A stretch of DNA of 62,158 nt from a virus (IMGVR_UViG_3300013113_000455:1-62158); one strand, 5' to 3'; shown: positions 1 through 62,158, counted from the stretch's first letter. Numbers and translations: made by a program. The notes: a model not told the origin generated them from the letters alone.

Positions 1-1
1 A

Positions 2-424
2 ATGTATTTCGGAAACATATACCCATACCTCACAGAGGAAGAGATAAGAACTGCTTTAATAAGGCAGATACAGGAGAACAATCTTAATTTTGTAATGCCT
101 GCTTTTGAGGAGGCTTGGCAGAGCAAGTTTTGGAGAGAGAAGGGTTATGATGGCGCTACGTTTATCCAAGATAAGACTCATCCTAGCGTGGATGCTTTTT
201 TACACGATTGGGGTTATAGAGTGTACGGTGGAAACAAGTATGATGATTATGTTTTTTACAAACTTCAAAAGATCTTAAAAGATAAAGCTAAACGCAACTA
301 TGCAGGAGTAAGACTTGGTGGATTCTTTTTAAGAATGAAAAACAAATATATACAGAAGAAGCCAGGAACTTCTACTGATAGTCTTATAAGGCTATATGAG
401 ATATTAAAAAAAATTAAAATATAA
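2..424 (+). CDS. DUF1353-like phage protein (possibly 5' truncated)
   Basis: YDGATF...DAFLHDWGY resembles the DUF1353 DGAS...HD.LY signature; typical of the tail/lysis junction. Confidence 0.5.
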   Translation: MYFGNIYPYLTEEEIRTALIRQIQENNLNFVMPAFEEAWQSKFWREKGYDGATFIQDKTHPSVDAFLHDWGYRVYGGNKYDDYVFYKLQKILKDKAKRNYAGVRLGGFFLRMKNKYIQKKPGTSTDSLIRLYEILKKIKI

Positions 425-429
425 TTAAA

Positions 430-597
430 ATGGAAGAATTAACAGAACAGAACAACGCTTATATTCATATAATAAAGCTTTTAGATGCTGCTACCCAAAG
501 AGGTGCTTTTTCTAGACATGAGGTTTTATCGTATAATAAAGCATTAGGTATATTGGATAAGCTTTTTGTAGATGAAAGCAAGCAGCCTGAAGATTAG
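430..597 (+). CDS. small hypothetical protein (55 aa, MEELTEQNNAY...KQPED)
   Basis: Read manually: ATG at 430 after A-rich leader, TAG at 595-597; not in ORF track. Confidence 0.55.
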   Translation: MEELTEQNNAYIHIIKLLDAATQRGAFSRHEVLSYNKALGILDKLFVDESKQPED

Positions 598-612
598 ATT
601 TAACTTTAAGCT

Positions 613-945
613 GTGTCTTACGTTGTAAAAAGCAAAAGATTTTATTTTTCTATCTTTATGCGAAATGAAAATATAATGGAGAACACTAATTTGGGTATTT
701 TTATAAATACTGTTTTTTCTTTTTTCGGGTGGGGATGTTTAAGTCAAAATGTAGAAACGATAAAAGACAGCATTCCTTCATTAGATTATCTAAAGATTAT
801 AGTAACTCCTGCTGCCGAATCAGGCATAGATGCAACAAGTAAAATATCTGTATTAGTACTAACTTTCCTTTCTATAATCACCTCATCTATTACAATAGGT
901 CAATTTGTTTATAAAATTTTTAAGCAAAAAAGTAACAAAAAATAA
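613..945 (+). CDS. membrane protein, possible holin/lysis accessory (true start probably 658 or 677)
   Basis: Two hydrophobic segments, basic C-terminus, upstream of endolysin. Confidence 0.45.
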   Translation: MSYVVKSKRFYFSIFMRNENIMENTNLGIFINTVFSFFGWGCLSQNVETIKDSIPSLDYLKIIVTPAAESGIDATSKISVLVLTFLSIITSSITIGQFVYKIFKQKSNKK

Positions 946-1113
946 AAAATGTTGTAGACACACCGTCTATGACGAAAGCCATATTATTTATATTATATGT
1001 CCACAGGTATAGAGCCATGAAACTAATTAGTTTTATGATTATTATCTGTATGATTTTAATTACAGTCTCTATTAAAATATCAAAATTCATAGACGAGTTT
1101 TTAAAGTTTTATT

Positions 1114-1512
1114 TTGAATAGAAGTATTTTAGATTATAGAGTTATTGGGGATACTTGTGTTTTTACATGTGGTAAGAATATAGTTATAGACGATAATTTT
1201 GCTAGTAGGATAGTCAGGTTAAAAAACATTTATCAAAGCAGGCACAACATAACAAAGTTTGTGGTAATAGTAAACTGGTCTTATGTAAAGACTAAAGACT
1301 TAGATGTTTCTTCCTTTGCTAAAGATGAGTCTTTAGAGGGTGTGTATTCTATTGCCTTAGTGAACTTTACTAAAAATAACATTAAGAGATTTTTTTATAT
1401 CTTAACTTGTGTCATGGTGAATTATTTGATCTGTATTATCAAGACAAAAGGAATAAAAATTAAGTTTTTCACTAACATAAAAAAAGCAATAGCTTGGTCA
1501 AATGAAATATGA
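1114..1512 (+). CDS. STAS/SpoIIAA-like domain protein
   Basis: C-terminal IKFFTNIKKAIAW matches the F....A..W ending of SpoIIAA-like/STAS-SEC14 proteins. Confidence 0.4.
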   Translation: MNRSILDYRVIGDTCVFTCGKNIVIDDNFASRIVRLKNIYQSRHNITKFVVIVNWSYVKTKDLDVSSFAKDESLEGVYSIALVNFTKNNIKRFFYILTCVMVNYLICIIKTKGIKIKFFTNIKKAIAWSNEI

Positions 1513-1999
1513 ATGGAGCAAAAGGAGTATAGGTGTTTTAAAAACACTTCATCCTGATTTACAATTAACAATGAATTTAGCTATCCAGAGAACCTCTGTT
1601 GATATTGTTTTAGTAGAGGGAGCTAGAGATGTAGCTAGTCAAAGAAGGTATTATAAAGACGGTTTAAGTAAAATAAACCCAGATAAATATAGGTCTGAGG
1701 AGGAGTTGTGTAGGGTTGCAAAGCACATAACTATTCAGGATCATCCTGTGTATAATTATTCAAGGGCTGTAGATTTCTGTGCGTATGCTTTTCACAACGG
1801 CAAAAACTTGAGCTACGACATGACACACTTAGTATATATCTCCACTGTAATAGAACAGTGTGCAAAAGACTTATATTCAAGGGGTGTTATATCTCATATA
1901 ATAAGAACGGGAGTGAATTGGGATATGGACGGTATATTAAAGTTTGACCAATCGTTTTTAGATGCTCCTCATGTTGAAATAATAAAACCAGAGTCATGA
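1502..1999 (+). CDS. endolysin, M15 family L-Ala-D-Glu peptidase (T5-like)
   Basis: LHPDL, EGAR...Q, KH, RAVDF and DAPHVE zinc-peptidase motifs. Confidence 0.85.
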   Translation: MKYEWSKRSIGVLKTLHPDLQLTMNLAIQRTSVDIVLVEGARDVASQRRYYKDGLSKINPDKYRSEEELCRVAKHITIQDHPVYNYSRAVDFCAYAFHNGKNLSYDMTHLVYISTVIEQCAKDLYSRGVISHIIRTGVNWDMDGILKFDQSFLDAPHVEIIKPES

Positions 2000-2472
2000 A
2001 AAAGTTTAATGGATTTTTAAAGAAAGCTAAGGGATTTTTAGCCACTAAAGGTAAAGATGTGGGTCAGTTAGCTATTAATGCCGCCACAGGTAATTTTAAA
2101 GGCGTTATAAAAGAGATTGGAGATGTGTTGGGTACTGACTTATCAGAAGAAGGTAAAGCTCTGTCAGAAGAGTTCCAATTAAAGATTAAGGAGTTTGAGG
2201 TAGAGCATGAGAGATTAATGATGGAAGATAGGAAGTCTGCTAGAGATATGCAGAAAGAATCTTTAAAACAAAATGGAAAGCTTGCTAGAAACTTTATTTA
2301 TTATTTAGCTGCTTTTTGGAGTGTTGTTGGAGCTACCTTTATGATATTTTCTTTTTTCATAGTTGTTCCAGAAGGTAACACGCATTTAGTAGATACTCTA
2401 GAAGGGTTTATACTTGGTAATATAGTAGCTTCTATTATAGCGTTCTTTTATGGAGGGATGAATCAGAATTAA
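1996..2472 (+). CDS. holin-like membrane protein
   Basis: DRKSARDMQ coiled segment followed by TM helices ending IIAFFYG; overlaps endolysin stop (ATGA). Confidence 0.65.
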   Translation: MKKFNGFLKKAKGFLATKGKDVGQLAINAATGNFKGVIKEIGDVLGTDLSEEGKALSEEFQLKIKEFEVEHERLMMEDRKSARDMQKESLKQNGKLARNFIYYLAAFWSVVGATFMIFSFFIVVPEGNTHLVDTLEGFILGNIVASIIAFFYGGMNQN

Positions 2473-2786
2473 TCGTCACCAAATAATTTACAGTAAAGCA
2501 AGTAGTTATGTTCTCTGACTATTTGCTTTTTTGTTTTGGACCAAGTAAAGTTTCTTTTAGTTTCTAGATCTCCTGTTTCCCATTCCATGTGGTGTTCTGG
2601 ACATAGAAGCTCTATATTGTCTTTGTTTAATCTAAGCTCAGGTGTTCTTCCTTTGGTTAGTATATGAGAAAAGAATATTGGTTGAGGTTTGTTTCCTAGC
2701 TTTTTACCACAGTTAGCGCATACATGTTTTCGTTCTTTCCATATCTCCATAAACATTTCCCATTCTCCTGTTTTTTTTCTACTCAT
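2469..2786 (-). CDS. HNH/NinG-like endonuclease
   Basis: CANC...SHI...N..LLC..HH motif. Confidence 0.7.
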   Translation of the reverse strand: MSRKKTGEWEMFMEIWKERKHVCANCGKKLGNKPQPIFFSHILTKGRTPELRLNKDNIELLCPEHHMEWETGDLETKRNFTWSKTKKQIVREHNYLLYCKLFGDD

Positions 2787-2986
2787 TAAAACATGTTCTT
2801 TTTATGGTCAGGATTAGATTTAAAATGCTCGTCTTTTATCTCTACTGATTTATGTATATAAAATGTGTAACCATCAGGAGAGGTGTTTTTACAAGTAACA
2901 AATGCTTCATCAATCTTACACACTTCGTATTCTTCTCCTTTGTAGGTAAAGACATCTCCTTTTTTTAAATGTAAAATTTTACTCAT
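2786..2986 (-). CDS. hypothetical protein
   Basis: ORF in tightly packed operon. Confidence 0.55.
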   Translation of the reverse strand: MSKILHLKKGDVFTYKGEEYEVCKIDEAFVTCKNTSPDGYTFYIHKSVEIKDEHFKSNPDHKKNMF

Positions 2987-3010
2987 AGCTAACTGTATAA
3001 AAAGAGGGTG

Positions 3011-4156
3011 TTACCCCTCTTTGTAATTTTTAATATTAACTCTAAAAGTAGCTCTTTTTCCTTCGGGGCGTTTATTAAGTATTCTCCCGTTATCTCCAAA
3101 AGAGATTACCTCTTCGTATTTAGAGAAGGCTAGTATTTTCTGCTTAAGCTTTTCTTTGGTTTTTTCAAGTTCAGCAATTTTATCAGTACAGGTTTTGTAT
3201 TGCACAGCTATATCCCATTCTTCGTCTTCTCCTGCCCTAAGTGTGTCCTCATAAGATGTTTTATACTTGTCTTTGTAAAACTCAATATAAGCTTCGTTTC
3301 CTGAAGGCTCTGGCTCTATATCTGTTATCTGCTTGTCTATATCCAACTCTTCACCTTCGGAGTTGTATATATCTCTAGCCATAGTCACACGATTCCAGAA
3401 CTCATAAGACCTTACAATAATCTCTTGACATAATTCTAGGTCCATATCTAAGGGTAATACATTAAAGTCCACACCTGCTACTAGGTATGCAAGTTCAGAG
3501 TATGTAATACCTAACACTATCATTTGAAGGTTTGTTTGAACTACGTACCTGTGTGGTATTCCTAGTTCATACTTTTCTGCTGCGAACTGTGAAACCATCT
3601 TTATTTCTAGAGAAGCGTCTGACTCGATTACCTCACCTGTAAAGGGTGAAACCTGTCCTCCTGGGATAAAGAAGTCTAAGGAAGCTGATAAATGCGGATA
3701 GTTGATGTTTACAGCGTAACAAGGGATAGGAACTTTAGTTCTAATCTTTTTTGCTTGCGTCCAGTTATCTACCCAACCTGTTTCAGTTCCATCGTAGAAC
3801 TCCCATAGGTCTGATATTTTCTCTTCAAAATGCAATCCGTTTACAGTAAACTTTGTTGCAAAGGGAGGTATGTCGTAATCTATCTTACTTCTAAAAAGCT
3901 TTACAGCATCACCATACTCATCCATGTCTATAATCGTAGCTATCTCTGATGATCCTATTGTATTTTTTCTAAACGAATACCAATCTTCATTTCTTTTACC
4001 TTCAATAAACTGAGGGATAAAAAAACCGTATACATCTTCTTTTATTTGTTTAGCGTACTTAGCGTATTCTTCTAAGTGTGCGATTTCCTCTGGTAGGTTA
4101 CACCCAAGATTATCTGATGATAAATCTATTTTATTTATTTCCAATGTTGTTGACAT
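3011..4156 (-). CDS. YqaJ/lambda-exonuclease family recombination nuclease
   Basis: W...R...IGSSE, G...E, SASLD, LEIK, Y..Q..Q motifs. Confidence 0.85.
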   Translation of the reverse strand: MSTTLEINKIDLSSDNLGCNLPEEIAHLEEYAKYAKQIKEDVYGFFIPQFIEGKRNEDWYSFRKNTIGSSEIATIIDMDEYGDAVKLFRSKIDYDIPPFATKFTVNGLHFEEKISDLWEFYDGTETGWVDNWTQAKKIRTKVPIPCYAVNINYPHLSASLDFFIPGGQVSPFTGEVIESDASLEIKMVSQFAAEKYELGIPHRYVVQTNLQMIVLGITYSELAYLVAGVDFNVLPLDMDLELCQEIIVRSYEFWNRVTMARDIYNSEGEELDIDKQITDIEPEPSGNEAYIEFYKDKYKTSYEDTLRAGEDEEWDIAVQYKTCTDKIAELEKTKEKLKQKILAFSKYEEVISFGDNGRILNKRPEGKRATFRVNIKNYKEG

Positions 4157-4174
4157 ATTAATTGTAGATTAAAG

Positions 4175-4200
4175 AAACGGGCTTCACCTACTCCCGTTTT
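4175..4200 (-). terminator. hairpin between ssb and exonuclease
   Basis: aaacggg...cccgttt inverted repeat. Confidence 0.45.
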
Positions 4201-4236
4201 GAATTAAGGCTTCTTTGTAACTACTACGTGAAATCA

Positions 4237-4896
4237 TTAAAAGGGTAAATCGTCATCCTCCTCATACGAAGGCTGTTCTTGTTTTGTTTCTAAAGTCTGA
4301 GATTTTAAATAACCATCTACTTGTTCCGCTGCTTGTTGTAGCTCAGGAGAAACGGTGTTAAGTATATTGTCCTCAGCAGGCTTTAAATTAGAACACATTT
4401 CTTTAAGCTTTTGATGAAGCTCGAAACGGTCATAGTCTGTTCTATCTCTAAGCTTTGTTATCTTAGTCAAATCCATTTGCTCTTCGATACTAAGTTTCCA
4501 CTTAGGTCTGTCATCTCCGTTTATTGTTAGGTAAGCTGTTGGAAATGATTTACCGTCTTTAGATCTTGTTGCTAATGAAATCTTAATCAATCCTAACTCA
4601 GTGTAAGAGCAAAGTGTATTAAGAATACCTCTACCCACCATACTTAGTGATGACTCAATAACATAGTCCATACCGTCATCGGTAATGGTAAGATTAAAAA
4701 CTTCTGTTTTGTCGCCTTTATATTCATTAACCTGAAAGTTAATAGATTTAAAATAGCCACTAACAAATGTTTCGTTTTGTGTGTGCTGATACTTTCCTGT
4801 TTCAGCGTTCTTCTGATAAACCTTAAACACTGGCTTTTCTTCTTTAGTGTTTAGCTTTAAATAAGTCTTCGGAGCATTATCTCTTCCTAGTCCCAT
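4237..4896 (-). CDS. single-stranded DNA-binding protein (putative)
   Basis: Acidic C-terminal DDDLPF tail; located between helicase and exonuclease. Confidence 0.65.
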   Translation of the reverse strand: MGLGRDNAPKTYLKLNTKEEKPVFKVYQKNAETGKYQHTQNETFVSGYFKSINFQVNEYKGDKTEVFNLTITDDGMDYVIESSLSMVGRGILNTLCSYTELGLIKISLATRSKDGKSFPTAYLTINGDDRPKWKLSIEEQMDLTKITKLRDRTDYDRFELHQKLKEMCSNLKPAEDNILNTVSPELQQAAEQVDGYLKSQTLETKQEQPSYEEDDDLPF

Positions 4897-4923
4897 AATA
4901 TATAAAATTTAATTGTTTACTAA

Positions 4924-6972
4924 TTAATAAGGAGGCTCTTCGGCAGGTCTGCTGCCTTTAAAAACCGTCCCCTTGTTGTAGTTGTTAATGTCCTCTGCTT
5001 CAGAGGTTTCTTGCTGTTCAAATACGTAATCATCAAAGCTTGGCTTTTCATCTTCCGTACTGACAAATTTCTCTCCTAAGATAGTCTTTTTAAACCATCC
5101 TCGCAAAGGACTTTCGTTGTCAGAATCATAAAAACTAAAAAAATCTCTATACTTTCCTCTACCCATATTCAGGAGTACAGGACTGTCCATTGGAGTTTCT
5201 AAACCACCAGTATGTTTTGACTTTACTTTTTTAACAGCTATCTGTGTTTGGTTTCTTAATTCCTCAACAAACTTGTATCTATGAACTAATAACATGTGGG
5301 TGCATTTGTTTTCCCATACTACACCATCTGCAAGGTCAGCAGCATTCAACGGAGAAGGATTACCCTTTAAATCTCCTGACTGATGAACTCTTCGTGCTGA
5401 CTCTGTATTGGAGTGCATGCCTATGTATAAAGACATATTCTTATGCTTACACCACTTCTGTAGCTTGGTAGCCACCTGAAGTGTGTATTGGTATGTATTA
5501 AGCTTTCTGTCTACCTCTGTATAATCTACAGTTAAAGCGTTCCAAGGGTCTATAAACAGATAATCAAACTTACCTTTTTTAGCCTCTATCTTTTCAACCA
5601 TACTAAGAATATCTAGGTAGCTTAACATGTCTTCTGTTTCTATAAAAGCAAAGTTTTTGTCAAGGTATTTCAATCCTTTGTCTATGTGTTGTTTGGGTAT
5701 ATCCTTAACCTTTTCACCATACAAAAACTCAAGAACAAATACCTTAAGTTCCCATGCAGGGTTCTCGGTGCTGTATATGATGACACGCTTACCATGAAGG
5801 GCATTAGCTAGAGCAAAAAGAAAACAAGCGATAGTAGTTTTACCTAAACCTGCTGTACCTCCTATAATATCAAAAGCTTGGTCCTTAAACCTATAATGCC
5901 TATCTAAGTCTTTATACCCTGTTGATAGTCCCATTGGTATCTTGCCACTAGCAAAATCATGTATATAAGTGTTGACTTCATCACCTACAATAAACTCATG
6001 GGTATTATCAATATCAACAGGCTCATCTTTGGTTTTATACTTAGACTCTGGATTAGTTCCGTAGCCCATATCTCTAAGCTCCCTAGCAGCTTGTTTAGGG
6101 TCTCCTCCGCATTGTAGTACTGTGTATATCCCAAAAGGACTATATGATCTATTGCTATCAAATATTGAAGAAGTGCTAAACACTCTTAATAGGTTGTGTG
6201 CTATTGAGAAGTTACCCGATGTAGGACTGTTGCTTCCTGGTCTTACAACTGGTATCTTCTCATTCTTAACGTCTTTTAATTCCCAGCCATGACTTTCCAT
6301 AACCATTTTCCAATGGTGGTTGTCGTCGTTATAAGCATCCCAAGGCGGTATCCCTACGCTGTTATATACAACTTGTGGCTTCTCTTGAAATACGGGAGGT
6401 AGAATCTCATCAAAAGTTCTACAACAAGCAAAAAGAGTATCTCTTTCTTTTTGGGTAATTAACTTTAGATTAAGAAGCTTACCTTGTTCTATCTCGTAAC
6501 CTTCAGAAGGGTGGCAAACAACATAAGCGTTGGCTGACCTAGTTTCTAAAAGCACTAGCCTTTTTTGCCCTTCTTCAGCTTCCTTTTTAGTAGGTTCTCT
6601 TTGAGCAAGTTTAACGCTTCCTTCTTGTTTTCCTTCGACTTTGTATAAGAGGTGAAAGCCTTTGTTTTTTGTTGTCGATATAGTTAGCTTTTTCCAAAGT
6701 CCAGGACAGAAGAGTTCTACTCTGTCTTCTAAAAGCTCCATAAAGTCACCTTCTCCTATCCAGTATTTAGCGTCTACATCTACAACCTGAACACCTGCTA
6801 TCTCACCTGTTACAAGTCCTACAGATTGAAACTCAGATATGTCGTCACCTAGTTTGTAAAGTTCTTTGGTGTATTTCTGCCAAGAACTTATGTTGGGTAT
6901 TTTATTTTTTTTAAGCGGTATTATGCTATACCCTCTACCTAAGAGGGATTCAAGTTTGTCTCTAGTAATCAT
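4924..6972 (-). CDS. bifunctional primase-polymerase (Prim-Pol) fused to DnaB-like SF4 helicase
   Basis: N-terminal IIPL..NKIP, VVDVD, GFHLLY, YVV..PS; C-terminal GLSTGYKDLD, Walker A GGTAGLGKT, Walker B FIDPW. Confidence 0.85.
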   Translation of the reverse strand: MITRDKLESLLGRGYSIIPLKKNKIPNISSWQKYTKELYKLGDDISEFQSVGLVTGEIAGVQVVDVDAKYWIGEGDFMELLEDRVELFCPGLWKKLTISTTKNKGFHLLYKVEGKQEGSVKLAQREPTKKEAEEGQKRLVLLETRSANAYVVCHPSEGYEIEQGKLLNLKLITQKERDTLFACCRTFDEILPPVFQEKPQVVYNSVGIPPWDAYNDDNHHWKMVMESHGWELKDVKNEKIPVVRPGSNSPTSGNFSIAHNLLRVFSTSSIFDSNRSYSPFGIYTVLQCGGDPKQAARELRDMGYGTNPESKYKTKDEPVDIDNTHEFIVGDEVNTYIHDFASGKIPMGLSTGYKDLDRHYRFKDQAFDIIGGTAGLGKTTIACFLFALANALHGKRVIIYSTENPAWELKVFVLEFLYGEKVKDIPKQHIDKGLKYLDKNFAFIETEDMLSYLDILSMVEKIEAKKGKFDYLFIDPWNALTVDYTEVDRKLNTYQYTLQVATKLQKWCKHKNMSLYIGMHSNTESARRVHQSGDLKGNPSPLNAADLADGVVWENKCTHMLLVHRYKFVEELRNQTQIAVKKVKSKHTGGLETPMDSPVLLNMGRGKYRDFFSFYDSDNESPLRGWFKKTILGEKFVSTEDEKPSFDDYVFEQQETSEAEDINNYNKGTVFKGSRPAEEPPY

Positions 6973-7277
6973 TATTTATATTTTTCTGCAAACTTTCTTA
7001 AACCATTAATCTCCTCTTCTTCTATATTACCTTCGTTATCTATTTTATTAATAAACTCTAGCAGCCCTTCTGATAGTAGTACATGTTGTTTAAGCAGTTC
7101 TGATACGGCTTCTACGTACCTTAATCTAAACTCTGCTTCTTTTTTATATCTATTGTAGGCTTTAGGGTTTGTCGGGGTAAATTTTCCTTTCTCTAACGCT
7201 CCTAATGAGTTAAGCTTTGCTTCACATTGGTCAATTAAGTAATCGTTACCTTTTTGGATTTTATCTATTAAGTTCAC
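6972..7277 (-). CDS. hypothetical protein
   Basis: ORF coupled to primase-helicase start. Confidence 0.55.
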   Translation of the reverse strand: MNLIDKIQKGNDYLIDQCEAKLNSLGALEKGKFTPTNPKAYNRYKKEAEFRLRYVEAVSELLKQHVLLSEGLLEFINKIDNEGNIEEEEINGLRKFAEKYK

Positions 7278-7280
7278 TGT

Positions 7281-7922
7281 CTATTCTTTTTTATCAAACT
7301 CATAAAAATAACCATCTTCTACAGCCCATTTGTGAGCATTCTCACAGAAGAACTCATGGGTGCTTACCTTGAAGTCTGGCGGAGTTAATTTATTTGATGT
7401 CAAAGACTGATCATAGAATAGAACCCTGTTGTTGGGTTGAGCAGCAAACTGACCGTTATCCATCTTAATAATATTAAAAGACTTATGTTCGTTAGGTGTT
7501 TGCGAAAGGCTCACATTTAATTCATTAGGCTCTGAATGACAGCTATCAATAGTAAATAGATAATAACCCTTGTGGAACTTTTTATCTTTCATATATACCT
7601 GACAGTCTATATTCTTTAATATCGTTTTTTCAATGACAGTTATATTATACGAAAAACAATCCCATATTTGCAAGTAATCAAGTGGAACAAATGTATCAAC
7701 ATCAACATCTGTTTTCCAGACAAAAGCTGATATAGGTAGTTTATCATATAAAGCTCCGTATTCAGTTAGGTAGGCTTCAATGTAAAGTGCTTTTCCTAAT
7801 ATGGACTTTACACTTACCCAATAACATGGTTCATAATCTCCATGTCCTTCGTCAAAATCATACAGGTATTCTCTTCTGACATAACACTGTATCTGTGGTA
7901 GGTTGGCTACTAGATAACTCAT
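7281..7922 (-). CDS. conserved phage hypothetical protein
   Basis: MSYLVANLP...WDCFS...HKS...FAAQPNNR family common in aquatic phages; function unknown. Confidence 0.65.
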   Translation of the reverse strand: MSYLVANLPQIQCYVRREYLYDFDEGHGDYEPCYWVSVKSILGKALYIEAYLTEYGALYDKLPISAFVWKTDVDVDTFVPLDYLQIWDCFSYNITVIEKTILKNIDCQVYMKDKKFHKGYYLFTIDSCHSEPNELNVSLSQTPNEHKSFNIIKMDNGQFAAQPNNRVLFYDQSLTSNKLTPPDFKVSTHEFFCENAHKWAVEDGYFYEFDKKE

Positions 7923-8551
7923 TTTTTATTATTGACAACATATTCAGTAATAAACGTTTTCAGCTCTTCGGTAGGCATAGTAACCATAAACTCTGCTAGG
8001 TCTTTGTATTTACCCTCTTGGTCGTATCTTTTAAAAGCAGGAGTTAATTGTAGTTTGGTAATACCGAACATCTTTAATCCGTCAGCTATCTTTTTTAAGT
8101 CAGATACTTTTCTGTCATCTGTAATAAAACTAAAGTCTAACTTCTTGGTGTTTTTCTTAGCTTTCTCTGTAAGGGATTTTCCTTTAGAAACTTTTTCTTG
8201 CTTCTCAACAGTGCCTAACTTTTCTTTAGCGTTACTAACTTCTTCTTTAGAGGCGTAGTTTTCGTTATCACCAATCCCTAATGCTCTGAACGCCCTTCCT
8301 ATCGCAGAGGTCTCGGCATTCTCTACCCAGCTTGTTTTGTTAATGTTGTTAGTGCCTTCTCTTTCAGAGGCTATTCCTGTTGCTACAACCTTGCCTGAGC
8401 CATTGAGTATCTCACACTTAATAATAACCTGATGCTTACCGTCAATAATACAGGTGTCTAGTAAGTGTGTGGTGATTTTATGGGTTGCATAATCTTTTTT
8501 AAATATAGCTTGTCGTTCAGCTACTTTCTGATAGTCTTCATTATAGGTCAT
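7919..8551 (-). CDS. putative single-strand annealing (recombination) protein
   Basis: Y..V.ER, TG.A.E, INKTS.VENAETSAIGRA motif; context with YqaJ nuclease. Confidence 0.5.
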   Translation of the reverse strand: MTYNEDYQKVAERQAIFKKDYATHKITTHLLDTCIIDGKHQVIIKCEILNGSGKVVATGIASEREGTNNINKTSWVENAETSAIGRAFRALGIGDNENYASKEEVSNAKEKLGTVEKQEKVSKGKSLTEKAKKNTKKLDFSFITDDRKVSDLKKIADGLKMFGITKLQLTPAFKRYDQEGKYKDLAEFMVTMPTEELKTFITEYVVNNKK

Positions 8552-8675
8552 AAGTCTTTTTGATTGATTTACGTATTAATTTAGCAACAGATACCTTCTT
8601 TTGTTTTGCTAGTTCTTTCAGCTTAACAATCACATCTCCCTCTATCCTTATCTGGAACTTTGTATCTTTATTCAT
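8541..8675 (-). CDS. ribbon-helix-helix (CopG/Arc-like) regulator, 44 aa
   Basis: Read manually: MNKDTKFQIRIEGDVIVKLKELAKQKKVSVAKLIRKSI, a beta-strand plus two helices pattern; not in ORF track. Confidence 0.7.
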   Translation of the reverse strand: MNKDTKFQIRIEGDVIVKLKELAKQKKVSVAKLIRKSIKKTYDL

Positions 8676-8676
8676 T

Positions 8677-9054
8677 TTATTTTTGATTAACTTTCTTAAT
8701 TTTCATAGCCTCTTCTTTCGTCACTTTGATTACATCTCCTGAGATGAGGTCTTTAACAAAATACTTAAGATCTATTAACTGGTCAATATTGATGTTGGCC
8801 ATATCTTTAAAGATTTCTTCATAGATTGTTTGAATCTCTTGAACTACCTTAACTTCTTTTTCGTTTTTGTGCATAGAACGTTCTACGGGAAGTGTTTTCT
8901 TTTCAAGCTCTGAAAGAAATTTATTTCCATAATACTTTAGTTCTCTGGACCATATTGGGGTGTCTTTAAGGTCTTCAATGTTTTCCAACATTATAATAGC
9001 GTTGGACATAAAAGAGGTGCATAGCCTCTTGTGTTTGTTAATAGCTGCTTCCAT
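8677..9054 (-). CDS. hypothetical protein
   Basis: ORF in packed operon. Confidence 0.6.
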   Translation of the reverse strand: MEAAINKHKRLCTSFMSNAIIMLENIEDLKDTPIWSRELKYYGNKFLSELEKKTLPVERSMHKNEKEVKVVQEIQTIYEEIFKDMANINIDQLIDLKYFVKDLISGDVIKVTKEEAMKIKKVNQK

Positions 9055-9205
9055 ATTTATTCATATTTCCAAGATTGGGTTTACTGATTTTTTTACTCAT
9101 AATTGTGTCACATTTAGGACACTTCACTTCTGTTTTGTAAGACTGAACTAACTTGTCGTTAACTTCTGTTTTGCATTTTTTGCAAACGTAATCGAATATA
9201 GGCAT
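9038..9205 (-). CDS. FmdB-family zinc-ribbon protein, 55 aa
   Basis: Read manually: MPIFDYVCKKC...KCPKC; not in ORF track. Confidence 0.75.
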   Translation of the reverse strand: MPIFDYVCKKCKTEVNDKLVQSYKTEVKCPKCDTIMSKKISKPNLGNMNKYGSSY

Positions 9206-9365
9206 ATTTAATTGTTTGTTGCTTGGTACATAAATATAATTTCAATAGTGACATCTTTTTTACACTCGTCGCAGATGAACTTTGTATCCTCTACGTGCCA
9301 ACCTGAGTCACAGCATTCGGTTTTAATTTTTTTTAAGGCTTTCTCTGCATCCACTACACTTGTGT

Positions 9366-9704
9366 TTACTTGTATACGACAATTTTAAACTCCTTCCCTG
9401 ACATGTCTTTAGCGTCTAACATTGACGGCATCTTGTTAATACAATTAATATAAGCAACTTCACCGCAAACACTAGGAGTTGTAATTTCGTACCAGGTGGC
9501 TTCACCGTTTACAGACTCATAAGCGTATAGCTTTTCTGATTCATAAGATTCAGATCCTAGTTTGTTCAATTCGTCACCCGTTGCAAAAGTCATTTTAGTT
9601 TGTTTGCCATCAAAGCTTTTATGCTCTCTCAAGTAAACATCAAAGGTGCATATTGCTGATGCTTTAAATCCAATAATTAAAAATAATGCCGTTAGTTTTT
9701 TCAT
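9366..9704 (-). CDS. secreted/periplasmic hypothetical protein
   Basis: Start re-assigned to ATG 9704 (overlaps upstream TGA); MKKLTALFLIIGFKASA signal peptide. Confidence 0.55.
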   Translation of the reverse strand: MKKLTALFLIIGFKASAICTFDVYLREHKSFDGKQTKMTFATGDELNKLGSESYESEKLYAYESVNGEATWYEITTPSVCGEVAYINCINKMPSMLDAKDMSGKEFKIVVYK

Positions 9705-9988
9705 AATTCTTTTTCTTGTATTATTACTACTAATTCCTCTAATAGTTTCTTTTGAGCGTCCTCGTATCCTTTGCAGTATGGATACTTTGTGTCTATTGTG
9801 TTTTTTGGTCTGTGATAAGTACCTCTTGCATATATTTTGTAGCAATATTCACTACCTGTTTTTTCTATCCAAGAAACATACCCCCATCTTCTTCTGAACC
9901 AATCAAAGACCTTGCAGTATGTTACATTATCATCGTACCCTAATTGTCTGACTAAAGACAACTCTTTAGAAGTTATTACATCGCTCAT
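9701..9988 (-). CDS. hypothetical protein
   Basis: ORF with A-rich leader. Confidence 0.55.
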   Translation of the reverse strand: MSDVITSKELSLVRQLGYDDNVTYCKVFDWFRRRWGYVSWIEKTGSEYCYKIYARGTYHRPKNTIDTKYPYCKGYEDAQKKLLEELVVIIQEKEL

Positions 9989-10001
9989 TTTTTATTTTTT
10001 T

Positions 10002-10029
10002 AAAAAACCCCCTCAATAAATGAGGGAGT
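10002..10029 (-). terminator. intrinsic terminator closing the nitrogen operon
   Basis: ccctca-ataaa-tgaggg stem with U-run on minus strand. Confidence 0.65.
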
Positions 10030-10104
10030 CTTAATTAATCTAGTTCACTATCAATGATTGATTCTGTTGCTAAATCATCAATATAATCTTCTAAAAAGCA
10101 CATT

Positions 10105-11094
10105 TTAAAAGGAGTATACCGCTGCCAAAACTATGCTTGACAGGTTATCCTTTTGCTCAAATACTTGCTCACTTGCTTTGTCTAATCTATACTCTAACTT
10201 TAGATTCATATTCTCTATTGCATAATCCAAAGTAGTGGTAAAGTTTATAACATTAGCGTCTGCTCCAATTGCTCCAACTCCGTCTCCAACTTCAGCGAAG
10301 TACTCACCTCTTAAACCTGCGGTTAATTTACCAAAAGAATATTGAGGATACAAAGCTGCTCCATAAAAACCGTTGCCATCAGTGTCATTATATGTAGAAT
10401 TTATTCCTAAATAAAATTTTTCTGATAAATTATATCCTCCCGTTAAGTCAACTTGAAAAGTAGCTTCAGAGCTAGGATCTTGTTTTCCTAATAAGAAGTT
10501 CAAATACGTATTCTTGTATGCTAACACAGCACCTAGCGTACTAAAATTAGACGGGTTGAAATCCGTTGCATCAGTAGCGTTTAAAACAGCAAGCATAGCG
10601 GTAAAGTTTTCAGACAAAGCAATGTCTGCCTTTAACCCAGAGTGGGAGAATGGACCGTAGCTAAACATATAGGATGTAGAGTAGTTAAAGTTCCCTGTTG
10701 GACTGATTACTTCATATCCTAGGAAAGTATTAAAGTTACCCATAGTCAAGGTCACACTTTTACTAACGTCCCAATAAGCATAAAGCTGATTAATGATGTT
10801 AGAACTTCCAGTAGATAGAAAAACAGCGTCTTCTCCTCTAGGTCCAAAAACTAAGTCTGCAACAACACCTGTGTTCTTTGTATCGTAAGAACTAATAAGG
10901 TTGAACATACCCAAACTGAAACCGTTTAAGTTAGCAAACGATGTAGCAGGAGCTAAATCTGTTTTTGCTGTACTAAGGTTTCTTCTGTAATAAACGTCTA
11001 CACTTCCCTCTAAAGAAAGGTTTGACTTCAAGCTATCTTGACCGTAAGATAGTATTGTAGTAGCTAATAATATAAATGTAAATAGTTTTTTCAT
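10105..11094 (-). CDS. outer-membrane beta-barrel porin (OmpL/BBP2-like, Amt-associated)
   Basis: Signal peptide, G.VD.YY, GNFNTFLGYE, NYS.SY.F..GPF.H.G, RGEYF, EYRLD, C-terminal YSF (BamA signal). Confidence 0.85.
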   Translation of the reverse strand: MKKLFTFILLATTILSYGQDSLKSNLSLEGSVDVYYRRNLSTAKTDLAPATSFANLNGFSLGMFNLISSYDTKNTGVVADLVFGPRGEDAVFLSTGSSNIINQLYAYWDVSKSVTLTMGNFNTFLGYEVISPTGNFNYSTSYMFSYGPFSHSGLKADIALSENFTAMLAVLNATDATDFNPSNFSTLGAVLAYKNTYLNFLLGKQDPSSEATFQVDLTGGYNLSEKFYLGINSTYNDTDGNGFYGAALYPQYSFGKLTAGLRGEYFAEVGDGVGAIGADANVINFTTTLDYAIENMNLKLEYRLDKASEQVFEQKDNLSSIVLAAVYSF

Positions 11095-11107
11095 TTTTGT
11101 AAAATTA

Positions 11108-11126
11108 AGGGGGTGATTAGCCCCCT
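11108..11126 (-). terminator. intergenic stem-loop between amt and porin
   Basis: aggggg-tgattag-ccccct. Confidence 0.5.
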
Positions 11127-11132
11127 GTGTTA

Positions 11133-12362
11133 TTAATGTTGATTTAATCTGAAATCTGGATAAGCACTCATGCCATGCTCGGCACTGTCTAGTCCTTCAA
11201 GTTCTTCTCTTTTTGGAACTCTAAGTCCCATAATTTTCTTTATGGTAAATAGAATTAAGAAAGAACTAATTAGACAGAAAGCTCCGATTACGGCAACCCC
11301 TATAAGCTGTGTAAGAAATTGACTACCACTAGCTAATTCTCCGAAGATTCCTACTGCTAATGTTCCCCATATTCCACATCCAAGGTGAACAGCGATAGCA
11401 CCTACTGGATCATCTAGTTTAAGTTTGTCTAACAGAGCAACCGCAAAGACTACTATAATACCTCCAATAAGACCTACAACAACAGATTCGTTTGGACTCA
11501 TTTGGTCAGCACCTGCCGTAATAGCGACAAGTCCTCCTAAGATTCCGTTAAGAAACATTGTTAAGTCTAATGTCTTATTCTTAAGATAAGATGTAATAGC
11601 AGCTCCAAAACCTCCTGCTGCTGCCGCAAGGCAAGTAGTAACAAGAGTTAAAGAAGTTAATGCAGCGTCAGCACTTAAAACAGAACCTCCGTTAAATCCA
11701 AACCAACCTAGCCACAAGATTAATACTCCTGCCGTAGCAAAAGGAATATTGTGTCCTAGAATAGCAAAAGATTTACCCTCTTTAAACTTACCTAGTCTAG
11801 CACCAAGTAGCCATACAGCTACTAATGCAGCCCATCCTCCTACAGAGTGAACAAGAGTACTTCCAGCGAAGTCATAGAATCCCATATTATCAAGGAATCC
11901 TCCTCCCCACTTCCAGCTACCTACTATAGGGTATACAAGCCCTACATAGATAACGCTGAAAATCATAAAGCTACTAAGCTTAATTCTTTCAGCTACTGCT
12001 CCTGAGACAATTGTAGCAGCGGTTGCAGCGAACATTCCTTGGAACAAGAAATCAGTCCACCAAGTATAGCCACCGTCAGCATAATCGGCAGTCATTCCAT
12101 TTACAGGTGCATCAATTCCGAAACCTGCAAACTTAAGAACTCCCATGCTACCCTCTTCAAACCCAGGATACATGAGATTAAATCCTCCTATGTAATAGAC
12201 CAAAAGCCCCATACAAATAATGAAGATATTTTTGAACAGGATATTGATGGTATTTTTTTGTCTTGTCAGTCCTATCTCCAACAAGCTAAATCCTAAGTGC
12301 ATAAAGAACACCAAACCTGTACAGACCATCATCCACAGGTTATTTACTGTTAACATTTCCAT
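11133..12362 (-). CDS. amtB: ammonium transporter (Amt/Mep/Rh family)
   Basis: FQGMFAAT..I.SGAVAER, DFAGSTLVH..GG, WLGWFGFNGGS, DDPVGAIAVH; twin-His and Phe gate intact. Confidence 0.97.
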   Translation of the reverse strand: MEMLTVNNLWMMVCTGLVFFMHLGFSLLEIGLTRQKNTINILFKNIFIICMGLLVYYIGGFNLMYPGFEEGSMGVLKFAGFGIDAPVNGMTADYADGGYTWWTDFLFQGMFAATAATIVSGAVAERIKLSSFMIFSVIYVGLVYPIVGSWKWGGGFLDNMGFYDFAGSTLVHSVGGWAALVAVWLLGARLGKFKEGKSFAILGHNIPFATAGVLILWLGWFGFNGGSVLSADAALTSLTLVTTCLAAAAGGFGAAITSYLKNKTLDLTMFLNGILGGLVAITAGADQMSPNESVVVGLIGGIIVVFAVALLDKLKLDDPVGAIAVHLGCGIWGTLAVGIFGELASGSQFLTQLIGVAVIGAFCLISSFLILFTIKKIMGLRVPKREELEGLDSAEHGMSAYPDFRLNQH

Positions 12363-12370
12363 TTCTTCTT

Positions 12371-12709
12371 CTAATTAAGTGTTTGATTACCTCTTTCTTT
12401 GGTTCGGATTCGATATGCTTCCTGCACATCGCTGACAAAAATTTTACCATCTCCGACTTCTCCTGTGTAGGCAGAATCAAGAATAGCGTTAATTGTCCTT
12501 TCTAAAAACTCGTCACTAACGACGATTGAAAGATACCTCCTCTGAATTTCAGAAGTAGAATATGGAATACCTCGATACTTCCTATCGAGCTGCTCGTTAC
12601 CAACTCCTGTACAGTCCCAATAACTAAAGAAAGTTACCTTAACTGCCAATAGAGCCGATTTCACCTCATCAAATTGAGCTTTTCTGATGATGCAATCCAC
12701 CTTTTTCAT
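12371..12709 (-). CDS. glnK: P-II nitrogen regulatory protein
   Basis: MKKV..IIR, T-loop YRG..Y, TGEVGDGKIFV, RIRT.E.G; adjacent to amt. Confidence 0.95.
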   Translation of the reverse strand: MKKVDCIIRKAQFDEVKSALLAVKVTFFSYWDCTGVGNEQLDRKYRGIPYSTSEIQRRYLSIVVSDEFLERTINAILDSAYTGEVGDGKIFVSDVQEAYRIRTKERGNQTLN

Positions 12710-12741
12710 AGCGATTATTTATTGGTTAAAAATTAAAAATG

Positions 12742-12749
12742 CAAAGTTA
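12742..12749 (-). promoter_or_regulatory. Bacteroidota sigma-A -7 element (TAACTTTG) upstream of glnK
   Basis: Reverse complement of caaagtta is an exact TAnnTTTG match about 32 nt before the glnK ATG. Confidence 0.6.
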
Positions 12750-12943
12750 AACTAAAACCTCTTTGGTTTTTTGACAAAATCTATTAATGATCATCGTCAT
12801 TTTGTTTGTCTTTTACTTTTACTGTTTTGATAAATTCTTTTTCGTTAGTCTGAGGGTAAAAATAATACAGGTCTATTTCTCCTGTTCTTAATACTGATAT
12901 TATTTCTTTTCTACCAGTTCTTTCTAGGGGTTTATACGCAAAG

Positions 12944-13195
12944 TTATATTTCTTCATCTGTATAGGCTTTTAATATTTTATTTAAGTTTAGATTTACTCT
13001 GTTCCAGTGAGTAGACAAAACAACCCTAGCTACATTTTCAGACTTAGTGATATTTTTAAATCGTTTTTCGTACTCATTTAATATTTTGTCGGTTAAGAAT
13101 ATAGATAAGTGAATAGCTTCTTTTTTATTTATGCTTATTCCTTTTACTTCCATAACCTCTTTGATAAGATTGTTAGCTTCTTCTTTTGGAGTCAT
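12944..13195 (-). CDS. hypothetical protein (MTPKEEA-type)
   Basis: ORF; N-terminus typical of Bacteroidota phage small proteins. Confidence 0.55.
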   Translation of the reverse strand: MTPKEEANNLIKEVMEVKGISINKKEAIHLSIFLTDKILNEYEKRFKNITKSENVARVVLSTHWNRVNLNLNKILKAYTDEEI

Positions 13196-13389
13196 CTATA
13201 AACAGTTTGATTATGTACAGAAACGCTCTTTCTATGTAGTATAAACAAGAGTTAAACATTAGCAATAAGATTATCCATGCTGTTGATTTCTTTTTCATAA
13301 TTATTTATATATTAGGCTGATTTTTATTAGGTTAGGATATAGTTATTTGCTTCCAAAATATTTGAATTTTGTTTAAGAAGCTAATTTAA

Positions 13390-13413
13390 GTCATTACTTT
13401 TGTAATGACAAAA
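13390..13413. promoter_or_regulatory. palindromic operator-like site
   Basis: gtcattac-tttt-gtaatgac inverted repeat; tttgtaatgacaaaa recurs at 15997-16011. Confidence 0.5.
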
Positions 13414-13551
13414 TAAATTTAATTATTTTGTGAAAGTTCCTCCATAAAGTCTAAAAGGAGTATGTCTAGCATGACGTTTATTGGCATCATTTGGCTCCAG
13501 GTAAGCTCTCCATCTTCGTAGCCTTCTTCTATAGCCAAAGACCTTCCGATC

Positions 13552-13899
13552 TTATATGTGTATTTTTCCATTACTAGCAGTTTTACCTCTCAATTTAATA
13601 AATTCAGATTTAATCTGTTTTATCTTTTGGTAAAGCTTTTCATCCTTTTTTACAAGGTACTGCTCGCTTAGGTTTTTGTGTTCTTTTTCTAATTGTGCAA
13701 TCTTCTCTCCTTTAGTTATTACACTGTTGAGATAGTCCCTGACTGCTTTAATAGAGTCTATTGTTTCGATAGAGAACTGCTTAGAAGGAATGTGTAATCC
13801 TTTGATGTAATATTCACCTACCATAATAGTTATTTTGTCAAACTTATCATTGGTTGTGATAACCGCATTTCCTTCTTTATCTAAAATTAATGTTCTCAT
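13552..13899 (-). CDS. hypothetical protein
   Basis: ORF track. Confidence 0.55.
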   Translation of the reverse strand: MRTLILDKEGNAVITTNDKFDKITIMVGEYYIKGLHIPSKQFSIETIDSIKAVRDYLNSVITKGEKIAQLEKEHKNLSEQYLVKKDEKLYQKIKQIKSEFIKLRGKTASNGKIHI

Positions 13900-13911
13900 A
13901 TTTTTTATAAA

Positions 13912-13980
13912 AATTAACAGGTTGTAAACGCAACCTCGTTCCTCGGTAGTCGCTCAAGCTCGTTTACAAGGGCGTTACCC
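13912..13980 (+). repeat. attC-like recombination hairpin A
   Basis: AATTAAC-agg-TTGTAAACG-[caacctcgttcctcggtagtcgctcaagct]-CGTTTACAA-gggc-GTTACCC. Confidence 0.7.
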
Positions 13981-13984
13981 ACCA

Positions 13985-14176
13985 TTAAGGCAGTTCGGTA
14001 ATGATATAGTTTATAGCCATGTTTATTTCAGTTTCAATCTGAAATTGAAAACCTTTGAAATCATAGACTTTTTTATCCTTTACTTTTTCAAGGCTATACT
14101 TTTGCAATAGTTCATATATCTCAGATAGTGAGATGTTATTCACGTTTGCTTTTATGTTTAAGTTTATTGTCATCAT
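13985..14176 (-). CDS. cassette-borne hypothetical protein
   Basis: Single ORF between hairpins A and B; start re-assigned to ATG 14176 because 14203 lies inside hairpin B. Confidence 0.6.
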   Translation of the reverse strand: MMTINLNIKANVNNISLSEIYELLQKYSLEKVKDKKVYDFKGFQFQIETEINMAINYIITELP

Positions 14177-14194
14177 ATCTATAAAGTTAACGGT

Positions 14195-14254
14195 GGGTAA
14201 CACTGTATAAAAACAAGCTCGTACCTCACCAGATTTTTATACTCAACGTTAACA
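14195..14254 (+). repeat. attC-like recombination hairpin B
   Basis: GGGTAAC-act-GTATAAAAA-[caagctcgtacctcaccaga]-TTTTTATAC-tcaac-GTTAACA; left end is the reverse complement of the right end of A. Confidence 0.7.
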
Positions 14255-14896
14255 AGTCTGAACACCAAAAATATCATCTTCATGGATAACCACATAATCT
14301 TCACCTTCTATCTTAAGATCAACAGCACCCAGAGGTTTAACAACAATCACATCACCTTTACTAACTTCATCAGCAATAAATCTTGAAGGAGCAACCACCT
14401 CTAATAAATCTTCTGTTTTTTTATTCTTAAGGTAGTCTGGAATTATTAAGGTTGTGGATTGAAATATGTTTTTATACTTCTTACAAATGGACCACTTGTG
14501 TATTGGGATTATCTCTCCGTCTACAATCTTACAATATGAGCTAGTAGCATACTTAGCAATCATATCCCTAAAGAACCGAAAGAAAAACTTACCGTCTTCT
14601 GTTCTTCTCTCAAAGTTCACTACATGATGATGAAAGTAAACAACATCACCTTCATCTATTTCATCCAGAGTTATTTGGTCTTTCTTAACCACACTACTAA
14701 GTCCTCTTGGTTTTCCTACTACTGTCCCCTTGTGAGGTATCAAAGAAGGATCTAAAGGAGCAGTGCCGTCTTCTTCCATTCTGGAGAATATAGTATCCAT
14801 GTAAAGCTCTACTTCTTTTTCTCCTAATTTTATGGTTTTTTTCAAATGCTGTTTTAGGTCAATATCAACAAGCATAAAATCTTTTACGTATATCAT
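14249..14896 (-). CDS. GroES-like co-chaperonin (two GroES-like domains)
   Basis: KGTVVG.P...EGDVVYF and KGDVIV...IEGEDYVVIHEDDIFG repeats. Confidence 0.7.
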   Translation of the reverse strand: MIYVKDFMLVDIDLKQHLKKTIKLGEKEVELYMDTIFSRMEEDGTAPLDPSLIPHKGTVVGKPRGLSSVVKKDQITLDEIDEGDVVYFHHHVVNFERRTEDGKFFFRFFRDMIAKYATSSYCKIVDGEIIPIHKWSICKKYKNIFQSTTLIIPDYLKNKKTEDLLEVVAPSRFIADEVSKGDVIVVKPLGAVDLKIEGEDYVVIHEDDIFGVQTC

Positions 14897-14912
14897 TTAA
14901 TTTTTTATAAAG

Positions 14913-15167
14913 TTAAAAATCATTGTACATATCTTTCACTCTTTCGTTTAGCTGCTCTAAAATATCATCGTTATCTGTTAGCGACTCAAACATCTCAGTA
15001 ACATCAACTGGTGGGCTTAAAGGTCTTAAACAGGTTAAAACTTTATTGTACCCTATCACACCACCTTCGTATGGAGGGGTGTAATAATCCCCAGGGCAGC
15101 TTTCTTCTATTTCCACATCTGTAAATGTGTACTCTATTCCTTTAAATGATAAATCTATATCCGTCAT
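14913..15167 (-). CDS. hypothetical protein (PGDYYTPP motif)
   Basis: ORF track; motif common in phage small proteins. Confidence 0.55.
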   Translation of the reverse strand: MTDIDLSFKGIEYTFTDVEIEESCPGDYYTPPYEGGVIGYNKVLTCLRPLSPPVDVTEMFESLTDNDDILEQLNERVKDMYNDF

Positions 15168-15313
15168 TTTAATTTAATTTTCGTTATTACTTTTTATTTT
15201 TTTATCTCTTTCGTTTAGCTTTTTTTGACACTCCACAGAGCAAACCGTAAAAATAGTGGTTATTTTACGGTTACATATTACGCAGTTACCAGGGAACAAA
15301 CTTACTTGTAATT

Positions 15314-16009
15314 TCATATATGGTCTTTATAAAAATCCTTATCTCTAATGATTCTACTTACAATGTTGTAGCCTAACACTAGGTCGATTGATAACTTCCT
15401 CTTAGAGCGTGTCTGGTGCAACATAATAACCTTCCTAACCTTATCCAAATCTTTTTCCACAGGGATAAGCTTTTTACCTCTTTTTTTAAATCCAAAAGGT
15501 GCTTTTCTACTGTAGACTTCTAAGTTCTTTTTTTTGTTTTGAAGAATTGTAGATGTTCTCTCAGAGATAATACCTCTCTCCATTTCGTTAAGAGATAGCA
15601 TTAATGATATAAAGAACTTTCCTGTTGCTGTATTGGTATCTATTGATTCACCATTTAAGTCTAGGATTGACATTCCTATTCCTTCTTTATTAAGTGTGTC
15701 AATAAAAGTAAGACCGTCTATTACTTTTCTGGATATACGATCAAGCTTCCATGATACAACGTGGTTTATCTCTTTGTTGTCGATTCTTTCCTTAAGGACA
15801 GAACCTCCTGGTCTTTTGAATATTTTAGAGCCTCCTGAGATGTCTTCGTCAATAATTATATCAACTACCTCATAATCTTTTTCTTTGCAGAACAGGACAC
15901 ATTTATCCCTCTGCATCTCTAATGAGTTATCTTGTTTGTTTGTAGATACTCTAATGTAAATAATTGCTTGGGTTTTCATAATGACTAATTTAATTATTTG
16001 TAATGACAA
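15314..16009 (-). CDS. serine recombinase (resolvase/invertase family); likely start near 15979
   Basis: YIRVST catalytic Ser, D..ISG....RPG, KLDRISR, ER..ISER, PFGF. Confidence 0.92.
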   Translation of the reverse strand: MSLQIIKLVIMKTQAIIYIRVSTNKQDNSLEMQRDKCVLFCKEKDYEVVDIIIDEDISGGSKIFKRPGGSVLKERIDNKEINHVVSWKLDRISRKVIDGLTFIDTLNKEGIGMSILDLNGESIDTNTATGKFFISLMLSLNEMERGIISERTSTILQNKKKNLEVYSRKAPFGFKKRGKKLIPVEKDLDKVRKVIMLHQTRSKRKLSIDLVLGYNIVSRIIRDKDFYKDHI

Positions 16010-16011
16010 AA
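15997..16011. promoter_or_regulatory. operator/res-like site, second copy
   Basis: tttgtaatgacaaaa identical to 13399-13413; directly upstream of resolvase. Confidence 0.5.
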
Positions 16012-16118
16012 CATATTTAAAGTATGTTTTTTTTGAACAGGGTATAGAAGTAGTAGTTAGATTAATTCATCTATTATTCGATTGGACAAAAATGGTACAA
16101 GTCTAGAACGAAGTGATA

Positions 16119-16910
16119 CTACGAACACTTAATCCCCAAACTAAACTTAGATAGATAAGAAGTATACATCATATCTAATTTAAAGAGGAACCTCGAATCG
16201 TAGTCATCACCTCCTTGGTAGAACTTTGAATCTGGAACGTATTGATGTTTTTCTACATCAACCTTTAAAAAAGTAATTAGATTATTTAACTTCTTATATA
16301 TCTTCCCTTTTTTGTGAAAGATAGTGGGATCATCGTATGCTCTTCTCAAAGCAGCAGCTCTCTGCTCGTCGCCTTTATATATCATTCCTGCCCTTTTCCT
16401 GTCAGAGATAACTCTATGACGAGCCAGAGCGTTTAATGACCTTGAAGCGTCAATAAGGGAGCAACCCCAAATTTCTGCACATTTCTCTCTTGAGGCAGTT
16501 ACCTCTAAGCTTCTAAAAAACTGCGAATGCTCTTGTAATTCTTCTGGAGAATTGAGTAACCAAGCTTTGAGACCTTTTATCCCAAAGCTATTAAGGTACT
16601 TCGTTGACTTCTTGCTTGCTTTTCTTAATGCTTTTGTTTCTTGAGCAGAAATGTGTTCTCTTAGAGACTCAGCTCTAAGTAATTCTTTTATCGTATATAT
16701 TTTACTTGATTGGTGTCTTTTTTTCTTTGGTTTATTATCGTTATATCTGCAGTCTACTGACTTGCATATTTTTTTCAGTGATCTAAGGTAGATGTTTGGA
16801 CCTTTTATGTCTATCCATCCTAAGCTTTGAAGAGCTTGTAGTCTTCTGTTGATAGTTTTAACAGAGAGTTGGGTATCCATTTCAAGGACAACCATTTCAT
16901 AATCTTTCAC
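16119..16910 (-). CDS. winged-helix DNA-binding protein, possible replication initiator
   Basis: SVKTINRRLQALQSLGWI and REKCAEIWGCSLIDASRSLNAL HTH-like segments; frame open upstream to ~17087. Confidence 0.45.
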   Translation of the reverse strand: MKDYEMVVLEMDTQLSVKTINRRLQALQSLGWIDIKGPNIYLRSLKKICKSVDCRYNDNKPKKKRHQSSKIYTIKELLRAESLREHISAQETKALRKASKKSTKYLNSFGIKGLKAWLLNSPEELQEHSQFFRSLEVTASREKCAEIWGCSLIDASRSLNALARHRVISDRKRAGMIYKGDEQRAAALRRAYDDPTIFHKKGKIYKKLNNLITFLKVDVEKHQYVPDSKFYQGGDDYDSRFLFKLDMMYTSYLSKFSLGIKCS

Positions 16911-17099
16911 ACAGCCGCTGTATTCTAGTGTCTTTAAATAGCAGTAGAACTCGAAATCTTTAACTTTTTTCTTGTTAAGAATAGCTTTTGCTAACCCAGG
17001 AACTAGGGTTATTTGTGTGAGTGATATATATTTATTATATTTGATAACGTTTGTAAGCTTTAAATTCTTATATGGTTTTTCAGGTCGCTAATGTAAGAA

Positions 17100-18005
17100 T
17101 TAAAACCCAGATTTATAACACTTTTGTTTAGAGCATTTTTGTTTAGTCTGGGTTTCTTTTTTTCTAATCCTTTCATTTTCTAACAGAATATCAAATATTA
17201 TTTTCTCGTATTTACTAGCAACTTTTCTAAGCGTAGTAGCTGTGGGGTATATGCTAAAGTGTTTATTAATTTCTTCAAACGTATATCCCTTTTCGATTTT
17301 ATTTTTAAAACTTTTCTTGTAGGTTTCTAAAATAATAGACAATCTGGTTCGGTAGCTACTTCTTATAAATTTAGTGTATTTTTTCTCTTCTAGTGCAAAA
17401 AACTTTTTAACATTTCTATGGTCATTAAAGAAAAAGTATTTTCTATTTAATTCTTTGTATGACATAAAATTATTGTATATGTCGTGTATGATTGCTTCTT
17501 TGTTTTTTTCAAAGTTTTCTCTTCCTTGGCAGTCTTTTTTAATTTTTTCTTTTACTATCAGGAGTTCTTCAGAAACATCTTCGTTAAGGATTTTACCTTT
17601 TAGTATCAGGAAGTGATTAGCAATGTAGTTGTTTTTACATTTTCTTTTATCAACTAGGTGTTGTTCATCTTCGTACATTTTGGTGTAGTGATAGAATGTG
17701 CATCTTGTTTTTTTAGTGATAATTGAAAATGTTTCGTGAACATTTTTTGCTTTGTAATCACCAAGAAGTTCGTGTATAAGGTATGTAAATACCGCCATTG
17801 GAGCGATATGTTCAGAGCTTCTAGATCTACTAACTAGGGTATCTACTTTAAAATATTCTTTAACTTGTTCGGCTAATTCTTTTATTCTTTTTCCTTGGTC
17901 TGTTAATTTATATTTAAGCGATATAATATTTTTGGCTTCTTCTAGGCTTTCACCACAATTAATGAGTTGAACTATTTCGTTTAGTTCTTTTTCAGTATAT
18001 GTCAT
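17100..18005 (-). CDS. DNA-binding protein with DnaA C-terminal-like HTH
   Basis: VKEYFKV...SRSRS.E...AVFTYL...RCTFYH resembles DnaA domain IV. Confidence 0.45.
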   Translation of the reverse strand: MTYTEKELNEIVQLINCGESLEEAKNIISLKYKLTDQGKRIKELAEQVKEYFKVDTLVSRSRSSEHIAPMAVFTYLIHELLGDYKAKNVHETFSIITKKTRCTFYHYTKMYEDEQHLVDKRKCKNNYIANHFLILKGKILNEDVSEELLIVKEKIKKDCQGRENFEKNKEAIIHDIYNNFMSYKELNRKYFFFNDHRNVKKFFALEEKKYTKFIRSSYRTRLSIILETYKKSFKNKIEKGYTFEEINKHFSIYPTATTLRKVASKYEKIIFDILLENERIRKKETQTKQKCSKQKCYKSGF

Positions 18006-18033
18006 TTTAATTTTAATATAGGGTGGTTAAGGA

Positions 18034-18276
18034 TTATCTTTTTTTCCCTTTGTGCAAACCATGTTTAGCGTGTTGCTTGCCTTGTTTGGTTGCTGCTCTT
18101 TTTTTTCTGTTTGCCGCTGCTAGTTTTTTTCTACCTGCGGCAGTTGATTTAAGTTTTGTGATTGTTTTTTTAGGAGCGTAAACTTCTCCTGTTTCAGAAG
18201 ATTTTTTTCCTGAAGCGGTTGTCCATTTTTGTTTGGTCCACCTGTCTAAACTTTTCTGAGATTTAGTTTTAGCCAT
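18034..18276 (-). CDS. small basic protein (DUF5872-like C-terminal half)
   Basis: SLDRWTKQKWTT.SGK...GE.Y.PK. Confidence 0.55.
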   Translation of the reverse strand: MAKTKSQKSLDRWTKQKWTTASGKKSSETGEVYAPKKTITKLKSTAAGRKKLAAANRKKRAATKQGKQHAKHGLHKGKKR

Positions 18277-18280
18277 TTAA

Positions 18281-18469
18281 TTATTTTTTAGATTTATAAC
18301 CTCCTCCTTTAGCTTTATACTGTTTAGCAAGCATTTGAGCTTTTCTTGCTGACCACTGTCCTGGATTACCTCCTTTAGATCCTGCTTTTATTTGATTAAA
18401 AAGCTTTTTTCTCATTGTTGGTTTTGTATAGTTACCAGCTTTGTTTACTGTGCTTTTTTTAGTTGCCAT
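18281..18469 (-). CDS. small basic protein (DUF5872-like N-terminal half)
   Basis: NYTKP..R...GG.PGQWSARKAQ...YK.KGGGY. Confidence 0.6.
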   Translation of the reverse strand: MATKKSTVNKAGNYTKPTMRKKLFNQIKAGSKGGNPGQWSARKAQMLAKQYKAKGGGYKSKK

Positions 18470-18508
18470 CTTTTAGTATTTATTTTTTTCAATATACGAA
18501 AAAATACT

Positions 18509-18577
18509 TATTAACAAATTGTAATTGCAAGCTCGTGCCTCGCCAGTCGCACAAGCTCAATTACAATTACGTTAGGC
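18509..18577 (+). repeat. attC-like recombination hairpin C
   Basis: TATTAAC-a-AATTGTAATTG-[caagctcgtgcctcgccagtcgcacaagct]-CAATTACAATT-ac-GTTAGGC; loop nearly identical to A with compensatory stem changes. Confidence 0.75.
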
Positions 18578-18581
18578 ACAA

Positions 18582-18797
18582 TTAAAAATCCATACCACTT
18601 AACCCACGTTCAAATTCATAATCGTTTGGGTCATATTTGTTTTCAGGTTTACAAACGCTATCAAATACGTCATATCCTTCACCATATACTTTATATGCGT
18701 GTCCTTTTCCATCAGCAACAGCAAGTGTCCTTTTGTTGTTTGTAATAATATAAATCGGTCTGTTTTCTCTACCGTCTTTGGGGCATTTTCCTTCCAT
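18582..18797 (-). CDS. cassette-borne hypothetical protein
   Basis: Single ORF between hairpins C and D. Confidence 0.6.
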   Translation of the reverse strand: MEGKCPKDGRENRPIYIITNNKRTLAVADGKGHAYKVYGEGYDVFDSVCKPENKYDPNDYEFERGLSGMDF

Positions 18798-18807
18798 AAT
18801 TAAAAGT

Positions 18808-18930
18808 GCCTAACAATGTGTATAAGCAATAGCCGTTAGGCGTTTTTACTATTGCAGTTGTTAATTTTTAAGTTTGTTTCTATTCACTATCATTCGTGTA
18901 GGCTACTGCTCATACACTCGTCCGTTAGGC
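18808..18930 (+). repeat. attC-like recombination hairpin D (long form)
   Basis: GCCTAAC-aat-GTGTATAAGCAATAGCC...GGCTACTGCTCATACAC-tcgtcc-GTTAGGC; perfect RYYYAAC/GTTRRRY ends. Confidence 0.8.
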
Positions 18931-18934
18931 AGAA

Positions 18935-19573
18935 TTAAAACAAACTGCCTTGATTGTTTTTATTCGCCTTAATTATGCCTTTAGCCCTTTCTAATATGTG
19001 CAAACCTAAATCAGCGTTTACCATATTACGATCTGCTAATGGTTTACTACAAGCCTTATTACCATTTTTATTAACCCCCTTCCAATTTTTACTGTGCTTG
19101 CTGTTTTTGTGCATCATATTACCAACCTCATTATTAGGTTGTTTTATTGGTGGTATTTTAAAATTTGCCCATAAATAATGTCTACCTATTTCAGCGGTTG
19201 GTGGTATAAAATGTTCATAGTATGCTTTTACATTTTCAACACAAAATTTACCCTTGCAAAATGTTTTTAAAAATATTATCTCTTGCCATAATTCCATTTT
19301 TGGATATCTGCTTTCTGTAATGTAGTTTATAAAATAGTTTGCTTTACTATGAGTTTGGCAAGGTGGAGAAGTCCAAATAAACCCATCTTCAAACTCTGTA
19401 TAATTTTTTAAAAGGTACTCGTGAGCATCTGCCACAATTACTTTATCATTAGGGTAAAGCTCTTGGTATTTTTCTGCTACTTTATCATCAAACTCGACCG
19501 CTGTTATTTCGTGTTTATCTCCCCATAATCTACGATTTCCCCCTATTCCAGCATATAAATTAAGTATCTTCAT
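18935..19573 (-). CDS. cassette-borne short C5-cytosine DNA methyltransferase
   Basis: Motif I LYAGIGG, AVE, motif IV SPPCQ, motif VI VENV. Confidence 0.85.
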   Translation of the reverse strand: MKILNLYAGIGGNRRLWGDKHEITAVEFDDKVAEKYQELYPNDKVIVADAHEYLLKNYTEFEDGFIWTSPPCQTHSKANYFINYITESRYPKMELWQEIIFLKTFCKGKFCVENVKAYYEHFIPPTAEIGRHYLWANFKIPPIKQPNNEVGNMMHKNSKHSKNWKGVNKNGNKACSKPLADRNMVNADLGLHILERAKGIIKANKNNQGSLF

Positions 19574-19602
19574 TCTATTATCTTTATCGGTTAATTAAAA
19601 GT

Positions 19603-19656
19603 GCCTAACAATATGTAACAGGCATTAAAACGACCTGTTACACGACCTCGTTATCT
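19603..19656 (+). repeat. attC-like recombination hairpin E (short form)
   Basis: GCCTAAC-aata-TGTAACAGG-[cattaaaacga]-CCTGTTACA-cgacctc-GTTATCT; shares taattaaaagtgcctaacaat with D. Confidence 0.75.
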
Positions 19657-19715
19657 AGATCTTAATGCTAAACAAGCGATTAAGAATTTTAATATTAAGA
19701 ATCCTATAAAGTAAA

Positions 19716-20204
19716 TCATAGTCCTTTGATTTGAATAATTCCAAAGTTACTTTCGTAATTAAATCTTTCACACTCTTTTGGTATGTTAATTGGGGGTATA
19801 TATCCTGCGTGTATTGTTATTACCTCTCCGTTGAATACGTATGCTATACCTTTACCCTTTTTGTAACAGTCAGGAGTGTTTTCTGGCATCACTGCGTATC
19901 CTTCATTAATAAAACCGATAGGGTTTTGTTTGAAGAAGTGAACCATTTCTTCTCTAAATACTGTTTGTTGTTTTCTTTGTTTGTCAAGGTTTCCCAACCA
20001 TGTTTTAATTATTTTCTTGATAGTCATTTTTGCTGTTGTATAAGTTTTAGATCTTCTGACTAAAGGATTAATTTGTATTCCTTTGTCGTTTATTAACACA
20101 CCTACGTTCATCATTTTGTCGATGTCTTTTTGTTGGTCCAGGTGTTCTTGTGAATTTTTTTTAATTGTGAGTCCTTGTTTGAACTCTTGAAATAAGTTTT
20201 CCAT
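19716..20204 (-). CDS. hypothetical protein
   Basis: ORF with AAAACAAAATC-ATG leader. Confidence 0.55.
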   Translation of the reverse strand: MENLFQEFKQGLTIKKNSQEHLDQQKDIDKMMNVGVLINDKGIQINPLVRRSKTYTTAKMTIKKIIKTWLGNLDKQRKQQTVFREEMVHFFKQNPIGFINEGYAVMPENTPDCYKKGKGIAYVFNGEVITIHAGYIPPINIPKECERFNYESNFGIIQIKGL

Positions 20205-20220
20205 GATTTTGTTTTTTAGA

Positions 20221-20370
20221 TTAAGGTGTTAATACACCCTTATAATGTTGCTGTTTATATTTTTTAATTTTAGTTGAATAACAGCAGGGACATCTTTTGT
20301 TTTCATCACCAACACTTATTGTTGTTGGTTCTTGAAATTCTTCGTTACATTCTTTGCAATAATATTCCAT
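20221..20370 (-). CDS. second FmdB-like zinc-ribbon protein, 49 aa
   Basis: Read manually: MEYYCKECNEEF...KRCPCCYS. Confidence 0.6.
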   Translation of the reverse strand: MEYYCKECNEEFQEPTTISVGDENKRCPCCYSTKIKKYKQQHYKGVLTP

Positions 20371-20701
20371 GATTTTTCAGTTTTAATTGTTTTTATTTTA
20401 GGTATAATCGTTTGTATAATTTGTAGCTTGATATGTAACTAATTGTGCAAGCTCCGAGGAACATCCATATATTAAATAAGAATGGAGCAGAGATTGTTGA
20501 TATTAGCCATATTGCTATTAGTATGTTGTTAACCATAAGCTTTCCAGTTTAGTACTCTTTTGACATCGTATCCTTCTATTTGAAGGAGGGTTTTAATGTC
20601 GTAATAAGATTGTTGTTTTTTTGTTTTAATCACTTCCCATTTCATTTGGAAGGAACTGTCTATAAATTTAATAACAAAGGTTTTCATATTGATTTTAAGC
20701 A

Positions 20702-21589
20702 TTATGTTAGTGGTATATTTTTAAAGATGTGTGCTATTACGTCAACTGTCCAACCGTTGCCTATCATTTTTTTTCTTTGATTGTCAGAAACACCTTTGGT
20801 ATATCCTTCTGGTATTGTTTGTAACTTTTCTATTTCTGTTATGTTTAGCTTGTATATTTTAAAGTCTTTTACAAATCCGTAGTTACAGGCGGTATTTAAA
20901 GTGTTTATTTTTCCTTTAGAAACTCTACCTCTTCTAGTTTTAGATTTAGGAAAATCTAAGTTTACACCGTCTCCGTTTTCTGCTATTAAATATCCTTTTT
21001 TTGTAGCGTTTCTAACGTAAACACCTTTATCGTCTGTTTTTAATATTAAGTCTTTATCAAGGTATTCTTTTCTATCAGAGTCGATTAAAACATCACTAAG
21101 TGTGATACCTTTGTCTAAGGGTTGTTCTATATTAGGTATGTTGGTCCAGTATAGCCTTTCTCTTTTTTGAGCAGACACTAGACTACTATTTATTAAAATA
21201 CAGTCTACTCCTAATTCTTTTGTTATTATATGCTCCCATTCTTTTTTCATAAGCACATTTTCTAGAAGAAAGTATTTAGGTTTTGTTTCTTTTAATAATC
21301 TTAAAAATTCCCAAAACAATTTGCTTTTACCGTCGAATCCGCTTCCGTCACCTGATCTACTAAAACTTTGGCAAGGGCTACCACCAAAAAGTAAATCAAT
21401 CTTTGGCAAATCTTCTGCTTTTACATCAACTACATTACCAATTTGTTTAGTGTTGGGGTAGTTCTTTTGTGTTATTTGTATAGCGTGTTTGTCAATCTCG
21501 CTTGCAAAGTAATTATCATAATTAATCCCTAGCTTGTTGAGTGCTATCTGTCCGCAACTCATGCCGTCAAATAAACTTAATACATTCAT
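20702..21589 (-). CDS. dcm: DNA (cytosine-5)-methyltransferase
   Basis: SLFDGMSCG, SEID, GGSPCQSFS, LENV, Q.R.R.YW, GNGW motifs. Confidence 0.93.
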   Translation of the reverse strand: MNVLSLFDGMSCGQIALNKLGINYDNYFASEIDKHAIQITQKNYPNTKQIGNVVDVKAEDLPKIDLLFGGSPCQSFSRSGDGSGFDGKSKLFWEFLRLLKETKPKYFLLENVLMKKEWEHIITKELGVDCILINSSLVSAQKRERLYWTNIPNIEQPLDKGITLSDVLIDSDRKEYLDKDLILKTDDKGVYVRNATKKGYLIAENGDGVNLDFPKSKTRRGRVSKGKINTLNTACNYGFVKDFKIYKLNITEIEKLQTIPEGYTKGVSDNQRKKMIGNGWTVDVIAHIFKNIPLT

Positions 21590-21662
21590 TTTTTAAAAAT
21601 TTAATTATACGTTTTTATTGTTTTCTTTTCCATGATTAATTGTTTTTAAGGTTACACATTTA

Positions 21663-22205
21663 TTATATGGCTCTATAATATATAAAAGCCTTTATCCTAT
21701 CACATATAGACTGTTCTAGTTCAGATGCCAGGTCATATCCGTTATTGCCTAAATTACCTAGGCAACCGTCTGAAAATATATTAAAATAAAACTCAGGTGT
21801 TAGTGTTTCGTATAGTCCTTCGTTAATCTTTCTTGATACAATAGATATATCTAGCCTTTGTCTTATCTCCAATTGTTTTACGCTTTCAGTATCTATTGTT
21901 TTATACATTTCAAAGCTAACTTTAACGTGGTTATTACCTTGTGTAAATTCAGCAAATGGAATCCTGTGTCCGTTGTCATCTACCCAATCAAAGTCACATC
22001 CTTCAATATCAGCTTCTGTTATCTTAGAATATATTTTACTGATTGTTTGTCTGAGCATATCTTCAAACTGGTTAAGAATAGTTTTATTGATCTTGTTAGC
22101 GGTTTCTTTTTTCTGTTCAATTTCAGAATGAGTTTTAGAAATTGTTGTGAAGATGTTGTCACTTGCAACATCTTGTTCTTCAAAATTTAAAATTATTGTT
22201 TTCAT
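21663..22205 (-). CDS. early hypothetical protein
   Basis: ORF with AAAACAATCAATC-ATG leader. Confidence 0.65.
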   Translation of the reverse strand: MKTIILNFEEQDVASDNIFTTISKTHSEIEQKKETANKINKTILNQFEDMLRQTISKIYSKITEADIEGCDFDWVDDNGHRIPFAEFTQGNNHVKVSFEMYKTIDTESVKQLEIRQRLDISIVSRKINEGLYETLTPEFYFNIFSDGCLGNLGNNGYDLASELEQSICDRIKAFIYYRAI

Positions 22206-22216
22206 GATTGATTGTT

Positions 22217-22537
22217 TTAGAAATTTATAATAATTACTCTTTTGTTATCCATGTGAACCCATATATGAGATCTAGTTCTTCCGCATTCAAATTCTACATT
22301 TGATTCTTTTGCGTATTTACTATTACAGAAAGTTCTGCAATCTATTAATAGCATATCTAATATGAAATCATCGTAAACTGTTTTTCTAGATTTTTCGTTT
22401 GTTTCTTTACTTCCGTATTCTCCAGTTATGTTTTTAGAGTATACGTCTATACCTTCTCTGTTCCAATAATTAACACAGTCTATTATGTTAGATGTAACAT
22501 AATTTTTTTCTCCTTCTAATTCGTATTTAGCTTTCAT
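22217..22537 (-). CDS. early hypothetical protein
   Basis: ORF with AATCAATCAATC-ATG leader. Confidence 0.6.
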   Translation of the reverse strand: MKAKYELEGEKNYVTSNIIDCVNYWNREGIDVYSKNITGEYGSKETNEKSRKTVYDDFILDMLLIDCRTFCNSKYAKESNVEFECGRTRSHIWVHMDNKRVIIINF

Positions 22538-22556
22538 GATTGATTGATTTTAATTG

Positions 22557-22853
22557 TTATCTACTTTTAATGTTATCAATTTTTTTAGTTCCAGAATTAA
22601 TCATCCTGAATACTTCGTCCCAATTGTTGTCATCAGCTTCCCACTCTATGTCATCTTTATCAAATTTTATTTGAAAGTTTCTATAAGAATCTCTATGAGA
22701 GTTAAGTTTAAAATCACCGTCATCATTTTTCTTGAGGGTAATTTTATGTCTGTTATCACACATACAAGATATAAGGTTAATAACTACTTCTCTTGCATTT
22801 TCTTTTACCTCCAGCTTAGGAGGGTTGTTTAGTAATTCTGTGTATTTGTCCAT
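22557..22853 (-). CDS. early hypothetical protein
   Basis: ORF with AAACAAACAATC-ATG leader. Confidence 0.6.
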   Translation of the reverse strand: MDKYTELLNNPPKLEVKENAREVVINLISCMCDNRHKITLKKNDDGDFKLNSHRDSYRNFQIKFDKDDIEWEADDNNWDEVFRMINSGTKKIDNIKSR

Positions 22854-23038
22854 GATTGTTTGTTTTTATTGTTCTATTGTTATTTCTAATAATGTTTCTT
22901 CGTTGTCTACCATTACAACCCAGGTGTCGTATAATTCTTCTCCTTTGTTTAAGGCACTCAACATATCTTCTATGTCGTATCTTGTAAATTCTATTTTAAT
23001 TTTTTTCATGACTGTTTGTTTTTAAGGTTACACATTTA

Positions 23039-23644
23039 TTAATATTGTTCTCCATCTTCTGTAAACTCATACTCATTAGCTATAATACTTTCCTCTATAG
23101 CTTCTCTAGAAGTATAGTACTCGTATTCTTGTTCTAGTGAATGGTATATCTTGTTACATATATCTTCGTAGTGTTCTCTTATTTCATATAAGATGTCTTC
23201 GCAGATGTCTTCTATATTAGAATAGTTCTTACCATACCAGTCATTAGTCATTTCAGCATCTAAGTTATCTGAATAACTTTTTGAATGGTAGTAATGTCCA
23301 TGATGTTTGAAGCTGCCGTATATGTTTATATCACCGTTTTTAATTAGCTTGATAACTCTGGACCAATTTTTTTGATATTGTTGGTTGTTATATCCTGGAG
23401 TTATGAAGTTTAGTATATCTTCGTTTGGTGATCCTTCAAACATAGCTCCATCACCTTGAGAGGCGAATCCACTGAAATATATTTTATCAATATCGAATCC
23501 TGTTTCATCTTCTTTGTACATTTCGTATACGTGTTCCCACCAATCATAATGTGTATTGATGTCGTGAAATTTCTCGATTGCTTTTTCTTGTGCTTTTTCA
23601 CTAAGTTCCTCGAACTTGTAAATTTTAATTGTTTCTGTTCTCAT
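23039..23644 (-). CDS. acidic early protein (family often labelled 'antitoxin of TA stability system')
   Basis: YKF.ELS..AQEKA, FSGFASQGDGA.F, LE.EYEY..S.E.I.E.I.ANEYEFTEDG. Confidence 0.6.
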   Translation of the reverse strand: MRTETIKIYKFEELSEKAQEKAIEKFHDINTHYDWWEHVYEMYKEDETGFDIDKIYFSGFASQGDGAMFEGSPNEDILNFITPGYNNQQYQKNWSRVIKLIKNGDINIYGSFKHHGHYYHSKSYSDNLDAEMTNDWYGKNYSNIEDICEDILYEIREHYEDICNKIYHSLEQEYEYYTSREAIEESIIANEYEFTEDGEQY

Positions 23645-23721
23645 GATATTTATATTTTATCCTCATTTAATTAAGTGTGTAACCTTGAGCGAGGATGTTA
23701 CTCAAGGTCACACATTTATTA

Positions 23722-23982
23722 TTAGCAACAATTGCATTCACTCCAATCTTTACCATTACGGCAAGTGAGTCCCATAACAGAAGCAACGAATAGATATTCG
23801 TCAGTTCCAAAACAGTAGTATATGTCTATACCGTTCACTGTGTCTTCATATTGGATATTTGCAATTGTTTGTTCGTTGTAGTCTACTTCTGTCCAATCAA
23901 GGCTTTTAGCGTACTCTTTAGCTTTTTCAATTCCGTCGTATCCTGGGATACTTGCTTCAAAAAATTCTTCTGTAACTTTCAT
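23722..23982 (-). CDS. early hypothetical protein
   Basis: ORF bounded by repeat motifs. Confidence 0.6.
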   Translation of the reverse strand: MKVTEEFFEASIPGYDGIEKAKEYAKSLDWTEVDYNEQTIANIQYEDTVNGIDIYYCFGTDEYLFVASVMGLTCRNGKDWSECNCC

Positions 23983-24011
23983 GATTGATTTTTTTTAAGG
24001 TTACACATTTA

Positions 24012-24725
24012 TTAATAAACACAAGGATCTTCCATTATCATTAATTCAACTTCCCATCCTTGATTAGGTTTTACATTTTCTTCTAGCCAATCATTGTCAA
24101 CATATTCGTCTGAACCGTCTTTATGATTGTATAAACTAATTTCATTAGGGTATCTAATATCTATAGATAGGCTTTCACGTTTGTTATTATATAGTGTGTG
24201 TTCTACAAAGCCAGTTAAGAAGCCTTCTAGCTTGAATAGTTGTACGTCTGAGTACCCACCTCTGACATCAGCACCTAGATGAAGCTGCAATAATACGTAT
24301 GGTTCACCATCTATAGTAACCCACTGACCTTGGAATACGTGGTCTGTGTTGTATTCTCCGTTGTAAGTGTTCCATTGTTCACTTTTGAACTCTACCTCAT
24401 AATAATCTGAGAAAGTCGCTATATGGCCTTCTAAATCGTTTTCATCAACTTCTCCTACCCAATGTATATTGTTTTCACGTAGGTATTCATTTACAAATTC
24501 ACACACTTCGTCATATTCTAGTACTTTTTTGAAGTAATGGTAAGTGTTTATAGTTACGTATTGGAACTCATCATTCCAATATTCTATAGTCGCTTCAGGC
24601 TCTGACTCGAAGTCACGTTTTTGATTTTTTTGCCAAGCTCTACCGTCAGTTCCACCACTATCTAAAAGGTGTTTTCCTGTGTTTTCTGTAAAAAGTTCTT
24701 GTAATACTTGTTCTATTGTTTTCAT
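24012..24725 (-). CDS. conserved acidic viral hypothetical protein
   Basis: TENTG.H.LDSGG..GR.WQ.N and H.GADVRGGY motifs. Confidence 0.65.
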   Translation of the reverse strand: MKTIEQVLQELFTENTGKHLLDSGGTDGRAWQKNQKRDFESEPEATIEYWNDEFQYVTINTYHYFKKVLEYDEVCEFVNEYLRENNIHWVGEVDENDLEGHIATFSDYYEVEFKSEQWNTYNGEYNTDHVFQGQWVTIDGEPYVLLQLHLGADVRGGYSDVQLFKLEGFLTGFVEHTLYNNKRESLSIDIRYPNEISLYNHKDGSDEYVDNDWLEENVKPNQGWEVELMIMEDPCVY

Positions 24726-25006
24726 GATTGATTGTTTTTGTGTTTTTCGTATTCATAAATAGCGAGTTCCAAACATTCACTAAAGTTTTCACTATTGTTT
24801 TGAAACTCTTTTATTTTTAAGTCTTCGACATTGTCTAGGTTAAAAATATATTTGTTCCAATCTCCTGTTATTTCAGGCTCCTCGTAAATTTCTTCGTAGG
24901 TTCTATCTTCCCATACATCAAACCATATTTTTAGATTGTTTTCTGTCTCTATTTGGACACTTGAAACTATTCCAGTAGTCTCTAATTCTATTTTAATTAC
25001 CTTCAT
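24722..25006 (-). CDS. early hypothetical protein
   Basis: Start re-assigned to ATG 25006, which carries the conserved leader. Confidence 0.55.
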   Translation of the reverse strand: MKVIKIELETTGIVSSVQIETENNLKIWFDVWEDRTYEEIYEEPEITGDWNKYIFNLDNVEDLKIKEFQNNSENFSECLELAIYEYEKHKNNQS

Positions 25007-25025
25007 GATTGATTGTTTTTGATTG

Positions 25026-25316
25026 TTATGCAAATTTTACTGTCCATTCGAAAAGAATCCATTCAATTTCCTTTAGTTCGTCAATAGTTTTAGCTTCGTA
25101 TGTAGCTCTGTCTACTGATAGGTAGAATGAATCGTCTTTTATTTCTATGTGAAAAAGGTTATCGTAGACGTAAACTTTTCCGTTGTGACATTCAGGATCA
25201 CAGAATCCGATTTTATTGTACTCCTCTACCGTCATTAATTTTCGTGACTGTTGAAACTCTTTAAAGTACTTTTGTTTTTCTTTTCTTGCTTTTTCGTGTA
25301 TGTATTCTGTTTTCAT
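25026..25316 (-). CDS. early hypothetical protein
   Basis: Repeat motif and conserved leader immediately upstream. Confidence 0.6.
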   Translation of the reverse strand: MKTEYIHEKARKEKQKYFKEFQQSRKLMTVEEYNKIGFCDPECHNGKVYVYDNLFHIEIKDDSFYLSVDRATYEAKTIDELKEIEWILFEWTVKFA

Positions 25317-25345
25317 GATTGATTGTTTTTAAGGTCACACATTTA

Positions 25346-25651
25346 TTATAAGGCAGGGTGGTCATCATTAACCACGTATATATGTACATGACTAGCATTT
25401 TTAGGTCTCCATTTGCCAGTATAGTTTATGTTTACATATTTCATTTCGCTACGGTTTTCTACCCAATCCATGACTTTATACGCTTGAACACTGTTTTTAC
25501 AAGCCCATGCACATTTGGAACCGCCTTTTCCATGTCCCCAGCCTGACATAAATTTATCTGTTGCTGTGATTAGGATTTTGTGTGTTTCTAATTGTTGTTC
25601 TGTTCTGTCGTCAACTAGTATAGTTTGACCGTTGTTGTACGTTGTTTCCAT
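25346..25651 (-). CDS. conserved phage hypothetical protein
   Basis: TDKFMSGWG...G.S..AWAC motif. Confidence 0.6.
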   Translation of the reverse strand: METTYNNGQTILVDDRTEQQLETHKILITATDKFMSGWGHGKGGSKCAWACKNSVQAYKVMDWVENRSEMKYVNINYTGKWRPKNASHVHIYVVNDDHPAL

Positions 25652-25713
25652 TGTAATAGAGTTTTATATTATAGGTTCATTTTATAGGCTGAACACAATT
25701 ACCTTTTACTAAG

Positions 25714-25926
25714 TTAATTATTTTCTTTTGTACTGACAATAGTAAAATTACTAAAGTTTGTTTTTATTATTAAATCCGTTCTTTTTTCTTCTATCCATTT
25801 TTTAAACCAGGATTGTAGAAATTTCGGTGCAGGCTGCATGTCGCTACCTTGTTCGATATAGAATGTATCGTTTACTTTGTAAATCGGATTGTTTCTAAGA
25901 TCTTTGTATACTTCAAAATTTTTCAT
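25714..25926 (-). CDS. early hypothetical protein
   Basis: Start re-assigned to ATG 25926, downstream of repeat motif. Confidence 0.5.
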   Translation of the reverse strand: MKNFEVYKDLRNNPIYKVNDTFYIEQGSDMQPAPKFLQSWFKKWIEEKRTDLIIKTNFSNFTIVSTKENN

Positions 25927-26096
25927 GTTTTCAAATTTAAGGTTACACATTTACTCTAATTACCATTTTAAATTCTGTTAATTATTAATAAACTCATTAC
26001 TATTAAGGCTGAGCCAAAACAAATTATAAATTCATAGTTTATTTGCCCGTCTGTAGTTTTAAAACTGTCAATAATCTTTTTCATTTTTGTTTGTTT

Positions 26097-26252
26097 TTAA
26101 AGTTCAAATGTTTTGTAAATTCCTGTGTTAAAAGGTAGCCAAACGTAAAAAGTTTTATCTTTTTTGTTGTTAAAAATAGTTACCGCAAAAACTGTTTTTT
26201 GCTTCATTTTTTTTGTTATGCCCGTATGCATAAAGATTCTGATCTTTTTCAT
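26097..26252 (-). CDS. early hypothetical protein
   Basis: Start re-assigned to ATG 26252 with AAACAAACAAA leader. Confidence 0.45.
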   Translation of the reverse strand: MKKIRIFMHTGITKKMKQKTVFAVTIFNNKKDKTFYVWLPFNTGIYKTFEL

Positions 26253-26291
26253 TTTGTTTGTTTTAGTTTGTGCAACGTCGCACATTTAATG

Positions 26292-26353
26292 TAGAAACCC
26301 TCTAGAGATTTGAACTCTACAAGAGACACCATATAAAATTTGTCTGAGGGTTT
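26292..26353 (-). ncRNA. tRNA-like mini-element 1 (acceptor stem + T-arm, no D-arm)
   Basis: Minus strand aaaccctc-agaca[..]tgtct-cttg-tagag-TTCAAAT-ctcta-gagggttt-cta. Confidence 0.5.
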
Positions 26354-26555
26354 TAATTTAACAAGGTGACACATTTAGAATAATGTCACCTTATCAAATA
26401 ACATATATACTAATAAGCTATAATAAGCAATAAACACAAACCTAAAAACATTGGTTATTAATTAGGGCGTATTATTGCCGTCCTACTTATTAGATAAGTC
26501 TTAAACATTTCAGTATTTGTTGTGGTCCTCATCCGTATCAAATCTACTAGCCTTT

Positions 26556-26646
26556 TCAAGATGTCAAAAAACATAGGGCGTTGAATTTAAAACATTAGAG
26601 CAACAAATTTGCACATGTTTAAAATTTTGTCAAGATGTCAAAAAAC
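26556..26646 (-). promoter_or_regulatory. two 17-bp boxA-like direct repeats flanking a hairpin
   Basis: tcaagatgtcaaaaaac at 26556-26572 and 26630-26646 (minus: GTTTTTTGACATCTTGA). Confidence 0.5.
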
Positions 26647-26655
26647 GTGTATTAT

Positions 26656-26703
26656 TGGAACGGGCAAAGGATTTGCACCTTTTTAAAGCACTGCGCGCCC
26701 GTT
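26656..26703 (-). ncRNA. tRNA-like mini-element 2 (acceptor stem + T-arm)
   Basis: Minus strand aacgggc-gcgcagtgctttaa-aaagg-TGCAAAT-ccttt-gcccgtt-cca. Confidence 0.45.
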
Positions 26704-26713
26704 AAAATTGTTG

Positions 26714-27184
26714 TTATGCTGTGAAATCTTCAAAAATGTCTTTCACATTATAACCGTTCAATATATCCTTAATCTCATGGAAAAAACGCCCTTTTGCTTT
26801 GTTTAGGTCTTGTTTGCTTCCTTGTTTGTAATTGTAGGCCTTAACCGTTCCACTTTCTTCAATTGCAAGTACAATTTTGCGCGAATTATTCCACGTTAAA
26901 ACAATTTCCAAAGGCTTGCTAATTTGAATAGGATTAAAAGGTCTTAAGCCGTCCTTTTTACGTTGTTTTTCACGTTCTATTATTGCATAAGTCCCGTTGA
27001 CAATTGCAAGAAGTGACTTTTTTTGGTTAAATTTTGTTTCTGTTTCAAAGTCCCAAGTCTTTAAAGGTATTTTAACCGAACTTGTCACCTTGTCTTTTGT
27101 TTGCTCTTTTTTTGTTGTAACTACATTTTGAGTCTGAGCGATTACAATTCGTAAATTGTTTGTTTTGTTTTCTGAATTTTTCAT
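26714..27184 (-). CDS. first early hypothetical protein
   Basis: First ORF of the leftward arm. Confidence 0.65.
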   Translation of the reverse strand: MKNSENKTNNLRIVIAQTQNVVTTKKEQTKDKVTSSVKIPLKTWDFETETKFNQKKSLLAIVNGTYAIIEREKQRKKDGLRPFNPIQISKPLEIVLTWNNSRKIVLAIEESGTVKAYNYKQGSKQDLNKAKGRFFHEIKDILNGYNVKDIFEDFTA

Positions 27185-28043
27185 TTTAATAAAGTTTAAA
27201 TTGTGGTTAACTAAAAAACGGTGTTAACCTTGACCGTATAAATACAAAGTACGTTTAAATTATTGGTTAAATCAAATCTTAAGACTAAAAAAATTAAACT
27301 TTTTTTTCAATTAATTTGTAATTTATTGATTATCAACTAATTACATTTAATTAATAGTATTAAATAAACTAAAGGAAATTTAAAAAAAAGGGTTCAAGGT
27401 GACACGATTAATAAAAAGAAACAATATCAATAATACTCTATAAGAGAAGACAAAGAAAGAAAAGGGAATCTAAAAAGCTGCTTTCCAGGTGAGGAGCTAA
27501 AAAAAAGTACTGTCTAGTGTTAAACAACCTTTTTAAATAGATACAAAGTTTTTTAAAACTCTTAACCGTTTGAACTTTCCTAAATCGAAAACAAAAAACA
27601 AAGTTTTCTTAAACGTTCGATAAGGTAAGCGTAAAGGATTGATTAATAAACAGTTAACACCAGCTAACAAAAATAAAAAACAGTTAAGAGGGACAGGAGA
27701 AAACGAAAAACGCACCCACCCCCCAAAAGTTTTGCGCCTCCCCCAGGAACGATCACCCCCGACGCACACCCCTATAACCCCACTCCCTTAACCCCGTAGA
27801 TTTCAGCCAGTTATGTGGTCTATACTGGAGTATTCTAAAATTCGCTGTAACTTTTTATTGTTGTAGGTGTATGTTTTATTACCTAACCGTAATGATTTAC
27901 GGTTTGTATAAGATTGGTTGATTATTCATGTGTAGGAATTGGTTTTTTGTGGGATAAAGTTGTTATATTAGTAATTCAATTACCTCATGGCTGTGCAAAT
28001 ATTATCGTGTTTTCTCGGGTCAAGGGGTTTAAAGTAGTGTAAA
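27185..28043. other. divergent control region / candidate genome terminus or pac region with C-tract cluster
   Basis: Largest non-coding gap; gene orientation flips; A/C-rich to G/T-rich switch near 27795; C-runs 27713-27795. Confidence 0.55.
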
Positions 28044-28337
28044 ATGGCATATAAAGGTTATAAGAAGGAGCCAGAGCGAAGGAAGAAGTATGATCCTTTG
28101 TATTTGGATTGGTTGGACAGGTATCGTCAGTTGCGTTGTTTACGGAATGTAAGCAGGAAGTATATGGCTAAGGAGTTGGGTTTAACGTATCGGACGTATT
28201 ATAAGAAGGAGGTTTGTATATCTAGTTTCACTTTTTATGAGTTGGTAAAGGCGTTTCGTATTTTGGGTTATGATATGCGGATTGTGGTTGATGATGTTTT
28301 CAGTCATGATAAGAGGGGAAGGCGAATAGATTATTGA
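28044..28337 (+). CDS. XRE/Cro-like HTH regulator
   Basis: LR..RNVSRKYMAKELGLTYRTYYKKE helix-turn-helix. Confidence 0.75.
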   Translation: MAYKGYKKEPERRKKYDPLYLDWLDRYRQLRCLRNVSRKYMAKELGLTYRTYYKKEVCISSFTFYELVKAFRILGYDMRIVVDDVFSHDKRGRRIDY

Positions 28338-28404
28338 TTAGTCGGTTTTTTTAGCTAAGGTTTTAAAGGGGAAAGGTTTAGTTTAGTAATTAAAAAGCGG
28401 TTAT

Positions 28405-28767
28405 ATGTTTGTTAGGAGTAAGGGTGTTGGAGTTTATGTTGTTACGGAGGTGACTAGTAGTGGTCATAGTTTGCTGGGTGTTTATATTTCTTTGGATTTG
28501 GTATGGAGGGGTATAGATGATTATTTTGGTGGTTATGGCAGTTATGATATTGTGAGTCGGTATGAGATTAAGGAGAGGGGTGTTGAGTATATTGTGGACA
28601 TTAGTTTTGGTGGTAAGAGTTCGAGGGTTTTGGTAAGGCGTTGTGTGTTGGGTGGCAGTGTTGGAAGTTCTTTGGTTCGCAGGGATGTTGTTGAGGTCTT
28701 TTTTTGGGTATTGATGGTGTTGTTATTTTTTGTTTCATTTTTCAATTTTATGGTATGTCTGGAGTGA
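28405..28767 (+). CDS. hypothetical protein with C-terminal hydrophobic segment
   Basis: ORF in strongly G/T-skewed region. Confidence 0.4.
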   Translation: MFVRSKGVGVYVVTEVTSSGHSLLGVYISLDLVWRGIDDYFGGYGSYDIVSRYEIKERGVEYIVDISFGGKSSRVLVRRCVLGGSVGSSLVRRDVVEVFFWVLMVLLFFVSFFNFMVCLE

Positions 28768-28964
28768 GGCATTTGGATGTTAATGGTGACAGGGTTGTTT
28801 GGACGAGTCGTCATCATTTGAGTTTTCATTTGGAGGATTTGCATGACAAGCATTTGTTGGCTATTTATCGGAATCAGATAAGGAGTAAGCCTGACAATCC
28901 TGTTTTGGATTATGTATGGGCTGAGATAGAGTTTAGGGGTTTGGAGGATTCGGTAGAGTTGTAA
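28704..28964 (+). CDS. hypothetical protein (true start probably 28755)
   Basis: W......LEDL.DKHL..I...E...RG pattern. Confidence 0.5.
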   Translation: MGIDGVVIFCFIFQFYGMSGVRHLDVNGDRVVWTSRHHLSFHLEDLHDKHLLAIYRNQIRSKPDNPVLDYVWAEIEFRGLEDSVEL

Positions 28965-29005
28965 CAAAAAGTTTTAAAAAGGAGTTAATAGGGGTTTAGT
29001 ATATT

Positions 29006-29206
29006 TTGGTAGGAAGGATTTTAGATAGGGATAAGTTTTTGGAGTCTCATAGGCAGGCGGTTTTGTTTAGTGTTGGGAGGGTTCGTGATGCTTATTTGGA
29101 TAGGTTGAAGGAGTATGCTTTTGATAATGGGTTAAAGATATGTCGAAACTGTTATAGGGTTTATGAGAAAGATTGTGCCGAGTGTGGCAAAGGAGTTGAA
29201 TATTAA
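29006..29206 (+). CDS. small zinc-finger protein
   Basis: CRNC...CAEC. Confidence 0.45.
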   Translation: MVGRILDRDKFLESHRQAVLFSVGRVRDAYLDRLKEYAFDNGLKICRNCYRVYEKDCAECGKGVEY

Positions 29207-29765
29207 TTTTCCAGAGATAGAGTTGGGTAATTTACGTTCTGATGAGGAGTTTTTTTATTTGTGTTGGTTGAGTGAGTTGTGTAATGCTGGTTATGTTGAT
29301 AATGTATGGTATGAGTATACTACGTTTGAGTTGTATGGTGGTTATGATAAGTTGTATGAGCAGCGTTTAAAGACTAAGGTTAATCATAAGTGTGAGACGT
29401 TGATAAAGCCTACTGTTTATACTCCTGATTTCAAGGTTGAGTGGACGGAGAAGGCGGAGGGGGTTTTTTATTATGATTATGTGGATAAGGAGAGGTTGAC
29501 GAGTAATAATAAGCCTTTGTATCATTTGGGTAGTAATTTGGTGAGTCATGTAGAGATAAAGCCTGTTCATAATCAGAATAATATGACGAGTTATGCACAG
29601 TTGAAGATTAATTGGTTGTTTGCCACACAGGGTGTTTATGTGAATATGTTTAAGATACCGACTATGTTTGGGTTAAATTTTTATCCAGGAGAGTATTTGG
29701 TTACGGATGTAAAGCGTTCACCTCGGAATGTTGGGTTTCCTGTTATTGGGGATTACTTAAAATAA
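29163..29765 (+). CDS. PD-(D/E)XK endonuclease (T7 endonuclease I/DUF1064-like resolvase)
   Basis: S.EE, YE...F.L, YTPDF, VEIK. Confidence 0.7.
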   Translation: MRKIVPSVAKELNINFPEIELGNLRSDEEFFYLCWLSELCNAGYVDNVWYEYTTFELYGGYDKLYEQRLKTKVNHKCETLIKPTVYTPDFKVEWTEKAEGVFYYDYVDKERLTSNNKPLYHLGSNLVSHVEIKPVHNQNNMTSYAQLKINWLFATQGVYVNMFKIPTMFGLNFYPGEYLVTDVKRSPRNVGFPVIGDYLK

Positions 29766-29807
29766 AATGTTTATATTGGCTTAAGGGTTTATATATTGAT
29801 TGATTGG

Positions 29808-29846
29808 GAAGGGGAGTGTTTTTTGTTTGTCACTTCCCTTTTTTTT
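29808..29846 (+). terminator. intrinsic terminator
   Basis: aaggggagtg...cacttccctt followed by T-run. Confidence 0.6.
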
Positions 29847-29878
29847 GTTTGTGGTGTCACATTTAGGGTAAAAAATAA

Positions 29879-30181
29879 TTGTTATATATTTACAGTATGG
29901 ACAGAGATGTTGTTGACAATGTGTATCAGTTGATAGTTTTGAATAAGACATTGGGTGATACTCCTGGATTTGTTTGGCAGGTGGGTAAGAATTATCGGGT
30001 TGCTGGTAGAAGTTTTGAGTGTTCTAGGATATTGCATGATGACACAGCGTTTCATTTTAACGGTCAGAGTCGTTGGGTAGTTTTTTTGAAAGCGCCTAAT
30101 GGTGAAGAGTTCAAGCATGCTTATTATGAGAATGCTAGTTTAGAGGTTAAGAGGGGAGTTCCAGAGCATTTATTAGTTTAG
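29879..30181 (+). CDS. hypothetical protein (true start probably 29897)
   Basis: ORF downstream of TATATTTA -7-like element. Confidence 0.55.
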   Translation: MLYIYSMDRDVVDNVYQLIVLNKTLGDTPGFVWQVGKNYRVAGRSFECSRILHDDTAFHFNGQSRWVVFLKAPNGEEFKHAYYENASLEVKRGVPEHLLV

Positions 30182-30204
30182 TATAAATTTTAAAAAAAGA
30201 AATA

Positions 30205-30903
30205 ATGGCAATTACATTAAGTACGTTAAATATTGTTGGTAAGGACGGTAATACTACTACTGTTTTATCGGACAAGGTAAAGGCGGTAAACTCTTTTCAG
30301 GGTGACGTTGATGTGGAGATTGATGTTTATGGTCAAGATCCTCAGATTATTAAGACAGAAAATACGGCAGCTACGGGTAGTGTTACTTTGAACTCAGGTT
30401 CGGGAACTATCACAGATTTGACTGTAAACTCTGTAAGTATTTTTGATACTGCTACGGCTGTATCGGGTTCTTCGTTGGCAGAGCTTGCTGCTAATTTGGT
30501 TATAGCGGTAAATTCGTTTACGAGTGTTCCTAATTATACGGCTAGTGCGGCAGGTGCGGTTGTGACTATCTCTGCTGATAAGGCTGCTGCTGATGGTCCG
30601 AATACTTATGTGGTTGCTTCTACGGTTACTGGTACATTGGCTAAGACGGATGTGAATTTGTCAGGAGGTACTAATCAGAAGAGTCTTATAGACGCAGCGT
30701 TGACAAGCTTTAGCATTAATGTTACTTTGGAGAATGGTTCTACCAAGGCGTTAAATGTTTTAAGAATCAGGTCTGTAAATCAGCAGCCAGGTGGAGGAAG
30801 TTTGATTTATTATAATGGTGAGGGTAACACTTTCCAAAAAGTTGAGGAGGTTGTTTGCACTGAATCTTTTTCTGCTGTTAAGACTTTGATAGACGCATTA
30901 TAG
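30205..30903 (+). CDS. putative virion decoration protein
   Basis: Ser/Thr/Ala/Gly-rich; shares an internal domain with 41842-43701. Confidence 0.55.
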   Translation: MAITLSTLNIVGKDGNTTTVLSDKVKAVNSFQGDVDVEIDVYGQDPQIIKTENTAATGSVTLNSGSGTITDLTVNSVSIFDTATAVSGSSLAELAANLVIAVNSFTSVPNYTASAAGAVVTISADKAAADGPNTYVVASTVTGTLAKTDVNLSGGTNQKSLIDAALTSFSINVTLENGSTKALNVLRIRSVNQQPGGGSLIYYNGEGNTFQKVEEVVCTESFSAVKTLIDAL

Positions 30904-30945
30904 GATTTTCCATTTTGTATTGATTTATATTTTTAATTGTTATGG

Positions 30946-30972
30946 CCCTAACTTTCATAGTTAGGGTTTTTT
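30946..30972 (+). terminator. intrinsic terminator
   Basis: ccctaac-tttcata-gttaggg followed by T-run. Confidence 0.7.
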
Positions 30973-30978
30973 ATTATA

Positions 30979-31365
30979 TTGTGTTTAAATAAAATTAAAA
31001 TTAAAATGAAACTAGAGGATATTAAGGACGTAAAGGTTCGCAAGTATGTGCGTGGTCTTCAGCTAAAGCTTGAGGAGTTTGAGGCAAATACTACTAAGGT
31101 TAAATCTTTTTTAGCTTTAAAAAACTTTATTACGCAGAACAATAAGCTGCTGACTAATTATCGAGTATCGGATTCAGCGGATGAGCTTTCAGACAAGGAG
31201 GATAAAGCGTTGGAAAGGGGTTTAAAATTTTCGGAGAAGCTTGATTATCTACAGACGTTGTTGGATAAGATGTACGGAGAGATAGGAGAGATTCCTGAAG
31301 AACAGGGGAAACAAAAAGCTGCTTCAGCGTATGAGCAGGTAATGAGGGATTTGCGAAATGGGTAA
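30979..31365 (+). CDS. putative terminase small subunit (true start probably 31006)
   Basis: Helical protein overlapping the TerL start; positional inference. Confidence 0.5.
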   Translation: MCLNKIKIKMKLEDIKDVKVRKYVRGLQLKLEEFEANTTKVKSFLALKNFITQNNKLLTNYRVSDSADELSDKEDKALERGLKFSEKLDYLQTLLDKMYGEIGEIPEEQGKQKAASAYEQVMRDLRNG

Positions 31366-33445
31366 GCTGTCTACAAGGGCGATGCGGTCCGTTAATTTTA
31401 AAAGAGTTAGAGAGATAACGTTAAATGGGAATATTGAGTTTACTGTTCATCTTCCTAGTCCTCCTGCATATTATAAGATTGCTAATTGGGATAAAAAAAT
31501 AAAGGATCAAAAGTGGATGATTCCTGATTGGGTTTTATCTCAACGGGATTTTGACATGCTTGACATGGATAATCAGCTTGATTATTTAAAGCAGGTCACT
31601 TACCACAGGATAAATGGGTATTGGTTTTACAACAAGGGTACGATAGAGTATTTGACAGGCGACCATTTTTTTTATTTAGCATTTTGGAGGATTGATGGGA
31701 TTGTTCCTTATTGGAAGGATAGCGATGCTACGTTTTTTTATATCGAGCGTCATTGTCAGATGTTGGATTCTTGTTTGGGTTGGATGCAGGTTACTAATCG
31801 TAGGGACGGTAAGACGGGTAAGGCTACTTCTATTATTTACAATCGGATTACGTTGAACTATGATGCCAATGGAGGTATTCAGAGTAAGACGAATAAGGAT
31901 GCCAGTATGATCTTCAAGAAGATGGTCAAGAGTTGGCAGAAGTTGCCTGATTATTTAAAGCCTGAAGATTCGGGTGACACTAATCCTAGTTCAGCGTTAA
32001 AGTTTGAAGAACCAGCCAAGAGGAGTACTAAGGGTGGTAAGAAGATTTACAAGGAGGTTTTAAACTCAATGATTGATTACAAGCCTTCTGTTGAGAATGC
32101 TTATGACGGTAATAAGTTGAAGTATTACTATGATGATGAGTATGGGAAGACTACTGAGGTGGATGTTAATGACCGTTGGCAGATTGTCAAGGAGTGTTTG
32201 GTTCAGGGAAAGAATATTGTAGGAAAGAGCTTGCATACTACTACTGCCGAGGAGATGGAGGATAAGGGTGGAGCTGCTGCTAAGGACATGTGGGATGACT
32301 CTAATATTTTGGAGGCTGAGGTTCAGGGCAGGGAGTTTACTGTTTCGGGATTGTTGAGGTGGTTTAAGCCTGCCACTCATGGTTTGGAGGGGTTTATAGA
32401 TAAGTATGGATATAGTGTTGTTGAAGACCCTGTAAAGCCTGTTGTTGGCATTGACGGAAAGAAGATAGAGATAGGTAGTCTTACTTACATTAATCGCAGG
32501 AGAAAGGGGTTAACGGGAAACAAGTTAGCAGGAGAGAAGAGGAAGTATCCTTTGACTATTGATGAGGCTTTTATTGAGGAGGGGAAGTTGAGTCCTTTTG
32601 ATATTATTAAGTTGAATGATCAAATATCTTATAATGGCACACTTAATAATAAGGTCATACAAGGAAACTTCGTATGGATAGACAGACATAATTTAGAGGT
32701 TGGTTGGCAGCCTTCGGTCCATGGAAGGTGGAAGGTGTTATGGATGCCAGTTGTTGATGACAGGAATAAGACGATACAAACTTCTAGGGGTTTAAAGCCT
32801 CGTAACTTTGATAAGTTTGTAGCAGGGTGTGACCCTTTTGACCATAAGGTAACTACGGATAATAAGAAGTCCAATGGAGCTAGTTATGTGTATAGGAAGT
32901 TAGACCCTTTTGACCAGGAGCATAGTGATACTTTTGTTTGTGAGTATGTTAATCGTCCTGCCACTCCTGATATGTTTTACGAGGACATGATAAAGCAGTG
33001 TATTTTTTATGGTTGTGAGTTGTTGTGTGAGAACAACAAGATTGGTTTAATAAATTGGTTTGAGAACAATGGCTATGGTGGTTACTTAATGGACAGACCA
33101 GATTTCACTCATACTGATTATAGTAGGAAACGTCAGAAGGAGAAGGGAATACCCATGAACTCGGAGGCTGTTAGGCAGAGGGCTATAGAGGTTACTGAAA
33201 GTTTTGTGTATGCTAATACTGGTTATGACTTTGAGAACAATGTTTACGGGAAGGTATTTTTCAATGATTTATTAAAGTGTTGGATAAAGTTCAATCCTCA
33301 GAAGTGGACAGATTATGATGAGTTTGTTGCTGCGGCTTTGTGTTTGTTTGGCAAGGAAAGGTATGTAAGAAAAAAGACTCGAAAAAGCACTCGTTCTGTG
33401 GGTAGATTCATTAAAACATATAACAGGCGTGGGGGTTTCAAGTGA
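31358..33445 (+). CDS. terL: terminase large subunit
   Basis: Walker A NRRDGKT, Walker B YYDDEYGK, RuvC-like GCDPFD, EY..RP, ENNK. Confidence 0.92.
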   Translation: MGKLSTRAMRSVNFKRVREITLNGNIEFTVHLPSPPAYYKIANWDKKIKDQKWMIPDWVLSQRDFDMLDMDNQLDYLKQVTYHRINGYWFYNKGTIEYLTGDHFFYLAFWRIDGIVPYWKDSDATFFYIERHCQMLDSCLGWMQVTNRRDGKTGKATSIIYNRITLNYDANGGIQSKTNKDASMIFKKMVKSWQKLPDYLKPEDSGDTNPSSALKFEEPAKRSTKGGKKIYKEVLNSMIDYKPSVENAYDGNKLKYYYDDEYGKTTEVDVNDRWQIVKECLVQGKNIVGKSLHTTTAEEMEDKGGAAAKDMWDDSNILEAEVQGREFTVSGLLRWFKPATHGLEGFIDKYGYSVVEDPVKPVVGIDGKKIEIGSLTYINRRRKGLTGNKLAGEKRKYPLTIDEAFIEEGKLSPFDIIKLNDQISYNGTLNNKVIQGNFVWIDRHNLEVGWQPSVHGRWKVLWMPVVDDRNKTIQTSRGLKPRNFDKFVAGCDPFDHKVTTDNKKSNGASYVYRKLDPFDQEHSDTFVCEYVNRPATPDMFYEDMIKQCIFYGCELLCENNKIGLINWFENNGYGGYLMDRPDFTHTDYSRKRQKEKGIPMNSEAVRQRAIEVTESFVYANTGYDFENNVYGKVFFNDLLKCWIKFNPQKWTDYDEFVAAALCLFGKERYVRKKTRKSTRSVGRFIKTYNRRGGFK

Positions 33446-33495
33446 GTTAAAATAATTGCTTACATTTGTTAGTATAACTATTTTTTAGTAAGAGA

Positions 33496-35880
33496 ATGAC
33501 AAAATCAAATACTAAGCTGCCTAACTTTCCGAATCCTACTTTATCTAAAGAGGAGAAGTCAGACAAAAAATACGGGTTAGGTTGTGCAAAAGCTATATAT
33601 GGGAGACATCGAGGTACTGATTGGTCTATTTATAATAAAATTGCAAGGTTTGTAGAAAACAGAAAAGCTGCGGAAGGTTTGTCTAGCGTTGATAAGTTCA
33701 AGGATTTGCTTGACTTAAATGGAGATGCCTCTTACTTAAATTTGGATTGGCAGTCGGTATCTGTAATTCCTAAGTTTGTTCAGTTGGTAGTTGGTGAAAT
33801 GATTAACCAAGAGTTTAAGGTTAATGCAATAGCTATGGATGAATCCTCTATGGAGAAATTCGAGGAGGAGAAGAACAAGATATATGCCAATATGTTGATG
33901 GCTGATTTCTCTAAACAAATGGAGGCTGAAACAGGATTCTCTTTAGTTGACAAATCTATTCCTATTCCTAAAGACTTAGAAGAGGCGGATGTTTTAATAG
34001 AGACAACTTTAAAACAGGCTGTAGAAATAGCTATGGAGGTTTGTATTTCTTTTGTTTTACAAGCCAATAATTTTGAGAAAGAGATAAAGGAAAGGTTAAT
34101 CAGGGATTTAATAGTTATAAAAATTTGTGCTACAAGAACTTATTTTGATGACAACAATGACATTAGGGTAAGGTATGTAGATCCTGCTAATTTGGTTTTG
34201 CCGTATTCAAAAGACCCTTACTTCAGGGATAGTCTTTACACTGGTGAGATTGTAAAAATGGGATTCCATGATTTTGTTGCCTTGGTTGGCGACGAGATGA
34301 CAGAGGAGCAGTATTATGATATTGCTAAAAAAATCGGAAAGAAAGATGTTAGTGTTAACGGTCTTACTCAGGAAAATGGTAGGTACTATCAGTCTCCTTA
34401 TTATGGTAGTGGTCGTGTAGATGACTTTTACATTGAGGTTTTAGACTTTGAGATGAGGTCCACTAATTATGAATTGACTTACGAGCAGAAGTACATTAGC
34501 AAAGGAAATTTTTTCTTAAACAAAAAGAAAACGGGTTACGAGCCTAAGAAGTATAGTAAGAAGAAAAGGGAGGTAACCAGAAAGAAGGTAGAGGTTTTTT
34601 ATGAAGGTTTATATGTCATAGGTTCTGATTATATCTTTAAGTATGGTCTTCAGGAAAACATGAATAGACCTAAGAAGAGTGGTGCTTACTGCTCAGAGGT
34701 TAAGAGTAGATATAGCGTTATAGCTCCAGGTATGTATGACATGGAGAATAAGGCTATGGTAGAGCAGATGTTGCCTTTTGATAATCAGATGACTTTAGCT
34801 TATTTAAAGCTTCAGCAACAAATGATTAAGGCTAGACCAGCAGGTTTGGCTGTGGACGCTTCTTCTTTGGAGGATGTGTTAAAAGGCAGAGGTGAGGATT
34901 TCCTAGACCCGACTGATATTGTAGAGATCTTTGATCAGACGGGTAACTTATATTACAGAAGTGAGGACTCTGAGTTTGGTGGAATGATTAATCAGAAACC
35001 AATCCAGGAGCTTGCTAATGGACTTAGTTCAAGTGCTTTGTATTTTGTTGAGGTGTGGAATCACAACTTAAATATGATAAGGACAATTACGGGGTTGAAT
35101 GAAGCTAGGGATGGTTCTACTCCTTCTTCTAAAGCTTTAGTTGGTGTTCAGAAAATGGCTGTAAATATGAGCCGTAATGCTACTAGATCTTTAAATGAGG
35201 CTTATTTACATAGTTTTAAGTCTTTGGCTGACAATATAGCTATGATGGTTCAGAACAAGGCTGTTGCAGATAAGTTAAGAGGTTTTGAGCTAGCTCTTGG
35301 GAAAGAGGTTGTTGATGTTGTCAACATAGTAAAAGATTTAAGTTTAGCAGAGTTGGGTATTGAGATTGAGATACTTCCAACTGCTGAAGAAATGCAAGAG
35401 TTGAATATTTTAATTGAGAAAGCGATAACGGCTCAATCAATAGAGTTGGAAGACGCTATGGAGGTTAAGGACGTTGCTAAGGTTAACATCAAGAAGGCGA
35501 CACACTTATTAAAGAAAAGAAGAAAAGAGAAAGAAGAGTCTGATATGGCTAAAGCGGCAAATGCTTCACAGCAAAACGCTCAAGCTCAGATACAATCTCA
35601 ACAATCAGCGGCTCAGTCTGAGATGCAACTAAAACAAATGGAGCATCAGATGGATATGGAAAGGCTTCAAATGGAGTATCAGTTAAAGATGCAGTTAGAG
35701 CAGATGAAAGCCAGAACAAAAGGTATGGCAGACGCAGAGGTTGCTATGATTAATAATGATGAAAAGTTAAAGCAGATAGATGCTGCTAAAAAGAATAATA
35801 TTGATGATACTTCCATAGGTAATTCGGTGAGAGAACCTCAAGTATTTAGAGGAGTGGGAGATAGCAGAAAATTGGATTAA
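33496..35880 (+). CDS. portal protein
   Basis: SYLNLDW..V.VIPKFV, YVDPANLV, ITGLNEARDG; follows TerL; Gln-rich tail. Confidence 0.85.
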   Translation: MTKSNTKLPNFPNPTLSKEEKSDKKYGLGCAKAIYGRHRGTDWSIYNKIARFVENRKAAEGLSSVDKFKDLLDLNGDASYLNLDWQSVSVIPKFVQLVVGEMINQEFKVNAIAMDESSMEKFEEEKNKIYANMLMADFSKQMEAETGFSLVDKSIPIPKDLEEADVLIETTLKQAVEIAMEVCISFVLQANNFEKEIKERLIRDLIVIKICATRTYFDDNNDIRVRYVDPANLVLPYSKDPYFRDSLYTGEIVKMGFHDFVALVGDEMTEEQYYDIAKKIGKKDVSVNGLTQENGRYYQSPYYGSGRVDDFYIEVLDFEMRSTNYELTYEQKYISKGNFFLNKKKTGYEPKKYSKKKREVTRKKVEVFYEGLYVIGSDYIFKYGLQENMNRPKKSGAYCSEVKSRYSVIAPGMYDMENKAMVEQMLPFDNQMTLAYLKLQQQMIKARPAGLAVDASSLEDVLKGRGEDFLDPTDIVEIFDQTGNLYYRSEDSEFGGMINQKPIQELANGLSSSALYFVEVWNHNLNMIRTITGLNEARDGSTPSSKALVGVQKMAVNMSRNATRSLNEAYLHSFKSLADNIAMMVQNKAVADKLRGFELALGKEVVDVVNIVKDLSLAELGIEIEILPTAEEMQELNILIEKAITAQSIELEDAMEVKDVAKVNIKKATHLLKKRRKEKEESDMAKAANASQQNAQAQIQSQQSAAQSEMQLKQMEHQMDMERLQMEYQLKMQLEQMKARTKGMADAEVAMINNDEKLKQIDAAKKNNIDDTSIGNSVREPQVFRGVGDSRKLD

Positions 35881-35923
35881 AAATTTTTATTATATATTAG
35901 TTAAACCGTAAATTAAAATTAAA

Positions 35924-37015
35924 ATGAGTTTTGAAGATTTATTAAAAGCCCAAGGGCTTGAAGTTGTTGGTTCTGGAGATGCGTCAAGAGAAGAGCAACC
36001 AAAACAAGAAGTTGAATCTGAAGCTGAAGTAAAATCTGAAGCTGAAGAGGTAAAAGATAAAGAGGAAACCCCTCAGCCAGAAGCGAAAGCAGAGGCAGAA
36101 GAAAAGAGCTTCGAGGATTCTTTTAAAGAGAAATACGGTTCTTTAGAAGACTTGGAAGCTAAGTTAAGTTCTTTGGAAGAAAAGGCAAGTGCTTCAAAAT
36201 TTGAAGACAAGTACGAGTCTGATAGTATAGATAGACTAGAAAAGGTGTTGGAGTCTGGATTTTCTTGGGAAAAGATTAAAGAGATTGCAGATATTAAGAC
36301 GCTAAATGTTGATTCATTAGATGGTCGTCAAGCATTATCTAAGATGTTAGAAATGAAAGACGGTTTATCCACAGCGGAGATAAATGCGAAGTTAAGGGAG
36401 TATGACAAACTTAAAGACGCAGATGTTGACTTAATGGATGACGATGAGAAAATCGAACATAAAGCAGCTTTAGCACGTTATGATAGGCTACAAAAGGAAA
36501 GTAAAGATTTCTTAAATTCTGTAAAGAATGATGAGAAGTATTCTTTACCAGACTTGAAAAAACCTACAGATGACAAGGAACTAATAGAGAAGCAACAAAA
36601 AGAATTTGAAGAATTGAAGAATCGTTATGAGTCTTCTGTTTCAGAATCGTTAAAAGAATTTAATTCAGTAAGCTTTAAACTCGGAGAGGATAATGAATTT
36701 ACGTTTGAGTTGAATGATGAGATGAAGCAAAAGGTTCAGGAAAGGATGAATGGTATCAATGAGTATTATACCAACTTCGTTAGTGCTAACGGTGTGGATT
36801 ATAATAATATGAAGGAGACTATTGCCAAAGAACTTTTTTTCGATCAAATATTGAAGTCGGCAGTTGAGTCTAACATTAACAAAGGCGAGATAAATGCTGT
36901 GAAGGAGATTAACAACGTAGTTGATAAATCTAAAAAATCACAAGCACCATCTTCTAATGCTAGTGTTCAGGACCAAATAATTGACGGTTTCTTAAAAGGT
37001 CAAGGAATTAGATAA
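35924..37015 (+). CDS. capsid scaffolding protein (putative)
   Basis: Highly acidic, helical, between portal and MCP. Confidence 0.6.
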   Translation: MSFEDLLKAQGLEVVGSGDASREEQPKQEVESEAEVKSEAEEVKDKEETPQPEAKAEAEEKSFEDSFKEKYGSLEDLEAKLSSLEEKASASKFEDKYESDSIDRLEKVLESGFSWEKIKEIADIKTLNVDSLDGRQALSKMLEMKDGLSTAEINAKLREYDKLKDADVDLMDDDEKIEHKAALARYDRLQKESKDFLNSVKNDEKYSLPDLKKPTDDKELIEKQQKEFEELKNRYESSVSESLKEFNSVSFKLGEDNEFTFELNDEMKQKVQERMNGINEYYTNFVSANGVDYNNMKETIAKELFFDQILKSAVESNINKGEINAVKEINNVVDKSKKSQAPSSNASVQDQIIDGFLKGQGIR

Positions 37016-37033
37016 TTTTAAAAACTAAAAAAA

Positions 37034-38470
37034 ATGGCATTACCATATCAAGGAGGTAGTTTTAACAGAGTTGGAGATTATAACTTTGTAACTACAATGG
37101 ATTTACACAAGCCAGAGATTGAGTCAGAATTAACTCAAACTTTTGGTAATCAAATGTTAACAGGAATGTTATCAATGATTGGAGCAGAAAAAGGTGTTTC
37201 TGCTTTGGAATATACTCACTACGAGGAAGAAAGAATTTACCCTAAGCTTTACGCTACTAACGGTGGAGCAGGTGGAGCAGGAGCGCAAGTAACCTTCACA
37301 ATGGACGCATCATCTAAGTATAGCGTTCCAGAAAATGCTTCTCCTTATGACGGAAGTAATACTTCTTCTATCACTATTCCAAGAAGAGGTGAGTTGATTT
37401 TAATTAAGCCTGCATCAGGAATTGTTTCTGCTGACAGATACATTAAAGCTATTATAGATGGTGTTAATGAAGCTGCTGGAACTTTTACTGCATCGCCTTT
37501 GGATTCTACAGAAAGTATTCCTGCGATAGGTTCAGCTCAAGAAATCGTTATCTACGGTAACGCTTACGGAGAGGGTTCTATGCAGCCAAACGCTAGACAG
37601 ACTACAGTTAAAAAAGAAGTTAACCAAATTCAGACTGTAAAAGGAACTTATGAAGTTACTTCAACAGAAAGAGATATGTTGTCTTGGGTTGAGTTTGTTG
37701 GTAAAGACGGTAAGGCAGGTAGAATGTATTACCTAAAAGGAGAGGCTGATGAGTATAAAAACTTTATGTCTCAAAAAGAATTGACTTTACTTTTGGGTGA
37801 AAAATTAGCTAACGATACTGTTGCTAATGCTTGGGTTACTAACGCTGGTAACGATAACAACTATGGTCCACTTTCTTTAACAGAAGGTCTAATCCCAGGT
37901 ATCCTATCAAAAGGAAATACTTCTGCTTACGCTCAAAACACAGGTTGGGATAAGCAAGATGCTGAGTCTTTAGTTAAGGTTTTAGATAAGCAAAAAGGTT
38001 CTAAGAGCAACCTATTAGCTCCAGGAATTGACTTATCTATTCAGATTGACAATACTCTAGCTTCTTACAAGACAGCAGGTGCTATTACTTATGGTAACTA
38101 CACTTTCTCTGAAGAGGCAAGCGTAAACTTCCAGTTTGACAAGTTTAAGATTGATGACTACATCTTCTCTAAGAAGAAGTTTGATTCTTTCAACGACCTT
38201 CAGACTTTAGGTGCTGATGGTTTTGGTTTCACAAACGAAGGTCTTGTTATCCCAATGGATCAGACTAGAGATGCTGGGACAGGAGAGAAGACTAATCACT
38301 TAAGACTTCGTTACTTGGTTAATCCTGCTACAGGAGAAAGAAACCAAAGATCAGAGATTATTGATAACTACAAAATCACTGGTAAGGATACTTATAGCGT
38401 ATTCTACAAGGACAATGTAGGTCTAGAGTCTTTCTGTTTGAATAAGTTCGCTTACATCAAGCAAGGATAA
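37034..38470 (+). CDS. major capsid protein
   Basis: 478 aa, E..LLLGE, TEGL...I...G; position after scaffold; followed by a strong terminator. Confidence 0.8.
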   Translation: MALPYQGGSFNRVGDYNFVTTMDLHKPEIESELTQTFGNQMLTGMLSMIGAEKGVSALEYTHYEEERIYPKLYATNGGAGGAGAQVTFTMDASSKYSVPENASPYDGSNTSSITIPRRGELILIKPASGIVSADRYIKAIIDGVNEAAGTFTASPLDSTESIPAIGSAQEIVIYGNAYGEGSMQPNARQTTVKKEVNQIQTVKGTYEVTSTERDMLSWVEFVGKDGKAGRMYYLKGEADEYKNFMSQKELTLLLGEKLANDTVANAWVTNAGNDNNYGPLSLTEGLIPGILSKGNTSAYAQNTGWDKQDAESLVKVLDKQKGSKSNLLAPGIDLSIQIDNTLASYKTAGAITYGNYTFSEEASVNFQFDKFKIDDYIFSKKKFDSFNDLQTLGADGFGFTNEGLVIPMDQTRDAGTGEKTNHLRLRYLVNPATGERNQRSEIIDNYKITGKDTYSVFYKDNVGLESFCLNKFAYIKQG

Positions 38471-38487
38471 TTCTACAAGAATTGAAA

Positions 38488-38517
38488 AAAAGAGGGGTGT
38501 TAGTTCATCCCTCTTTT
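38488..38517 (+). terminator. intrinsic terminator after MCP
   Basis: aaaagaggggtg-ttagtt-catccctctttt. Confidence 0.75.
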
Positions 38518-38542
38518 AATATTAACACTAAGCTTAATTCGT

Positions 38543-38800
38543 ATGGCTACTAGAAAACCAGCAAAAGGTAAAAGATTTGTAAAAGTTGTAAAAGACAGTA
38601 AGACAGGAAGAACAAGAAAAGTTTCTTATGGTCAGGCAGGAAAAACAAAAAGCGGTAAAGACAGAATAAGTCCTGGAACTAAAAAGGGTGATGCTTATTG
38701 TGCTAGGTCTGCTAAGATTAAAAAATGTAAAAAACCGCCCTGTGCAAATGACTTATCAAGAAAAAAATGGAAGTGTAGAGGTAAAAAATCAATGAAGTAA
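38543..38800 (+). CDS. small basic conserved phage protein
   Basis: RKVSYGQAG...GTKKGDAYCARS...SRKKWKC. Confidence 0.6.
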   Translation: MATRKPAKGKRFVKVVKDSKTGRTRKVSYGQAGKTKSGKDRISPGTKKGDAYCARSAKIKKCKKPPCANDLSRKKWKCRGKKSMK

Positions 38801-38837
38801 GTCTTAGGACTTTAAATTAATTAAAACTAAAATTAAA

Positions 38838-39956
38838 ATGGCAAAATTAGCAAAAGAGCCTAAACAGGCTGTAAATTCAGGAATGCGTAATGTCGTATAT
38901 ACGCTAGTTAAATCAAAAAACGGAAAGTACCCTCCTTTTTATCAAATCCCAGCAGAGGATGAAGTTTATATGGAGTGGGAAGATGATTTCGGGAATCAAG
39001 AATCAGGGTTAAGAAGAATTAGATATTCAATTGGTGAGACATCTATATTTGTAGATGAGCAATCAGAAACTGCCGAAAAAAGAAGAGGTGTTTTATTGTT
39101 CAACGATGGTCATTTAATCTCTCACCCAATGGAGGTTACTAAGCAAAAGTACCTAGAGTATACTAATCACAATATTTCTAACCATGAAGAGGGAACTGCT
39201 GCACCTAATAAGTCAGCTATCTTTAGGTCTAATTCTAATCAGTATAAGACAAATTTAAAACTACAGAGACAAGAGAAGATTTTATCTTTATCTCAAATTG
39301 TAAATGACATGTCTACTGAGGAAATAGAAGGTTTGGCAATTACTTTAAATGTAGCTTTTGACAATACTAATAATGACACAATTATTAATAGTATAAAGAG
39401 TGCAAGAAGCGTATTCTTTGATATGATAAACTATGACCCTCTTAGGTTTGAAAAGGAGCTAGAGTCAGAGACTAGAAGATTCAAAGAGGTGTTGTCTTTA
39501 GCATTAAGAGATAATGTTATTTCTTATGACAAAGCAGGTAGATCTTTCTACAACAACATTGGTGGTAAAACAAGAATACTTGATGTACCTTCTTATGCAG
39601 AGCCTTTAGATTTCTTTGTAGACTTAGCTACAACAAGAACAGAAATAAAAGAGGCTTATAAGTCAATTAAGGACGCTGTAGAGAACAACAAGAAGCCAGC
39701 TAAAGAGAAGTTTGAAGGAACTAAGGAATATAAGATGCTTAGAAAAGCTTTAAAGTTCAAAGTTTGTAAAAACGCCTTTGGTAGTATTTCGGCTAACAAT
39801 ATTGGTATGTTAGGAGAACGAGGTACAGGAATAAAGGGAGCTACTCAGTACTTAGAGTTTAATCCTGATGTTTATAAGCAGATAGAGAAAATGGTGGTTG
39901 AGTGTGAAAACCAAAAGCTTTTAGAAGAGGAGAAAGAAGAGGCTTCTAAAAAGTAG
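38838..39956 (+). CDS. conserved morphogenesis-region protein
   Basis: R.IRY...E.SIFVDEQ..F.DG.L motif; follows MCP. Confidence 0.6.
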   Translation: MAKLAKEPKQAVNSGMRNVVYTLVKSKNGKYPPFYQIPAEDEVYMEWEDDFGNQESGLRRIRYSIGETSIFVDEQSETAEKRRGVLLFNDGHLISHPMEVTKQKYLEYTNHNISNHEEGTAAPNKSAIFRSNSNQYKTNLKLQRQEKILSLSQIVNDMSTEEIEGLAITLNVAFDNTNNDTIINSIKSARSVFFDMINYDPLRFEKELESETRRFKEVLSLALRDNVISYDKAGRSFYNNIGGKTRILDVPSYAEPLDFFVDLATTRTEIKEAYKSIKDAVENNKKPAKEKFEGTKEYKMLRKALKFKVCKNAFGSISANNIGMLGERGTGIKGATQYLEFNPDVYKQIEKMVVECENQKLLEEEKEEASKK

Positions 39957-39977
39957 AATTTTTTATATATTAATAGC

Positions 39978-40011
39978 AAAAGAGAGGTCAAAAAAGCCTC
40001 TCTTTTTTTTT
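39978..40011 (+). terminator. intrinsic terminator
   Basis: aaaagagagg-tcaaaaaag-cctctctttt with T-run. Confidence 0.75.
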
Positions 40012-40048
40012 ATGTATATTTACTAATCAATAACGTTATTATAAAAAA

Positions 40049-41842
40049 ATGGCTTTAACAACAACAGATTTTAATGTATCGTTTTTATTGGGTGGTAGCC
40101 CAAAAGTCTTTAAATTTACTGATATAACAGACTACACTTCTCAAAGTGTAGCTTTAGCTGATGTAACAGGTAGGATTAAAATTACGGCTCCAAGTGGAGT
40201 AAATGTTTACGATAACTTAAGTGGATCAGCAGACATAACAGGTTCAACTTCAAGAGTTAATACAACTTCAATAAATGTACCCCTGTTGTCAGGAGGAACA
40301 CCAGAGGTAGGTCTTTATACTTTTGAGTATAGAGCCACAGTAGGCAGTGACACTGTTTCTAAAATTAAGACTTTTACTTACTCATACACAAAACCGAAAG
40401 CAACTAATCAATTAACAGCGGATTGTTTATCACCCGAGCTAAAGGGTTCTGACACTACTAACTATTTAGTTAATGCTGTCACACCAAACGACAGGTTTGC
40501 AATATCAGCAGCAAGTTCTTCAGCAAACACTTTTAGTGTTTCAGGAGAAAAGGTTGGTTTTTTTACTGTTGGCAATAAGTTTGATGTAATAGGTTCAACG
40601 GGTAATAATGGTCAATACACTATAACGGGTGTTAATTATGACCAAAGTTTAGACACTACGGTTGTAAGTGTTGCTAATGTGTCAAACAACGAAGGGGATG
40701 GGACAATAGTTCAAAGAAGAACTACACTATATTTTACTTCAGTTCCAGGTATAGCTCCTTTAGTGGGGTATAGTCCTATTTTAACTACCAATTCTTTTTA
40801 CAGTCAACTACAATCTTTCTCTTTTGAGGCTCATGTTTTATATGATTTTGGAGGTGGGATAACTTTATCAGATTCTTTCTCTTCTTCGGATTCAATAAAT
40901 GTAGATTGTGATAACAACCTTTGTGATGTATTCTGTTGTGTTAATACTGTTTTTGGAGAATACATGAAGTATAAGTGTACTAATAAAACTTTAGCAGACT
41001 TAGCTTTACAAAGATACACTATAATAACTTCTCATTTAGCTTCTTTAAGAACTGCTTATGAGTGTGGAGACTCTACCGCTATCACTAAATTGACGGAACA
41101 AATAAAGGATGTTGCTCAATGTAATGATGAATGTGATTGTTCTTCAGGAGACCCTATTCCAATTACAGGAACAGGAGGTGCTACTGCGGTTGTTGCTTCA
41201 GGAGGTAATGGTGTTAATGTTTCTACTAATGTTAGTGGCAACACAACAACATACACCCTTACACTTGCTCCATCTATTATAAATGACATAGCTAATGCAA
41301 CAGCAACAAGCTCTGTTGTTTCTTCTGATGCAACTATAACAGTAACCTCTTCAACTACAGGTACTAATACAGAGTATGATATAAAAATACCTCCAGCAAC
41401 TCCAATTGTTTCTCCGAAAGAAACAATGGTTATGAAGTTAGAGATAGATCATGATAACACAACAGGTGTTAGGACTTTTACTCCTCAAAATGTTACTATA
41501 CAAAATCCAACGAATTTACAACAGCCAACAACTTTTACAGAACTTACAGTTGTTAACCCTTGGGATTTGTATACGTTAAGAGTTTCAGGTTTCCAAGCGT
41601 CTGCTAATACAAGTTATAAGGTGGATATTAGTACTTATCACCAAGAGTACAAGCCTATTGGTTCGACTGGTATTAACTCTACGGAAAAAGCATACGGAGC
41701 ATACGAGCTTGGTTCAAGAGTTGTAAAGATAGACTCTGGTTCTTTTGATATAATTTTTTCCGAGCCAGACGGAACTTACGCAGTTGACGCAGCACTTAAT
41801 CAATACTCAAAAATTTATCTAACTATTAAAATATACGAATAA
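40049..41842 (+). CDS. virion structural protein with Cys-rich segment
   Basis: Beta-rich S/T/G composition; CDNNLC..CC...C...CNDECDC cluster. Confidence 0.55.
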   Translation: MALTTTDFNVSFLLGGSPKVFKFTDITDYTSQSVALADVTGRIKITAPSGVNVYDNLSGSADITGSTSRVNTTSINVPLLSGGTPEVGLYTFEYRATVGSDTVSKIKTFTYSYTKPKATNQLTADCLSPELKGSDTTNYLVNAVTPNDRFAISAASSSANTFSVSGEKVGFFTVGNKFDVIGSTGNNGQYTITGVNYDQSLDTTVVSVANVSNNEGDGTIVQRRTTLYFTSVPGIAPLVGYSPILTTNSFYSQLQSFSFEAHVLYDFGGGITLSDSFSSSDSINVDCDNNLCDVFCCVNTVFGEYMKYKCTNKTLADLALQRYTIITSHLASLRTAYECGDSTAITKLTEQIKDVAQCNDECDCSSGDPIPITGTGGATAVVASGGNGVNVSTNVSGNTTTYTLTLAPSIINDIANATATSSVVSSDATITVTSSTTGTNTEYDIKIPPATPIVSPKETMVMKLEIDHDNTTGVRTFTPQNVTIQNPTNLQQPTTFTELTVVNPWDLYTLRVSGFQASANTSYKVDISTYHQEYKPIGSTGINSTEKAYGAYELGSRVVKIDSGSFDIIFSEPDGTYAVDAALNQYSKIYLTIKIYE

Positions 41843-43701
41843 TGTCAGTTAGTTCAGAATTAGCAAAATTAGGTTCAGGAGTAGGTAGGATTTATCTTAC
41901 AGACTCTAATGGAACACTAACAGGATTAGAGTTTTTAAATGATAAAAGAGGAAGAGAGGCTGCTGAAAAGGCTATGGTTGTTTCAGCTACTTTAAGTTCT
42001 AATATATCAGCTACTTCAGCAGTAGTAATAACTTCAGCAGGTGGTAACATAACAAACTTATCCTATAATGGAGTTTCTGTTTTTAATACAGCATCTCCTA
42101 TAACAGGAGCAACAACAACAGATTTAGCAACAGCTTTAGCTTTAGCTATAAATTCTCATGTTAGTACTCCAGAATATGTAGCTACATCTTCAGGTAACAA
42201 TGTAATAGTTTATTTAGACGCTGCACAAGGAAGCTCTTTGAATGGTACTGTCGCTGCTTTTTCAACAACAGCAACAGCGGCAATGACTGCCACAAATTTA
42301 GATGGAGGTGCTTATCCAACAGAGCTTGTTGACGCTCAGATAGGTTATAAAATGTATATAAACGCTTCTGTTTCTGCTCCAACAAATAGTTTAGTAGGAG
42401 CTACAGATATAACCACAGGTGTTTTAAGAAAGGCTGCTAGTTCTCCTTACTCTGTAAAAGACGTTCAAATATCTTCGGGGTCTGTATCAATAGATAGAGA
42501 TGGAGGTTTTACTGTAGCTAGTATTCAAACAGAAGGAGCTGTGGCTGCCGATGATTTGACATCCATAGACGCAGGCATTTTTAATGATGGGGATTTTCTT
42601 GTAATACGAGGTAAAGAATCAGGTAAGGTTACAACGGTAAAAGAAGGTGGCAACATAGAGTTAGCTAACAATGCTGATTTTCTTACAGCTACAAAAGATT
42701 ACGCTATAACTCTTCAGTATAGTACTTCAGATAATAAATGGTACGAGGTGTCTAGAAGCCCAGGAAACAACTTGTCGGTTGCTTCGTTAAGGTCTGCTAG
42801 TATTGCAACTCCTGTTCAAGGTGTTCAAACAACAACGCTAAGTACAGGGGGAGGAGCTAATACTGTTCAACCAGGTGTTGATAAGGGTCATATAGTTCTT
42901 ACAGGTACAGGTACTTTGACTGGTCCTTGGAGTTACAATTTAGGTGGAACTCCTATAGATGGTGACACATTTATTGTTGACTACAAAGGAACATTTACTC
43001 CAAGTGGGAATAGCATAACTATATTTGGTGTTTCGTTAACTGATTCTCAAATATCAGGAGAAAATGTTACTGTAAAAGCTACTTATGCTTCATCTTCTGC
43101 TTCTTGGTCTACTACTACGACAAGAGATACTTCTGGTGTAGACTTAGCAGATACGACAGATTTAGCAACTAAAGAAAACTCTTTAGGTAATCCAGCGGCT
43201 AATGGGTATATATTATCATCTACCACAACAGGAACAAGATCTTGGATTACTAATGCTTATGCTCAAACCTTAGACACTCAGTTAACTATATTTAATTCTA
43301 CTTCAGGATTAGAAACTGCTTATACATATACCATAGGTTCTGGTACTTTTTTACCAGGAGAAAGTTTAGACTTAGAGATTAGCGGTTATTTTAATGGTAC
43401 TGCTAACGCTAAAGTGTTTTCTGTTTTATTTGGAGCAACTACTATCTTAGCAAATACGGTTTTAACATCCCCTAATAATGTTTTGTTTAAAGCAAAGGTT
43501 ACATTGTTTAATATTTCCAATACAGGTCTTAGTACTGATGGTGTTTTACATTTAAACGGAAATAATCCAGAAATAGAATATGACTCTATTTCGGCTTTAG
43601 ATTTTACATCTAATAACTATGATTTAAAAGTAAACTCTACCACTTCAGCGGCTAATGATATTTCGATTAGAAGTGTTAGACTTGTTAAATACAGTGCTTA
43701 A
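41842..43701 (+). CDS. virion fibre/decoration protein
   Basis: Beta-rich; GYILSSTTTGTRSW fibre motif. Confidence 0.6.
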   Translation: MSVSSELAKLGSGVGRIYLTDSNGTLTGLEFLNDKRGREAAEKAMVVSATLSSNISATSAVVITSAGGNITNLSYNGVSVFNTASPITGATTTDLATALALAINSHVSTPEYVATSSGNNVIVYLDAAQGSSLNGTVAAFSTTATAAMTATNLDGGAYPTELVDAQIGYKMYINASVSAPTNSLVGATDITTGVLRKAASSPYSVKDVQISSGSVSIDRDGGFTVASIQTEGAVAADDLTSIDAGIFNDGDFLVIRGKESGKVTTVKEGGNIELANNADFLTATKDYAITLQYSTSDNKWYEVSRSPGNNLSVASLRSASIATPVQGVQTTTLSTGGGANTVQPGVDKGHIVLTGTGTLTGPWSYNLGGTPIDGDTFIVDYKGTFTPSGNSITIFGVSLTDSQISGENVTVKATYASSSASWSTTTTRDTSGVDLADTTDLATKENSLGNPAANGYILSSTTTGTRSWITNAYAQTLDTQLTIFNSTSGLETAYTYTIGSGTFLPGESLDLEISGYFNGTANAKVFSVLFGATTILANTVLTSPNNVLFKAKVTLFNISNTGLSTDGVLHLNGNNPEIEYDSISALDFTSNNYDLKVNSTTSAANDISIRSVRLVKYSA

Positions 43702-44399
43702 TGGATATAAATAAGGTATACGATTTTTTAAAATATTTAGCTGATAAGGACCAATCTGGTAACATCACCCCTAAAGAATTTAATTTGTCTATAGACCGAG
43801 CTTTTTCCGAGTGGACTATGAAGCGTTATAATAATCTAAAAGATAACACTCAAAATAAAACTGGTTGGCAAAAGAATCAAAAAGTAACGGACGATTTAAA
43901 GTTTTTATTAGTTAGGAAAGATGTTTCTACTATTGGTAGTGACGGTAAGCTTGTTTTGCCAACAGACTATTTGCATTTATCAAGTTTGGTATATAATTAT
44001 AAGTTTGAAGAAAATGGAGAAACAGTTGTTGTGCCTAGTCAAGTTGATATTGTCAACGATAACGAGATTTCTTCCTTTTTAGGCTCTAGTATTTACGCAA
44101 AGCGTATTAAGGCTAAAAAATATGTCATAGCGGCTTTTTATAAAGACCACATACAGATATATCCAAAAAATATAGGTGTAGTAGACTTTACTTACTTAAG
44201 GCAGCCTGTAAGCCCTTATTGGGCTTTTACATTAGAAAACGGTAGACCTGTTTACGATGCTGCAAATTCTGTTGATTTAGAAGCTCCTGACGAGGTTGTA
44301 AATGAAATAATAATGATGTGTGCTTCATACTTAGGAATTAACTTGAGAGAGCCTCAGTTGATTCAGTATGCCGAACAAATGAAACAACAAGGAGTATAA
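43701..44399 (+). CDS. tail ring/adaptor protein 1
   Basis: VY......K.Q.G.ITP.EFN, LP.DY, Y.R.P..P.W; crAss-like ring protein pattern. Confidence 0.65.
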   Translation: MDINKVYDFLKYLADKDQSGNITPKEFNLSIDRAFSEWTMKRYNNLKDNTQNKTGWQKNQKVTDDLKFLLVRKDVSTIGSDGKLVLPTDYLHLSSLVYNYKFEENGETVVVPSQVDIVNDNEISSFLGSSIYAKRIKAKKYVIAAFYKDHIQIYPKNIGVVDFTYLRQPVSPYWAFTLENGRPVYDAANSVDLEAPDEVVNEIIMMCASYLGINLREPQLIQYAEQMKQQGV

Positions 44400-44411
44400 C
44401 ACATTTAAGAA

Positions 44412-45041
44412 ATGACAAGGGATACTAGAGAAATAATAGCAGAACAGGCACAAAGGATTATAGAGGGTGGTACTCCTACTCCAGACTCTGAGGTTAGAAA
44501 AGATGAGTTAATGATCTATGTGGACCAAGCTTTTGGCCAAATGATAAAACAAAGTTTTTATCAAAACAAGGCGGAGGGTGTTAGTTGGCTAGACGGTGGT
44601 TTTGTTTACACATTTATAGAAGAAGTAAAAGAAGATAAGACAAGGGGAATGAAGTATGTTAAAATACCTTCTACTTATGTTGGTCTTCCATTAGGAATGG
44701 GTATAGTCCATGTTTCAAATGTTACTTCAGAGATGGATACTTTCGTTCCTTCAAACCCAAACTTTTTAGGATTGTCTAGAGGTTTGTTGGTTGCTAACTT
44801 AGGAGGTAGGAGAGGTTATTTTGTTGAGAACACAAAGATGTATTTTATTAATTTAAAACCTTCTGATTGTGTTGATAGTGTTTTAATAAAATTAGCAGGT
44901 GGTATCCAGTCAGAGGAGATAGATCCTGAAGTTGATATTCCTTTAGACATGCAGCAAGCTTTAGTAGGGTTTACAGTAGAGCTTTACAGACAGCAAAGAC
45001 AGATGCCTAAAGATGATATAAACGATAACAACAAAGACTAA
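44412..45041 (+). CDS. tail ring/adaptor protein 2
   Basis: Position, size, C-terminal P.D..ND. Confidence 0.55.
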   Translation: MTRDTREIIAEQAQRIIEGGTPTPDSEVRKDELMIYVDQAFGQMIKQSFYQNKAEGVSWLDGGFVYTFIEEVKEDKTRGMKYVKIPSTYVGLPLGMGIVHVSNVTSEMDTFVPSNPNFLGLSRGLLVANLGGRRGYFVENTKMYFINLKPSDCVDSVLIKLAGGIQSEEIDPEVDIPLDMQQALVGFTVELYRQQRQMPKDDINDNNKD

Positions 45042-45802
45042 TGGAATTAGAAAAAGTAGTTAGAGAGTTTTTGATAGAAACAGGAAGAACAGAGCATAGG
45101 TTTGTTCAGGCGCTTCAATTAGGTATAGCTTGCTTAAGAGAGCTTCATTATGATGTTATTGGTGTTCCTGTAATAAAAGAGCTTACTGTTTCGGAGATAG
45201 ACACAGTAGACCTTCCCAACGACTACTTAAATTATATACGTATAGGCTACACAGATTCATACGGTTGTTTTAGAGAGATAGGTGTAAATGACGGTATAGC
45301 CTTGAATAGAACTTTAGACGATTGTGGAAAAAGGATTGCAAGGAAGAAAAGTACAGATGATAATTCTTCTTCTAGTAATTATAATATCAGTAATGTTGAA
45401 TACTCTTCAGTGCATTATAGAAATAATGAAAACGTTGGTAGATATTATGGTTTAGGGGGTGGAAACAATTTGAACGGTAGCTTTAAAATAGATAAGAATT
45501 ACCAGCAAATTCAGTTGTCTCAATATAAAGGGGGAGCTACTGTTACTTTAGAGTATTTGGCAGACCCTAACAAAACGAATGGTGAGTTTACAGTTCATCC
45601 ATTTGCTGTAGAAACTATTAAATCTTGGATAGACTGGAAGTTGAATGAGAACAATGCTAACATCGGAGCTGGTGTTTCGGAAAGAAAAAGACAGCTTTAT
45701 GGTAGTAATAAAAAACTTTTAAGGTCTAGAATGTCATCTAAAAGTGTTCAAGACCTTTTACAAGCGTTTAGAAAAGGTAATAAAGCATCACCTAAATTTT
45801 AA
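45041..45802 (+). CDS. tail ring/adaptor protein 3 (tubular protein A-like)
   Basis: LRELHYD, LP.DY.NY.RI, LEY.AD, VHPFA.E. Confidence 0.6.
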   Translation: MELEKVVREFLIETGRTEHRFVQALQLGIACLRELHYDVIGVPVIKELTVSEIDTVDLPNDYLNYIRIGYTDSYGCFREIGVNDGIALNRTLDDCGKRIARKKSTDDNSSSSNYNISNVEYSSVHYRNNENVGRYYGLGGGNNLNGSFKIDKNYQQIQLSQYKGGATVTLEYLADPNKTNGEFTVHPFAVETIKSWIDWKLNENNANIGAGVSERKRQLYGSNKKLLRSRMSSKSVQDLLQAFRKGNKASPKF

Positions 45803-45805
45803 AAA

Positions 45806-48800
45806 ATGGGTTACGAGAAAAGACAGTTTTTATACGGTATGGATTTGGATACCGAAGAGAGGTTAATAGAGCCTGGTTTTTCACGAAAGAATGTTAATGT
45901 ACGAATAGGTTCTTCTACCGATAACGGTGTTTATTCTGCTGAAAATATTCAAGGTAACACATTTATACCAAATACAGAACTACCTTCAGGAACTAATAAG
46001 GTTATAGGCTCATGCTGGGATAAGCTAAGAGACTTAAGTTATTACTTTGTATATAACTCAGAGGGAAATCATGGTATATTCGAGTATAACCATGTAGAGG
46101 GCAAGATAGACAAGGTTATGATTGCAAGTGTCTTAAACTTTCAATCTGAAGAATTAATAACAGGTCATAATGTTATAGAGTTTGATGAAAACAATCACTT
46201 GCTTTACTTTACTGATGGATTTAACCCTCCTCGTAAAATAAACATACAAAAGGCAAAGGCAGGTTCTTATATAGAGCCAATAAAAGAAGAAGTAATAGAC
46301 GCTATTAAGTACCCACCTTTAAAGCCGCCAACTTTTAAGTTTGAATTAGACGAAAATCAGCTTGTTAATCATTTAACAGATAAAATAGTTCAATTCAAAG
46401 CGGCTTATGTTTATGATGATCAAGAAGAAAGTGCTTATTCACCTATATCTATTCAGGCTATTCCTGGTGATAATAATGTTATAGAGGTTACTATACCTAA
46501 AGGAGGAGAACTTGTAAAAAGAGTTATAGTCGCTTTTAGGTTTGGTAATATAGGAGATTTTTTAGAGGCAGAGGATAAAGACGCTTCTGATTATGATACG
46601 GATGCAGACGGGAATTATTTGTATAAATTCAAAAATGAAAAAAACTACAATAGTATTTTTCTACCTAAGTCTAATAAGCTTTTTGATTCTCTTCCTCAGT
46701 TAGCACAAGCACAAGAGTACATAGAGGGCAATAGGATAGCTTATGGAAACATAACGGAGGGTTATGATAATGTAGATGTCAATTTAGATTTAGAAGTCGG
46801 TTATGAACCTGAGTTTTCAACTAGTGAAAACACAATAAAAGGTTTTTTAAGGATTTCAAATGCGAGACAACCTTCGGATAAACCTTACAGCAGGTATCAA
46901 CCTATAACTAGGACTGGAGACTCCTCTACTTATGCTTTTGGAGGTTTCGGAAAAAACGCCACAGTACCTAATACAGGTTTAAGGTCAAGCTATCAGCAGC
47001 AAATTCCTCTAGGTGGTTTTGTTATATATCTAGCAGGAACAGACTATTATTGTGTTTCTACTCAGATTCCAGAGGGAGGCTCAGGTTCAGGTTCGGCTGC
47101 TCCTCTTCAAGATGGAAGAGGTGTGTATCTTGCAACAAGCACAAACCAGAATAATAGAATTAGAAATGCTATAGAAGGACCAAGTGGGGGCGATACTCCT
47201 TACCCAGAATCAAGGGTTTTTTCAACGTGGGAGATGAATAACGTTCCAGATGGAACATATATAATGAGGGTAGCTTCTCATTGGACTACGGAGGCAGATT
47301 TGCAAGACCCAGAAAGGAGTTATCAAAAAACATCTACTTTTTTAAATAGAATAGGTTTTGGTGTCATTGATTTTCCAACAGGAGAAGTTCAACAACCTGT
47401 TAAAGAGTTACAAGTAACTGTTTCTAACGGTCAAATATTAGATAATATAGAGGTTATTATAGCAGATTTGTCCGACACTGTTGTTTTTGCAAATAATCTA
47501 CCTTTTAATAACGCAGGTTATGTTTGTGATTTCGTGCAAGATGATTACACTCAGTTTGTCAACCCTGCTTCTGTGGCGGAAGCTTTGGGACAAAAAAGAA
47601 TAGAGTTGTGCTTAGTGAATTATACTGGTCCTGACGGTTCATTTACTAATATTACTGACCATAACGGGTTCTTTTTTAGTTCGCCAAAAGATTCTACTTC
47701 TATTCAAAAAATAACTTCAGGCGTAGAACAATATTCTTTCAACACTGATGCGTATGATTTGTTAGACACGTCTACAAATCCAACATCTTCGTTTCCTAGT
47801 AATCTAACACCTGGATCTACTAAGTTTTGGGTGTTGCCAAATAAAAATACAGACTTAACTAAAAAATCAAGAACGAAGTTTACGGTTATAGTTAAGGATG
47901 CTTTAGGTATTCCCCAAAGTGATGTTAGTATCGTCAGTAGTCAGGGAGATGTTCAGGAAACAAATACAAATGGAGAAGCGCCATTCATCGCTTACGCTCC
48001 TGGAAACTCAGGTGGTTCCCTTTTTGAAAGAACTCTTAATTTTATTCCTACTTTAAATTATGGTGTTATTGGGAATTACAACCCTGTTCTTTTAACGGAT
48101 ACAGTAACTATAGGGAGTGTTGGTAATCAAAATGATGACACTAAAGACCTTGAAGATATAATCTTAACTATTCAATCAAGTCCAGACGCTTCTAAGTTGA
48201 AAAACGGTGGTGTTTATAATTTTGGTATAGTTTATTATGACAGGGCAAATAGAAGTGGAACTACAAATTTTGGTTATAACTTAGATTTACCTTTTTACGA
48301 TACTCAGATTACAACAGCTCCTGTAGTTAGTTGGGAAATCACAAACGCAGCTCCTAGTTGGGCTACTCATTATCAGATTGTTAGGACTTTAAACACAGAA
48401 TTAAGTAAATACATTCAATGGTTTACTTCAGATGTTTCTTATTCAGAAGGCGGTAATCCTTCAAACTTTAATGACGCTTCAATTATAGAATTTGATATTA
48501 CTAATTTAACTGATGAGTATAAGACATCTAATCCAGATTCTGTTTTAGTTTATGATTTTACCACAGGAGATAGAATGCGTCTTATTAAAGACGCTAATAA
48601 TAATTACTACGAAGATTATATAGATTTAAAGGTTGTTTCTTTTGAGGCTGGTATACTAAAGGTTAAAAACGATGTCCAGGATAAAGATTTATCTAGTGGC
48701 GCTTTTTTTGAGATATACACTCCAAAGCTTGATGTAGAACAAGAAATATATTATGAGATAGGAGAGTGTTACGATGTCTTAAAAGCTGTTGACCCTGTAA

Positions 48801-50335
48801 GTGGTGACACAATTAGTTATCACCAAGGCGGTACTCAGGACCAAGACCCGTTTAACTTGTCGGATGGAGCTAAGGGTGTTTTTATAGGTGGAGACACTTA
48901 CTACAGAACAAGAAATATAACAACTGCTCCTAGTGGTTTTTATAAAACAAATATAGATAGTCAGTTGGTTTCAGATTTCTTCCAATCTAAAGTATCAGAT
49001 ATAGGAAGACCTAATATTGTAGACCAAAACGCACAGAGAGTGAATAGGATAACATCTATTTATTATTCTGATAGATTCATACCAGAAACAAATATAAACG
49101 GCTTAAACAGCTTCTTTGATACCGCATTTGAAACTTATGACAGAAAGTATGGCTCTATCCAAAAGTTATTTTCTCAGGATAAGCGTTTAGACTGTTATCA
49201 GGAAACAAAAACAGGAAAGATATTAGTAGAGGAGAATGTTATTTTTGACCAATTTGACCAAGGAACTGTTGCTTCTTCAGCAAAGGTTTTATCAAAAATC
49301 ATATATTACAGCGGTGACTATGGTACTTTAAATCCAGAAAGCTTTGTAGAAAACGAGGGCAGAAGGTATTGGTTTGATGTTAGAAACGGTAAAGTATTAA
49401 GGTTGTCTAATGATGGTATTACTCCTTTATCTGATAAAAAGATGCACGCTTATTTTGAGAGCAAGAGTAATTTCTACTCGGCTTTTAATTTAATGCCTGA
49501 AGTTTGGGGTGTTTATGATGAAAACTTTGATGAGTATATAATCGCTTTTGGAAGTGTAAGCAGAGAAGAAGGGTTTACTCCTGATGAACTAGCTTTAGTT
49601 TCCTCACAAGCAGATCAGATTACAGAAACTAGGGATGGTCTCACATTTACCTTTGACATCTTATATACAGCTAACGAACAGGGAGTACCCACAGAGTTTG
49701 AGGTTGTAAGGGATTTATCTAACGGAACTTTTATTATAAACAGTGTTGCAGGAGATATATCTCTAGACAGACAAAAGCTTTTAACAATACCTGCTGAAAC
49801 GTTGGCTTTTTCTGAAAAGACAGGTCATTGGACTTCTTTCTACTCTTACGCTCCTGAGTGTATGGTTAGGATAGGTATTGATTTCTTAAGCTTTAGAAAT
49901 GGTCAAGCATATTTACACAACACCTCTGGAGCGAAAAGAAATAGCTTTTACGGAGAAGAAAGAGGTAGCGAGGTTTGGGCGGTGTTTAATCAAAACCCAA
50001 GTAATGTAAAAGTATTCCAAGCGTTAAGCGAGGAGTCTGATTCTGTGTGGCAAGTTAGGGATATATTTACTCAAGGAGGTCAGAGAAGTAATTTAATCAA
50101 AGACGATTTCTCTGTAGCTTATGGCCAAGGTCACACACTTTATAGTAAAGAAAACATCCATTACGCACCTCTATGGAAAGACGAGAACACACCTAATGTA
50201 GAAAACCCATTAATAGAAGGAGACTCTATGAGAGATGTGAGCATATTGCTTAAGTTAATTAACGATTCAACTAAAGAGGAAAGGTTGTTTGCTGTTAGCA
50301 TGAACTACTCACTTTCGGAGCGAAGTAATAGATAA
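45806..50335 (+). CDS. tail muzzle/stabilisation protein (tubular protein B-like)
   Basis: 1509 aa; GMD.D..ERLI, LYFTD..NPPRKIN, GNR..YGN..EGY, INGLN.F, YGSIQKL, W.SF..Y.PE. Confidence 0.75.
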   Translation: MGYEKRQFLYGMDLDTEERLIEPGFSRKNVNVRIGSSTDNGVYSAENIQGNTFIPNTELPSGTNKVIGSCWDKLRDLSYYFVYNSEGNHGIFEYNHVEGKIDKVMIASVLNFQSEELITGHNVIEFDENNHLLYFTDGFNPPRKINIQKAKAGSYIEPIKEEVIDAIKYPPLKPPTFKFELDENQLVNHLTDKIVQFKAAYVYDDQEESAYSPISIQAIPGDNNVIEVTIPKGGELVKRVIVAFRFGNIGDFLEAEDKDASDYDTDADGNYLYKFKNEKNYNSIFLPKSNKLFDSLPQLAQAQEYIEGNRIAYGNITEGYDNVDVNLDLEVGYEPEFSTSENTIKGFLRISNARQPSDKPYSRYQPITRTGDSSTYAFGGFGKNATVPNTGLRSSYQQQIPLGGFVIYLAGTDYYCVSTQIPEGGSGSGSAAPLQDGRGVYLATSTNQNNRIRNAIEGPSGGDTPYPESRVFSTWEMNNVPDGTYIMRVASHWTTEADLQDPERSYQKTSTFLNRIGFGVIDFPTGEVQQPVKELQVTVSNGQILDNIEVIIADLSDTVVFANNLPFNNAGYVCDFVQDDYTQFVNPASVAEALGQKRIELCLVNYTGPDGSFTNITDHNGFFFSSPKDSTSIQKITSGVEQYSFNTDAYDLLDTSTNPTSSFPSNLTPGSTKFWVLPNKNTDLTKKSRTKFTVIVKDALGIPQSDVSIVSSQGDVQETNTNGEAPFIAYAPGNSGGSLFERTLNFIPTLNYGVIGNYNPVLLTDTVTIGSVGNQNDDTKDLEDIILTIQSSPDASKLKNGGVYNFGIVYYDRANRSGTTNFGYNLDLPFYDTQITTAPVVSWEITNAAPSWATHYQIVRTLNTELSKYIQWFTSDVSYSEGGNPSNFNDASIIEFDITNLTDEYKTSNPDSVLVYDFTTGDRMRLIKDANNNYYEDYIDLKVVSFEAGILKVKNDVQDKDLSSGAFFEIYTPKLDVEQEIYYEIGECYDVLKAVDPVSGDTISYHQGGTQDQDPFNLSDGAKGVFIGGDTYYRTRNITTAPSGFYKTNIDSQLVSDFFQSKVSDIGRPNIVDQNAQRVNRITSIYYSDRFIPETNINGLNSFFDTAFETYDRKYGSIQKLFSQDKRLDCYQETKTGKILVEENVIFDQFDQGTVASSAKVLSKIIYYSGDYGTLNPESFVENEGRRYWFDVRNGKVLRLSNDGITPLSDKKMHAYFESKSNFYSAFNLMPEVWGVYDENFDEYIIAFGSVSREEGFTPDELALVSSQADQITETRDGLTFTFDILYTANEQGVPTEFEVVRDLSNGTFIINSVAGDISLDRQKLLTIPAETLAFSEKTGHWTSFYSYAPECMVRIGIDFLSFRNGQAYLHNTSGAKRNSFYGEERGSEVWAVFNQNPSNVKVFQALSEESDSVWQVRDIFTQGGQRSNLIKDDFSVAYGQGHTLYSKENIHYAPLWKDENTPNVENPLIEGDSMRDVSILLKLINDSTKEERLFAVSMNYSLSERSNR

Positions 50336-50369
50336 TATATATTTCATAAATTAGTAAAAAGAAAAAGAT

Positions 50370-51134
50370 ATGGCACTACCACTAGCACTAACATTAGCAC
50401 CAGCAGTAATCCAAACAGGAACAGGTATCTACCAAGCTGTAAGAGGTAATCAGTTGAGAAACTCTATGGATATGCCAACTTATGAAATCCCTCAAGAGAT
50501 TTTAGACAGTTTAACAGATGCTCAAATACAAGCTTTAAGAGGTATGCCTGCTGAACAAAAGCAACAGTATTTAAACAATATAATGAAAGCGCAACAAGCT
50601 TCTTTAGATGCTATGGGTGACAGAAAAGCAGGATTAGCAGGACTGCCTGGAGTTCAGCAAACGGCTTTGGAAGCTTATAGAGATATGCTTTCAATGGATG
50701 CTCAACAAAAACAGGCGAATGAGAAGGCTTTACAGAACACTAGAGGTGTTGTTGCAGGTTTTAAGGATAAAGAATTTGAGTACAACGAGGCTTTACCTTA
50801 TCAACAAACCATGACAGCGGCAGAAGGAATGACAGGAGCAGGAATGCAAAATATTATGACTGGTATTCAGGCAGGTTCTCAAATGGGATTAGATGCTATC
50901 CAATTTAATCAGTATATGAATGCTTTAGGTGGTTCGGGTAATACAACAACAACTACTACCCCACCAACAAGTGCTGTTCCATCCCAACCAGCCCCCCCTG
51001 CTCTAACAGCTTTTCAAAGAAATTACGGGAATAATATTTATAATGCAGGCTTAGGAGATGTATTTGCTCAAAGCTATCCTAATAGTGCTAATAGTGCATC
51101 AAAAACAATATACATGAGTCCTAATTTTAAATAA
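50370..51134 (+). CDS. internal virion/ejection protein 1
   Basis: Hydrophobic N-terminus, Q/A/G-rich helical; follows the muzzle gene. Confidence 0.55.
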   Translation: MALPLALTLAPAVIQTGTGIYQAVRGNQLRNSMDMPTYEIPQEILDSLTDAQIQALRGMPAEQKQQYLNNIMKAQQASLDAMGDRKAGLAGLPGVQQTALEAYRDMLSMDAQQKQANEKALQNTRGVVAGFKDKEFEYNEALPYQQTMTAAEGMTGAGMQNIMTGIQAGSQMGLDAIQFNQYMNALGGSGNTTTTTTPPTSAVPSQPAPPALTAFQRNYGNNIYNAGLGDVFAQSYPNSANSASKTIYMSPNFK

Positions 51135-51135
51135 A

Positions 51136-51336
51136 ATGATTTCAGATAACTTAGGAATATATAATTCGTATAGAAGGGCAAAAGCTATGGATGAGGTAAG
51201 GTCTACACCTTTTTCTTCTCCGCAGGCTGAAAGTTCACCAGAGATGGGAGGTGATGATAAAACTAAAAAATTTACTCCAGAGGATCATAAAAGATACAAC
51301 GAGTTAAGAAGGCGTATGTCTATAAAAAGAAGGTAA
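51136..51336 (+). CDS. hypothetical protein
   Basis: ORF in operon. Confidence 0.45.
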   Translation: MISDNLGIYNSYRRAKAMDEVRSTPFSSPQAESSPEMGGDDKTKKFTPEDHKRYNELRRRMSIKRR

Positions 51337-51341
51337 CTATA

Positions 51342-53024
51342 ATGGCAAAGAAAAACAACCCTACAGGTTTATCTACAGGACAAGGAAAAGGTGCAGCTCA
51401 GGTTTTTGGGAGTACTTATAATCCTTATTTTAAGGAGAGGTTAGCTGAGGCAAAAAAGAAAGACGAAGAGGTTACTGACGCTATGGCTAAGGCTTCTGAT
51501 ATGAGTCAGTTATGGTCTAGGGATGTTGGTGCTTTTAAGCCAATGGTTAATGATTTACAGCAGTTTTATAGAGACAATGCTAGAGCAATAATTAAAGGAG
51601 ATTTTGATGCCACACTTAAGCTCAAGCAAATGCAGAATGATATGGCTCAATACGTCGTCTCTTCAAAAGATGCTCAAAAGTATGCTAACGAGATGTTGAA
51701 GTTGGTAAACAAGCCAGGTTCTAATTATACAGACGAGTCTAGACAGAAGGTTTTTGATTTTGTTAGTCAAGCCCAAGCTGGAAATTTTGATACTTCAGGG
51801 TTGATATTAAATGAAAAATATGATGCTTCAGATGCCTTGAAAGCTATATCGGACGAAGCTTATAAAATAGGTTATACAGCTCAAAAACCTTTTTATAATG
51901 ACCAAGGTATATTGGTAAATAGATTAGTTCAATCTAAAGAGGCAGTAGAAGAAATAGTTAAAAAAAGGAGAGATAACGACATTAAGCTTTATGGTGAAGA
52001 GGCTAAAAAGTTTTGGACAGATGAACAGACGCAAAAAACAATAGAGCAAACAGAAGCTTTATTAGGAGAAAAACAAGTAGCGTCAAGTAAACCAAGAGAT
52101 TATACTAAACCATTAATAACACAAGGCAAACAAGACTTAGTAGACGAAGCTACAAGAAGAAGAAAAATGGTAGCAACTTTCCTATTTGGAACTCCTGATG
52201 AAATAAAATCAGAGGCTGGGTCTGTAATGAATACTATAAATAAAAACGCACAACAAGGTAAGACAACCATAACTTCTGTAGATATTTTGGAGCCTGGTGA
52301 AGGAGGAGCAGTAAATAAAACGATACAATTTACTCTTAGTAATGGACTAAAAAAGAGTTTTGACACAACAGATGATTCATTTGAGTTTAACCTTAATAGG
52401 TATATAAGTGGTATGTCAGGTATGACGAGCCTTACTGATGCTCAATACTTAGAAGGAGAAGAGGCTTATTCGGAGGAAGATGGTAAAATAACTTATACGC
52501 CTGAAGGTGGTTCTGAAAAACTGGTTGATAAGCCAACAAGATTTGGTAATCAGTCAAATAAAGACGCTATTTCTACTTTAGGCTTTATTCAAAAATCTCT
52601 TGACGGTAAAGCGACTGGAGACTTCTTTGAGGATTTTGCAGAAAAAATTTCAAAGGATAGTAAGTTATATAATAGTTTCTATGATTCAGTTATATCACCA
52701 TTAAAAAGCAACATTCCTAGTCGGTCTAACTTTAAAAAAGATAATGCAGCAGCTTCTTTTGGTAAAGCTTATACAGCTTTATTTAAGGGTCAACCACTTG
52801 GAAATAGTGAAATATCTGAAGTAGATATTGAGATACCTAGTAGTGGTTCAGATAGGATGATAATAACGTTAAAAGACGGCACTACTAGAACTATAGAAAC
52901 AGACTCTGATGACTTTAAGAAAATAATAGACGGCACTTATTTTAACGAACAAGGTACTCAAAATAAAAAGCCTGTTACAGCTAAATCAGCGAAGAATAAA
53001 TATTTTGATAAAACAGAAGACTAA
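51342..53024 (+). CDS. internal virion/ejection protein 2
   Basis: Helical, G.G.AQVF N-terminus, position. Confidence 0.5.
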   Translation: MAKKNNPTGLSTGQGKGAAQVFGSTYNPYFKERLAEAKKKDEEVTDAMAKASDMSQLWSRDVGAFKPMVNDLQQFYRDNARAIIKGDFDATLKLKQMQNDMAQYVVSSKDAQKYANEMLKLVNKPGSNYTDESRQKVFDFVSQAQAGNFDTSGLILNEKYDASDALKAISDEAYKIGYTAQKPFYNDQGILVNRLVQSKEAVEEIVKKRRDNDIKLYGEEAKKFWTDEQTQKTIEQTEALLGEKQVASSKPRDYTKPLITQGKQDLVDEATRRRKMVATFLFGTPDEIKSEAGSVMNTINKNAQQGKTTITSVDILEPGEGGAVNKTIQFTLSNGLKKSFDTTDDSFEFNLNRYISGMSGMTSLTDAQYLEGEEAYSEEDGKITYTPEGGSEKLVDKPTRFGNQSNKDAISTLGFIQKSLDGKATGDFFEDFAEKISKDSKLYNSFYDSVISPLKSNIPSRSNFKKDNAAASFGKAYTALFKGQPLGNSEISEVDIEIPSSGSDRMIITLKDGTTRTIETDSDDFKKIIDGTYFNEQGTQNKKPVTAKSAKNKYFDKTED

Positions 53025-56000
53025 ATGAACGAAGAATATATTAACGATATGTTTGCTCTAACAGGATTAGAGAAAGAAGGTGTTACTTTAGATGATTTTA
53101 AAGCAAAAGCTTTAGAAGGAGACTCTGCTTTTTTATCAGATATGTTTTCTTTAACAGGTTTAGAGCAAGAGGGAGTTACTTTTGATCAGTTTTCTACTGG
53201 TTTTCAAGATAGTAAAAAAAAAGTCCAAGAAGAGCCTCAAGAAGAAGTTCAGGAAGAACCTCAAGAGGTGGTTCAAGAAGATACGGAATCTGTATCGGAA
53301 GATGGTTCTTTGGAATCTCAAGATTGGAGGGGTGAGCAAGAGAAGTCAGTAACTCCTGTTGTAACTTCTGACGAAGAAACTTTTAAATCTTTAGAAGACC
53401 AAGGAAGATTATCAGAATCACCAAAAAAGACAACATTAGAAGACCTTGGGACACCTTTAACTGAAGATGAAAAGATAGAGGCTTACGAGAGTTATATTGC
53501 TCCAAAAATAGAAAAGGCAGAAGATGCGGTTTCTATTTTTTTAGAAAAAAACAAAATAAACTCCTTAGATGTTTTGCCTAATCAGCTTTCTGAATCAGTT
53601 AGAGAATTAAGCCCTGGTGCTTATACTTCGCATATAGAACAATCTTTATACTCTGCTAGAAACGAAGAAATAACAAACATTTCAAAATCTTATTTAGAAA
53701 ACAGAAAAAACGCTATTCAATCAGAAGAAGTTTCGGCTGGAAAAACAGAAGAGGAAGCTAAGAAAATAGCAGATTTAGAGATACAAGATGAAACTGGTAG
53801 AATTGGTATTTCTAGTCTAGGGTATGATGAAGACGAAATAAACCAATACAAAGGTGCGATAAAAAATAGGTCAAATGCTTTATTAAAAATAAGCAAGATA
53901 AAAAGAGACCCTAGTAAAAAAGCAGAGTTAGAAAAGTTACAGGAAATAGTTAAAGATTCTGATAAAAAAATATCTGAATTAAGGGAAAACTCAGACAAGG
54001 CTTTTATAGATGAAAACGGTGATTTAAACAAAGACCTTAAGGAGGATGTAGAACAAAGAGAAATAGGTTTTGAAAAAGAGTATAAATCAGATTACGTTAA
54101 GCTCCATGATAGACTTGCTTTAGAGATAGCCAAGAGAGATGCTATCACTCAAAGGCTTGCTGATGCAGAATTTGATTCAAACCCTGATTTTCACCATATT
54201 AAAGACATAAAAGAACAGTATAAAAGAGATGCTGAATATGCCATTTCTAGTTATTTAGGTGGTTGGAGTAAGTTCATGCCTGACACAGACCCTAGAGATT
54301 ATATAAGTAAAGAAAACTGGGGTAAGATGATGTCTTATAGGGAAATATATGACGATGCTGACAGAAACATCACAGCACTATCAAGGTTATTATTACTCAA
54401 TGAAGACCCTGCTGCTGTAGAAAGAGGTTGGGGTACTTTTTTTAACGCAGAGGATAGTGAGTTTTATATCCCAGGTTTAGACAAGTTCGGTGAGGTTGCT
54501 ACTTCTTTTGGTGAAACTTTCTTTGAAGAAATAACAGGAGTGGACTACAGCTCTGATTCTGATTTTAGGCAAAACGCTGTTAGAGTCCTTCAAGAAGAAG
54601 GAATGAAACTGACCGAAGAGCAAATAGAGGCAGGAGAAAAAAACTTTAAAGAAAAGTTAGGAGAGACTTTAGCGATTTCAGGGACGATAGGTTTAGAGAT
54701 TGCGGCAACTAGAGGTATGTTAGGTGGTGCTAGTAAGCTTTTAAATATGCCTAAATATTTGTCTAAAATTAGATATTTAAGAAAAAGCCCTAAGCTTGTT
54801 AATTTTTTAGACAACACAACACAAATAGTAACAGAAGGTTTAGCTTTTGAACTTGCTGATGGTAGAACAGATTTCTTCATGGGTGCGGCAGAGTCTACTT
54901 CAGCAAAAGGTTTTGATGCTTTAATAAGTAAGATTTCCAAGTCTAAGTATGGTAAGTTCCTAAAGTACTTAGATAATTACGCAGGTAGATTTGCAAAAGA
55001 GGTTACATCAAGAACGGTTGGTGGTGTTACAGAGGAGTATTTTGGTGATTTTGTTTCTGAAGGTGTTAAGAATGGGTTCTTCACAGAGGAGCAATTTAAA
55101 AATGTTTTTGGAGAGGGAGCAGAAGGTGTAGAGAAGTTTTTACTTACTCTAGGGTCTGTTGGGTTTATGACCTTCCCTACAGGATTTATAGAAGCTGCTA
55201 AGAAGAGAGCTGAAGGAGACCCTACGGGTTCTTTAGCACAAGCTATAGAGGCTTATGAGGCAGCTCAGAACCCAGAGGTTACTACTGAAAAAGTTAAAAA
55301 ATCAATAGATGAGCTTGTTAAAATTCAAAAAGGAGAAGATGTTGATTTAGAAGGTTTAACAGAGGAGGAAAAGTTAGAAATTGTTGGTTTAGATGTTTTA
55401 GATGAGGGACAAAGAGCAGTAGACGCTAAAGAGAAAGATGCTGAGATTGAGAAGATAGCAGGAGAAAAAGTGGAGTCAGAACCTCAAAGACTAGATGATA
55501 TGTCTGAAGAGGAGCTAGAGGTATACGCTAAGGAAAATGATATAGATGTATCAGAGTTAAAGAAAAAAGTAGAAGAGACGGAAACCACCGAAGTTGAACC
55601 TGGCGATATTGCCGCCAAGTCTGAAGAGGTTGTTGAAAGCGCAGAAGAAGTTACAACTGAAGAAACTACAACAGATGCAATTACTGAAGAAGATACTGAA
55701 TCAAAAAAACAATTAGAAACAAAGAAAAATCAACTAAAGGCAAAAGAAAAATTAGTCAAAAAAGAAGCGAGTCTAAAGGAGGCTGTAGACCCTGTTGGGA
55801 GTATGTTTACTGTGGGTGCGATAACAGGTGAAAGATCTAAAAGTCGTGCTGGAGAGCCTGTTACATTAGATACAGATGGTATTTCTAATTACGCAGATGG
55901 AGGTAGAAATGTTGTTGTTGATATAAAAATACCTGGAAAAGAAGAAGATATAGGTGTTAACAGAGCGCAAATAGTAAGAGGAGAATCTGGAACATATTAT

Positions 56001-59000
56001 ATGAAAGCTGTTTTTAGCAGTTTTACAGGTGAGGGTCTTGGTAGGTCAGAAGCTTTTTCTATTGTCACAGAAATAGGTAAAGATGTAGAAGGTCTACCTT
56101 TAGGAAAGCTTGCAGCAGATTATTACAATAATATGCGGAGGGTTCTTAATAGTAAGAATGTTAGAAAAAAAGAATTAACAGGTAGAGAAGCTTATAGTTA
56201 TGATGACTTTCAAAAGATAGCTCCGCAAGTGGGTGTTGCAATTAAGAAACAATGGGATATTGATATTAAAAAACATTTGTCTAATGAAAGAAAATCAATA
56301 AGTGATATTCAAAAAGAAATAAAATCTATTGAAGAAAGTGCAAAAAAAACAGAGGCTAGTAAAAGCGGTAAGAAAAAAGAATTAAAGGCGAAAGAGGCTA
56401 AAGGTGACACATTTACTCAAGAAGAATTAGACCAAGAGATAACCAAAGACAACTTACAATCAACAATAGATAAAATAGACTCTTTACAGAAAAAGATAAG
56501 AAGTACTACAAAATCTGATCTAGGTTTTTCTGCTGCTTTGGATGCTATTCTTACTCTTACAAAAGCAGGTTTAAAAACAGCTAAAACTTTTAGAGATGCT
56601 TATAATAGTGCTGTCGCTAAATTTAAAAACCAAGATGGTTATAAAAAACTAACTGATGAGCAAAAAAACAAATTAGATTCTTTTTCAGAAAAAGAATTTA
56701 CAGACGCTTTAAAAGAAGAGTCAGAGAAAGCAGTTGAGCGAGGTGGCACATTTAATAAAGCAAAAGAAGCATATAAGAAGGCTAGGAAATCAGGCTTAGA
56801 TATAAAAGAGTCAATTTCAGAATCTTTTAAAACAGTAGAAAGAGCAGACTGGTATAAGTCTTTAAGCAAAGAAGACCAACAAGAAATAAAAGCAGACTAT
56901 GTAAATAGGCTTGTTCCAAACTTTGAATCAAAAGGTAAAGCTCCTAAAAAGAACAGAAAAGGAATGCTTAAGGCTGATGAGTCTAAAAAGATTATAACCA
57001 CCGAAAAGCAACAGTTAAAAAAGAGATTAATAGAGCAGAGAAAAGGTGCTAACAACTTAAGGAAATCACAACAAAAAATGATTGATGATTTATTTAAGTC
57101 TATAGAAACCAATTCAAAAAGCTTAACAAAAGCACAGCTAAAAGCAGCCTTAAAAAGAGCAGCAAAAGCAGACCCTGCTAAGATTAATGATTTCTTAGAA
57201 TTAAGAGATAGCATAATCAAACAGCTAAAAAAAGGAGAGCTAAAAGAAAAGAAAGCTGAGGCAAAAAGAATACAGTCAAGATTAAAAAGAAAAGCTAAAA
57301 AAACTACAGGTTTTAGAAAGTCTTTAGCATTGGATTTGTCCAGGTTAAACATAAACAGAGTAGATGACATAGAAGCTTTCATAGATGCTGCTAATGGACT
57401 TATTGAGTCATTAGATGGTAAGGCTAGTATGAAAGATGTTAAAGCTCAAACACAAGACATAATAGCTAAAGCATTAGATGCAGAAACTAAGTTTAGAGAA
57501 AAAAAACAAGAACTTATTGAAGAAGCTTTAAAAGAAGAGTATGATGCGGCAAACCTTAGTATATCTTTTGATGAGTATAAAAAATTAAAAGAAGAGCAAT
57601 CTAAACAGGATGCCAAAGATAAAAAGTTAGAAGCAGCAGCCGAAGCTAGAGAGGATATGGTTAATTGGCTTAACTCTAGAATAGATAAGTTAAAAACTGA
57701 TTTTAATGACCTAACAGACGGAATGACTGAGAGGCAAAAGGCAATCGTAAAAGATTTAATTAATGCTAAAAATCTTCTTAATAAAAAAGACGGTAAGGGA
57801 GAATACTTGTTATTGGATAGTGAGTCTTTAATGGATTTGCATTCTGCAATAGATGAGGTTTTCACTTTTAATTCAACGGCAGGTGTTAATAAGATTGCAA
57901 CAGCTTTAAAGTCAATTAAAAAAGCAGAAATATTTAGGATTAAGCTAAACAATATGCTTGATGCTGGATTATTTAATAGTGAGTTCTTTTCTAAGAAAGT
58001 TGGAAACTTATCAGCTTACACTAAAGCAGCTACAATATCAGAAAGAGCTGCTAAAGATTTTGCATCTATTCTTTTTGGAGATTACAACAAGGGCTGGAAT
58101 AAATCTCAACAAGAAACAGAAGCATTTCTAAAAAGAAGAGCAGAAAAAAGAGATGAGCTAAAGATAAAAGAAAGACAGTCTAATAAAATTGGCGTTATAT
58201 CTTGGTTAACACAAGAAGATGAAGGATTGACTGTAGAGGAGTCTAACAAAAACTTAAAAGAAAAAATTGAATCTTTAAAGAATCAGATAAAAAAATTAAA
58301 AGAAGTTGGTAAGACAGAGGGGAAAAAGTCTTTATCAGAAAGATTTGGTATAAAAACAGCAGAAACAAGAAAGGCTGAATTATTAGAAAAAATAGTAAAA
58401 GACTTAAATTTAGAAAGCATAGAAACTAAGGTAGACCCTGTAACAGGAGAAAGTAATTTAGAAAATCTTTTAACACCTAACGAAAAGGAGTTTTTAAACT
58501 TCTTAAAAGACGAATTTGAGCAGTTGAAAGAGCCTTTAGCAGAATCTTATCTAAATGCTAAAGGAGAAGAAATTACTTTTGTAAAAAACTATCTACCTAC
58601 TTTTGCTAAAAACTTAGGTGCAAAGTCTGATGTAGATCTTGATAATGATTTTTCATCTACAGGTATGTCGGCAGACCCTTCTGGAAGGACTATTCAAAGA
58701 ACAAAAGTAGATACAACAGGAAATACTTCTTATAATTTTGATGTGTTAGGAACTACAGAGGCTGGTTATGGTCAAATATCAAATGACATTAATTCGCTTT
58801 TTGAAAAACAAGTTTTAATTAATGTTGTTAAATCTAAGCCTGTAAAAAAATTATATATAAGAGAAGGTCAAAATCTAGCTAAACAGTATGGGTTTTTACA
58901 AGAAAGAGTTAAAACATTAATAAATAAAAGGAGTTACACTTATGTAAGGGATATGGCTCTTTTAAATCAGATTAAAAAATTTGGTGAAAATATGATTAGA

Positions 59001-60377
59001 AACTCTATTGCTTTAAAGCTAAGAAATACCACTCAATTAGCGAAGCAGTTAGCTCCTATTATTTTAAATACGGCAATAAAGAACCCTGTGTATTTTGCTC
59101 AAGGCTTTAGTTTAGCAACTCTTTCAATGGGGAAAAACAGACAGTTTGTTGATACTTTGTTAAAGAAAGTGTCAAACACATCTTTAAGGGTGCTAGAAGG
59201 AGATGAGAGTTTAGCAAAAACAAAATCATTAGCTGAATACATTCAAGGTAAGTTGATGAGGGGTGAAACTCTAAGTAAAATAAATAAGAAGTTTTTATCT
59301 AAAATAGGGGGTGGTGCTTTAGCTTTCTCAGATAAATTAGCTAGTCAAGGTTCTTGGCTTTCTTTTTATATGGCAGAGAGAGCGAAACAAGAAAAAGGAA
59401 ATAAAGACTGGTCTTTTGACATAGAGGAGGAGTCTAAAAACCCAAACACAGCAGCGGCAGAGAAGGCTAATGTAGAATCGGATTGGGTCAACAATAAATC
59501 AGATGTTAGTACAGCACCAGAAGAGTGGATTAATGACAAGGATGTAGGTGCAAAGGTTAAGAGGTTGTTTTTCTTGTTTAAAAGTTTTGCTATTAATCAA
59601 TCTTATAACGCATTTTTGGATGCTAGAAACATAGCTTACGGTGCAGGCGGTAAAAGCAAGATGACTGCCAAGCAAAGACAGCAAGCTGTTAAAGCATCAT
59701 CAGCAGGTTTATTAGGTGCTTTAGCTTCTATGTGGGCGTTTGAAATGATTAAATCTTCTTTTGTAAATCCTTTATTAGATGAGGCGGCAGAAGCTTTATT
59801 TGACGTAGATGATCCAGATGAAGATAAAGAAGTTTTTGACAAAGAGTCTTTAAAAGAAAATAGTACCGACGCTTTATTAAAAGCTTCTTTAGATTTAGCT
59901 GTTGGTGGTGTTCCAGATGATTTAACTTTAGCTGTTAAAGAAGGACTAAATACCATTTATATAAAAAAAGCCAGAGAAGAATACGAGGAGTTAAAAGAAG
60001 AAGAGGAAGAGATGAAAAAACGTGGTAGGTACTCTGAAAGAGACAAGTTACAACCTTTTAACGAGTGGGAAAACAAGGTTTTTTATGATAAACATAATAC
60101 CCCTGGAGCTTATGGTGTTTTATTGTCTTATGGAGAAGAAACAATTAAAAACTTACAAATACTTTCAGGTGAAGAATATATACCTTCTTATGATGTTAGA
60201 GAGGGAGAGGAAGTCCTTGTTGGGTTGGGTGATGACGGTAAGAAAATGTCTCTCTTGAACCTTGCAGCGTTGTATATGCAAATTGGAGATTTAAAACTTC
60301 TTACAGACAGGGCTATTAAAAACAAAGAAAAACAAATAAAAAAGGAGTCAGAGGAGAGAAAGAAAGAAAATAAATAG
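53025..60377 (+). CDS. giant internal virion/ejection protein (2450 aa)
   Basis: E/K-rich coiled coil, hydrophobic patches, C-terminal F.FKSF..N motif typical of large podovirus ejection proteins. Confidence 0.6.
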   Translation: MNEEYINDMFALTGLEKEGVTLDDFKAKALEGDSAFLSDMFSLTGLEQEGVTFDQFSTGFQDSKKKVQEEPQEEVQEEPQEVVQEDTESVSEDGSLESQDWRGEQEKSVTPVVTSDEETFKSLEDQGRLSESPKKTTLEDLGTPLTEDEKIEAYESYIAPKIEKAEDAVSIFLEKNKINSLDVLPNQLSESVRELSPGAYTSHIEQSLYSARNEEITNISKSYLENRKNAIQSEEVSAGKTEEEAKKIADLEIQDETGRIGISSLGYDEDEINQYKGAIKNRSNALLKISKIKRDPSKKAELEKLQEIVKDSDKKISELRENSDKAFIDENGDLNKDLKEDVEQREIGFEKEYKSDYVKLHDRLALEIAKRDAITQRLADAEFDSNPDFHHIKDIKEQYKRDAEYAISSYLGGWSKFMPDTDPRDYISKENWGKMMSYREIYDDADRNITALSRLLLLNEDPAAVERGWGTFFNAEDSEFYIPGLDKFGEVATSFGETFFEEITGVDYSSDSDFRQNAVRVLQEEGMKLTEEQIEAGEKNFKEKLGETLAISGTIGLEIAATRGMLGGASKLLNMPKYLSKIRYLRKSPKLVNFLDNTTQIVTEGLAFELADGRTDFFMGAAESTSAKGFDALISKISKSKYGKFLKYLDNYAGRFAKEVTSRTVGGVTEEYFGDFVSEGVKNGFFTEEQFKNVFGEGAEGVEKFLLTLGSVGFMTFPTGFIEAAKKRAEGDPTGSLAQAIEAYEAAQNPEVTTEKVKKSIDELVKIQKGEDVDLEGLTEEEKLEIVGLDVLDEGQRAVDAKEKDAEIEKIAGEKVESEPQRLDDMSEEELEVYAKENDIDVSELKKKVEETETTEVEPGDIAAKSEEVVESAEEVTTEETTTDAITEEDTESKKQLETKKNQLKAKEKLVKKEASLKEAVDPVGSMFTVGAITGERSKSRAGEPVTLDTDGISNYADGGRNVVVDIKIPGKEEDIGVNRAQIVRGESGTYYMKAVFSSFTGEGLGRSEAFSIVTEIGKDVEGLPLGKLAADYYNNMRRVLNSKNVRKKELTGREAYSYDDFQKIAPQVGVAIKKQWDIDIKKHLSNERKSISDIQKEIKSIEESAKKTEASKSGKKKELKAKEAKGDTFTQEELDQEITKDNLQSTIDKIDSLQKKIRSTTKSDLGFSAALDAILTLTKAGLKTAKTFRDAYNSAVAKFKNQDGYKKLTDEQKNKLDSFSEKEFTDALKEESEKAVERGGTFNKAKEAYKKARKSGLDIKESISESFKTVERADWYKSLSKEDQQEIKADYVNRLVPNFESKGKAPKKNRKGMLKADESKKIITTEKQQLKKRLIEQRKGANNLRKSQQKMIDDLFKSIETNSKSLTKAQLKAALKRAAKADPAKINDFLELRDSIIKQLKKGELKEKKAEAKRIQSRLKRKAKKTTGFRKSLALDLSRLNINRVDDIEAFIDAANGLIESLDGKASMKDVKAQTQDIIAKALDAETKFREKKQELIEEALKEEYDAANLSISFDEYKKLKEEQSKQDAKDKKLEAAAEAREDMVNWLNSRIDKLKTDFNDLTDGMTERQKAIVKDLINAKNLLNKKDGKGEYLLLDSESLMDLHSAIDEVFTFNSTAGVNKIATALKSIKKAEIFRIKLNNMLDAGLFNSEFFSKKVGNLSAYTKAATISERAAKDFASILFGDYNKGWNKSQQETEAFLKRRAEKRDELKIKERQSNKIGVISWLTQEDEGLTVEESNKNLKEKIESLKNQIKKLKEVGKTEGKKSLSERFGIKTAETRKAELLEKIVKDLNLESIETKVDPVTGESNLENLLTPNEKEFLNFLKDEFEQLKEPLAESYLNAKGEEITFVKNYLPTFAKNLGAKSDVDLDNDFSSTGMSADPSGRTIQRTKVDTTGNTSYNFDVLGTTEAGYGQISNDINSLFEKQVLINVVKSKPVKKLYIREGQNLAKQYGFLQERVKTLINKRSYTYVRDMALLNQIKKFGENMIRNSIALKLRNTTQLAKQLAPIILNTAIKNPVYFAQGFSLATLSMGKNRQFVDTLLKKVSNTSLRVLEGDESLAKTKSLAEYIQGKLMRGETLSKINKKFLSKIGGGALAFSDKLASQGSWLSFYMAERAKQEKGNKDWSFDIEEESKNPNTAAAEKANVESDWVNNKSDVSTAPEEWINDKDVGAKVKRLFFLFKSFAINQSYNAFLDARNIAYGAGGKSKMTAKQRQQAVKASSAGLLGALASMWAFEMIKSSFVNPLLDEAAEALFDVDDPDEDKEVFDKESLKENSTDALLKASLDLAVGGVPDDLTLAVKEGLNTIYIKKAREEYEELKEEEEEMKKRGRYSERDKLQPFNEWENKVFYDKHNTPGAYGVLLSYGEETIKNLQILSGEEYIPSYDVREGEEVLVGLGDDGKKMSLLNLAALYMQIGDLKLLTDRAIKNKEKQIKKESEERKKENK

Positions 60378-60426
60378 CCAAAAACTCAAAAATAAAAATT
60401 AACTATATTTATAAAAAATAATTAAG

Positions 60427-61083
60427 ATGATTCAAAGTAAACAATATCAAGCTCCTAAATCAGATGATGCGAGTGGAATGAGAGATATTAATAACGCAAT
60501 TGTAGATTCGGGTTATAGATTCGGTCAGCAAGTGTATCAATTAATTCTAAGACAAGAAGGAAATGCTACTCCTAATAATATAGACTTAGAGACTTACTCC
60601 AATGGCTTAACGGTCAAAGTAGGGTCTAGTACTATTTCAACTTCGTTCTCAACAGATACGGCAACTACGATTGCTGCTTTTGCTACAGATATTGCTTCTA
60701 ACGCTAATATAGAGTCAGCAGTTGTTGTAGGTCACACGATTAATATAAAGGTCGTAGAAAACACAGAAGTAGCATTAACAGACTCAGGAGTAACAGGAGG
60801 TACTATAAGAACATCTTTAACAGTAAAGTTAGTAGCTGACTTAAGAATAGTTCCTGCTATTGTTACAATAAACCAAGAGCCTGAACCATTAAGAATAGAT
60901 ACTGACAACCCTTCAGGAACTAATTACGTAGGCTTTGCAGAAATAGGTACTGCTAATGCTGATGCTAAATGGAGGATTAAAAAGACTGTAACGGCTGGAA
61001 CTGTAACTACAGTTACTTATGCAGACGGTAACAAGCTTTTTGACAATGTTTGGGACAACAGAACATCTTTAAGTTACTCTTAA
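60427..61083 (+). CDS. tail-associated structural protein
   Basis: C-terminal Y.G.A..G......WRI.K......YA.G...F...WD.R..L.Y domain. Confidence 0.6.
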   Translation: MIQSKQYQAPKSDDASGMRDINNAIVDSGYRFGQQVYQLILRQEGNATPNNIDLETYSNGLTVKVGSSTISTSFSTDTATTIAAFATDIASNANIESAVVVGHTINIKVVENTEVALTDSGVTGGTIRTSLTVKLVADLRIVPAIVTINQEPEPLRIDTDNPSGTNYVGFAEIGTANADAKWRIKKTVTAGTVTTVTYADGNKLFDNVWDNRTSLSYS

Positions 61084-61094
61084 AAAAATAAATT

Positions 61095-61784
61095 ATGGGA
61101 ATTAAGTTTGATTACGTATTAGGAAAATTAAGAGAATCTGACACTGGTGGCGGTGGTGGCGGAGGTACTGATGCGAATGCGGTACACGTTAACGCAGCAG
61201 GTGAGATAAACGGTATAACAGCTAAGGCTACTCCTACAAGTAGTGACTTATTGATTATTGAAGATGCTGCTGATAGTAATAACAAAAAGAAAATTACTAT
61301 TGGAAATTTACCAGCTACGAGTGATGCAAATGCTGTTCATGTAAATGCTGCTAATGAGATCACAGCGATAACTGAAAAAACAACAGTAGATAACCAAGAT
61401 GAATTTATTATTGAGGACAGTGGGGATTCTGGTAATAAAAAGAGCATTAAAAGGAAAAACATTGTAAGACCTATTGTAAACAGTACAACAACAACAGCTA
61501 CACTAACTCCTAATATTGATGAGTATGAGCAAGAGGATGTAACAGATTTAGCCAGTGCTATGACTATTGCAGCTCCAACAGGTACGCCATCAACAGGAAT
61601 GAAGTTGATATTTAGAATAACAGATGATGGTACAGCAAGAGCGTTAACATGGAATGTTATTTATAGGGCTATTGGGGTCACAATACCTACCACAACAACG
61701 GCAAATAAAATTTTGTATGTAGGTTGTATTTATGATGAAGCTGGTAGCAAATGGGATGTAGTAGCAGTTAAAGAAGAAGCGTAA
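61095..61784 (+). CDS. tail fibre protein
   Basis: Poly-Gly hinge, tandem DANAVHVNAA.EI..IT.K repeats, C-terminal D.GT.RALTW...Y......WD..A. Confidence 0.65.
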   Translation: MGIKFDYVLGKLRESDTGGGGGGGTDANAVHVNAAGEINGITAKATPTSSDLLIIEDAADSNNKKKITIGNLPATSDANAVHVNAANEITAITEKTTVDNQDEFIIEDSGDSGNKKSIKRKNIVRPIVNSTTTTATLTPNIDEYEQEDVTDLASAMTIAAPTGTPSTGMKLIFRITDDGTARALTWNVIYRAIGVTIPTTTTANKILYVGCIYDEAGSKWDVVAVKEEA

Positions 61785-61785
61785 A

Positions 61786-62067
61786 ATGATTACAATTATT
61801 AGTAAAATAGAATTAGAAGGTACGGATAACCTTAAGTACACTGATATAGGACATACTCAAGATGTAGCTATTATTAATCAAATAAACGAGGATTATGATG
61901 CTACGCTAGGGAAGTTCTTAGGAGAAAACAGAACTAAGTTAGAGTTAGGAGAAGTATCAATTAGTACTTTTTTTAACGGTATTGATTCTGTTAATGAAGC
62001 TAGAACTCAAGTAGAAATTGTTGAAGATTTAAGTTTAACTGAAATTACTGATATAAGTCAACTATAA
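61786..62067 (+). CDS. hypothetical tail-region protein
   Basis: ORF in operon. Confidence 0.5.
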   Translation: MITIISKIELEGTDNLKYTDIGHTQDVAIINQINEDYDATLGKFLGENRTKLELGEVSISTFFNGIDSVNEARTQVEIVEDLSLTEITDISQL

Positions 62068-62158
62068 TGGCAGTACCAACTAAAGGAAATACTACAAGTG
62101 CTAATCCTACTCCAGGGGCTAATTTTAAAACCCAGTCCCACACGCATAATACAGGTAG
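62067..62158 (+). CDS. partial tail-region protein (MAVPTKGNTTSANPTPG...)
   Basis: ATG overlapping previous TAA; frame runs off window end. Confidence 0.45.
   Translation, partial: MAVPTKGNTTSANPTPGANFKTQSHTHNTG

Follow-up and report, generated by a model that had tools for sequence, protein, structure and literature searches.

We identified an ordinary Flavobacteriaceae glnK-amt-porin operon within a nearly complete phage genome, where it appears to serve as a self-contained auxiliary cassette. It lies within the early/replication arm of the ~62-kb phage genome. We place the probability of this reading, including the expression and the role in ammonium uptake that we infer for the cassette, at roughly two in three. 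The window, i.e., the whole stretch of DNA analyzed, is 62,158 nt long and represents an entire IMG/VR virus record, which is linear and has a CheckV completeness estimate of 98%. The cassette comprises three adjoining minus-strand open reading frames (ORFs; 10,105 to 12,709) in the order glnK-like, amt, and porin (Table 1). Replication genes flank it on one side and small phage ORFs on the other, and the phage genes around it include those for a RecE-like exonuclease, a primase/helicase, a serine recombinase, TerL, and portal. These are host-derived metabolic genes in a bona fide viral genome with viral genes on both sides, as expected of an auxiliary metabolic gene (AMG) set. The initial annotation had placed an ammonium-acquisition operon with its own promoter element and terminator among phage genes here, and we recover the three ORFs, a promoter-like box, and a terminator-like hairpin at that position. 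TerL is 32% identical to that of Flavobacterium phage vB_FspP_elemo (68 Flavobacterium and 15 Cellulophaga records among 125 matches). The terminase most resembles those of Flavobacterium and Cellulophaga podophages, and the cultured phages closest to ours by TerL carry names that mark them as Flavobacterium podophages.

Table 1. Features of the cassette and its flanks in the 62,158-nt window
Feature	Position	Strand	Basis or remark
orf95	9701..9988	(-)	Small phage-only protein adjoining the cassette in nearly all carriers
Intrinsic-terminator-like hairpin and U run, cassette end	~10001..10032	(-)	Folding, conservation
Mini-ORF, 22 codons, coding status uncertain	10035..10103	(-)	Between porin stop and terminator
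Porin, BBP2/OmpL-like outer-membrane, 329 aa	10105..11094	(-)	PF07642
GC-rich hairpin, candidate attenuator or partial terminator	11108..11126	(-)	38-nt amt-porin spacer, terminator-like scan
amt, Amt-family ammonium channel, 409 aa	11133..12362	(-)	PF00909, TIGR00836
glnK, P-II/GlnK-like, 112 aa	12371..12709	(-)	PF00543
TAACTTTG, candidate Bacteroidetes-type -7 promoter box	12742..12749	(-)	33 nt ahead of the glnK ATG
Two small phage ORFs upstream of glnK	12784..13195	(-)	Same recombination block as glnK and amt (pS versus L007, L022)
Serine recombinase, 231 aa	15314..16009		phrog_95 (2.7e-44), phrog_125

The Amt protein is a member of the ammonium transporter family, matching PF00909 with 392.4 bits (cut-off, 23.2) over residues 9 to 401 of 409 and exceeding the cut-off of TIGR00836 (405 versus 343.3 bits). 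It scores below the cut-off of TIGR03644, “probable ammonium transporter, marine subtype,” which is its best-scoring NCBIfam model (435 versus 514 bits), and below that of the AmtB equivalog NF007947 (188 versus 657 bits). An HMMER alignment to A. fulgidus Amt-1 (2b2f) locates the pore residues at F111, W152, D164, H172, F223, S227, and H326, each of which is invariant in all 24 phage and all 49 cellular copies compared. We take these to be the equivalents of F107, W148, D160, H168, F215, S219, and H318 in E. coli AmtB. The twin His, the Phe gate, and the W148, D160, and S219 equivalents named in the initial annotation are thus all present.

The P-II protein matches PF00543 with 72 bits (cut-off, 25) over residues 1 to 105 and falls far below the GlnB/GlnK equivalog cut-offs (64.2 versus 181 bits for NF007946 and 70.6 versus 202 bits for NF008111), while the 8-nt gap between its gene and amt represents direct linkage of the GlnK type. 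It retains the B-loop motif TGxxGDGKIF and the C-terminal RxR, with T82, G83, G86 to F91, R100, and R102 conserved in 24 or 25 of 25 phage copies. Within the T-loop, R46 is found in 25/25 phage copies and Y50 in 22/25, the latter being replaced by Phe in one copy and by His in two. The E. coli counterparts of these residues are presumably R47 and Y51. Canonical P-II proteins carry R38, Q39, and K58 at the 2-oxoglutarate/Mg-ATP site. Alignments to cyanobacterial P-II structures reveal N38, E39, and R57 at the T-loop base of the phage protein and a one-residue gap after position 40, so that neither the canonical residues nor a T-loop of canonical length is present, and 2-oxoglutarate sensing is uncertain because the effector site deviates in this way. 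The same noncanonical base occurs in 49 cellular Flavobacteriaceae copies. Residues 41 to 44 of the T-loop differ between phage and cellular copies, with Leu at position 41 in 18/25 of the former versus Gln, Lys, or Glu in 42/49 of the latter, and the phage P-II could therefore act unlike the host P-II.

The GlnD uridylyltransferase (TIGR01693) was above the cut-off in none of 101 sampled Flavobacteriaceae genomes (best score, 30 bits), which sample the family rather than an identified host of this phage; in a control, the model was above the cut-off in 2 of 14 genomes checked. Since GlnD was not found in this sample, the textbook control by uridylylation probably does not hold for the phage P-II. 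The textbook sensor logic cited in the initial annotation, in which GlnK gates the channel in response to 2-oxoglutarate and ATP/ADP, survives in part: R46, Y50, and the ATP-loop motifs are kept, but N38/E39/R57, the shorter loop, and the GlnD survey do not conform to it. Co-folding of Amt with GlnK scored 0.35 versus 0.00 for the best control, which lends weak support to the pairing. Of 80 solved complexes, 58 reached this mark, as did 2 of 110 mismatches, and scores of 0.60 or less were obtained for 7 of those 80 complexes and for both passing mismatches. At least 96% of contacts recur between runs, and the partner pLDDT is at least 83. The pass may reflect likeness only, because the E. coli AmtB-GlnK structure has been solved.

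The porin matches PF07642 (BBP2) with 210.3 bits (cut-off, 26.2) over residues 26 to 329. It has a signal-peptide-like N terminus and ends in ...VYSF, with the aromatic Phe last, and its AlphaFold2 model (pLDDT, 80.6; pTM, 0.77) is a closed beta-barrel of 16 strands with an N-terminal helix at residues 3 to 14; profile, ends, and modeled fold all agree with a BBP2/OmpL-like porin. Foldseek aligns the model with 16-strand porins at TM scores of 0.6 to 0.68, both general and anion-selective ones. No relevant paper turned up in literature searches for an experimentally tested role of an amt-linked flavobacterial porin. A few other phage porins are present in BFVD.

The cassette also carries candidate regulatory signals of its own. 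Of 25 phage copies, 20 have the motif TAnnTTTG, a putative -7 box of the kind seen in Bacteroidetes promoters, at 32 to 42 nt upstream of glnK, and the other five have no exact match. The motif is not enriched over the whole window (89 found versus 89.2 expected). The amt-porin hairpin (-10.5 kcal/mol or stronger) recurs in 21/25 phage copies, with base changes that preserve the stem, and is missing from four; a longer hairpin lies 3' of amt in cellular glnK-amt-porin loci. The hairpin at the cassette end has a folding energy of -17.3 kcal/mol (z, -3.1; equaled by 2 of 200 shuffled sequences), is followed by U6, and is conserved in L006, L009, L012, L013, and L021. The frame of the mini-ORF is preserved in these five carriers and in L007, L022, and L027, and the mini-ORF is missing where orf95 directly follows the porin. 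An Rfam scan of positions 9000 to 14500 at an E value of up to 1 produced no match and hence no known riboswitch or leader.

Cellular counterparts of the cassette are readily found. Among the 80 genome loci listed, the order glnK-amt-porin is present in 9 (Maribacter, Robiginitalea, Sediminicola, Croceitalea, Salegentibacter, and other genera) and porin-glnK-amt in 12. The initial annotation regarded the three-gene set with the porin as the unusual part; this set instead proves to be a common arrangement in cellular Flavobacteriaceae. In the Amt phylogeny, the 24 phage copies form one clade (SH-aLRT, 100) within a Flavobacteriaceae clade (support, 99), and phage clades are recovered with supports of 100 in the porin tree (26 phage rows) and 99 in the glnK tree (25 phage rows). 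The phylogeny suggested in the initial annotation thus nests the phage copies of all three genes in Flavobacteriaceae with supports of 99 to 100. The best cellular Amt identity is 82% among 401 sampled Flavobacteriaceae genomes, 244 of which contain a match, and none of the 401 carries the phage-type allele. Among the 80 GTDB loci listed the best identity is 78%; 79 of the 80 metagenome loci listed range from 50 to 78%, and the remaining one (L263, 84%) is another phage-type carrier. A homologous-protein search retrieved many relatives at 88 to 98% identity, some of them on contigs of up to 285 kb. The clade pattern is consistent with a single capture of the whole operon, though these are sampled genomes and a closer cellular donor may exist. 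The dN/dS check likewise agreed with the initial annotation: among the phage copies, purifying selection acts on all three genes (dN/dS, 0.03 to 0.16, unsaturated pairs with L002 and L012 included), with ranges of 0.03 to 0.09 for amt, 0.04 to 0.14 for the porin, and 0 to 0.16 for glnK against other phage copies. Such constraint fits a function during infection.

The cassette is distributed across at least eight phage flank groups whose hallmark genes differ. In one pair of otherwise collinear, 83% identical genomes, which belong to a group other than that of the window phage, L020:5549-8197 (2,649 nt containing the promoter, glnK, amt, and porin) stands in place of L187:4521-4994. This presence/absence, together with a candidate promoter and terminator of its own, marks the cassette as a moron or AMG unit. 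An empty site was not found in the window's own lineage, in which seven loci were located with the primase, and the cassette is present in all eight relatives of the window phage whose sequence extends to the site. Against L007 and L022, pS is 0.66 to 0.72 for glnK and amt and 0.68 to 0.70 for the two upstream ORFs, versus 0.12 to 0.47 for the surrounding phage genes, which delimits an allele-swap block, and the window glnK is 100% identical to that of L012 and L013, located in another backbone. Judging from these comparisons, gain or loss has affected the cassette as a whole, and recombination has exchanged its alleles. The neighboring orf95 gave 28 tblastn hits, every one in a phage locus and none in a cellular one, has no family in Pfam or PHROG, and retrieved only unnamed viral clusters in the Atlas search (scores, 0.90 to 0.91). 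It sits directly at the empty site of the cassette-less L187 and is a flank or recombination anchor outside the host operon. A blastn search of INPHARED with positions 9000 to 14000 gave no match, and tblastn with Amt gave 21 records, all below 60% identity (best, 44.5%), so that none of the phage genomes searched there, from which entries close to the window could be missing, carries the cassette. Taken jointly, these patterns allow a bolder reading, which we consider unlikely to hold in full: after a single capture, the operon would have become a free-moving ammonium-uptake module recombining among unrelated marine Flavobacteriaceae phages, from ~62-kb podophage-like genomes to contigs of 100 to 170 kb, with exchange anchored on the conserved promoter stretch and orf95. 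The phage P-II would have evolved its own T-loop (residues 41 to 44), and the phage Amt would answer to phage needs over host nitrogen status, e.g., by remaining open under conditions in which the host would close down uptake.

We weighed four alternatives to the auxiliary-cassette reading. A bacterial operon misjoined to a viral contig, by chimeric assembly or cellular contamination, might be suspected from the GC content of the cassette, which is slightly above that of the remaining window (0.384 versus 0.344), and from breaks in Logan unitigs at 10013-10028 and 13948-13977. However, at least eight independent contigs contain one or both junctions. On the cassette flanks, L002, L007, L017, L022, L024, and L029 align collinearly with the window at 85 to 94% nucleotide identity; L007, L017, L022, and L024 cover both sides, as does L002 with only ~650 nt upstream of glnK, while L029 ends inside amt and covers the upstream side only. 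The porin-side junction is found in L172 and L173 as well. In run X4, which comes from a study other than that of the best-matching runs, Logan contigs bridge both borders (9892-10188 and 11913-12809), record 5 of X1 spans 11973-13977, and read depth is even over the region (15 to 24 in X1; 14 to 30 in X2 as far as X2 cover, ~14,300). Seven further backbones hold the same cassette between phage genes. A chimera is already effectively refuted, since independent viral contigs share both junctions and all of them would need one common assembly error. The embedded, complete operon of the initial annotation is upheld by these junctions, and the coverage break that would have spoken against it did not appear. 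We also consider it rather improbable that the cassette acts as a moron in lysogenic conversion, with most of its expression coming from a resident prophage and its benefit being better ammonium scavenging by the lysogen instead of a boost to lytic infection. The layout is classical for a moron, with its own promoter and terminator and presence/absence between collinear phages; a serine recombinase is encoded 2.6 kb upstream, and the related record G404 is classed as a provirus by IMG/VR. Yet the recombinase has the size of a resolvase/invertase and is no large serine integrase, no tRNA or att-like feature was seen, and the additional 4 kb with which L173 closes the genome encodes tail-fiber-like ORFs without host DNA or an integrase. 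The lack of the phage-type allele in all 401 sampled genomes and the podophage names of the nearest TerL relatives point the same way.

The other two alternatives concern what the P-II protein and the porin do. The systematic differences at T-loop residues 41 to 44 could mean that P-II is the main payload, a regulatory decoy that rewires host nitrogen signaling or binds the host Amt without closing it, with amt and the porin secondary. Competition with the host P-II was raised by Gazitúa et al. (PMC8115048), and other viral P-II clades without amt are described by Roux et al. (10.1101/053090). We nevertheless consider a decoy very unlikely: Amt and the porin are constrained as strongly as glnK or more, the Amt pore residues are invariant, and 22 of 27 carriers keep all three genes intact, the other five being four cut at contig ends and L027, the one carrier with split frames in glnK and amt. 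The porin, for its part, might serve as a general nutrient pore or alter the cell surface (e.g., for superinfection exclusion) and have been kept through co-capture with amt. Its fold matches general diffusion and anion/phosphate porins, it has diverged further from its cellular homologs than the other two proteins have (45 to 59% identity versus 69 to 82% for Amt), other phage porins are found in BFVD, and its substrate is given as unknown in PMC8115048. Against this, amt and a BBP2 porin gene are repeatedly linked in cells, in either of two gene orders, amt-porin occurs without glnK in other Bacteroidota (six loci among those listed), and the putative constriction loop (residues 119 to 153) is its most conserved part, with 21 invariant columns across 34 phage and cellular sequences. 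Such recurrent linkage argues for a common task and may provide a route to the substrate of BBP2 porins; a separate role for the porin seems to us distinctly unlikely.

If the auxiliary-cassette reading is correct, the cassette would be transcribed in the infected cell from its own Bacteroidetes-type promoter, the amt-porin hairpin would lower porin dosage, and the terminator 3' of the porin would end the transcript. With more Amt trimers placed in the inner membrane and more of the 16-strand porin in the outer one, NH4+/NH3 influx would increase and, under ammonium scarcity, provide the nitrogen from which phage nucleotides and proteins are made. Under nitrogen sufficiency, the phage P-II trimer would dock on Amt, with R46 of the T-loop plugging the cytoplasmic exit. 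Its release by effector binding (ATP/ADP and possibly 2-oxoglutarate) appears more likely than uridylylation of Y50, because no GlnD was found in the sampled host-family genomes and the residues of the 2-oxoglutarate site differ. In the breakdown of organic matter from algal blooms, Flavobacteriaceae play a major part, and they are often nitrogen limited. A module with both membrane steps of ammonium entry and a regulator would link viral infection directly to ammonium drawdown. The find provides a nearly complete genome, evidence of an old, selected module that is mobile among many phage lineages, and a pointer to a regulator that is probably outside the E. coli uridylylation scheme.

The three-gene set that the initial annotation called unusual has, moreover, been known from ocean viruses since 2021, and our phage cassette adds to it. 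Gazitúa et al. (ISME J 15:981, PMC8115048) described viral glnK-amtB-ompL contigs from the oceans, acquired from Bacteroidetes; the scaffolds St07_scmB_167 and St14_oxy_4266E are their viral PII-1 examples, and the contigs are reported to carry a promoter, ompL, and a terminator that follows amtB. Roux et al. (2016; 10.1101/053090) had defined a viral P-II-1 clade and reported no viral P-II transcripts in three low-nutrient metatranscriptomes. For our cassette, the 20 sequencing runs listed as matching included no RNA run. Compared by description rather than by alignment, those contigs share with ours the gene order, the promoter upstream of glnK, the terminator-like element after amt, to which our amt-porin hairpin corresponds, the T-loop Tyr, and an origin in Flavobacteriales/Bacteroidetes. 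Their viral GlnK is 71 to 72% identical to Flavobacteriales and ours up to 72%. What our analysis adds is the near-complete 62-kb context, eight backbones, a matched empty site, allele-swap blocks, dN/dS for three genes (pN/pS for glnK is reported in PMC8115048 as not computable), a porin strand count, and a GlnD survey, although the supplements of that paper may hold part of this.

Another close known system is the cellular Flavobacteriaceae operon, with the same three families in the same order, the P-II T-loop base GVGNE plus R57, and a hairpin after amt. The phage copies differ from those compared in forming separate clades, in identities that do not exceed 82% (Amt), 72% (GlnK), and 59% (porin), in T-loop residues 41 to 44, and in the amt-porin spacer (13 to 61 nt in most phage copies versus ~130 to 190 nt in cells). 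With the E. coli GlnK-AmtB complex (2NS1/2NUU), the phage set has in common the twin His, the Phe gate, the W148, D160, and S219 equivalents, the channel-plugging T-loop Arg, and the ATP-binding loop motifs. Similarity to E. coli is low (155 bits for AmtB; 59 to 61 bits for GlnK), and the phage system differs in its N38/E39/R57, its T-loop shorter by one residue, its linked porin gene, and the lack of a detected GlnD in the 101 sampled Flavobacteriaceae genomes. A further parallel is the host-derived Amt of an Ostreococcus tauri virus (Monier et al. 2017, via PMC8115048), which was proposed to raise uptake and was tested experimentally. Both are virus-borne ammonium transporters from the host lineage, but that virus infects a eukaryotic alga and carries the transporter alone, without P-II or a porin, whereas the cassette described here is known from its genes and combines all three.

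The ammonium cassette is genuinely part of the phage genome. The initial annotation placed the operon amid phage genes, and this is borne out by six viral loci that are collinear with the window at 85-94% nucleotide identity (L002, L007, L017, L022, L024 and L029), of which L029 stops within amt and covers the upstream flank only, and L002 extends only ~650 nt upstream of glnK. The porin-side junction is also found in loci L172 and L173. Read coverage across both junctions, proposed as a check, was assessed with Logan contigs from four public sequencing runs, which tile the region. Mean depth in run X1 is 15-24 over 8000-13849 and 11.5-15.8 further on, with one contig bridging 11973-13977, and depth in run X2 is 14-30 up to the end of its cover (~14,300). 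Single contigs of run X4, which belongs to a different study from that of the best-matching runs, bridge 9892-10188 and 11913-12809. Unitigs break at 10013-10028, the terminator hairpin, and at 13948-13977, a conserved 70-nt element; we read these breaks as strain-level branching rather than a mis-join.

The record is linear and represents a whole IMG/VR virus record, with a CheckV completeness estimate of 98%. Its minus-strand arm encodes a RecE-like exonuclease, a primase/helicase, a small serine recombinase and methylases, and its plus-strand arm encodes the large terminase, portal and virion proteins. The large terminase is ~32% identical to Flavobacterium podophage terminases, with further matches in phages of Cellulophaga, Tenacibaculum and Maribacter. 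In L173, ~4 kb with tail-fibre-like ORFs of 966 and 221 aa (L173:9757-13694) lies between sequences matching both window ends, and this stretch is probably missing from the window. IMG/VR labels L173 a provirus, yet neither an integrase nor host DNA was evident in the portion covered. Among the other accessory genes, the phrog_3704 member carries the label ferredoxin without a Pfam match, and one of the two C5 cytosine methylase ORFs is short.

Features of the cassette and its surroundings (positions in the window)
Feature	Position	Strand	Description
P-II / glnK-like	12371-12709	-	112 aa; PF00543, 72 bits
Amt	11133-12362	-	409 aa; PF00909, 392 bits; TIGR00836, 405 bits, above cut-off
BBP2/OmpL-like porin	10105-11094	-	329 aa; PF07642, 210 bits
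22-codon candidate ORF	10035-10103	-	between porin stop and terminator
orf95	9701-9988	-	95 aa; phage-only; also at L187:4995-5282
70-nt intergenic element	13902-13977	-	GC above surroundings; terminal hairpin 13919-13936 and T run
Cpn10/GroES-like C-terminus protein	14249-14896		accessory gene
phrog_3704 member	7281-7922		accessory gene
C5 cytosine methylase ORF	18935-19573		accessory gene
C5 cytosine methylase ORF	20702-21589		accessory gene

The three cassette genes are close-set minus-strand ORFs, with gaps of 8 nt between glnK and amt and 38 nt between amt and the porin gene. In profile searches, the Amt falls below the cut-offs of the AmtB equivalog and “marine subtype” models, and the P-II falls far under those of the GlnB and GlnK equivalogs. 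A candidate promoter box, TAACTTTG, is located 33 nt upstream of glnK. The motif TAnnTTTG is unenriched window-wide (89 observed versus 89.2 expected) and, in 20 of 25 phage copies, precedes glnK by 32-42 nt; the ~60 nt preceding the glnK start codon are conserved between different phage backbones. The amt-porin spacer forms a hairpin in 21 of 25 phage copies, with pairing kept and a variable stem sequence, while cellular loci have a longer hairpin downstream of amt. The cassette is closed by a hairpin that folds at -17.3 kcal/mol and precedes a U run. Eight further carriers preserve the frame of the 22-codon candidate ORF, and their substitutions include synonymous as well as non-synonymous ones.

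The list of conserved Amt residues in the initial annotation stands in full, since we could place these residues by alignment to A. fulgidus Amt-1 (2b2f) and each is invariant across all 73 copies compared (24 phage, 49 cellular). They comprise the Phe gate F111/F223, the periplasmic Trp W152 (W148 in E. coli AmtB numbering), D164, the twin His H172/H326 and S227. The P-II retains the TGxxGDGKIF loop and the C-terminal RxR, and its T-loop carries Arg R46 in 25/25 phage copies and Tyr Y50 in 22/25. Compared with solved P-II proteins, this T-loop lacks one residue, and N38, E39 and R57 occupy the positions of canonical R38, Q39 and K58. These features are common to cellular Flavobacteriaceae homologs, with the exception of positions 41-44, where phage differs from cell. 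Not one of 101 sampled Flavobacteriaceae genomes has a GlnD match (TIGR01693) over the cut-off, although control genomes do, making uridylylation control, which the published discussion takes as given, doubtful in this family. Co-folding of Amt with P-II scored 0.35 (best control, 0.00), in a range (0.60 or below) that held only 7 of 80 solved complexes plus both passing mismatches. The pass mark was reached in 58/80 solved complexes and 2/110 mismatches, and runs agreed in at least 96% of contacts with a partner pLDDT of at least 83. The predicted complex lends weak support to the pairing and, because the E. coli complex is already solved, indicates likeness at most.

The porin model (pLDDT 80.6, pTM 0.77) has 16 strands and an N-terminal helix that resembles a signal peptide. 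Its structural matches, at TM 0.6-0.68, are the 16-strand porins BpsOmp38, OmpM1, OmpT/OmpU, PorB, OmpF, Omp32 and OprP/OprO. Conservation across 34 phage and cellular sequences is highest at residues 119-153, which we infer to be a putative constriction loop. PHROGs contains families for P-II and Amt and none for the porin at E<=0.001; a few other phage porins are present in BFVD.

To place the cassette among its relatives, we compared viral and cellular loci. Of the 80 IMG/VR loci listed, 27 encode an Amt with 86-98% identity to that of the window. All three genes are intact in 22 of these carriers, contig ends cut four, and the last, L027, has split frames. Its glnK and amt each align as two pieces in different frames (L027:5656-7226), reflecting either decay or sequencing errors. 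The remaining 53 of the 80 loci (L030-L081 and L026) encode an unrelated Amt at 45-57% identity, with neither glnK nor a BBP2 porin detectable beside it; a lone Amt is common in viral contigs. The porin-containing set, singled out earlier as unusual, proves ordinary in Flavobacteriaceae: the 80 GTDB loci listed in the Amt search include nine in the order glnK-amt-porin and 12 in the order porin-glnK-amt, and six Bacteroidota loci have amt-porin without glnK. The suggested phylogenies recovered the phage copies as a single clade for each gene, with support of 100 for Amt (24 rows), 100 for the porin (26 rows) and 99 for P-II (25 rows). The Amt clade is nested, with support of 99, amid cellular genomes that mostly share the gene order, which fits a single capture of the whole operon. 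The closest cellular Amt is 82% identical among 401 sampled Flavobacteriaceae genomes and 78% among the pattern-scan matches listed, and a nearer donor may lie outside the sampled set. Long metagenomic contigs also encode Amts at 88-90% identity.

Flank similarity divides the carriers into eight groups, and their hallmark genes vary: there are two terminase types, differing primase/helicases, a helicase-methylase and a polymerase exonuclease, and some carriers reside on contigs of 103-172 kb. Collinearity between loci L187 and L020, at 83% identity, is broken only at the cassette site, where 474 nt of L187 correspond to 2,649 nt in L020 (promoter, glnK, amt and porin), directly upstream of orf95. 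The latter, which has no Pfam or PHROG family, adjoins the cassette in nearly all carriers, lies upstream of glnK in L015/L016, and also occurs at the empty site in L187, which has no cassette; it may act as a recombination anchor. Against L007 and L022, flanking genes have a pS of 0.12-0.47 versus 0.66-0.72 for amt, glnK and two upstream ORFs, a contrast that marks an allele swap in the window's own lineage. The window's glnK protein is identical in L012/L013, a different backbone. The 70-nt element occurs once in the window and has no Rfam match. Unrelated carriers contain it at 80-86% conservation: L012/L013 have it downstream of their cassette and L025/L028 immediately before glnK. It may be a site for regulation or recombination that these phages have in common. 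The IMG/VR record G408 (128,733 nt; L012 and L023) holds two cassette copies ~45 kb apart, each adjoining a phrog_239 primase/helicase; their Amts share 91% and 89% identity with the Amt of the window. One half of G408 is matched by contig L013 (63.6 kb), and G408 may consist of two related genomes joined together. The dN/dS values called for, relative to the window, range from 0 to 0.16 in glnK, from 0.03 to 0.09 in amt and from 0.04 to 0.14 in the porin. Synonymous sites are saturated in many of these pairs, and the unsaturated comparisons (L002, L012 and the L007 porin) agree.

The cassette is real and well formed, and its putative role is most likely to increase ammonium entry into the infected cell, with the phage P-II serving as the gate through effector binding. 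Viral P-II beside amt, from Bacteroidetes among other sources, was described by Roux et al. 2016 (10.1101/053090), in the available part of which a porin is not mentioned. Gazitúa et al. 2021 (PMC8115048) describe two viral scaffolds, St07_scmB_167 and St14_oxy_4266E, with a promoter upstream of glnK-amtB, a terminator after amtB, and an ompL porin gene immediately downstream. There, the PII-Amt-OmpL association outside viruses is confined to Flavobacteriales, the three genes are inferred to have been captured from Bacteroidetes, and the porin substrate is termed unknown. The porin-containing viral set had therefore already been published in the form of these glnK-amtB-ompL scaffolds.
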